Shown: positions 1 to 24,000 of the stretch, in pieces
Layout of the letters: every line of letters starts with the position of its first letter
Numbering within the stretch: position 1 is the first letter of the stretch
DNA from: Paludibacteraceae bacterium
GTDB taxonomy: Bacteria > Bacteroidota > Bacteroidia > Bacteroidales > Paludibacteraceae
Assembly: GCA_017480285.1 (NCBI GenBank)
Contig: JAFVAX010000094.1
Location: 29,229-53,228 of the forward strand
Reading direction: 5' to 3'
DNA: 24,000 bases
Program-made: the position numbers and the translations under genes
Notes under the pieces: model-generated
The model's database searches: none
The model's input: only the letters and a program-made list of their open reading frames with translations
Told to the model about the DNA's origin: nothing

Positions 1-2
1 CG

Positions 3-230
3 GACCCTGAGATTGTTTTTGTTGCCTTGGGGTTGAAGAAAATGTTAGTTTTTGGTAGATCTAAAAATAATGAAACCATATTAGCATGGTGTCCTCACTG
101 CAAAAAAACGATGTCGTTGGAAGAGGCTATACAGAAAAAATGCCCACATTGCAATCATAAAATCTCATCACATATTGAAGTTATCAAAAAAAGGAAATTT
201 GAATGGATATTTAATGTTGAGAAAGTATAA
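3..230 (+). CDS. Small zinc-ribbon protein, or the C-terminal end of a larger protein running off the left edge (first ATG at 42)
   Basis: The frame is open from nt 3 (DPEIVFVALGLKK...). The track start at 27 is TTG. It contains CPHC-13aa-CPHC. The CPxC..SLE(E/D) segment resembles the C-terminus of the next ORF. Confidence 0.35.
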   Translation, partial: DPEIVFVALGLKKMLVFGRSKNNETILAWCPHCKKTMSLEEAIQKKCPHCNHKISSHIEVIKKRKFEWIFNVEKV

Positions 231-302
231 TTAATGGTGCATTCGGACTTGGATTTGAGTTGTTTTTTGATACTAATATATTCTATCAAGGAGGTATTTA
301 TA

Positions 303-917
303 ATGGATATTAAACAAGAAAATTTGATTTCATCAGTAGGGCTGAGATTTATAACAGGTCGGAAATTGCAACTACAAACAATCGCTGACCACATAGGCAT
401 AACATTAAGTGATTGTGCTGTTGTATTGATGTTTTTAATACTGATTCTATTTGTGTTCGTACAGATAGTTGAGGCATTTGAAAAATCAACAGCTTGGCTG
501 AATCAAGATTTGTGCTTTGGGATAATATACAAAATGAGTTATATTTCATTTATAGTTTTAGAAGTTTATCGGCATACTGAATTTCAAAAATTATATGGTA
601 AAAAGAAAGCCTTTGTTCATAATGGGAAGATATACAATACAATCAGATTGAAACATATCGGAGTTCCTATTCTTTTAAGTATTGTTTCACGATTTTCATA
701 TAGTTACTACAGAATAAACACAAAGTTTTATCAGATAGGTCAGAACAATGAAGGTGAAATTCTGATTAGATGTCCTGAATGCGGACAGTGTTATTCACTT
801 GAGGATTTTGTCAATTTTATCAAACCCGCATTAACAGAAAAGAACATATTTCGCAGAAACAATTTTCCTGACCATTGTCAATTTTGTAAAGGGAAAGTAA
901 TTGTTTTATGTCATTGA
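303..917 (+). CDS. Membrane protein with a C-terminal zinc ribbon; possible weak N-terminal HTH
   Basis: ATG at 303 is preceded by aggagg. Hydrophobic segments are present (VVLMFLILILFVFVQIV, ISFIVLEVY, IGVPILLSIV). The C-terminus reads IRCPECGQCYSLEDF...DHCQFCKGKV. The N-terminal VGLRFITGRKLQLQTIADHIGITLSD is only loosely XRE-HTH-like. Confidence 0.5.
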   Translation: MDIKQENLISSVGLRFITGRKLQLQTIADHIGITLSDCAVVLMFLILILFVFVQIVEAFEKSTAWLNQDLCFGIIYKMSYISFIVLEVYRHTEFQKLYGKKKAFVHNGKIYNTIRLKHIGVPILLSIVSRFSYSYYRINTKFYQIGQNNEGEILIRCPECGQCYSLEDFVNFIKPALTEKNIFRRNNFPDHCQFCKGKVIVLCH

Positions 918-924
918 TTTTTAT

Positions 925-1665
925 ATGAACAGACTACTTGTAAAATACAGATTATTGTGTTATAGTTGTGTTATATACCTATTAATCTGTCTTTCCACAA
1001 TTTTCAGGTTTTATTTAGAAGGGAAATTCCCGGTTATAAATTTTTTATCATTACCCTATAATTCTGCACCGTTAAGTATAAACACACAGCCAACGATGAG
1101 TGGTCTGATAAATGTTTATAATGATAGCCTTAACCAAGTCTCCCCTAAATATCAGCCGTTTAATTATATAGTTTTTGTTCCGGATTCGAATTTGACAAAC
1201 ATTAAAATCAAACGGGTTGATGAATACGCTTGTTATAAAAATACCTTATATCTCCAAGTTGAATTGTCAAACGATTCTTCAATTTGGTTGCGATTTCTTC
1301 CTATGGTAACCATCAACAACCTACAAATAGAATGTTTAGTAGAGAAAATCACCTCAAATGACTTTAAGTATTCCTTCAAATATAAATTCAAACAACTATA
1401 TTTCATAGAAAAAATAGTCTATAAATACATTTTTTGCGAGAATACTGCCGTGTTCCATTACTCAATCCGTCTGTTCGTTCTATTTTTATGCTTACTCTTT
1501 CCTGTGTTTTTTATAATGCACATTTTTTTAATATCAATTTTTATCCAACTTTTCAAACGAGTTAATTACGAAAAAAACATTTTTTATAAGATTTTGTATT
1601 TTATCGCACCTTTTTCCTTTGAAATATGCTATTGTATAATAGAGTATTTTTGGGGATTTGTATAA
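925..1665 (+). CDS. Hypothetical membrane protein (N-terminal TM, C-terminal multi-TM)
   Basis: ATG at 925; the track start at 901 is TTG. It is an AT-rich ORF with hydrophobic N- and C-termini. Its last ~27 codons lie inside the duplicated module 1586-1780, so the 3' end may be incidental read-through. Confidence 0.4.
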   Translation: MNRLLVKYRLLCYSCVIYLLICLSTIFRFYLEGKFPVINFLSLPYNSAPLSINTQPTMSGLINVYNDSLNQVSPKYQPFNYIVFVPDSNLTNIKIKRVDEYACYKNTLYLQVELSNDSSIWLRFLPMVTINNLQIECLVEKITSNDFKYSFKYKFKQLYFIEKIVYKYIFCENTAVFHYSIRLFVLFLCLLFPVFFIMHIFLISIFIQLFKRVNYEKNIFYKILYFIAPFSFEICYCIIEYFWGFV

Positions 1666-1780
1666 TTTATTGCTGACTATTAAAAACCACATAAAAAATA
1701 TATCTATGCAACGAATTTTGTTTCTATTAATGTTTGTATTCAAAATGTGTATTACCTTAGCCGATGAGTTTGAAGTCGAA
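1586..1780 (+). repeat. Copy 1 of a 195-bp promoter/leader/signal-peptide module
   Basis: It aligns without gaps to 6785-6979 at a constant offset of 5199 bp. The first ~75 bp have about 3 mismatches. The ATG and signal-peptide codons are conserved. Confidence 0.85.
1618..1652 (+). promoter_or_regulatory. Candidate Bacteroidota promoter inside module copy 1
   Basis: TTTG at 1618-1621 and TAttTTTG at 1645-1652. The spacer is 23 nt, longer than the usual 19-21. A TATAAT also sits at 1636-1641. The block is essentially identical in copy 2. Confidence 0.35.
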
Positions 1781-2734
1781 CAGCATCCGATTACATTAGA
1801 CTTTCCTAACTCAATAGATACGATTTCAGCATTACCGCAGAAGTTTATTTCCGATAAGAACTTGGAAGATACCTGTATTTGGAATTTTTCAGACTTTAAC
1901 ACAGATACAACTGAAACATATTTTTATCTGACACCATTGTCCCCTGCAGATATTGTCTTTACACGCAATAGACAGCATTCATACTACAAAATAATCAACG
2001 ACACTCTTTTCAGAACTGGCTACGAAACATCCCAAAACAAGGTTTGCTTTGCAAACAAAGAGCCTGTTTTTGCATTGACTATGGTTGGTGACAGTCTGCA
2101 AGGCAACTTCAATGGAAAAGGAGAATTCGGAGGGGTTGTAACTTTGTCGCTGCACGGAACAGCAAAGACAAAAATATGTGCAACAGGAAGGCTACTGTTG
2201 CCTGATTATGAAACAGACAGCGTCTTGATGGTAACACGCCATCGTATTATTAGCGAAACTTCACAGCCCGGACGGAATATTCTTGAAAAATCACAATACT
2301 GGATCAAGCCGCCATCGTATTTCCCCATTGTGGAAAACACCTTGACACAGGTCATCGAACAAAATGATACATTGCAATATACCCAAACATACTATTATCA
2401 TCAAACAAGTTTGACCGAATCAAACAGAATTTCGGACAGTCTTACTATTGACAGTATTATTGCCTCAATTGATTCCATTTATACGGATGCCTCTTATCTT
2501 CCAAATCCGGTAATATCACAACTTATAGTTTCATACAGGCTGACACAATCCGCCGAAATAGGTTTTTCAATGTTTAACAGCAATGGTTTTCTGATGTACT
2601 CAACAAACAATATCCTTCAAGAGGCAGGCTGTTACAGCTTTCAAATTGATATGTCTTCCTATCCAACGGGAGGATATGTTTTATATGTGAATGTGAATGA
2701 CCTAGTTTTATCCACACCAATACTCAAACAATAG
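1706..2734 (+). CDS. Secreted protein with a T9SS type A C-terminal sorting domain
   Basis: ATG at 1706 gives the signal peptide MQRILFLLMFVFKMCITLA/DEF; the track start at 1658 is TTG. The C-terminal ~80 aa (YLPNPVISQLIVSYRL..IGFSMFNSNGFLMYS..YSFQIDMSSYPTGGYVLYVNVND..) fit the Por/T9SS CTD pattern (PNP..l.i, i.D..G, L..G.Y). Confidence 0.7.
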   Translation: MQRILFLLMFVFKMCITLADEFEVEQHPITLDFPNSIDTISALPQKFISDKNLEDTCIWNFSDFNTDTTETYFYLTPLSPADIVFTRNRQHSYYKIINDTLFRTGYETSQNKVCFANKEPVFALTMVGDSLQGNFNGKGEFGGVVTLSLHGTAKTKICATGRLLLPDYETDSVLMVTRHRIISETSQPGRNILEKSQYWIKPPSYFPIVENTLTQVIEQNDTLQYTQTYYYHQTSLTESNRISDSLTIDSIIASIDSIYTDASYLPNPVISQLIVSYRLTQSAEIGFSMFNSNGFLMYSTNNILQEAGCYSFQIDMSSYPTGGYVLYVNVNDLVLSTPILKQ

Positions 2735-2771
2735 ACAAAACCATTTTCAAAACAATTCCTTTTATAGAATA

Positions 2772-3057
2772 ATGTACATTTGCAAACTTATATTGCCTAT
2801 TGTTTTATTGTTTGCTTTCACATATATTAAAGGTCAAATCATTATCAACCAAGTTCTGTACGACACACCGCTGAATGAAGAGATTAACAAGCCTCGGCGA
2901 ATTTATCGAGCTTTACAACATATCTGACACAACAAATTCACTACCGACCCAGACAGAAAAATTTGCAAAATTACATATAATTTGCTAAATTTGTGCGATA
3001 CAATACAAGTTTACGAATGGCAACAGGATTGAATACACATACGATGCAACAGGCAAA
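2772..3057 (+). pseudogene. Collapsed gene: signal peptide and lamin-tail-like start joined to a YD-repeat tail, disrupted by a stop and frameshifts
   Basis: - ATG at 2772 gives MYICKLILPIVLLFAFTYIKGQIIINQVLYDTPLNEE..., ending at TGA 2925-2927.
- An alternative frame reads GEFIELYNISDTT (LTD-like).
- From 2928 the frame reads ..DPDRKICKITYNLLNLCDTIQ.
- One extra base near 3010 shifts to FTNGNRIEYTYDATGK, which is in frame with ORF 3058. Confidence 0.55.
2952..3000 (+). repeat. 49-bp repeat (YD-tail segment DRKI.KITYNLLNLCD), copy 1
   Basis: 47/49 identical to 7861-7909. Confidence 0.85.
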
Positions 3058-4218
3058 ATGATAACCATTAAATACATTATCAAACTTGAGTCAGAACTAT
3101 ATCCGAACATTGATACTCTATCACATCAGTCAGACAACATACGGACTTTCACTAAACATTATAGAAACAATATAGAATATTACCAAACTGACAGCATAAA
3201 CACAAGATATATTGTCCACAGCACTGAAGGCTATACTACATTTAATCAAACAGGCAATCAGATAATCAACTACGAATACAACTACTATCATAAAGACCGT
3301 ATGGGCAATAATCTTGCCGTATATAATGCCACACTTGATTCTATAACCCAACGAACTTTTTATTATCCCTCAGGTGTACCGATGAGCATAAGCACAAACA
3401 GAAGCGAACAACCATACAAATACAGCGGCAAACAATTTGAGCAAATGAACGGCTATGATGCTTACAAATATGAGTTCCGTGATTATTATGCAACCACTGC
3501 CCGCTTCACTACCCCCGACCCGCTTGCCGACCGCACCCCACACAAATCTCCATACGCTTATGCAAACAACAATTTTATAAATGAAACGGATTTATATGGG
3601 TTGTTTGGTGATAGTTTTGTAAATAATTTTAGTTTACCAACTTTGGGCGTAACTTATATTTATGGAGATGGTTCTATAATTGCTCATGAAGAATGTGATG
3701 ATCATCGTGTTTTTATGTTTGACAGTGAAACCGGAGAGTGGAATTTTATCGGATTTGAAGTTTATGATAATGAAGGTAATATTGTATGTTATAGTGGATA
3801 TGACTTGAATGATTTTCATATTAAACCACCTAAAAAATACGACCAACCATACGGAGAAACATTTACTGGAGGGATGGACTACGGTTCTCAAGCTACCTCA
3901 AAATTTTGGGGAGGGTTGAATGATTTAGGGGTATATATGCAATATCCTTTTAGTTCAGGAATCAATATGTGGGGAGATATTATCCTTCGATTAAAGGGTA
4001 TAATGAATATTTTTGATAGTCAGAAAAGTCCACAAGAAACAAATAATAAAATACAAACATATCAGAATGATACTAACCACTATCAAATAATCATAAGAAA
4101 TAGATATCATAAGTATGGAGTTAAAACAATAAATAATGTTCCATATACTCAATGGTTTGATGATAATGGTAATTTAATTCATGCTGGTGATACTTTTTTT
4201 AATCGAACAATATTATAA
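3058..4218 (+). CDS. 5'-truncated RHS repeat-associated core plus variable C-terminal toxin domain (CT1)
   Basis: YD/RHS tail and core motifs are present: YHKDRMGNNLAVYN, YYPSGVPMS, QPYKYSGKQFE, YEFRDYYATTARFTTPDPLADRTPHKSPYAYANNNFINETDLYGL. They end at nt 3603. CT1 (3604-4218, ~205 aa) has no motif I recognise. The ATG at 3058 is internal to the ancestral frame. Confidence 0.7.
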   Translation: MITIKYIIKLESELYPNIDTLSHQSDNIRTFTKHYRNNIEYYQTDSINTRYIVHSTEGYTTFNQTGNQIINYEYNYYHKDRMGNNLAVYNATLDSITQRTFYYPSGVPMSISTNRSEQPYKYSGKQFEQMNGYDAYKYEFRDYYATTARFTTPDPLADRTPHKSPYAYANNNFINETDLYGLFGDSFVNNFSLPTLGVTYIYGDGSIIAHEECDDHRVFMFDSETGEWNFIGFEVYDNEGNIVCYSGYDLNDFHIKPPKKYDQPYGETFTGGMDYGSQATSKFWGGLNDLGVYMQYPFSSGINMWGDIILRLKGIMNIFDSQKSPQETNNKIQTYQNDTNHYQIIIRNRYHKYGVKTINNVPYTQWFDDNGNLIHAGDTFFNRTIL

Positions 4219-4233
4219 TACTATTAACATTCC

Positions 4234-4515
4234 ATGAAAAAGAAAACAATAATATCAATAACATTAGATTGTCTGATTTGGCTAAGTATCTTGGTTTCGT
4301 TCATACTGCTCATTCGGAAAAGGTATTATGAAAAAATCTGCCTTGAAATTTTAACCTATGATAGCTTATTGTTAAGAGAGTTCTACGAAAATGACAGCCT
4401 GAAAGCTCAATACAAAATAAATATAATATCTTTTGAGATTGATGGAACTGAATATTATAAAAACGGGGAAATCAGTTCAAGTGGCAAATATAATTTGATA
4501 TTACAAGATGAATAA
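4234..4515 (+). CDS. Small N-terminally membrane-anchored protein; immunity candidate for CT1
   Basis: It starts 16 nt after the CT1 stop. There is an N-terminal TM (IISITLDCLIWLSILVSFILLI). The stop overlaps the next start (ATGAATAA, 4508-4515). Confidence 0.5.
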   Translation: MKKKTIISITLDCLIWLSILVSFILLIRKRYYEKICLEILTYDSLLLREFYENDSLKAQYKINIISFEIDGTEYYKNGEISSSGKYNLILQDE

Positions 4516-5182
4516 AAAATCTGTCAAAAAATATATTATAATTTCTTTTAACCTGATAAGTGGTATTGCATTTATTATTTATATAATTTACCTGTATTTT
4601 TATTTTAATGGTACTTCTTTATCTTTTGTAAAGAATTTTGAAAATGAACTTGTTGCTCAAACAAAGTATTATCCTTGGAGCAATACTATGATAATAGAAA
4701 AATACTATCACAACACCAAGTATCAAGATATTACTATCAAATCTTCGGACAATATTACCATTGAACAAATAGGCTGTTCGTTTTCAAAATATGAAAAGAA
4801 TCTATACAAAATCGAACAAACAAAACCTGATTCGTCTGACATTGTTCAAAACAATGACAAATACAACGCATACGTTTATCTTGATGGGGAAAAAATATCT
4901 ACCGGTAATAAGATCAGGGCACTTAAAAGAAATACTCAATACAAAATATATACATATTGGGAAAATATCAGTCATTCTGAATATGAAGTTTTATTTTCAA
5001 ATTCAAATACCAATAATATTTATACTTTTGAAATACTTGGTAATACTGAAGATGAAGTAGGAGTGTGCATTTTTGAAACTCCCGAGGAACCTTGTTTTTT
5101 TCAAATTATTTATTTATACAAATATATTTCAAATAATCAAAACAAAGGAATAATTAAGAATTTTAATTTTTATATTGAATAG
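4508..5182 (+). CDS. N-terminally membrane-anchored protein; second immunity candidate for CT1
   Basis: It overlaps the preceding ORF by 8 nt, consistent with translational coupling. There is an N-terminal TM (YIIISFNLISGIAFIIYIIYLYFYF). The AT-rich composition matches the cassette. Confidence 0.55.
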   Translation: MNKKSVKKYIIISFNLISGIAFIIYIIYLYFYFNGTSLSFVKNFENELVAQTKYYPWSNTMIIEKYYHNTKYQDITIKSSDNITIEQIGCSFSKYEKNLYKIEQTKPDSSDIVQNNDKYNAYVYLDGEKISTGNKIRALKRNTQYKIYTYWENISHSEYEVLFSNSNTNNIYTFEILGNTEDEVGVCIFETPEEPCFFQIIYLYKYISNNQNKGIIKNFNFYIE

Positions 5183-5206
5183 CATAATTATCCGTCAGGT
5201 TTACCG

Positions 5207-6106
5207 ATGAGTCTTAGTACCAACAAAAGCGAACAACCATACAAATACAACGGCAAAAGATTTGAGCAAATGAACGGCTATGATGCTTATAAATATGAGT
5301 TTCGTGATTATTACCCCACAATAGCCCGTTTCACCACCCCCGACCCACTTGCCGACCACACCCCACACAAATCACCCTACGCTTATGCAAACAACAACTT
5401 TGTAAATGAAACGGATGTGCTTGGATTGTTTGGAAACACTAATGTTAAAATATCGACTCCAGTTTTTTCTTGGGCAGCAATAGATAGAAATGGTATTTTA
5501 ATAGGTTTCGGAGATGATTATGGAGACGATAAAGTTTATTTGGTGGATGATGATTGGGATGGGACATACATTGGTTTATCAAATTATAATCCAATTGGAT
5601 ATGAATGTATGAATCAAAATGAATATAAACTTGGATATCCAATATATTATAAAATAAAATTCATAATGCCACCAGATAAGTTTAGTTCCTTATTACCACA
5701 AGAAAGTGAGACATTGATGTTTGGTAATAAACCGGTTTTACTTGATAATGACATCATTAAAAGTCAGGAGTTTTGGGATATCACATCTACAACTTTTGCA
5801 CTTTTGCATCATTATTACATAAACTTAAATGAATTAAAATTAAATAAGATATCTTATTTAATAGGTATAGGAGAATTAGCCACAAATGTGTATAATTATA
5901 CTAAAGAAGGTTTTTCGGTTGATAATGCTATTTCTACACTTTCAATTGTTAGTAGCTTTTGTTGTGTTGAAGGAGTTTTCTTTGGATTATATCTAAATAT
6001 GAGTTATTTTGTTGTCAAGAAAAGTAGTCAAAGTATTATAGACTTTAATAATTATTATGAGAACTATAATACTTGGTATAATTTATGGGAATTCGGTGAT
6101 TTCTAA
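5207..6106 (+). CDS. Orphan RHS core tail plus variable C-terminal toxin domain (CT2)
   Basis: - Homology to the core (HNYPSGLPMSLSTNKSEQPYKYNGK...NETDVLGL) starts at 5183, one codon after the TAG of the previous ORF and in the same frame.
- The first ATG is at 5207.
- The core ends at 5428.
- CT2 (5429-6106) is unrelated to CT1 over most of its length.
- CT2 has a hydrophobic stretch at aa 241-270 (nt 5927-6016). Confidence 0.7.
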   Translation: MSLSTNKSEQPYKYNGKRFEQMNGYDAYKYEFRDYYPTIARFTTPDPLADHTPHKSPYAYANNNFVNETDVLGLFGNTNVKISTPVFSWAAIDRNGILIGFGDDYGDDKVYLVDDDWDGTYIGLSNYNPIGYECMNQNEYKLGYPIYYKIKFIMPPDKFSSLLPQESETLMFGNKPVLLDNDIIKSQEFWDITSTTFALLHHYYINLNELKLNKISYLIGIGELATNVYNYTKEGFSVDNAISTLSIVSSFCCVEGVFFGLYLNMSYFVVKKSSQSIIDFNNYYENYNTWYNLWEFGDF

Positions 6107-6119
6107 ATACTATAATAGT

Positions 6120-6617
6120 ATGTTGTTCATATTTACGGATCAAAAGAAAAAGTCAAGTATGCTCGTAAAAGAGTTACTCCCTTGCATATTAGGTCCTGTT
6201 ATTATTATTGCAACAACATATTTTATCATTAATGATTTAAAAGCATATATTTTTATTATTCTTTCTGTTTTTCCGATAATCCTTATTCAATGCATCATAA
6301 TTGCTTATACAATACACAAATACTGGGAATGGGATAAAAATACTATTGTAAAATATAATAGCGATAGTTGTATGATAGAATACAAAAATCCAAATATGTC
6401 CCCAAACACAATATACTTTAATACCAAAGACATTGATTATTGGTATAGAATAAATTTAGCATTAACTGTTTCTGATTTATACTATTCTGAACTACATATA
6501 AATCAAAAAAAAATAATTAAAATATCAAGTTTTATAGATTTGAGTGTGATAGAAGATGAATTTAAAAAACAAAAGGAGATAGATAACCGATTCTCATTTA
6601 ATATCTTATTGCATTGA
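6120..6617 (+). CDS. Polytopic membrane protein; immunity candidate for CT2
   Basis: ATG at 6120 lies 14 nt after the CT2 stop. The track start at 6057 overlaps CT2, and ATG at 6159 is also possible. There are two clear TM segments (LLPCILGPVIIIATTYFII; YIFIILSVFPIILIQCIIIAYTI). Confidence 0.55.
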   Translation: MLFIFTDQKKKSSMLVKELLPCILGPVIIIATTYFIINDLKAYIFIILSVFPIILIQCIIIAYTIHKYWEWDKNTIVKYNSDSCMIEYKNPNMSPNTIYFNTKDIDYWYRINLALTVSDLYYSELHINQKKIIKISSFIDLSVIEDEFKKQKEIDNRFSFNILLH

Positions 6618-6644
6618 AATAAGTTCCAATTATTAGAAACTTTT

Positions 6645-6778
6645 GGGGCAATAATCTTGCCGTATATAACGCCACGCGAGACTCCGTAACACAACGAACT
6701 TTTTATTATCCGTCAGGTTTACCGATGAGTCTTAGTACCAACAAAAGCGAACAACCATACAAATACAGCGGCAAATAA
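6645..6778 (+). pseudogene. RHS core stub (third copy), truncated by a stop
   Basis: It translates as GNNLAVYNATRDSVTQRTFYYPSGLPMSLSTNKSEQPYKYSGK*. The 5' part resembles 3303-3370. The segment 6705-6775 is 70/71 identical to 5187-5257. Confidence 0.75.
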
Positions 6779-6784
6779 TTTTTA

Positions 6785-6979
6785 ATAAGATTTTGTATTT
6801 CATAGCACCTTTTTCATTTGAAATATGCTATTGTATAATAGAGTATTTTTGGGGATTTGTTTAAACAACTATTTATAAGTAACAATAATATACATAATTT
6901 ATCTATGCAGCGGATTTTGTTTCTTTTAATATCTGTACTTCAAGTAATCATTTCATTTGCCGATGAATTTGAAGTTGAC
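6785..6979 (+). repeat. Copy 2 of the 195-bp promoter/leader/signal-peptide module
   Basis: Gap-free alignment to 1586-1780. It starts about 7 nt after the stop that truncates the RHS stub. Confidence 0.85.
6817..6851 (+). promoter_or_regulatory. Candidate promoter inside module copy 2
   Basis: It has the same TTTG ... TAttTTTG block as 1618-1652, with a 23-nt spacer. Confidence 0.35.
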
Positions 6980-7723
6980 AACTTTACGGGAGAAATAAAA
7001 GGGCAAGTAAAACAAGTTACTATATCCCTTTCGCTCTCACAACCAACAGCAAACAATGGAGTATCAATGTTTTACGGCTCTAATCAAACAACATACGACA
7101 ATTTAATTGTCATATACTACGATACTCTTGGCAGAATTGTAGAAAAAGACAATTATGTTGAAGTTGGTGTTGCTTATATTGACTTGTATGAGTATTATGA
7201 ACATGGATATATAGTAAGAAATGTTGATAAAACCGGCAATTATACCAACCATGTGAAATATGTCTTTGCTGATTCCGGCATAATACACAAAGAACTCGTA
7301 TACGAAGGTGATAGTCTATTGCAGGCTGATTCTATGTTTTACAATTATCAAAATCTTTTAGTTGGGAAGTTCTCTTACTCAATCAAAAAGCAACAATGGG
7401 AAGTAAAATATACTTGCAAATACGACTCTTTATCAAGGCTTATAGGTGTTAGAAGAAACGATAGTTCCAAATCAGGATTTAATGTTGTTTATGATGAAAA
7501 TGGTAATTATGTCCGGCAGATTATAAACAATGGTAAAATAATAGACAAAGAAACATATACATTTGACAAGAACGGCAATTTAACAAAGATACGATCCAAT
7601 CAAATAAAATACACCTACTCTAAATTTGACAATTATGGGAATTGGACTAAATGCCTTCAGGAAATGCGTACTGAAATCGGCTGGATGGGAGTAGAATATA
7701 ACAGACAAATAGAATATTATTAA
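6905..7723 (+). CDS. Secreted protein with YD-like repeats
   Basis: ATG at 6905 gives the signal peptide MQRILFLLISVLQVIISFA/DEF; the track start at 6857 is TTG. Repeats are present: YDTLGRIV, YDSLSRLIGV, YDENGNYV, FDKNGNLTKI, FDNYGNWTK. There is no T9SS CTD. Confidence 0.65.
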   Translation: MQRILFLLISVLQVIISFADEFEVDNFTGEIKGQVKQVTISLSLSQPTANNGVSMFYGSNQTTYDNLIVIYYDTLGRIVEKDNYVEVGVAYIDLYEYYEHGYIVRNVDKTGNYTNHVKYVFADSGIIHKELVYEGDSLLQADSMFYNYQNLLVGKFSYSIKKQQWEVKYTCKYDSLSRLIGVRRNDSSKSGFNVVYDENGNYVRQIINNGKIIDKETYTFDKNGNLTKIRSNQIKYTYSKFDNYGNWTKCLQEMRTEIGWMGVEYNRQIEYY

Positions 7724-7735
7724 GGATTTGAATAG

Positions 7736-8041
7736 ATGGTACAAATAATACAAAAACAATCAGTCTGTTTGTTAATATTATTACTTGTCTGTTGCAGGGT
7801 AATGCAAACGAGCAGATTGAGATGGTTTATGACCAAAATGGCAATTTAATTAAAGATTTTGACAGAAAAATTTGCTAAATCACATATAATTTGCTAAATT
7901 TGTGCGATAGTGTTCAATTCCTCTTTCACAACAATCAAACAGTATAATTACATTTACAAAACATTACAGGAACAATACAGAGTATTACCAAACAGACAGC
8001 CTGACAACAAGGCACAGAGTGAATAACCAAGAAGGCTATAA
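7736..8041 (+). pseudogene. Second collapsed gene: short signal-peptide-like start plus a YD-tail fragment with an in-frame stop
   Basis: - ATG at 7736 gives MVQIIQKQSVCLLILLLVCC..
- Another frame reads GNANEQIEMVYDQNGNLIKDFDRKIC*ITYNLLNLCDSVQF.
- Further on it reads ITFTKHYRNNTEYYQTDSLTTRHRVNNQEGY, homologous to aa 30-59 of ORF 3058.
- Homology stops at 8040, one base before the ATG at 8042. Confidence 0.5.
7861..7909 (+). repeat. 49-bp repeat, copy 2
   Basis: 47/49 identical to 2952-3000. Confidence 0.85.
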
Positions 8042-10918
8042 ATGAAAAGATTATATATACTTATACTTTTATTTTTTGGAGCATTTTACCTGTTTGGTCA
8101 GGTAGATAATCTATTAAAATTGCACGATGTATCTGTTATTCCCAACACAGGGCAGATGCAGTGTGCAATCAAATTAGCGCATCTAAAAGACCCTGATTTT
8201 GATATACCTATTTATATATCCTATACAAGTGATGGCTTTCGACCTTTAACATATTCAGGTATTGTTGGCAAGAATTGGTCTTTATATTTAGAAGGCTCAA
8301 TATCAAGACAAATAATAGGTCTTGCAGATGATTATGCAAACAATGACTACGGTGAAGGCATTGCTCGTCAGGGTTTCTTGGAAATGCTCCGTCAGAAAGA
8401 TTCAAGTTATTTTTATTCGCAATACAATACAGTTAATGACTTGTATGAGCATCAAGAAGTTTTTCGTTCTTTTTTAGATGCAAGCAGCGATATTTATACT
8501 TTTTCAGCAAACGGACTTTCCGGAACTTTTGTTATCGGTTGGGATGGCAAAGCAAAAATAATAACCGGTGATTTTGTACGGGTTGATTTAGATAGTTTGA
8601 CAATTCAGGAGATACACCAATTGCCGACAAACAATCTATTTGACATATTGAAAGTACCTATAAGTTCCAAGATTCGACTGACCGACATGAACGGATACAA
8701 ATATGTTTTTGGCGGTAATGACAATGCTCTTGAATATACTTACGATTATCCTGATTTTTCCGAGTTGAACTATTCACAACCATTACCTGTAATAACAGCG
8801 TGGCATCTTGTTGAAATCATCGCACCCAACGATAGGCGTATCCGCTTCCACTATAATGAACAAAATGTGTCATCTTATGATTATATAGAAGACGGCATAG
8901 GCTGTTCTTATCATTTCAACTACAATAATGTTTTGTCATTTAATTCTGTTGAAACTCCTTATCTAAATTTTCAAGAAGTGCCTGAAGACGATTTTTATTT
9001 AGGCAAGGATAGTACTTGGGGCATAATCAATCATCAGAAATTGCAGAAAACGACACTTTTGGATTCCATTTCGACGAGCGATAATAGTTTTTCTATTTAC
9101 CTAAACTATCTAAACGACAGCGATTATCTCTTTCTCAGACAACCGATGAGAACTATACCTTTACCTTCTACTTTCAATGTTAGACAAAAGAAACCGTTTT
9201 TAGAAAAAATAAAAGTACAATCCGTGTCAAATAACATAGCCGAATGGAATCTTCTGTATAATACAATCCGGATAGGAAACAAGCATATACCGCGACATTA
9301 TCTTTCTTCGTGCAAAACAAATGATAACATAGGATTTTCATTTGAATATGATTTTGATGATTTATTGGGAACTGAGAGTATTGATACACTCTCTAATATG
9401 GATGCATACGGCTATATCTGTAATGATACTTTGAGTAGGTTTGGTTCATTAAAAAAAGTGAGAGATATGTTAGGAGGTATAACATCCTTCTCTTATCAAC
9501 CGACTAAAATTGATAGTATTAGGATATTCTTAAAAAACAATAATTCTGTATATTCTATTACAAGACAAACAACAAAAAATCTTATTCATTCTCTTGTTAT
9601 TAAGGATATAGAAGTTAGGGACATGAATGGCGAAAAATATTTGAAAAAGTCGTATTCCTATGAATACAATCCATATAAGCCAAGCCCCTTATTGTTCTCT
9701 CCCAAAAATCCTACTGACAGTATATATATTAACCGCAGACATAGTTATGGTACTTTGGATATTGATTATGCAGTATTGCAAGATACTTCCGTTTCCGAGC
9801 CAATTTACACATTGAAAGGCTATTTGAACACCCAACCGACACAAAATACAGTTCATTATAGTAAAGTAGAAGAAAGTATTTATAACAATGGTGCGACACA
9901 ACAGACCGGCATCAATCTCTATTTTTATGATACAAAAACTGATAGTATAGAATTTTCTTTCATTTCAAACGAGCATTTCACGGAAGCGTATAGCATATTA
10001 TCTCAATCAAAAATAAGGAACAGACTTTATGCAATTGAAAATTACGATAGGCAGGAAACTTTATGCAAGCGCACAACATATAAATACTCTCCAACCTTAA
10101 CCAATGATTTTAGCCTGAATCTGTCAAATTTTGTTTGCAAGATTTATTATTCTCAAAACCTGCAAATAGAAAAAGGTATTAAAGAGTTTTATGTTAGTGG
10201 AAATGTGTTAAACAAGTATGAATATCAATATGACTCATTAAGACGAGTTATACGAATTGACCATACTAACAATCTACAACATTCTTTTACAACTTTTACT
10301 TACCCCGACAACTATTTCACTTCCAATTTATTTGGAAACAATGAAGTTCTTGATGGTATAAGACTTTTAACCTATCAGAATCGCATCGGCTTACCTGTAG
10401 AAACTGCCGGCGGACGAATCAAAAACAATGTGGAATATATTACATCAGCAACTTTATCGATCCCTAAAAGGTATGGTAATTACGGGAATCCTAATGCCTA
10501 TTCGTATGTTGCACCTTATATGATGCTTAATTTGAACATCAATGAACCAATTGCTGATTTTCAGCCTTTTATGACAGATATAAACAATATCCGTTTTGAT
10601 CAACGATACGATACTCTGTATGTGTATTCTTACAATCGATATTTACGACCGATAGAAATAATAAAAAAGAGCGAACCAACAAAACAACTAACTTGGGATA
10701 ACAAAAATTTGAATATTATTTCAGAAAGTATTGGGAATAGGATCACATCCCAAATATGGAATCCTTATGTTGGCATTAAATCACAAACAGATACACGAGG
10801 CAATACAGTATATTATCGCTACAACCAATTCGGACAAGTTGTGGAAACATACCGAATTAGAAACGGGAAGAAAGAAGTGTTGAATATCTGTGAATATAAT
10901 TATCCCCGGATTAAATAA
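8042..10918 (+). CDS. Large secreted RHS/YD-repeat family protein lacking an RHS core or toxin tip
   Basis: - 958-aa uninterrupted ORF.
- Signal peptide MKRLYILILLFFGAFYLFGQ.
- The N-terminal IYISYTSDGFRPLTYSGIVGKNWSLYLEGSISRQIIGLADDY recalls the SpvB/TcB-type N-terminal motif (from memory).
- YD repeats lie near the C-terminus (YQYDSLRRVIRI; TDTRGNTVYYRYNQFGQVVETY).
- There is no PxxxxDPxGL-type core. Confidence 0.8.
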   Translation: MKRLYILILLFFGAFYLFGQVDNLLKLHDVSVIPNTGQMQCAIKLAHLKDPDFDIPIYISYTSDGFRPLTYSGIVGKNWSLYLEGSISRQIIGLADDYANNDYGEGIARQGFLEMLRQKDSSYFYSQYNTVNDLYEHQEVFRSFLDASSDIYTFSANGLSGTFVIGWDGKAKIITGDFVRVDLDSLTIQEIHQLPTNNLFDILKVPISSKIRLTDMNGYKYVFGGNDNALEYTYDYPDFSELNYSQPLPVITAWHLVEIIAPNDRRIRFHYNEQNVSSYDYIEDGIGCSYHFNYNNVLSFNSVETPYLNFQEVPEDDFYLGKDSTWGIINHQKLQKTTLLDSISTSDNSFSIYLNYLNDSDYLFLRQPMRTIPLPSTFNVRQKKPFLEKIKVQSVSNNIAEWNLLYNTIRIGNKHIPRHYLSSCKTNDNIGFSFEYDFDDLLGTESIDTLSNMDAYGYICNDTLSRFGSLKKVRDMLGGITSFSYQPTKIDSIRIFLKNNNSVYSITRQTTKNLIHSLVIKDIEVRDMNGEKYLKKSYSYEYNPYKPSPLLFSPKNPTDSIYINRRHSYGTLDIDYAVLQDTSVSEPIYTLKGYLNTQPTQNTVHYSKVEESIYNNGATQQTGINLYFYDTKTDSIEFSFISNEHFTEAYSILSQSKIRNRLYAIENYDRQETLCKRTTYKYSPTLTNDFSLNLSNFVCKIYYSQNLQIEKGIKEFYVSGNVLNKYEYQYDSLRRVIRIDHTNNLQHSFTTFTYPDNYFTSNLFGNNEVLDGIRLLTYQNRIGLPVETAGGRIKNNVEYITSATLSIPKRYGNYGNPNAYSYVAPYMMLNLNINEPIADFQPFMTDINNIRFDQRYDTLYVYSYNRYLRPIEIIKKSEPTKQLTWDNKNLNIISESIGNRITSQIWNPYVGIKSQTDTRGNTVYYRYNQFGQVVETYRIRNGKKEVLNICEYNYPRIK

Positions 10919-10938
10919 TAACCACTAAAATATAATCA

Positions 10939-12135
10939 ATGAATACTATCGAAGAAGCCGTAAAAGATTTCAAAGAAGGCAAGTTTGTCATAGTCGTTGA
11001 CGACGAAGACCGCGAGAACGAAGGCGATTTCATAACATCAGCCGAGATGATAACTCCCGAAAAAGTCAATTTTATGCTACATAACGGCAGAGGCGTGCTC
11101 TGTGTCCCACTCACCGAAGAACGATGTGCAGAACTTGAACTTACCCATCAGGTGAGCAACAACACCTCTATGCTCGGCACACCCTTCACTGTAACCGTCG
11201 ATAAACTTGAAGGGTGTACAACAGGCGTGTCTGCACACGACCGTTGTGCCACTATCCGTGCACTGGCCGACCCTCAATCCAAACCTGCTGACTTCGGCAG
11301 ACCAGGACATATCAACCCACTCTATGCCAAATCACGAGGTGTGCTCCGACGAGCCGGACATACCGAAGCGGCTATCGACCTGTGCCGACTCTCAGGGCTC
11401 CAACCCGCCGCCGCTCTCATCGAGATAATGAACGAAGACGGCACAATGGCACGACTGCCGCAACTTGAACAAACGGCTGAGAAATACGGACTCAAACTTA
11501 TCTCTATAAAAGACCTTATCGCCTACCGGCTGCGCACCGAATCACTTATCGAAAGAGGAGAAACAGTACATCTGCCGACACAATACGGCGATTTCATGCT
11601 TACGCCTTTTAAGCAGATTTCCAATGGTTTGGAACATATAGCACTTGTTAAAGGCAGTTGGGAAGAAGGCGAACCGATACTCTGCCGCGTACACTCGTCT
11701 TGTATGACCGGCGACATCTTCGGTTCTATGCGATGCGAATGTGGCGAACAACTGCACAAAGCAATGCAACTCATTGAAAAAGAGGGAAAAGGCATACTCG
11801 TTTATATGAATCAAGAAGGGCGTGGAATAGGACTTATGAACAAGATTCGTGCGTACAAACTTCAGGAACAAGGCGACGATACCGTTGAAGCCAATATCCA
11901 CCTCGGCTTCGACCCCGATGAACGCGACTATGGTGTTGGTGCGCAGATACTCAGACAGATGGGCGCACAGAAACTGAGACTTATGACCAACAACCCCGTC
12001 AAGCGTATCGGACTTGAGAGTTATGGTATTCAAATTGTGGAGAACATACCACTCGAAATAGCACCCAACCCCTTCAACGAACGCTATATGCGGACAAAAA
12101 AGGAAAAAATGCACCACCTGCTGAAGATGATTTGA
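10939..12135 (+). CDS. ribBA: Bifunctional 3,4-dihydroxy-2-butanone-4-phosphate synthase / GTP cyclohydrolase II
   Basis: N-terminal RibB motifs ([22 protein letters not shown]). C-terminal RibA motifs ([29 protein letters not shown]). 398 aa. Confidence 0.95.
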
Positions 12136-12161
12136 CACAAAATTCTCGCAGATAACGCTGA

Positions 12162-13184
12162 TCACGTGATTGACACATTGAGACCTGAGGCAGTGGCAAA
12201 AAGAAAATACCGTTGCATCTGCTCGTCATCAGGCATCGGGTATTTTGACAAAGCACCAATAACACCTTGCGGACGAAAACGAAGTAAACGAACAGGGATA
12301 GCGGTTTGGAGCGCTGCTCTGTCGGAGGTTAGAACCCTTGCATTTAACACTTGGGCAACATTTGTGAGGATATTCTCTACATCGGTTGAAACGGAGAACT
12401 GCTGAGAGGGAAAATTGCTATTAGATTCTGAAACAAGTTGCTTCGCATCGTGGGGCCGTGCAGAATAAGGAGTATCCTCATTCCGACGAAGGTCGGAATC
12501 TCGCTGAAGAGTATCCTCATTCCGACGAAGGTCGGAATCTCGCTGAAGAGTATCCTCTTTCCGACGAAGGTCGGAATCTCGCTGAGGAGTATCCTCTTTC
12601 CGACGAAGGTCGGAATCTCGCTGAGGAATCTGAGATTCTGAAACAAGTTTAGAATGAGGAATTGAGGAATTGCTAAAAGACGGCAGACACACTATTCGCA
12701 CTTCCGTCAGTTTGCCCAACTTTGACAAAAGACGCAAATTATCCTTTACTATATTATCATTGTCTGCACCTGTAAGACGTTTATACACACTACTATCCCA
12801 CGCTTTCACATCAAGCATAACACCATCTGTGAGTTCGAGCAAACGAGGATATAACTGAAACGGGATAGTGCCATTGCTATCAATAAGACAACTGAGACCT
12901 AATGGCTTGATAAGTTCAAACAACTCCTCCACAAACTCCGCTTGCAACATACACTCGCCACCCGAGACGGTTATTCCACGAATGAAAGGTATGCCTTTCT
13001 TCACTTCTTCAGCCACTTCTGTAGCCGACATTTGGCGAACTTCGTTGTTGGAAGTTCTTTCCCAAGTCTCAGGATTATGGCAGTAGGCACAACGGATGTT
13101 GCACCCTTGAAGGAAGATGGCAGTACGATTACCCGGACCATCAACCGTTGATTGAGGTATTATTTTTCTTACATACCCAAGCAC
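12162..13184 (-). CDS. yjjW: Glycyl-radical enzyme activase (YjjW-like radical SAM) carrying a ~97-aa in-frame repeat insertion
   Basis: GTG start. The N-terminus has VDGPGNRTAIFLQGCNIRCAYCHNPETW (CX3CX2C) and ITVSGGE. The C-terminal IPVRLLRFRPQGV resembles the YjjW tail (from memory). Residues ~169-265 are low-complexity, with QRDSDLRR(K/N)EDT(P/L) x4. Confidence 0.85.
   Translation of the reverse strand: MLGYVRKIIPQSTVDGPGNRTAIFLQGCNIRCAYCHNPETWERTSNNEVRQMSATEVAEEVKKGIPFIRGITVSGGECMLQAEFVEELFELIKPLGLSCLIDSNGTIPFQLYPRLLELTDGVMLDVKAWDSSVYKRLTGADNDNIVKDNLRLLSKLGKLTEVRIVCLPSFSNSSIPHSKLVSESQIPQRDSDLRRKEDTPQRDSDLRRKEDTLQRDSDLRRNEDTLQRDSDLRRNEDTPYSARPHDAKQLVSESNSNFPSQQFSVSTDVENILTNVAQVLNARVLTSDRAALQTAIPVRLLRFRPQGVIGALSKYPMPDDEQMQRYFLFATASGLNVSIT
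12424..12660. repeat. Interspersed palindromic repeat element, copy A (inside the activase CDS)
   Basis: It is bounded by direct repeats gattctgaaacaagtt at 12424-12439 and 12634-12649, 210 bp apart. The conserved core is 12428-12463. An internal tandem array follows. The right end, ctgaaacaagtttagaatgagga, parallels the end of copy B. Confidence 0.7.
12470..12625. repeat. Tandem repeat, 4 x 39 bp, each unit containing an 8-bp-stem hairpin
   Basis: The unit is gagtatcctc(a/t)ttccgacgaaggtcggaatctcgctga(a/g). The hairpin is attccgac-gaag-gtcggaat (tttccgac in units 3-4). Units start at 12470, 12509, 12548, and 12587. Confidence 0.95.
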
Positions 13185-13237
13185 AATTCAAAAATTGCAT
13201 TTATTCAAAGATTTTTATCTTCCACAATATCAACTAT

Positions 13238-14728
13238 TTACACTCCCCTCACCTTCCTATCTTGCAGGTGTCCTGAAGCGTATGCGGGCGCACCAAACTG
13301 TGTAGTGTTCTGTAGCACCGCCTTACCCGCGTTCCATTTCTCCATCTCCGAACGTTTGACCAAATAACCTGTTATGCGCACCAAATCTGAGTCGGAAGCA
13401 TAGAAGGCAATGTATTTCTGCCCTACACTGAAAGCACCTTTAACAATATCAAGCACGGCTGCCGGATTACGCTTGGCAGTTATGTCAAAAGGCAGGATGT
13501 CGGAACAACCTGTCGGGATAAACTTATGGAAACGAGCAGAATGGCGCAGATGGTCGTATATTGACTCCGGCTCATCGCCCACTGGAATACGCACACCCGA
13601 AGTGATGCCATAGTCGGTATCAATACCTACTTGTGCGTGAAGCAACAAACGATGGTTGGCAATCTCACAATACGGACATTCGTATTTAGCGGCAAAATCG
13701 GAAATAATGGTCATTATCTGTTCTGCAAGAGCGTCAGCCTCTTTGTCAGAACCGTATTTCTTGCCTTCGGGCATAAACATATTAGTTGCCTCGGCAAGAC
13801 CTACGAGACCGAACATTGCTACAAACCTGTCGCGCTCAACAAACCCTTCGGTAGCAAGGAAATTGCTCTCAAAGAAACCCGATTTCTCAACGATGAAGCG
13901 TATTCGCTCTGACATATAATCAGCCATACAAAGCAGGGCTTCAGGCAGAAGGTTATGAAGGAAATCGTCTTTATCTTTAGCAAGTTTGGCAAGTCTGGGC
14001 AAGACTACACGAGTAAGAGTATAACTGCCACCGCCGATGGGTAAGATGTTATAGCAGGAAGATATGCCATAACGGTCGTAGGTTGTACGATTCAGTACAT
14101 CGTTGCATATAGCGGGATTAGCCACCTCAAGCGAGCACAAGATGGCTTGTTCGGCAAAACTGTCAGGCGTTATTTGCGGGTCGTATTTAAGTGTCAGGTT
14201 CGGCACTGCCTGCTCAAGTTCTTTATCCACTTCAAGCAACAGCCGACCGGCACGAGTCTCCTCCGGTCCGAGATTAGCGTGCGAGAACGAGTCGGTTATG
14301 GTACGGTCAAGATAAATAAGGAACAAACGAAGTTTTTTCTTTACCTCGACATCAGTCAGATTCGTGATAAAAGGCTCTATGAGTTTGTCCAAATCGCCGA
14401 GAAAGACGGGATAGGTAGTGATTGACGGCACATGCCGATACACCACTTGCAGGAAGGTTAGCAGTTCGTCGAAGTCCGTTGGCGGGTCAAGTTCCAAAAA
14501 CTTAACTCCTTGTTTTACAATCTTCTCATAATCGGGCATTATATAACGCGGACGATAAGGGGCGTTGCCTTCGTTCAGGTTGCAGATAGCACCTTTCTCG
14601 AAAAAGAAACGAGTGCGATCCGGCATTGGAAGGACAGAAAGAGTATCTTCAGCAGCATGAGCAAGAGCATTCACCTTCTGCTCATAACTGAGTTTTTGAG
14701 ATGTTACAATAGAATAGATGTCTGACAT
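13238..14728 (-). CDS. yjjI: YjjI-family glycyl-radical enzyme (function unknown)
   Basis: 496 aa. Motifs: LSYEQK...APYRPRYIMPDYEKI, and a C-terminal glycine-radical-type motif DLVRITGYLVKR. It lies immediately upstream of, and co-oriented with, a radical-SAM activase. Confidence 0.85.
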   Translation of the reverse strand: MSDIYSIVTSQKLSYEQKVNALAHAAEDTLSVLPMPDRTRFFFEKGAICNLNEGNAPYRPRYIMPDYEKIVKQGVKFLELDPPTDFDELLTFLQVVYRHVPSITTYPVFLGDLDKLIEPFITNLTDVEVKKKLRLFLIYLDRTITDSFSHANLGPEETRAGRLLLEVDKELEQAVPNLTLKYDPQITPDSFAEQAILCSLEVANPAICNDVLNRTTYDRYGISSCYNILPIGGGSYTLTRVVLPRLAKLAKDKDDFLHNLLPEALLCMADYMSERIRFIVEKSGFFESNFLATEGFVERDRFVAMFGLVGLAEATNMFMPEGKKYGSDKEADALAEQIMTIISDFAAKYECPYCEIANHRLLLHAQVGIDTDYGITSGVRIPVGDEPESIYDHLRHSARFHKFIPTGCSDILPFDITAKRNPAAVLDIVKGAFSVGQKYIAFYASDSDLVRITGYLVKRSEMEKWNAGKAVLQNTTQFGAPAYASGHLQDRKVRGV

Positions 14729-14765
14729 GGTATTATTCTGGTTAATTGGTTAACTGATTAATTGG

Positions 14766-14928
14766 TTATCCTCATGCTGAACTTGTTTCAGCATCTCTTG
14801 TTTCAGCATCTCTTGTTTCAGCATCTCTTGTCCCAACCCTCATCCTGCACGGCCCCACGATGCGAAGCAACTTGTTTCAGGATCTTTCGGTGAGTATTTT
14901 GAGATCCTGAAATAAATTCAGGATGAGG
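14766..14928. repeat. Interspersed palindromic repeat element, copy B (in the yjjI 5' leader, inverted relative to copy A)
   Basis: It contains the reverse complement of the copy A core (14845-14880). It has hairpins atgctgaa..ttcagcat and atcctgaa-ataaa-ttcaggat, and its own tandem array. Confidence 0.7.
14782..14831. repeat. Tandem repeat, 3.3 x 15 bp (cttgtttcagcatct)
   Basis: Three exact units lie at 14782, 14797, and 14812, followed by a partial unit. Confidence 0.9.
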
Positions 14929-14953
14929 TTTCACCTTTCACTTTTCTCTTCCG

Positions 14954-14985
14954 CAAAGATACTCAAAATAAACTATTTTAGCAAA
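14954..14985 (-). promoter_or_regulatory. Bacteroidota-type promoter for yjjI-yjjW
   Basis: On the minus strand: TTTG (14985-14982), 20-nt spacer, TAtcTTTG (14961-14954). Confidence 0.55.
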
Positions 14986-15019
14986 TTTATGCAATAATTT
15001 TATTTTTTTTGCAGAAAAG

Positions 15020-15051
15020 TTTGCATTTTTGAGAAAAATAATGTATCTTTG
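15020..15051 (+). promoter_or_regulatory. Bacteroidota-type promoter for tRNA-Ser
   Basis: TTTG (15020-15023), 20-nt spacer, TAtcTTTG (15044-15051), about 28 nt upstream of the tRNA. It is divergent from, and back-to-back with, the yjjI promoter. Confidence 0.55.
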
Positions 15052-15078
15052 CACCGCCTTTTAGAAAATTAACTAAAA

Positions 15079-15165
<87 letters not shown>

Positions 15166-15346
15166 CAAGACCGATGAATACAGGGGTTATGAGAGATTGG
15201 CTCGAAAAACCGAACCAAAATCGAACCAAAAATTTTTCACCCGCTTCATCGGACTTGTTGTATATATAAGTAGTTGGAATAGAGTAGTGCTACATTTTTC
15301 CAAGCGACTTTTCTACAAATTCATACACTTTTCCATGCGACTTTTA

Positions 15347-16645
15347 CTAAATACACATTGCCATATACAGTGGTAGATAGTTTATATCATTTTCTTTGCC
15401 ACCATTATCTTTGCTAAGGACAACGCTCCGTTCCACATATTCTGCAAGTTCGTCAAGTACATTATTGAGGGCGGTATGTTGTTTGTAATTATTGCCTGAT
15501 TTGACTTCCAGTATGCTTACTTTGTTTCCCTCTTTAATTATAAAATCCAGTTCATTACGGCTTTTGCGGTCGTAGTAATGTAGTGTATGTCCGTGTTTGA
15601 TTAGCTCTAATGCTACAAAATTTTCAGTCAGTGCTCCCTCGTTGATTGACAAATCACCTTGCATCACCTGCCATTGAATTTTGTCGTTCCACATTGCACA
15701 CAGCAAACCGGTATCCAAGAGATAGACTTTGAACATATTACGGTTTTCATATTGCTCAAAAGGCAACGACAGGGAGTGTGTGTTGTAGCAGAATAGAGCC
15801 ACACCGGCATCTTGCAGCCATTGGGCTGAATCACCGTATTTCTGCATATTACCCGACTGTTCCAAGTCGCTCAATACATATCGCTTATGGGGTTTGCTTA
15901 ATTGCGTGGGGATAGCATCGAAAAATCGTTTTGCCCGATTCTTTTCGCTACCTGCATATTTGGCGATGTCGTTGCGGTAATTATCAATTATAAGCCGTTG
16001 TTGTCGAATCGTTTCGTTGAAATCCGGATTCTGAAGAAAGGTGGTTACCACTTTCGGCATACCGCCAACTATGAGAAAATTACGGTAGTGCCGCATCAAC
16101 TGACTATGCAGAAACATATCCATCTCACTGTGTTCCGCATAGGTTTGGCGGATGATTCGGATTATATGGTCCCCGACATTATTTGCCCAAAGCCATTCTT
16201 CAAAATCCAACGGAAACATCTCTATTTGACTCTCAAATCCAACGGGATAACTGCTTACATCCGCATAGTTGATACCCAACAGTGAGCCTGATTCGATATA
16301 GTCGAACCGTCCGTCTTCAACCAAAAATTTTATGGCAGTTCGCGCTTTTGGGCAACTCTGTATCTCGTCAAAAAATACAAGTGTCTTGTTTTCCACAAAT
16401 GGTCCATATCCCATTGCGCTTAGTCGAGCAACCACGGTTTGTGTGTCAAGCCTGCCGTTGAATGCTTCTTTTGCTATCGGATCCTGCTCAAAGTTTATTT
16501 CTATGAAATTGGAATAATTCTTTTGAGCAAACTCACGAATAGTAGTGGTCTTGCCCACTTGCCTTGCACCCTTCACCAACAAAGCTTCGTGAGAGTGATT
16601 CGTTTTCCAATTTTCCAACAGACTGATAATTTTACGTTTAAGCAT
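15347..16645 (-). CDS. AAA+ ATPase of the COG1373/DUF4143 type
   Basis: 432 aa. Walker A GARQVGKTT. Walker B LVFFDEIQ. The length and C-terminal region are typical of this family (from memory). Confidence 0.85.
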   Translation of the reverse strand: MLKRKIISLLENWKTNHSHEALLVKGARQVGKTTTIREFAQKNYSNFIEINFEQDPIAKEAFNGRLDTQTVVARLSAMGYGPFVENKTLVFFDEIQSCPKARTAIKFLVEDGRFDYIESGSLLGINYADVSSYPVGFESQIEMFPLDFEEWLWANNVGDHIIRIIRQTYAEHSEMDMFLHSQLMRHYRNFLIVGGMPKVVTTFLQNPDFNETIRQQRLIIDNYRNDIAKYAGSEKNRAKRFFDAIPTQLSKPHKRYVLSDLEQSGNMQKYGDSAQWLQDAGVALFCYNTHSLSLPFEQYENRNMFKVYLLDTGLLCAMWNDKIQWQVMQGDLSINEGALTENFVALELIKHGHTLHYYDRKSRNELDFIIKEGNKVSILEVKSGNNYKQHTALNNVLDELAEYVERSVVLSKDNGGKENDINYLPLYMAMCI

Positions 16646-16647
16646 AA

Positions 16648-16736
16648 TTTAGTGTGTTATTGCAGTTGATTTCGCGTCTTTTTAGTGTGTTATTGCAGTT
16701 GATTTCGCGTCTTTTTAGTGTGTTATTGCAGTTGAA
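16648..16736. repeat. Tandem repeat, about 2.7 x 33 bp, abutting the ATPase start codon
   Basis: The unit is tttagtgtgttattgcagttgatttcgcgtctt, at 16648, 16681, and 16714 (truncated). The first unit begins 3 nt from the ATG at 16645. Confidence 0.9.
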
Positions 16737-16778
16737 TTAGAGCAAAAACAGTGCCAAATTGCAGTAGTTGTAAGAATT

Positions 16779-16982
16779 TTACAATGTTTTGATGGTTGTG
16801 TTTGGACTATAGGTCTTGAAAATCTGCTCAAAGTTGGTAGCGGTGCTATCATCAGCGTAACTTGAGTCGCACAGTGTGGCATATTGCGGTTGCTTCTTGG
16901 TGATAGCTGTGATCACGCTGTCCGTAACGCCGGTGTCAAAGCAGGCGATGGGGAAGCCGCTTACAAAGTTACAAAAATTTTC
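16779..16982 (-). pseudogene. Start-less C-terminal gene fragment, possibly the tail of an R-M type DNA methyltransferase
   Basis: A 67-codon open frame with no start codon reads ENFCNFVSGFPIACFDTGVTDSVITAITKKQPQYATLCDSSYADDSTATNFEQIFKTYSPNTTIKTL*. It is a GC-richer patch flanked by AT-rich DNA. The resemblance of the tail to Mod-type methylase C-termini is from memory only. Confidence 0.3.
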
Positions 16983-17096
16983 TTAATTTCAAAAAAAGTT
17001 AATTCAAATAACATGTTTTTTCAACAAAAGCACCATAATTAACCATTTGCCTATAGATACAACATTTATTTGCATAAGTGTCGAAAAAAAAGGGAG

Positions 17097-17135
17097 AAAA
17101 TCGAACTTTAGAACTAAAGAAAAGTGTTCGATTTT
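17097..17135. other. Imperfect nested palindrome upstream of the nuclease promoter
   Basis: aaaatcgaac (17097-17106) pairs with gttcgatttt (17126-17135). Inner pair ctttag/ctaaag. A T-run follows. Confidence 0.4.
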
Positions 17136-17145
17136 TTGTATAAAA

Positions 17146-17177
17146 TTTGCTTTTTGATGCTTTTATTTGTATATTTG
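17146..17177 (+). promoter_or_regulatory. Bacteroidota-type promoter for the nuclease gene
   Basis: TTTG (17146-17149), 20-nt spacer, TAtaTTTG (17170-17177). This places the track start at 17147 inside the promoter. Confidence 0.5.
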
Positions 17178-17266
17178 TTGGTGAAATGCTAACTTTTGGC
17201 AGTTTTATCAATAGTAAAACAAATAAAAACAACCAAATTAAAATAACCAAATTAAAATCAGTTATT

Positions 17267-18898
17267 ATGAAAAAATTTACTCTTACAAAAACAGTATTGT
17301 GTATGTTTATTATGCTGTTTGTGTCAAATTGGTCATTCTCACAATGCTATGAGACGACCGACGAGCGCACAAGCGCAAATGGTGAGTTGCAAAATGCAAC
17401 AACAAAGAGTGAGTCAGGCTCTGTTGAATGGCTCTACAACAACCAATACAACTGCTGGAGTATCAATGCATACAAAGACACGGAAGACAACGAAGACTGG
17501 CTTATCTTTACTATGATTGAGAACTACAATGCCAAAGGTAGTGTGATAAAATTCAAACAAGCCATCAACTTTGCCCAATCCAATGGAGTGGATGTAACGA
17601 AAAATATGCGTTGCTACCTCATTGATAACTGGCAAGGAGAAACATATTTCGATATGTACACCTTCCGTCCGCTTGAGATAAAGAACTATCCCACCACAGA
17701 CAGTTACAATTTTGTTGAGAGCGAGATAGTAGTGCCTGAAGAGTATCTTGACGGCGTTTATTATTATGCCCTTTGCTTCTGCTATGAGAGCGAAGCAGGC
17801 AAAGCAGCGGCTTGGCAGATAAAAGATATTGTTGTAACAAACCATTGCGATGGATACAATGGTGACAACGAAAATGAAGTAATCGTAGAGTCACCTATCT
17901 CCTTGCCCAATGTTGGTTCGGCAAGACTGAAAGTAACTGCCAACAATGTGCAGAACTACTATTACAACTACGATGAGACAAGTCGTACTTCGTCAGGCAA
18001 CACATTCAATTATGATTCATATAACGGTTTTGAAGAAAAAACCAATTTGATAGCAGAAGCCCTGCTTATGACCAATGCCGATGTTTATGCCCTTTGCGAA
18101 GTAGAAGCCACACAAAAAGTGCTCGACTATTTGGCTTCAAGGATGAACAGTATTTCAAAGACAAGCAATTATGTAGCCGTTCAAGACGGCATTGAAGTGC
18201 CTAACGACGATTATGACAACAGTCTTAAGTCAGGTTTTATTTACAGAAAAGACAAAGTAAAACCTGTAGGAAGCAACTCTACCGCTTCGTCTGCTACCTA
18301 CTACTACAAATATACTATGCGTATTCAAGCCTTTGAAGAGTTGGCAAGCGGTGGCAGGTTCACTATCGCAATGAACCACTTCAAAGCGGGTGGCAATAGT
18401 TCTGACGAGTCGGCAAGAACACAAAATGCTATTGACCTTATTAAGGCTCTTCAGTCGGGCAAAGCCATCGACCCTGATATCCTTATACTTGGCGACTTGA
18501 ACTGCCAAATGACAGAAGATGCCTGCTCACGCATAAGCAAAGCCGGATACGAAGAACAACTGCTCAAATACAACTCTAACGCCTTCACTTACTGCTATAG
18601 CGGATACTCACTTATCGATCACGCCTTTGCTAACGCAAGCATGACAAGTCAGATAACAGGTGCAGATGTGTTCCATATCAATACAAAATGTTCTGAGGAG
18701 TCGTATAAAACATATTCATACCGCTATTCCGACCACGACCCATACACCATTGGTATAAAACTCAACGAACCGACAGGTCTTGAAGACATACAAACAGATA
18801 ATAACTCAAACGGCGCAACAAAGATTTTCCACGAAGGAAACATCTATATCATAGTTGGCGAAAAGATTTACAACGCTATGGGCTTGGAAATAAAATAA
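17267..18898 (+). CDS. Secreted endonuclease/exonuclease/phosphatase (EEP) family nuclease with an N-terminal accessory domain
   Basis: - ATG at 17267 gives the signal peptide MKKFTLTKTVLCMFIMLFVSNWSFSQ.
- EEP motifs: DVYALCEVE, ILILGDLNC, SDHDPYTIGI.
- The N-terminal ~190 aa look choice-of-anchor-J-like (W...DWLIF..., AAWQIKDIVV).
- The C-terminal tail is KIFHEGNIYIIVGEKIYNAMGLEIK. Confidence 0.8.
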   Translation: MKKFTLTKTVLCMFIMLFVSNWSFSQCYETTDERTSANGELQNATTKSESGSVEWLYNNQYNCWSINAYKDTEDNEDWLIFTMIENYNAKGSVIKFKQAINFAQSNGVDVTKNMRCYLIDNWQGETYFDMYTFRPLEIKNYPTTDSYNFVESEIVVPEEYLDGVYYYALCFCYESEAGKAAAWQIKDIVVTNHCDGYNGDNENEVIVESPISLPNVGSARLKVTANNVQNYYYNYDETSRTSSGNTFNYDSYNGFEEKTNLIAEALLMTNADVYALCEVEATQKVLDYLASRMNSISKTSNYVAVQDGIEVPNDDYDNSLKSGFIYRKDKVKPVGSNSTASSATYYYKYTMRIQAFEELASGGRFTIAMNHFKAGGNSSDESARTQNAIDLIKALQSGKAIDPDILILGDLNCQMTEDACSRISKAGYEEQLLKYNSNAFTYCYSGYSLIDHAFANASMTSQITGADVFHINTKCSEESYKTYSYRYSDHDPYTIGIKLNEPTGLEDIQTDNNSNGATKIFHEGNIYIIVGEKIYNAMGLEIK

Positions 18899-18920
18899 TA
18901 CGGATAAGTCCAAGATAAAA

Positions 18921-18959
18921 ATTGAGAGTTGGTACTGCTTGCCGGTATCAACTCTCAAT
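18921..18959. terminator. Bidirectional hairpin between convergent genes
   Basis: attgagagttg (18921-18931) pairs with caactctcaat (18949-18959), an 11-bp stem with a 17-nt loop. A/T-rich flanks. It lies between the stops at 18898 (+) and 18963 (-). Confidence 0.6.
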
Positions 18960-18962
18960 TAA

Positions 18963-20339
18963 TTAGTTTTGGCTAATATATTCGTGGAAGCGAATGACTG
19001 CATATATACCTTTCTTAAACACTTCCAACAAAAAACTCTCGTTGGGCGAGTGAATAGCGTTCTGCTCAAGTCCGAACCCCATCAGAATGGTTTTTACACC
19101 TAAGATTCGTTCAAAATCGGCAATAATAGGGATACTGCCACCTCTTCTTGCAGCGATAGGTCGTTTGCCGAAAGCCTCCTCAAAAGCCTTTTCTGCGGCT
19201 TTGTATTGTGGCAAATCTATAGGACACACATACCCCTCACCGCCATGCATCGGCGTTATCTCCACTCTTATAGACTCCGGTGCTATCTCACGAACATAAT
19301 CGATAAAGGCTTGTGATATCTTTTCGTGGTCTTGGTTTGGTACCAAACGGCACGACACTTTGGCAAAAGCCTCGCGCGGAATAACCGTTTTGCTACCTTC
19401 ACCCATATATCCGCCCCATATACCGCATACATCAAAACTCGGACGGCAAGAGTTACGCTCTAATGTGGAATAACCAACCTCTCCTTCTGTTTCAGGGATA
19501 CCGATGTTTTCGCAATACTGTTTCTCGTCAAACGGAATAGATTTAATCATTTCTCTTTCCTCTTGCGGGATGGGCAACACATCGTCATAGAAATGCGGAA
19601 TGGTTATGCGTCCGTCCTTATCTTTCATTCGGGCTATAAGTTCGCAAAGTACATTTATCGGGTTAGCCACAGCCCCGCCGAAATGCCCCGAATGCAAGTC
19701 ACGGTTTGGTCCTGAGACGCGTATCTGCCAATAGGCAAGACCACGAAGTCCGACTGTAAGTGACGGCAGTTCGCGCCCTAACATACTCGTATCGGAAACA
19801 AGTATGATATCGCTTTTGAGTTCGTCTTTGTGAGTTGTCAGGAACTTAGTCAGGTTAGGCGAGCCAATCTCCTCCTCACCCTCAAAAATGAAGGTAACAT
19901 TATGTTTTAGAAGTCCACGACTGCACAAGTATTCAAATGCTTTGACTTGAATCATTGTTTGTCCTTTATCATCGTCCGCACCACGGGCATAAAGCCTGCC
20001 GTCTTTTACGTCAGGTTCAAAAGGTTCTGTTTTCCACTCATCAAGCGGCTCTACAGGCATAACATCATAATGTCCATAGACAAGGACTGTTGAGGGTTTT
20101 TCGTTTTTTTTCTGACAATAGTAATGCCCAACAACGATAGGGTTGCCTTCCGTAGGATGAATTTTCACTTCCTGAGCCCCTGCTTGAAGCAACAGTGTTT
20201 TCCAGCGTTCGGCACAAGCGAGCATATCTGCCTTATGTTGCGGGTCTGGCGAGATGCTTTTGATTCGTATCAGACTACCCCACTCGTCTATAAATCGAGG
20301 CATCTGAGAATCGATGTAATCAAGAATTTGTTTATCCAT
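18963..20339 (-). CDS. M20-family metallopeptidase (dipeptidase-like)
   Basis: 458 aa. Motifs: VLVYGHYDVMPVEP, ARGADDDKGQ, FEGEEEIGS. Confidence 0.85.
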   Translation of the reverse strand: MDKQILDYIDSQMPRFIDEWGSLIRIKSISPDPQHKADMLACAERWKTLLLQAGAQEVKIHPTEGNPIVVGHYYCQKKNEKPSTVLVYGHYDVMPVEPLDEWKTEPFEPDVKDGRLYARGADDDKGQTMIQVKAFEYLCSRGLLKHNVTFIFEGEEEIGSPNLTKFLTTHKDELKSDIILVSDTSMLGRELPSLTVGLRGLAYWQIRVSGPNRDLHSGHFGGAVANPINVLCELIARMKDKDGRITIPHFYDDVLPIPQEEREMIKSIPFDEKQYCENIGIPETEGEVGYSTLERNSCRPSFDVCGIWGGYMGEGSKTVIPREAFAKVSCRLVPNQDHEKISQAFIDYVREIAPESIRVEITPMHGGEGYVCPIDLPQYKAAEKAFEEAFGKRPIAARRGGSIPIIADFERILGVKTILMGFGLEQNAIHSPNESFLLEVFKKGIYAVIRFHEYISQN

Positions 20340-20341
20340 AA

Positions 20342-20374
20342 GAATTGTGAATTGTAAATTGTGAATTGTGAATT
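20342..20374. repeat. Heptamer microsatellite (g/a)aattgt x4.7 filling the recG-dipeptidase spacer
   Basis: gaattgt gaattgt aaattgt gaattgt gaatt lies between the dipeptidase ATG (20339) and the recG stop (20373-20375). Confidence 0.85.
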
Positions 20375-22466
20375 ATGAAATCTCTCCCCAATTGACTACT
20401 GTCTTTTTCATTGTCTTTAGTTGGTCGGCATACACTTTATTTTGTGCCGATTGCAGTTCGGGGTCGTTTTCAAGTATCTCTTCTGCCGCTTGTCGTGCCA
20501 CTTCAAGTATCTGTCCGTCGGTAGAGAGCGAAGCAATATGCAGTTCAAAAGGCAAGCCTGACTGTTGCGTTCCTTCCATATCACCGGGACCTCTCAGTTG
20601 CAGGTCTGCCTCAGCAATACGAAAACCATCGTTGGTAGCCACCATGATGTCCATCCGCTGGCGAGTCTCTTTGCTTATTTCTACTTTTGTGAGCAAAAGG
20701 CAATAACTCTTATCTGCCCCTCGCCCGACACGCCCGCGCAGTTGGTGCAGTTGGCTTAGTCCGAAGCGTTCGGCATTCTCAACTATCATAACCGTTGCGT
20801 TAGGCACATTGACACCCACTTCTATAACCGTTGTAGCCACAAGAATCTGCGTCTTACCCTCGGCAAAAAGGCGCATCTGCTCATCTTTGTCCGCCGCGCG
20901 CATCTTGCCGTGCACCATTGATATGTTCATTGTCGGGAACTGCTCGCACATATATCGGAAACCGTTTTCAAGATCGGCAAGGTCGCTTTTCTTACCCTCT
21001 TCAATAAGCGGATAGACGACATATACCTGTCTGCCGGCGGCAACCTCTTTTGCTATAAACTGATTGACCGACTGCCGTCGCAGTTGTGAATAGTGCATAG
21101 TCGTTATCGGCTTTCGTCCGGGGGGCAGTTCGTCAATAACACTAACCGACAAGTCGCCATATACCGTCATAGCAAGCGTTCTTGGGATAGGCGTTGCCGT
21201 CATGACAAGCACATGTGGCGGGTTTTGATTTTTTGACCATAGTTTGGCTCTTTGCGCTACGCCAAAACGATGCTGTTCGTCAATAACAACCAAGCCAAGA
21301 TTACCAAACTGAACAGTGTCTTCAATAAGCGCATGCGTGCCTATGAGGATATCAATGAGTCCTTGACGAAGGTCTGCAAGTAGTGTCTCGCGTTTCTTCT
21401 TTGTAGTTGAGCCGGTCAGCAGTTCCACTCTCACGGGCATCTCGCCAAGCATAGAGCGGAAAGTCTCGTAATGTTGCGTTGCAAGAATCTCGGTAGGAGC
21501 CATTATACTACTCTGAAAACCATTATCTTTGGCAAGCAAGCAGCACATAAGTGCCACCAGTGTTTTGCCACTACCCACATCGCCTTGCAAGAGTCTGTTC
21601 ATCTGTTTGCCACTCTTCATATCAGTCTGTATCTCACGGATGACACGCTTCTGCGCATTTGTAAGAGCGAAAGGCAGACGATTAAAATAAAAACCATTGA
21701 ACGCTCGACCGACAATAGGCATTCTGTAGCCCACAGTTTGAAGACGGGCTAAACGGCTTTGCTTGAGTATCTGGAGTTGAATGTAGAAAAGTTCCTCGAA
21801 CTTAAGTCTTTCTTTAGCTTTTTGAAGAAGTGGTGTGTTTTTCGGGAAGTGTATATTCAGAATACTCTCTGTAAGCGACATCAAGTGATACTTATCAATG
21901 AGGTCTTGCGCAAGCGTCTCGTCCAAGCCTTGTTTTTCCACATCGGGCAATATCGTTTCCATTATCTTGCGTATCTGCTTGGTGTTGAGATACGAGTTTT
22001 TCATCTCGCCCGAAGTGTTATAGTAAGGTTCAAGTCCTTGAATCTTTTGCAGGTTCACCTTGTCAAGCGGTTGCAGTTCGGGATGTGCAAAACTCCAACC
22101 ATGGTTGAAAAGTGTAGGTTTGCCAAACAAGAGGTAAGTTACTCCTGCTTGCAGTTTGACATAATCAATTCCGCTAAACCAGATAAGTTCAACTGTATCA
22201 CGCCCGTCAGTGAAAAGTCCTTTCAACTGCCGATGCTTGCCTCGTTCGTCAATATGAAGCGAAGTAACCTGACCTATTATCTGCACAAATGTTTCAGAGT
22301 CTTCTATCTCACGAATCTTATAGAAGCGACTTCGGTCAATATACTTGTATGGGAACACATAGAGCATCTGTTTTGCCGTTGAGACATTAAACTCTTTCTT
22401 TAGCAATTCAGCGCGCTTGGGACCTACACCTGTTACATATTTGATTTCTTTGTCCTGAAAACTCAT
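20373..22466 (-). CDS. recG: ATP-dependent DNA helicase RecG
   Basis: Motifs: GDVGSGKT, VVIDEQHRFG, MTATPIPRT, and the wedge-domain N-terminus. The start is set at ATG 22466 (MSFQDKEIKY) because a canonical promoter lies at 22487-22518, inside the longer track ORF. Confidence 0.9.
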   Translation of the reverse strand: MSFQDKEIKYVTGVGPKRAELLKKEFNVSTAKQMLYVFPYKYIDRSRFYKIREIEDSETFVQIIGQVTSLHIDERGKHRQLKGLFTDGRDTVELIWFSGIDYVKLQAGVTYLLFGKPTLFNHGWSFAHPELQPLDKVNLQKIQGLEPYYNTSGEMKNSYLNTKQIRKIMETILPDVEKQGLDETLAQDLIDKYHLMSLTESILNIHFPKNTPLLQKAKERLKFEELFYIQLQILKQSRLARLQTVGYRMPIVGRAFNGFYFNRLPFALTNAQKRVIREIQTDMKSGKQMNRLLQGDVGSGKTLVALMCCLLAKDNGFQSSIMAPTEILATQHYETFRSMLGEMPVRVELLTGSTTKKKRETLLADLRQGLIDILIGTHALIEDTVQFGNLGLVVIDEQHRFGVAQRAKLWSKNQNPPHVLVMTATPIPRTLAMTVYGDLSVSVIDELPPGRKPITTMHYSQLRRQSVNQFIAKEVAAGRQVYVVYPLIEEGKKSDLADLENGFRYMCEQFPTMNISMVHGKMRAADKDEQMRLFAEGKTQILVATTVIEVGVNVPNATVMIVENAERFGLSQLHQLRGRVGRGADKSYCLLLTKVEISKETRQRMDIMVATNDGFRIAEADLQLRGPGDMEGTQQSGLPFELHIASLSTDGQILEVARQAAEEILENDPELQSAQNKVYADQLKTMKKTVVNWGEIS

Positions 22467-22486
22467 ACTTACGAAAAACTTACGCA

Positions 22487-22518
22487 CAAAGTTACTATTT
22501 TTTGATAAAAAATACAAA
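22487..22518 (-). promoter_or_regulatory. Bacteroidota-type promoter for recG
   Basis: On the minus strand: TTTG (22518-22515), 20-nt spacer, TAacTTTG (22494-22487). Confidence 0.55.
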
Positions 22519-22573
22519 TCTTACGGAAAAATAAAAACTTTTTTGTAATTTTGCCAAATCAAAAATCCTAATT

Positions 22574-23704
22574 ATGGCAGGCTTGTATATTCATATCCCC
22601 TTTTGTGGTAGCAGATGTGTTTATTGCGACTTCTACTCAACCACCTCGCTTGAATTGAGAGAACAGTATGTCGATTGTTTGTGCGAGGAACTGAAAATGA
22701 AGCGAACTGCAGAACCCATTTTCGCAAGCGGAGACACCTGCACAACCATAGAAACTATATACTTCGGTGGTGGTACGCCTTCGCTACTAACTCCACCGCA
22801 GATTTTGCGTATCCTCAGGTGTATTGCTAAGTATTTCACTCTTGCTTCGGATATTGAAGTAACACTTGAAGCCAATCCGCAAGACCTGGATAAGACCTAC
22901 ATCACTTCTTTGCTCGGTATCGGGATAAATCGCTTAAGCATTGGTTGCCAATCGTTTCAGAATGACTTCCTGAAGTTTTTACATCGCAGGCATACCGCAG
23001 AACAGGCAATACAGGTTGTTGAACTTGCCCACCAATGCGGATTTGAGGACATAAGTGTTGACCTTATTTACGGCTTACCAAAACAGACACTCAAAGATTT
23101 TCAGCAAGACATCCAAACAGCCTTATCGCTACCTGTGAAACACATTAGTACTTATTGTTTGACTATTGAAGAGAACACTCCTCTGCATAAAATGTTCTTG
23201 AAAGACAAAAGCCTTCAGCAGGACGATGAAACGCTCAACGACATGTATTCGATGCTATGTGAGAAACTCAACAGTTGGTACCACTATGAAGTCTCAAATT
23301 TTGCTATCAACCAACAATTTATCTCTCAGCACAATAGCAGTTACTGGAACAATACTCCGTATCTTGGCATTGGTGCTGGTGCTCACAGTTACGACGGAAA
23401 CAACACCCGTTCTTGGAACATTTCAAACCTGCAAAAATACATAAGCGAGATTGAGAAAGATGTTTTGCCTTGCGAGAAAGAGACTCTAACTGATGAAGAC
23501 CGCCTGACGGAACTCGTTATGCTTCGACTGCGTACAAAAGAAGGCATCAACCTTACTTCACTTAACGAACAAATACGCAACAAACTCTTAAGCAAAGCAA
23601 AACCGTTTATTGAGAGTGGTAAACTGAAAATTGCAGACAATCACCTGTCTGCAACACGACAAGGTATAGCAATACTAAACCTTATAATTGAGGAGTTAAT
23701 CTGA
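22574..23704 (+). CDS. hemW: Radical SAM heme chaperone HemW (HemN-like, oxygen-independent coproporphyrinogen oxidase family)
   Basis: 376 aa. Motifs: LYIHIPFCGSRCVYCDF (CX3CX2C) and IYFGGGTPS. Confidence 0.9.
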   Translation: MAGLYIHIPFCGSRCVYCDFYSTTSLELREQYVDCLCEELKMKRTAEPIFASGDTCTTIETIYFGGGTPSLLTPPQILRILRCIAKYFTLASDIEVTLEANPQDLDKTYITSLLGIGINRLSIGCQSFQNDFLKFLHRRHTAEQAIQVVELAHQCGFEDISVDLIYGLPKQTLKDFQQDIQTALSLPVKHISTYCLTIEENTPLHKMFLKDKSLQQDDETLNDMYSMLCEKLNSWYHYEVSNFAINQQFISQHNSSYWNNTPYLGIGAGAHSYDGNNTRSWNISNLQKYISEIEKDVLPCEKETLTDEDRLTELVMLRLRTKEGINLTSLNEQIRNKLLSKAKPFIESGKLKIADNHLSATRQGIAILNLIIEELI

Positions 23705-24000
23705 TACTTTTCAGTTCTTTTCTATACAAAGGGTAGTTCGGGCAATAGCGAAACACAAGTTTCCAAAAAGCACTGCTATGGTTGGCTTCAACAAGGTGGC
23801 AACACTCGTGAACAACCACATATTCAATCAGTTCTCTGCGAACTCTCGAAAGTTCGATGTTGTAAATAATAAGTCCGCGTCTGCTGTAACATTCACCCCA
23901 ATAAGAGCGCACTTTCTTTATTTGAATCTTAGGCACAGGCACACCTAACTTGGTGGCATAATACTGCGTCAATTCAGTTACAATAGGTCGCAATTTTGAG
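23682..24000 (-). CDS. YgjP/DUF45-like zinc metallohydrolase (5' end outside the window)
   Basis: Motifs: WGECYSRRGLIIYN and VVHECCHLVEANHSSAFW (HExxH). The track 'M' at 23993 is TTG and the frame stays open to the window edge. It overlaps the hemW 3' end convergently by 23 nt. Confidence 0.75.
   Translation of the reverse strand, partial: SKLRPIVTELTQYYATKLGVPVPKIQIKKVRSYWGECYSRRGLIIYNIELSRVRRELIEYVVVHECCHLVEANHSSAFWKLVFRYCPNYPLYRKELKSIRLTPQL

Follow-up and report, generated by a model that had tools for sequence, protein, structure and literature searches.

Probable spare toxin-tip and immunity cassettes arrayed downstream of an intact RHS toxin gene in a Paludibacteraceae genome

A metagenome-assembled genome of a Paludibacteraceae bacterium (order Bacteroidales) carries an RHS polymorphic-toxin island of ~15 kb between rlmL and ribBA, in which the end of an RHS gene is repeated in front of different tips. 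Are these repeats spare toxin tips behind an intact toxin gene, or the remains of genes that are being lost? We analyzed a window of 24,000 nt (assembly GCA_017480285.1, contig JAFVAX010000094.1, positions 29,229 to 53,228) that takes in the downstream two-thirds of the island, together with the sequence upstream and related loci. We found that the locus is very probably of an ordinary kind, with an intact RHS toxin gene followed by an array of spare cassettes for toxin tips and immunity.

Layout of the island

The island opens with the intact RHS gene C, which carries the tip CT0, followed by three small membrane ORFs and the accessory gene A. A collapsed second RHS gene comes next, of which the shell tail, core and tip CT1 are kept, and then two membrane ORFs. 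Behind these lie a 5'-truncated orphan core fused to CT2 with a single membrane ORF, then a core stub and gene A', and at the far end an RHS tail fragment and gene B (Table 1). The central proposal of the initial annotation, an Rhs/YD polymorphic toxin with displaced orphan CT-immunity modules, is supported by the HMM matches, the intact parent gene, the family-wide arrays, and the mosaic identity described below. The array is real but unsurprising, because this layout is common among gut and rumen Bacteroidales.

Table 1 Features of the RHS island, in window coordinates.
Feature	Position	Strand	Description
Candidate immunity gene 1 for CT0, 3' end	1..230	+	starts upstream of window; 217 aa
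Second small membrane ORF after CT0	234..917	+	227 aa, TM segments and zinc ribbon
Third small membrane ORF after CT0	901..1665	+	254 aa
Gene A	1658..2734	+	358-aa secreted protein, T9SS C-terminal sorting domain
N-terminal stub of second, collapsed RHS gene	2772..2951	+	signal peptide and start of lamin-tail domain (LTD)
Last ~135 codons of RHS shell	2952..3360	+	89% identity to L003:8040-8695
Bacteroidetes-type promoter motif TTTG-N20-TAAATTTG	2962..2993	+	inside shell tail, 10 nt after deletion junction
RHS-associated core copy 1	3361..3603	+	complete, ends ETDLYGL/FG; TIGR03696 43.4 bits
CT1 toxin tip	3604..4218	+	~205 aa
Two candidate immunity ORFs for CT1	4234..5182	+	93 aa and 224 aa, both with a single N-terminal TM segment
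RHS core copy 2, orphan	5187..5428	+	5'-truncated at YPSG; TIGR03696 52.2 bits
CT2 toxin tip	5429..6106	+	~225 aa; beta module, then helical C-terminal half
Candidate immunity ORF for CT2	6057..6617	+	186 aa, 2 TM segments
Core stub copy 3	6646..6781	+	end of shell and first 27 core positions, cut after YKYSGK
Gene A'	6857..7723	+	288-aa secreted protein with YD-like repeats
Two RHS shell-tail fragments	7802..8040	+	7802-7909 and 7923-8040, 94-96% identical to full-length gene
Gene B	8042..10918	+	intact 958-aa signal-peptide protein, predicted RHS-type beta-cocoon fold

An intact RHS gene upstream of the array

The array had been described as having no intact full-length RHS gene in front of it. 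This was an artefact of the window edge, because the 1268-aa gene C (L003:5541-9347), with the same core, terminates 420 nt upstream of window position 1. Its product comprises a signal peptide, an LTD (53.3 bits), a YD shell, the core (TIGR03696, 40.4 bits), and the third tip CT0, whose family was also found at the tips of the full-length RHS proteins P0039 and P0055. The 217-aa candidate immunity ORF for CT0 (I0a) has 2 TM segments and a C-terminal CxxC...CxxC zinc ribbon, and its homologs come after CT0-family tips in two other genomes (L008 and L034); covariation of toxin and immunity gene was demonstrable solely for this pair. At least one TM segment was predicted in 6/6 of the small ORFs behind the tips, which sit in DNA of 25-28% GC, in agreement with the earlier description of each tip as followed by small AT-rich membrane-protein ORFs.

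Core copies and the collapsed RHS gene

The core tail is present three times in the window, as first reported, and the translated strings agree with the reading of the initial annotation. Copies 1 and 2 are 85% identical over 262 nt (3362-3623 vs 5187-5448) and copies 1 and 3 are 88% identical over 136 nt (3303-3438 vs 6646-6781); a three-way alignment agreed with these pairwise repeats. The near-perfect local identity noted earlier was recovered between copies 2 and 3, at 70/71 positions (5187-5257 vs 6705-6775). Both full copies score above the curated cut-off of TIGR03696 (Rhs_assc_core, 32.5 bits), with matches to aa 102-182 of ORF 3058-4218 (43.4 bits, E 3.6e-11, profile 1-76/76) and to aa 13-82 of ORF 5183-6103 (52.2 bits, E 6.6e-14, profile 10-76/76). 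PF05593 had no match on the short core segments and matched only in the neighbouring long genes.

The stub of the second RHS gene matches aa 1-41 of the full-length gene (BLASTP E 9e-12), with homology extending to aa 1-60. It is frameshifted near codon 43, with GEFIELYNISDTT read in the shifted frame, and joins directly at 2952 to shell residue ~834, an internal deletion of ~770 codons. The first core copy thus hangs on a collapsed pseudogene, as had been proposed. The shell tail carries a 1-nt insertion near 3007, the extra base being absent from the related locus L085, and what survives as an ORF has its first ATG at 3058.

The orphan copies differ in their boundaries. Ahead of copy 2, the TAG at 5180-5182 is followed by CAT AAT and then by the YPSG homology, all in one frame, and the first in-frame ATG of the copy is at 5207. 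The start of homology in frame one codon past a stop is real; it had been called unusual, but it is the usual structure of a displaced orphan, and an in-frame junction has a one-in-three chance. This junction is the expected scar of displacement. Copy 3 reaches further upstream into the shell than copy 2, starting at 6646 (initially placed at 6645), and is interrupted at 6781 by the junction with a second repeat (6773-6978 ~ 1574-1779, 80% identity), which represents the upstream region and signal peptide that A' has in common with gene A.

The TD(L/V)xGL ending of the core, also taken as unusual at first, proved ordinary for its clade. The residue following Asp in the 114 relatives parsed was P (39), W (36), Y (16), F (8), L (5), I (4), A (3), V (2), or R (1), and in the nearest ~70 it was almost always other than Pro. 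A large Bacteroidales subfamily normally ends its core in ETD(L/V/I)xGL, with IDWMGL as the commonest form. Both catalytic Asp residues (D57 and D81) were invariant in a 20-sequence alignment, and the relatives numbered 6096 at E<=1e-3.

Toxin tips

DNA similarity between the copies ends about 20 nt past GLFG. As a protein, CT1 shows no relationship to CT2 or CT0 (E 0.5-0.6), whereas CT0 and CT2 have a weak module in common, about 50 aa directly after GLFG (E 0.002), that recurs in many family members. The earlier claim that everything 3' of GLFG is unrelated holds for the DNA and very nearly for the protein. Profile searches matched neither CT1 nor CT2 to a known toxin family. CT1 is known from this species only, apart from a partial homolog in L011, and occurs only in the collapsed context, in both strains; a recombinant carrying CT1 or CT2 on a full-length RHS gene of this species was not found. 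CT2 consists of a conserved beta module and a C-terminal half that is helical and partly hydrophobic (its AF2 model is unreliable, pLDDT 51), and its homologs include the C-terminus of the 1445-aa RHS protein P0020 (E 2.5e-11).

Accessory genes and promoter motif

The match of gene A to Por_Secre_tail was below the cut-off (E 3.5e-4). In relatives its homologs occupy the position two genes upstream of a full-length RHS gene; tblastn gave matches at 24 related loci, many of them ahead of B and C. For gene B we identified 35 homologs of 944-1162 aa and one 604-aa fragment. B was directly upstream of C in 28/34 cases, and this family is a conserved partner just upstream of full-length RHS genes in relatives. 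The AF2 model of gene B (pLDDT 82.6, pTM 0.85) best matched TcB subunits in the PDB (TMq 0.45-0.47), and there was no sequence-level match to TcB or SpvB.

The promoter motif has 8 matches in the window vs 1.16 expected, 5 of them at real gene starts. The promoter in the shell tail is a motif match only, encoded by a conserved YNLLNL peptide and present in few relatives. A second copy lies at 7871-7902, in the tail fragments that stop 1 nt short of the gene B start codon, and the motif-bearing block is also found in the full-length gene C and in L004. Two independent deletions stop at exactly the same base ahead of the motif. More tentatively, the motif might let displaced cassettes, and here gene B, be transcribed independently.

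Related loci and recombination

Between 2 and 7 core copies were found in 35/79 sequences scanned (77 related loci). In the typical multi-copy relative, orphans with tips of ~200 aa come after a full-length gene, and such arrays are shown to be the rule in this RHS family. L085 equals window copy 1 at both ends and the full-length gene in the middle, and L004 matches copy 1 at 100% identity along 180 nt and the full-length gene elsewhere. The stretch of 70/71 identical positions in copies 2 and 3 belongs to the same pattern. This mosaic of identity between copies and strains indicates ongoing recombination. In a related strain with 97% identical flanks, the 15-kb island is collapsed to 0.8 kb, which shows that the whole island is gained and lost from strain to strain.

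Alternative explanations

The array could instead be inert debris of duplicated RHS loci under deletion, with no present role in switching, immunity, or expression. The frameshifts in the copy 1 stub and tail, the reduction of copy 3 to a 136-nt stub, and a stop codon that interrupts the core in the CT1 copy of the second strain fit this, and because of this stop codon and the frameshift in the window copy, part of the array is decaying. The related strain lacks the whole island with no apparent harm, and orphan 5' ends are scattered in relatives as random truncation predicts. However, the reading frames of CT1, CT2, and each of the six small ORFs run uninterrupted for 93-386 codons in DNA of 25-36% GC, the CT0 and CT2 families are kept at RHS tips across genomes, and the mosaic identity shows that the copies still exchange sequence. 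CT1 differs between the two strains by 15 synonymous vs 8 non-synonymous changes, about 2:1 where about 1:3 is expected without selection, which shows purifying selection on the tip. We therefore regard debris as unlikely to explain the array as a whole.

The short products might themselves be functional, the tail promoter yielding a cytoplasmic protein of 386 aa (tail-core-CT1) or 299 aa (core-CT2) that acts inside the producer with a membrane partner, as in addiction or abortive infection, and not as a delivered toxin. The promoter motif precedes ATG 3058 by 65 nt, both the full-length gene and P0002 conserve this internal Met, and the in-frame ATG 5207 opens the 299-aa ORF. Yet the Met is Ile in strain L004, no promoter motif was found upstream of copy 2, the products have neither a signal peptide nor the greater part of the shell, the same tip families occur on full-length secreted RHS proteins, and no link of the island to phage-defence genes was found, making this reading very unlikely. 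That the tandem layout is an assembly chimera of RHS alleles from several strains is scarcely credible: the contig is of k141 MEGAHIT type in a region with repeats, but the repeats are just 85-89% identical and the sole near-identical stretch, of 71 nt, is shorter than k=141. Moreover, two features recur in independent samples, the B-ribBA junction in L002 and the stub-junction-tail-CT1 segment in L085; the NCBI MAG protein P0001 is encoded on a contig of 67,833 nt; and closed or long contigs of relatives have the same layout.

Proposed mechanism

For an array of spare cassettes, the steps of export, shell enclosure, cleavage, delivery, immunity, and tip switching are inferred from known Rhs and Tc proteins. 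The gene C product would be exported by Sec, its shell would enclose the toxin tip, and the two invariant aspartates would cleave the chain after GL, with the tip delivered into a competitor. The membrane ORFs may be immunity proteins working at the membrane or in the periplasm. Homologous recombination across the ~250-650-nt tail/core repeats could transfer CT1 or CT2, together with its immunity gene, to gene C, or may instead delete the intervening DNA. The orphans might also preserve immunity against neighbours' toxins.

Comparison with known systems

In the enterobacterial Rhs loci of E. coli and Salmonella, a full-length gene is followed by orphan rhs-CT/rhsI modules, that is, 5'-truncated core fragments in the same orientation, each fused to a different tip and then a small gene. 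The core homology is a recombination substrate, and the AT-rich modules form an island that varies between strains. The locus resembles these arrays, and those of Serratia (PMC10539506), in each of these respects. Unlike them, it has no PAAR, VgrG, or other T6SS genes within ~20 kb, and the N-terminus is a Sec signal peptide with an LTD. The core ends in ETDxxGL where theirs has DPxGL, every candidate immunity protein is a membrane protein, an internal deletion in a second full gene accounts for one 'orphan', and the locus includes the separate partner gene B and the T9SS-tail gene A.

WapA of Bacillus subtilis is a wall-associated protein of Gram-positive bacteria. As in WapA and other Sec-exported RHS toxins, including WapA of Streptococcus suis (PMC12704120), an N-terminal signal peptide replaces the T6SS adaptor, and an RHS shell, a polymorphic tip, and an adjoining immunity gene are present; unlike in WapA, an outer membrane must be crossed here.

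The adjacency of B and C also recalls the TcB-TcC cocoon of Tc (ABC) toxins (Yersinia entomophaga 4igl, Photorhabdus 4o9x), in which two RHS-type beta-cocoon genes are adjacent and the second bears an RHS core aspartyl protease and a hypervariable ~200-aa tip. However, no TcA was found near the locus, B is 958 aa vs ~1450 aa for TcB, and the gene C product exceeds TcC in length and carries a signal peptide and an LTD itself. Bacterial targets are suggested by the arrays of orphan tips and by the genes for membrane immunity proteins. In a census of Tc toxins, 96.4% of TcC were from Proteobacteria and 3.2% from Firmicutes, and 'Bacteroid' is absent from the text (PMC7861908).

The acquired interbacterial defence clusters (AID, rAID-1) of gut Bacteroidales resemble the locus in their arrays of orphan immunity genes, skewed GC, and evidence of horizontal transfer. 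The rAID-1 clusters are defined by a XerD-family recombinase and repetitive intergenic sequences (bioRxiv 10.1101/471110), neither of which was found at this island, where the toxin tips are retained.

An intact RHS gene heads the array of tip cassettes

The window lies within a metagenome contig of 67.9 kb (ENA ERZ27256838), of which we examined a further 10 kb upstream. An intact 1268-aa RHS gene, gene C, follows rlmL directly; its end lies 420 nt short of window position 1, and it shares its orientation and core type with the orphans downstream. The initial annotation had described an array with no full-length RHS gene in front of it; the missing parent was therefore an artefact of the window edge. 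In gene C, ~820 aa separate the lamin-tail domain (LTD) from the core, which reads YYPSGMPMSISTNRSEQPYKY...NETDILGLFG. The shell family PF05593 scored 22.0 bits, exactly at its cut-off, and the shell tail aligned with that of 34 full-length relatives.

Behind this intact RHS gene the island contains three tip cassettes, each anchored on a core and differing in their state. Its GC content is ~30%, and it ends at ribBA, where GC rises to ~50%. The repeated core tail that had been proposed was recovered by a direct-repeat search and in a three-way alignment. Translation reproduced the core peptide, and positions 5187-5257 and 6705-6775 were identical at 70 of 71 nt, exactly as claimed. The RHS repeat-associated core profile TIGR03696 matched copies 1 and 2 above its curated cut-off of 32.5 bits. 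The third copy was present as a stub, although its start lies more upstream in the shell than that of copy 2; it is interrupted at its 3' end by the onset of another repeat. Copy 2 begins at core profile position 10, immediately behind the preceding stop. The hallmark of orphans, 5' truncation without a secretion domain of their own, was seen throughout: copy 2 is truncated, copy 3 is a stub, and copy 1 has a frameshifted N-terminus.

The collapsed pseudogene suspected under copy 1 was borne out. It starts with the N-terminus of a second copy of gene C, in which aa 1-41 were matched at E 9e-12 and are followed by GEFIELYNISDTT in a shifted frame. At 2952 this stub is joined to shell residue ~834 (DRKICKITYNLLNLCD), and from there to the end of the core the DNA is 89% identical to gene C. 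Two more shell-tail fragments precede gene B, a 958-aa ORF. The second of these ends one base before the gene B ATG, and its stop overlaps that ATG (ATGA).

The canonical core end, PxxxxDPxGL, was not found in the island, where it reads NETD(L/V/I)xGL, with Asp, Gly and Leu kept and Pro replaced. Across 114 parsable hits, the residue after the conserved Asp was P in 39, W in 36, Y in 16, F in 8, L in 5, I in 4, A in 3, V in 2 and R in 1. Almost all of the nearest ~70 relatives end in ID(W/Y/F/L)MGL, mostly IDWMGL. A non-Pro ending is the rule among them, so ETD(L/V/I)xGL is the norm of the clade and not the unusual feature it had been taken for. The predicted catalytic aspartates D57 and D81 were invariant and 24 residues apart in a 20-sequence alignment (A4); they would be the two aspartates expected for the autoproteolytic site of the core.

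Coordinates of the features of the RHS island and its surroundings (window positions unless prefixed; L003, the same contig region including DNA upstream of the window; L004, another strain of the species)
Feature	Position	Details
Gene C	L003:5541-9347	signal peptide; lamin-tail domain PF00932, 53.3 bits; YD shell; core TIGR03696, 40.4 bits; tip CT0
Motif block inside gene C	L003:8050-8081	
Common 3' end of deletions	L003:8040	G of GACAGAAAAATTTGC
First two small ORFs after CT0	1-917 and L003:9344-9997	
Gene A	1658-2734	358 aa, T9SS-tail protein
N-terminal stub of second gene C copy	2772-2951	
Promoter motif in tail block	2962-2993	65 nt before ATG 3058; perfect consensus TTTG-N20-TAAATTTG
Core copy 1	3361-3603	TIGR03696 on ORF 3058-4218, aa 102-182, 43.4 bits; 3362-3623 vs 5187-5448, 85% over 262 nt
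Tip CT1	3604-4218	
Core copy 2	5187-5428	TIGR03696 on translation of 5183-6103, aa 13-82, 52.2 bits
Tip CT2	5429-6106	
Core copy 3 (stub)	6646-6781	3303-3438 vs 6646-6781, 88% over 136 nt
Repeat at end of copy 3	6773-6978	similar to 1574-1779, 80% over 206 nt
A'	6857-7723	288 aa, secreted, YD-like repeats
Shell-tail fragments	7802-7909; 7923-8040	94-96% identical to gene C
Promoter motif in tail block	7871-7902	140 nt before gene B ATG; perfect consensus TTTG-N20-TAAATTTG
Gene B	8042-10918	
Island remnant in L004	L004:4448-5255	RHS codons 1-8; shell tail and part of core; 185 nt; last 84 nt of gene B; ribBA
Radical-SAM gene, minus strand	12162-13184	
Coding tandem repeat	12468-12627	39-nt unit x4.1, 97% identity
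Intergenic tandem repeat, perfect	14782-14831	15 nt x3.3
tRNA	15079-15165	
Intergenic tandem repeat, perfect	16648-16735	33 nt x2.7

Tips and candidate immunity proteins

Sequence varies from the core boundary onward, and relatives bear many different tips. The tips had been described as unrelated past GLFG. DNA similarity does stop ~20 nt after GLFG and the CT1 protein is unrelated to the other tips, but CT0 and CT2 share a weak module of ~50 aa. No Pfam or NCBIfam match above cut-off was obtained for CT0, CT1, CT2 or any of the small ORFs. Members of the CT0 family form the tips of many RHS proteins, among them ones of 932 and 1273 aa. CT1 was seen in this species alone, apart from a partial homolog on an orphan of a related locus (L011): a word-based protein search with CT1 returned only CT1 itself (the tail plus core returned four proteins), and the CT1 protein had no confirmed relative among metagenome contigs.

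The small AT-rich ORFs noted behind the tips all have at least one predicted membrane segment, and the DNA around them is 25-28% GC. The predicted structure of CT2 had a pLDDT of 51, and tips of the CT2 family end in long, partly hydrophobic helices. Since all candidate immunity proteins are membranous and these helices are partly hydrophobic, a likely if weakly supported reading is that the tips would be membrane-targeting toxins. Covariation of tip and ORF was seen for one pair only, the CT0 family and a 217-aa ORF. In each of the first two small ORFs behind CT0, membrane segments are combined with a CxxC...CxxC zinc-ribbon at the C-terminus, an odd composition for an immunity protein.

Mosaic identity and decay among strains

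We compared three strains of the species: that of the window, L085 from another sample, and L004 (JGI 3300011008). L085 shares the stub, the junction and CT1 with the window, and its shell tail is 96-98% identical to gene C where window copy 1 reaches only 73-75%. In L004 the flanks are 97% identical and the ~15-kb island is reduced to ~0.8 kb between rlmL and ribBA. Over 180 nt this remnant and window copy 1 are 100% identical; elsewhere the remnant matches gene C. Gene conversion between repeated tails would produce such mosaic identity, which supports sequence exchange among the copies. The tail block after GACAG was also considered as a cassette arm homogenised across species, and this was rejected because no step in identity occurs at residue 834.

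The initial annotation had raised the question of whether relatives carry CT1 or CT2 on a full-length RHS gene. For the CT2 family, one member is the C-terminus of a 1445-aa RHS protein (E 2.5e-11); no such counterpart of CT1 was seen. A switched tip, that is, a recombinant with CT1 or CT2 on a full-length gene, was not found in protein and metagenome-contig searches. An exact 25-mer of the tail block had no match in the metagenome contig collection, even though the L004 contig comes from JGI; this lineage is therefore missing from the collection.

Decay is evident in parts of the array: L085 has a TAG inside LYGL of the core and window copy 1 carries a 1-nt insertion near 3007. Over 111 codons of CT1, the window and L085 differ by 15 synonymous and 8 non-synonymous changes, which indicates purifying selection on this tip.

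Distribution and comparison with known systems

With the core and CT2 as query, an exhaustive HMMER search retrieved 6096 relatives (E<=1e-3). When one genome per species was scanned, with an alignment including diverse cores, 77 related loci were recovered, all from Bacteroidota and nearly all from Bacteroidales, with carriers in Paludibacteraceae, Bacteroides, Prevotella, Dysgonomonas and Tannerella. Two to seven core copies within +-10 kb were detected by HMM search in 35 of 79 sequences (the 77 loci, this island and one related strain). Typically, a full-length gene stands first and the orphans behind it each carry a tip of ~200 aa. The largest examples had seven copies (L083) and six (Dysgonomonas sp. 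PF1-14), and L008 and L011 show the same order of full-length gene then orphans as here. About half of the full-length genes have an N-terminus with signal peptide and LTD. The layout of the array is usual for the family. The TIGR03696 matches, the intact gene with the same core upstream, the family-wide arrays and the mosaic identity together uphold the original reading of displaced orphan CT-immunity modules.

The tests available place the array with those of Enterobacteria, in which an Rhs main gene is followed by orphans, and it would work like them. Where those arrays have a T6SS adaptor, this one has a Sec signal and LTD. Its core ending is non-Pro, its immunity candidates are membrane proteins, and it has a separate partner gene, B. 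These differences are those of the island's clade.

The N-terminus is a signal peptide and LTD, and neither PAAR, VgrG binding nor linkage to vgrG or hcp was found; because the called genes within ~20 kb include no T6SS Pfam family, we do not class the island as T6SS Rhs. Nor does it qualify as a strict Tc toxin: neither the island nor related loci contain a large TcA-like gene. We rejected an integron-like rAID-1 cluster (as defined in 10.1101/471110) as a reading: the called genes of the contig region include no recombinase, no intergenic repeats of this kind were found, and the repeats of the island are coding pieces of tail and core.

The array itself is one more Rhs main-gene-plus-orphans island and matters little as such, its oddness coming from the window edge and a clade-typical motif. 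It does offer a clean, well-mapped example of rearrangement, with internal collapse of a second gene, displacement of orphans, probable mosaic gene conversion and complete loss in a sister strain. The better lead is offered by the surroundings, namely the conserved A-B-C gene order, gene B and the putative tail promoter.

A promoter motif in the shell tail and a shared deletion endpoint

The promoter consensus of Bacteroidetes is TTTG-N18-22-TAnnTTTG. The window has 8 matches to it, where 1.16 would be expected; five of these lie at real gene starts, one of them before a tRNA. Two perfect matches fall in the RHS tail block, and the same block is present inside gene C and in a few Prevotellaceae relatives. 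The motif lies within the conserved YNLLNL codons of the shell tail; as this peptide encodes the motif, its resemblance to a promoter is perhaps partly a by-product of coding.

The deletion in window copy 1 (at 2952) and the independent one in L004 (at 4472) have different 5' ends, at codon ~60 and codon 8, respectively. Their 3' ends fall on precisely one and the same base, 10 nt ahead of the -33 element, and no microhomology was seen at the two junctions. The promoter block as a universal hot spot for orphan starts was rejected, because the 5' ends of orphans in relatives are spread over profile positions 100-375. Selection to retain the promoter, common ancestry masked by gene conversion, or chance may lie behind the common end.

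The A-B-C gene order and a predicted likeness to Tc toxins

Gene B encodes a signal-peptide protein and is an intact member of a family mostly of 944-1020 aa, which led us to reject the reading of it as a truncated RHS gene. In relatives, gene B homologs sit next to the full-length RHS gene, on its upstream side, in 28 of 34 cases, and a homolog of gene A (the 358-aa T9SS-tail type) usually comes before them. This A-B-C order was observed in many Bacteroidales (L008, L009, L011, L012, L028, L039, L046 and others), including cultured Bacteroides, and is permuted to C...A...B in the window genome. L004 shows the ancestral arrangement for the species, with C beside rlmL and B beside ribBA. A', downstream of copy 3, has its upstream region and signal peptide in common with gene A and a different body. 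In L010, L019 and L028 its homologs follow RHS tips, so A' is perhaps an immunity-type or accessory protein.

The AlphaFold model of gene B (pLDDT 82.6, pTM 0.85) had TcB subunits as its best matches (4igl, 5kis, 4o9x, 6l7i; E down to 3e-21, TMq 0.45-0.47, rmsd ~15 A), a predicted likeness at the level of topology. Single-chain T6SS Rhs proteins reached a TMq of only 0.10-0.15. Gene B had no sequence-level match to TcB, and PDB sequence searches with gene B, its profile and gene C gave nothing significant. Neither the A-B-C module nor an RHS-T9SS or TcB/TcC system in Bacteroidetes turned up in our literature searches. In a census of Tc toxins, 96.4% of TcC were from Proteobacteria and 3.2% from Firmicutes, and the word 'Bacteroid' is absent from its text (PMC7861908).

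We tentatively put forward, and consider rather unlikely as a whole, a joint reading in which the Bacteroidales RHS loci are two-component Tc-like systems, the shell tail carries its own promoter, and the deletion ends reflect a specific process or strong selection and not chance. Under it, a TcB-like B and a TcC-like, Sec-exported C would together build a cocoon aimed at bacteria, accompanied by a T9SS-sorted surface protein in place of TcA. Each displaced cassette, and here also gene B, would be a self-expressing unit by virtue of the tail promoter. If the cocoon is indeed split between B and C, Tc toxins and not T6SS effectors would be the nearer model for how a large class of RHS toxins from gut and rumen works, and the question would be raised of how the toxin leaves the cell.

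By analogy with Rhs and Tc proteins, gene C would be exported by Sec, its shell would encapsulate the tip, and the two aspartates would drive self-cleavage after GL. The tip could then be delivered to a competitor while the adjacent small membrane proteins protect the producer. Homologous recombination at the tail and core repeats may swap tips or delete the intervening DNA.

Further repeats in the window

Tandem repeats were also observed downstream of gene B. A 39-nt coding repeat inside the radical-SAM gene yields PQRDSDLRRKEDT peptide repeats, and BLAST results suggest that related, partly diverged sequence is present in intergenic DNA upstream of the island (L003 ~3032-3274). The two intergenic repeats adjoin an AAA_14/DUF4143 gene and a YjjI-like gene.

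Follow-up and report, generated by a model that had tools for sequence, protein, structure and literature searches.

A cluster of REP-like hairpin repeats in frame within a YjjW-type glycyl-radical activase gene of a Bacteroidales species

The low-complexity block that interrupts a glycyl-radical-enzyme activase gene in a 24,000-nucleotide stretch of a Paludibacteraceae genome (hereafter the window) is probably a cluster of small REP-like hairpin repeats, either mobile or prone to recombination and comprising one B unit, four A units and one C unit, that is tolerated in a loop of the activase (Table 1). The initial annotation of this stretch had proposed a REP/MITE-like repeat that the coding sequence tolerates in frame, and this proposal is sustained by orthologues that lack the segment, by a genome-wide repeat family, by alleles that all remain in frame and by the predicted disorder of the loop. 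The finding is real but not fundamentally new, since hairpin repeats are known to behave in this way in Rickettsia and other bacteria.

Table 1. Features of the activase-yjjI region, in coordinates of the window.
Feature	Position	Strand	Basis and remarks
YjjW-type glycyl-radical-enzyme activase gene	12162..13184	-	ORF, 340 aa, GTG start
Whole repeat-derived insert, ~260 nt	12413..12672	-	Missing from 236-248-aa orthologues; encodes ~residues 172-259
Imperfect 13-nt direct repeat, left copy AATTGCTATTAGA	12413..12425		Right copy 12668-12680, AATTGCTAAAAGA
Type-C unit, 48-nt longer hairpin	12423..12470	-	mRNA sense CCTTATTCTGCACGGCCCCACGATGCGAAGCAACTTGTTTCAGAATCT; encodes PYSARPHDAKQLVSES
Four tandem 39-nt type-A units	12468..12627	-	TRF, repeats, folds; encode QRDSDLRR(K/N)EDT(P/L)
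Type-B hairpin unit	12633..12659	-	mRNA sense CCTCATTCTAAACTTGTTTCAGAATCT; encodes PHSKLVSES
TGAGGAAT x2.2 mini-satellite tail	12655..12672		TRF; adjoins type-B unit; encodes part of ..SNSSI..
yjjI-type glycyl radical enzyme gene, 496 aa	13238..14728	-	PF11230, E 1e-204; TIGR04040, 654.9 bits (cut-off 498.3)
Further cluster of this repeat family, yjjI leader	14780..14890	-	Type-C unit and three 15-nt tandem units; TRF 14782-14831

The activase ORF has the annotated length of 340 aa and contains the radical-SAM cluster motif and core by which membership of the YjjW/PFL-AE group is judged: CX3CX2C at C28, C32 and C35, all three invariant across the aligned set of 62 sequences, a DGPGNR loop, and GGE at positions 75-77, with Pfam matches to Radical_SAM (PF04055, E 5e-22) and Fer4_12 (PF13353, E 2e-17). 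The best NCBIfam match is TIGR04041 (YjjW), which scores 245.5 bits where the cut-off is 250.2; the insert breaks this match into three stretches, and the profile is incompletely covered before about position 85. Together with the TIGR04040 (YjjI) match of the neighbouring gene, this assignment supports the comparison with E. coli YjjW made in the initial annotation. The activase shares its CX3CX2C, DGxGxR and GGE motifs with E. coli PFL-AE and the YjjW-YjjI system, and its gene likewise adjoins one for a YjjI-family glycyl radical enzyme, whereas the protein lacks the ferredoxin-like Cys-rich insert found in E. coli YjjW. The C-terminal residues, initially described as activase-like, align with those of orthologues, including the invariant D268, G307 and V308. 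For annotation, inserts of this kind matter in that they break up family-model matches and inflate low-complexity regions, and here they leave the YjjW model slightly below its cut-off.

The insert consists of three hairpin unit types. In the mRNA a B unit of 27 nt comes first, followed by four A units of 39 nt and a C unit of 48 nt, and the encoded peptide reads ..NSSIPHSKLVSES..[QRDSDLRR(K/N)EDT(P/L)]x4..YSARPHDAKQLVSESNSN... Both TRF and folding recovered the four 39-bp units with 8-bp-stem hairpins of the initial annotation: TRF reports the type-A array at 12468-12627 with a period of 39, 4.1 copies and 97% matches, and in the type-A fold an 8-bp stem closes a loop of 4 nt, ATTCCGAC-GAAG-GTCGGAAT, with an energy of about -12 to -13 kcal/mol. 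The intragenic type-B copy is degenerate, with one stem mismatch and a weak fold. The direct repeats described as 16 bp long and 210 bp apart do exist at that spacing, but measure 17 nt (AGATTCTGAAACAAGTT, at 12423-12439 and 12633-12649), and matches to this sequence with at most two mismatches number 4, compared to 0.03 expected. We rejected their reading as element ends or a target duplication, as they are the shared 5' arms of the type-C and type-B units; a single element with terminal direct repeats was likewise rejected in favour of a cluster of three unit types. The interspersed element placed at 12424-12660 is indeed repeat-family DNA, pieces of 12400-12680 matching about 52 other places in the genome, but it is composite and its span is wider, approximately 12413-12672. 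An imperfect 13-nt direct repeat, AATTGCTAwwAGA (85% identity, spacing 255), bounds the whole cluster and may be a target duplication or a piece of the satellite tail. Similar short AATTG-type satellites adjoin units at many other loci.

As had been stated, the periods of the insert are all multiples of three and the reading frame is kept. The whole cluster can be read without a stop in only two of the six frames, both of them on the strand of the gene, which led us to reject a cluster that is stop-free in every frame. Residues 169-266, spanning the insert, are 37% charged, 42% S/T/N/Q/P and 17% hydrophobic. At the RNA level, the insert folds at -86.7 kcal/mol, a degree of structure above that of shuffled sequence (z -3.3), and an Rfam scan of 12100-15100 with E up to 1 matched no family.

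Activase orthologues at 53-69% identity are 236-248 aa long and lack the insert segment, in agreement with the block-free size of about 243 aa that had been taken as usual for such activases. Across the insert site they read LPxx(x)PIxTDVENIL, with a loop length that already differs among them. A search of 24 genomes of the same genus revealed neither activase orthologues nor the operon, and the protein database supplied more distant orthologues, which served as the insertion-free reference. A homologous segment is absent from 57/57 of these more distant aligned orthologues, a result that argues against an ancestral low-complexity linker of the activase lineage.

Near-identical metagenome contigs (L029-L037, flanks 93-96% identical) revealed further alleles, namely B+5A in L029, B+3A in L031, B+1A+C in L030, and C alone in L032-L037, the last with a 51-nt variant loop. 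Every allele is in frame and ends in the shared C-terminal ..VSIT*, so that the copy-number variation initially raised as a possibility is seen as differences in both unit number and composition. The copy-number differences (1, 3, 4 and 5 A units) among these short-read and k-mer assemblies may partly reflect repeat collapse, and the structural classes that are secure are only three: B+nA+C, B+nA and C alone. The genome is a 107-contig draft and repeats are easily misassembled, as would suit a block created by metagenome assembly; against this stand the independent JGI, ENA and Logan assemblies, which have repeat units at exactly the same codon position with identical flanks, and the four A units themselves, which show all four combinations of K/N and P/L, making the unit order determinable. 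An origin of the block as assembly artefact or ancestral linker is accordingly extremely unlikely. Two metagenome scans, for the junction and for type A, returned 0 matches and are uninformative, as the JGI contigs L029 and L031 contain the pattern. The allele series (0, 1, 3, 4 or 5 A units, with or without C) offers a natural test of how much extra sequence a glycyl-radical activase tolerates in its beta5-alpha5 loop.

The units of the insert belong to a family that is abundant in this genome. Strict hairpin units number 214-222 in 2.4 Mb, compared to 0 in a reversed-genome control, and core motifs amount to 313 in 159 clusters. The type-B family (AGATnCTGAA-N3-7-TTCAGnATGAGG) has 72-74 strict copies, again with 0 in the reversed-sequence control, type C has 21 strict copies, and the type-A pattern has 144 matches, against 0 in 60 species of the same genus. 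Strict units lie inside ORFs in 43/222 cases (19%) and outside long ORFs in the remaining 81%; they are thus short imperfect palindromes, present in high copy and chiefly intergenic, as REPs are. The exact type-A hairpin pattern had 0 matches in approximately 185,000 GTDB species genomes, where a degenerate version of the pattern yielded only 6 unrelated singletons. These counts point to a hairpin family expanded in this one Bacteroidales species.

The genome also encodes a Y1 (HUH) transposase/RAYT-like protein of 387 aa (C58:12000-13163), which matches NF047646 at 41 bits (E 1e-10; cut-off 80) and PF01797 at 24.9 bits, above the cut-off of 23. No hairpin units were found within 5 kb of this gene, and its homologues occur in 20/40 congeners without the hairpin; we therefore did not name it as the mobiliser.

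In-frame units are not confined to the activase. At least 22 ORFs, including those encoding MnmE, Lpd and MurC, carry strict units in frame, a unit being counted as intra-ORF when it lay at least 20 aa from each ORF end. The units fall in or between Pfam domains of M16, M20, ABC-F, MurC, TatD and DsbD proteins, and the unit segment is missing from 10/10 MnmE and 9/10 Lpd orthologues in the same-genus genomes searched. In line with a filter by selection, tandem-array periods are multiples of three in 11/11 arrays inside ORFs and in 14/38 outside, a comparison that is partly circular since frame-breaking arrays would escape counting as intra-ORF. Furthermore, type-A insertions use two hydrophilic frames, of four that are open, in 16/17 cases at the gene level (binomial p 1.4e-4). 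An in-frame insertion of this kind is consequently less unusual than first thought, both in view of these ORFs and of intragenic REPs and RPEs in other phyla (PMC10969869, PMC3733652).

Structural prediction places the insert in a loop of an otherwise well-modelled protein. In the AlphaFold (AF2) model of the activase, pLDDT exceeds 90 in the core on either side and falls below 50 at residues 172-259, and the insert sits between the strand 159-166 and the helix 269-285, after strand beta5 (EVRIVCLP). The top Foldseek match of the model is PFL-AE (3cb8_A, E 2e-15, target-normalised TM 0.82) and the profile match to 3c8f_A has an E of 2.6e-35, so that the activase has the same fold as E. coli PFL-AE (3CB8/3C8F), a partial (beta/alpha)6 barrel, from which it differs in a disordered insertion of about 90 residues that follows beta5 where PflA has 'VVVPGWSDDDD'. 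The model thus puts the insert in a disordered loop of a confidently predicted PFL-AE fold. In radical-SAM enzymes, beta5 carries the GXIXGXXE SAM-binding motif (PMC9204698), and this source, combined with the profile alignment, would place the insert where this strand ends C-terminally, on the side of the active site. A loop of 90 residues in that place could hinder the docking of YjjI.

This position, right after the SAM-binding strand, would fit an insertion that had inactivated the activase, leaving a young pseudogene whose frame is open only by chance because its modules are 3n-long and stop-poor; two of the three frames on the gene strand are indeed open across the cluster. The operon is moreover missing from the 24 congeners searched, and would on that account be dispensable for the genus. 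Within-species polymorphism bears on both sides of the question. The pN/pS of the activase is 0.05-0.22 in the N-part and 0.26-0.78 in the C-part, where polymorphic codons comprise 4 synonymous and 11 non-synonymous, whereas the N-part has 12 and 5, respectively (Fisher p 0.03), as relaxed selection on the C-part would predict. On the other hand, C-part pN/pS stays below 1 in every pair, the C-part is intrinsically less conserved among orthologues (43% identity versus 66% for the N-part), and 7 of its 11 non-synonymous changes lie within a single segment, 283-296, that is also variable among orthologues. All catalytic motifs and invariant C-terminal residues are intact, at least three structurally distinct alleles all retain frame and stop, and the same units are found in essential genes, murC and mnmE among them. 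YjjI, on which the activase presumably acts, is encoded by the gene upstream in the operon, and the activase-yjjI arrangement is repeated in contigs L029-L036. YjjI would be useless without its activase, yet purifying selection on yjjI is strong (pN/pS 0.04-0.09), and a search of the 98%-complete genome for a second activase-like gene found none besides the one described here. Because of this selection on yjjI and the lack of another activase in that search, the activase is probably still functional, and we consider its inactivation unlikely.

We therefore favour toleration of the hairpin cluster in a working activase. The cluster would have arrived, or grown by local duplication, in the variable loop after beta5 of an activase with the PFL-AE fold, and may have survived there because all modules have lengths divisible by three, because the frame in use is without a stop, and because the encoded peptide, charged, serine-rich and predicted to be disordered, would leave the (beta/alpha)6 core undisturbed. 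With modules of this kind, the protein would be made as one chain bearing a floppy loop of about 90 residues, and such a chain is most likely still able to activate YjjI. The number and composition of units may then change through slippage, unequal recombination or gene conversion between repeat copies, which would give the population its series of alleles that differ in length but stay in frame. The spread of units possibly proceeded via a Y1/RAYT-like transposase.

The second cluster, in the yjjI leader, contains a type-C unit in the orientation opposite to that of the intragenic type C, and 12428-12463 is the exact reverse complement of 14845-14880, a perfect match over 36 nt. Such a match might indicate that the intragenic cluster has been co-opted, either as a length-variable contingency locus that tunes the activase or as an RNA element or inversion substrate that controls the operon, the intragenic type C pairing with its complement in the yjjI leader in the latter version. 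Both 36-nt arms lie on the predicted operon transcript, and the allelic variation in unit number and in the presence of C, as well as the structure of the insert RNA beyond that of shuffled sequence, are consistent with such a role. However, L029 and L031 lack the intragenic C and their operon is intact, so the 36-nt pairing is not required. The same units also occur in about 160 clusters that have no common context, the Rfam scan gave no family, and the variation is that expected of any tandem repeat. Taken together, these data make co-option very unlikely. It is likewise rather improbable that unit changes in the beta5 loop or the 36-nt complement act as a switch, by way of a long-range RNA duplex or a DNA inversion substrate, that sets the amount of active activase, and through it of glycyl-radical enzyme, produced in each lineage, with the family being a new, species-restricted, gene-invading repeat that has its own mobilising enzyme; if true, this would amount to a repeat-driven contingency locus in the radical enzyme system of an anaerobe.

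Read-through of palindromic repeats within genes is textbook knowledge for Rickettsia. The RPEs (Ogata et al. 2000) are described, in the summaries of PMC10969869 and PMC3184786, as single palindromic elements of approximately 100-150 bp in an obligate intracellular alphaproteobacterium, which lie in frame in many unrelated and often essential genes and are translated as extra peptide segments thought to be surface-exposed and compatible with the fold. The units described here are also in frame in many unrelated genes and would likewise be read through. In contrast to RPEs, they are 26-48 nt long and modular, comprise three types that share AGAT...ATGAGG ends and often form tandem arrays, have no sequence similarity to RPEs, and reside in a free-living gut or rumen Bacteroidales species. 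The insert cluster thus appears to work like an RPE while not being a member of that group.

GTAG/CGTC-tagged REPs are short stem-loops, mostly intergenic with a minority in ORFs, some families of which are species-specific; their definition rests on a GTAG or CGTC tetranucleotide conserved at one stem end, and Di Nocera et al. 2013 (PMC3733652) report intragenic clusters in Thauera and R. conorii that encode 43-82 aa. The units described here resemble them in being short, mainly intergenic, species-restricted stem-loops that are found in some ORFs. They differ in lacking a terminal GTAG or CGTC, their ends being AGAT and ATGAGG and CGTC occurring only at the type-A stem-loop junction, in the size of the activase cluster (about 87-97 aa, at or above the top of the published range) and in the high intra-ORF share of strict units. 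With the REP/REPIN-RAYT systems they have in common high-copy hairpins with conserved flanking bases and a genome that contains a Y1 (HUH) transposase-like gene family, but in contrast to a REPtron the RAYT-like gene lacks flanking units and is shared with hairpin-free congeners, and many units form head-to-tail arrays rather than the inverted doublets of REPINs.

A literature search returned no report of read-through hairpin repeats in this phylum (Bacteroidota). The significance of the insert lies in short selfish hairpins being repeatedly read through in working, even essential, genes of a free-living gut or rumen Bacteroidales species, where read-through is a source of new disordered protein segments and of length polymorphism; the insert finding by itself establishes no new biological principle. 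Compared with a MITE, the cluster has 17-nt direct repeats that are arms of its units, and it is flanked as a whole by the imperfect 13-nt repeat.

Pfam places Radical_SAM at residues 23-174 of the activase, together with Fer4_12, and the top NCBIfam model is TIGR04041 (YjjW-family glycine-radical activase), whose match, at 245.5 bits slightly below the cut-off of 250.2, is split into three stretches. The gene encoding YjjI, the presumed substrate, lies directly upstream on the same strand. The initial annotation had described a repeat block within the activase ORF and read it as an in-frame insertion of interspersed repeat DNA. The block is confirmed and includes an array of 39-nt units, each with an 8-bp stem and a 4-nt loop, and its reading as an insertion is supported by comparison with orthologues. 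A search of 5.8 billion proteins returned more than 5,000 homologues, and orthologues at 53-69% identity, 236-248 aa in length, have nothing at the insert position and read ...EVRIVCLP-xx(x)-PIxTDVENIL..., with a short loop at this point that is already variable in length and sequence among them.

To characterize the repeat DNA, we searched the whole 2.42-Mb draft genome with BLAST using positions 12400-12680 of the window (C81:29229-53228), which revealed about 52 further matching places and thus bore out the view of the block as interspersed. Three recurrent hairpin units (A, B and C) are found at these places, all with the ends AGAT... and ...ATGAGG. Strict regular expressions identified 214-222 units genome-wide and none in the reversed genome, and a looser core motif yielded 313 units grouped into 159 clusters. 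The direct repeats previously noted around the block hold at a spacing of 210 nt and measure 17 nt rather than 16; considered as the termini of one element, they were rejected, since they correspond to the arm common to B and C units. An imperfect 13-nt direct repeat brackets the entire cluster and could be a target duplication. No Rfam family matches the region.

Features of the activase locus and related repeat loci (window positions, or contig coordinates in the draft genome)
Feature	Position	Strand	Description
Activase ORF	12162..13184	minus	340 aa, radical-SAM protein
YjjI-family glycyl radical enzyme, full-length	13238..14728	minus	PF11230 E 1e-204; TIGR04040 654.9 bits
39-nt unit x4.1	12468-12627		97% matches (TRF)
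Direct repeat, 17 nt	12423; 12633		AGATTCTGAAACAAGTT
Imperfect direct repeat, 13 nt	12413-12425; 12668-12680
Perfect inverted repeat, 36 nt	12428-12463; 14845-14880
Type A unit			AGATTC[TC]GAC-CTTC-GTC[AG]GAATGAGG
Type B unit			AGATnCTGAA-ACAAG-TTCAGnATGAGG
Type C unit, longer			AGATnCTGAAACAAGTTGCTTCGCATCG..GCCGTGCAGnATGAGG
Insert (mRNA sense), 1st			short tail of TGAGGAAT type
Insert, 2nd			one type-B unit, 27 nt, PHSKLVSES
Insert, 3rd			spacer, 6 nt
Insert, 4th			four type-A units, 39 nt each, QRDSDLRR(K/N)EDT(P/L)
Insert, 5th			one type-C unit, 48 nt, PYSARPHDAKQLVSES
yjjI leader, CTTGTTTCAGCATCT x3.3	14782-14831		15-nt repeat
yjjI leader, type-C unit	within 14739-14890
yjjI leader, TGGTTAAT repeats	just upstream of yjjI start codon		8/16-nt repeats
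Second activase segment	12270-12330		residues ~283-296, ..NARVLTSDRAALQTA..
Tandem repeat, 33 nt x2.7	16648-16735		TTTAGTGTGTTATTGCAGTTGATTTCGCGTCTT
Y1-like gene (L038/L061)	C58:12000-13163		387 aa
Weaker Y1-like paralogues	C10:28150-29088; C8:3-779; C78:3377-4261
ORFs with in-frame units	C106:4210-5682; C12:5504-6898; C13:24072-25574; C17:370-2445; C2:5099-6475; C3:6692-8449; C3:12701-13606; C3:30506-32197; C31:21416-22747; C37:16555-18096; C59:2455-5646; C85:7927-9084
Tandem paralogues	C59:40586-42916; 44675-46933; 46939-49074		711-776 aa

In the flanks, six proteins match the window protein at 93-96% identity, with lengths of 340, 337, 311, 301 and 278 aa, and the DNA of the contigs encoding these near-identical proteins reveals the copy-number variation that had been anticipated. 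The window allele is B+4A+C, and those of three metagenome contigs are B+5A without C (L029), B+3A without C (L031) and B+1A+C (L030), A-unit numbers that may be under-called because all sources are short-read or k-mer assemblies. Six further contigs from six ENA assemblies (L032-L037) have a lone 51-nt C unit, whose loop is of the variant most frequent at other sites in the genome. Under-calling cannot explain these three structural classes (B+nA+C, B+nA and C only), and the frame and C-terminus are identical in every allele.

The yjjI leader (14739-14890) consists for the most part of repeat DNA, with a unit composition that differs in L029. The type-C units of this leader and of the activase gene are exact reverse complements of each other over 36 nt, a perfect inverted repeat whose arms enclose yjjI together with the 5' two-thirds of the activase coding sequence. 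The operon RNA might fold back by pairing of these arms, which might also support inversion or gene conversion; the intragenic arm is missing in alleles L029 and L031.

An AlphaFold2 prediction on a 62-sequence alignment gave a confident core (170 residues at pLDDT >=90), and placed the insert in a loop, as had been proposed for a structural check: residues 172-259, with pLDDT <50, fall after strand 159-166 (EVRIVCLP) and before helix 269-285. The composition of residues 169-266 (37% charged, 42% S/T/N/Q/P, 17% hydrophobic) fits a disordered loop. The top Foldseek match is the E. coli PFL-activating enzyme (3cb8_A, TM 0.82 normalised to target), and the insertion point corresponds to PflA 'VVVPGWSDDDD' in a profile alignment. 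The beta5 strand of radical-SAM enzymes carries the GXIXGXXE SAM-binding motif (PMC9204698), and since the insert follows this strand, the loop is predicted to emerge from the active-site face rather than the barrel back. Docking of YjjI may still be left unblocked by it. A second activase segment (residues ~283-296) exceeds its counterpart in orthologues by about 9 aa. It is modelled with lower pLDDT (67-77), most of the within-species amino-acid variation falls in it, and its DNA contains no recognisable hairpin unit.

Within the species, pairs of yjjI sequences differ by 25-39 synonymous and 5-11 non-synonymous changes (pN/pS 0.04-0.09), and pN/pS is 0.05-0.22 for the N-part of the activase and 0.26-0.78 after the insert. 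Synonymous/non-synonymous polymorphic codons number 4/11 after the insert versus 12/5 before it (Fisher p 0.03), so that the post-insert part looks relaxed. Among orthologues, too, the C-part is far less conserved (43% versus 66% identity), and the variable stretch 283-296 accounts for 7 of the 11 variable residues in it. No second glycyl-radical activase-like gene was detected at E <=1e-5 in the genome (98% complete), where weaker Fer4_12 matches belong to other radical-SAM ORFs and no PFL-type Gly_radical domain was found. Given the strong constraint on yjjI and the lack of another activase, the insert-bearing enzyme is quite probably functional.

With up to 2 mismatches, the type-A pattern occurs 144 times in the source genome and in none of 60 other species of the genus. 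The exact unit was not found among about 185,000 GTDB species genomes, in which a degenerate pattern returned only six unrelated singletons. A search of 24 same-genus genomes did not find the yjjI-yjjW operon in any of them. In this species it is an accessory locus, possibly acquired horizontally, yet resident for long enough to allow colonisation by species-specific repeats.

A candidate mobiliser is a Y1 (HUH) transposase-like family of one gene and three weaker paralogues. Its proteins (~340-390 aa) combine an N-terminal Y1/HUH transposase-like domain (..HIHLVL.., ..YVNDNPRR..) with a long C-terminal extension. The main gene matches PF01797 marginally above cut-off but scores 41 bits, against a cut-off of 80, on the NCBIfam model for REP-associated tyrosine transposases, and no repeat unit flanks it. 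Homologues are patchy in the genus (20/40 congeners, all without the hairpin). The data are also consistent with spread via recombination or gene conversion between copies.

The activase is one of many genes affected. Among ATG-started ORFs of >=120 aa, at least 22 hold strict units that are separated from both ends of the ORF by more than 20 aa. Repeat-encoded stretches lie within or between the Pfam domains of an M16 peptidase, M20/PepD peptidase, ABC-F ATPase, MurC, TatD, GlcNAc 2-epimerase and DsbD, and the affected housekeeping-type genes also include Lpd, a permease-HMA fusion, MnmE, an FAD/Fe-S oxidase and a methyltransferase. Of 10 same-genus genomes checked, all 10 yielded an orthologue of MnmE and 9 one of dihydrolipoamide dehydrogenase (Lpd), and all these orthologues lack the repeat segment. 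The peptides PHSDEGQN(L), DSDLRQNE and PHPELVSGS recur across genes, and two hydrophilic frames of the four open to type A account for 27/28 intragenic units or, counted by gene, for 16/17 (binomial p 1.4e-4). Periods are exclusively 3n in 11/11 arrays inside ORFs versus 14/38 outside, a partly circular comparison, as frame-breaking arrays would not score as inside an ORF. The units therefore have no built-in triplet periodicity, and the in-gene pattern reflects what selection let through.

This behavior resembles that of Rickettsia palindromic elements (RPEs), whose hallmark is in-frame palindromic repeats in many unrelated genes (summarized in PMC10969869), and of intragenic REPs, known from several phyla and including clusters encoding 43-82 aa (PMC3733652). 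The present family belongs to neither: it has no sequence similarity to them, its units fall well short of RPEs in length, and it lacks the GTAG or CGTC tag and a detectable REPtron. The BrickBuilt MITE of P. gingivalis occurs strictly between genes (reviewed in PMC10969869), and no description of in-frame hairpin read-through of genes in Bacteroidota was found in the literature searched. While the principle of in-frame repeat insertion is already established, this case is experimentally appealing for its series of alleles and for an insertion site on the catalytic face of a radical-SAM activase.

Three tandem paralogues carry the same A+B pair at the same position, encoding DSDLRQNE.NPHPELVSGSQ; the insertion either predates the duplications or spread via gene conversion. 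Other repeat-type low-complexity inserts occur in MnmE (SEYSENSELSEFSEFSEFSEKSDNSENSD, C37:16555-18096) and MurC (ARNEGSARNEGSAWSEGS, C3:6692-8449), indicating gene invasion by more than one repeat family in this genome. In the window, a perfect 33-nt tandem repeat lies just upstream of an AAA_14/DUF4143 gene ending at 16645.
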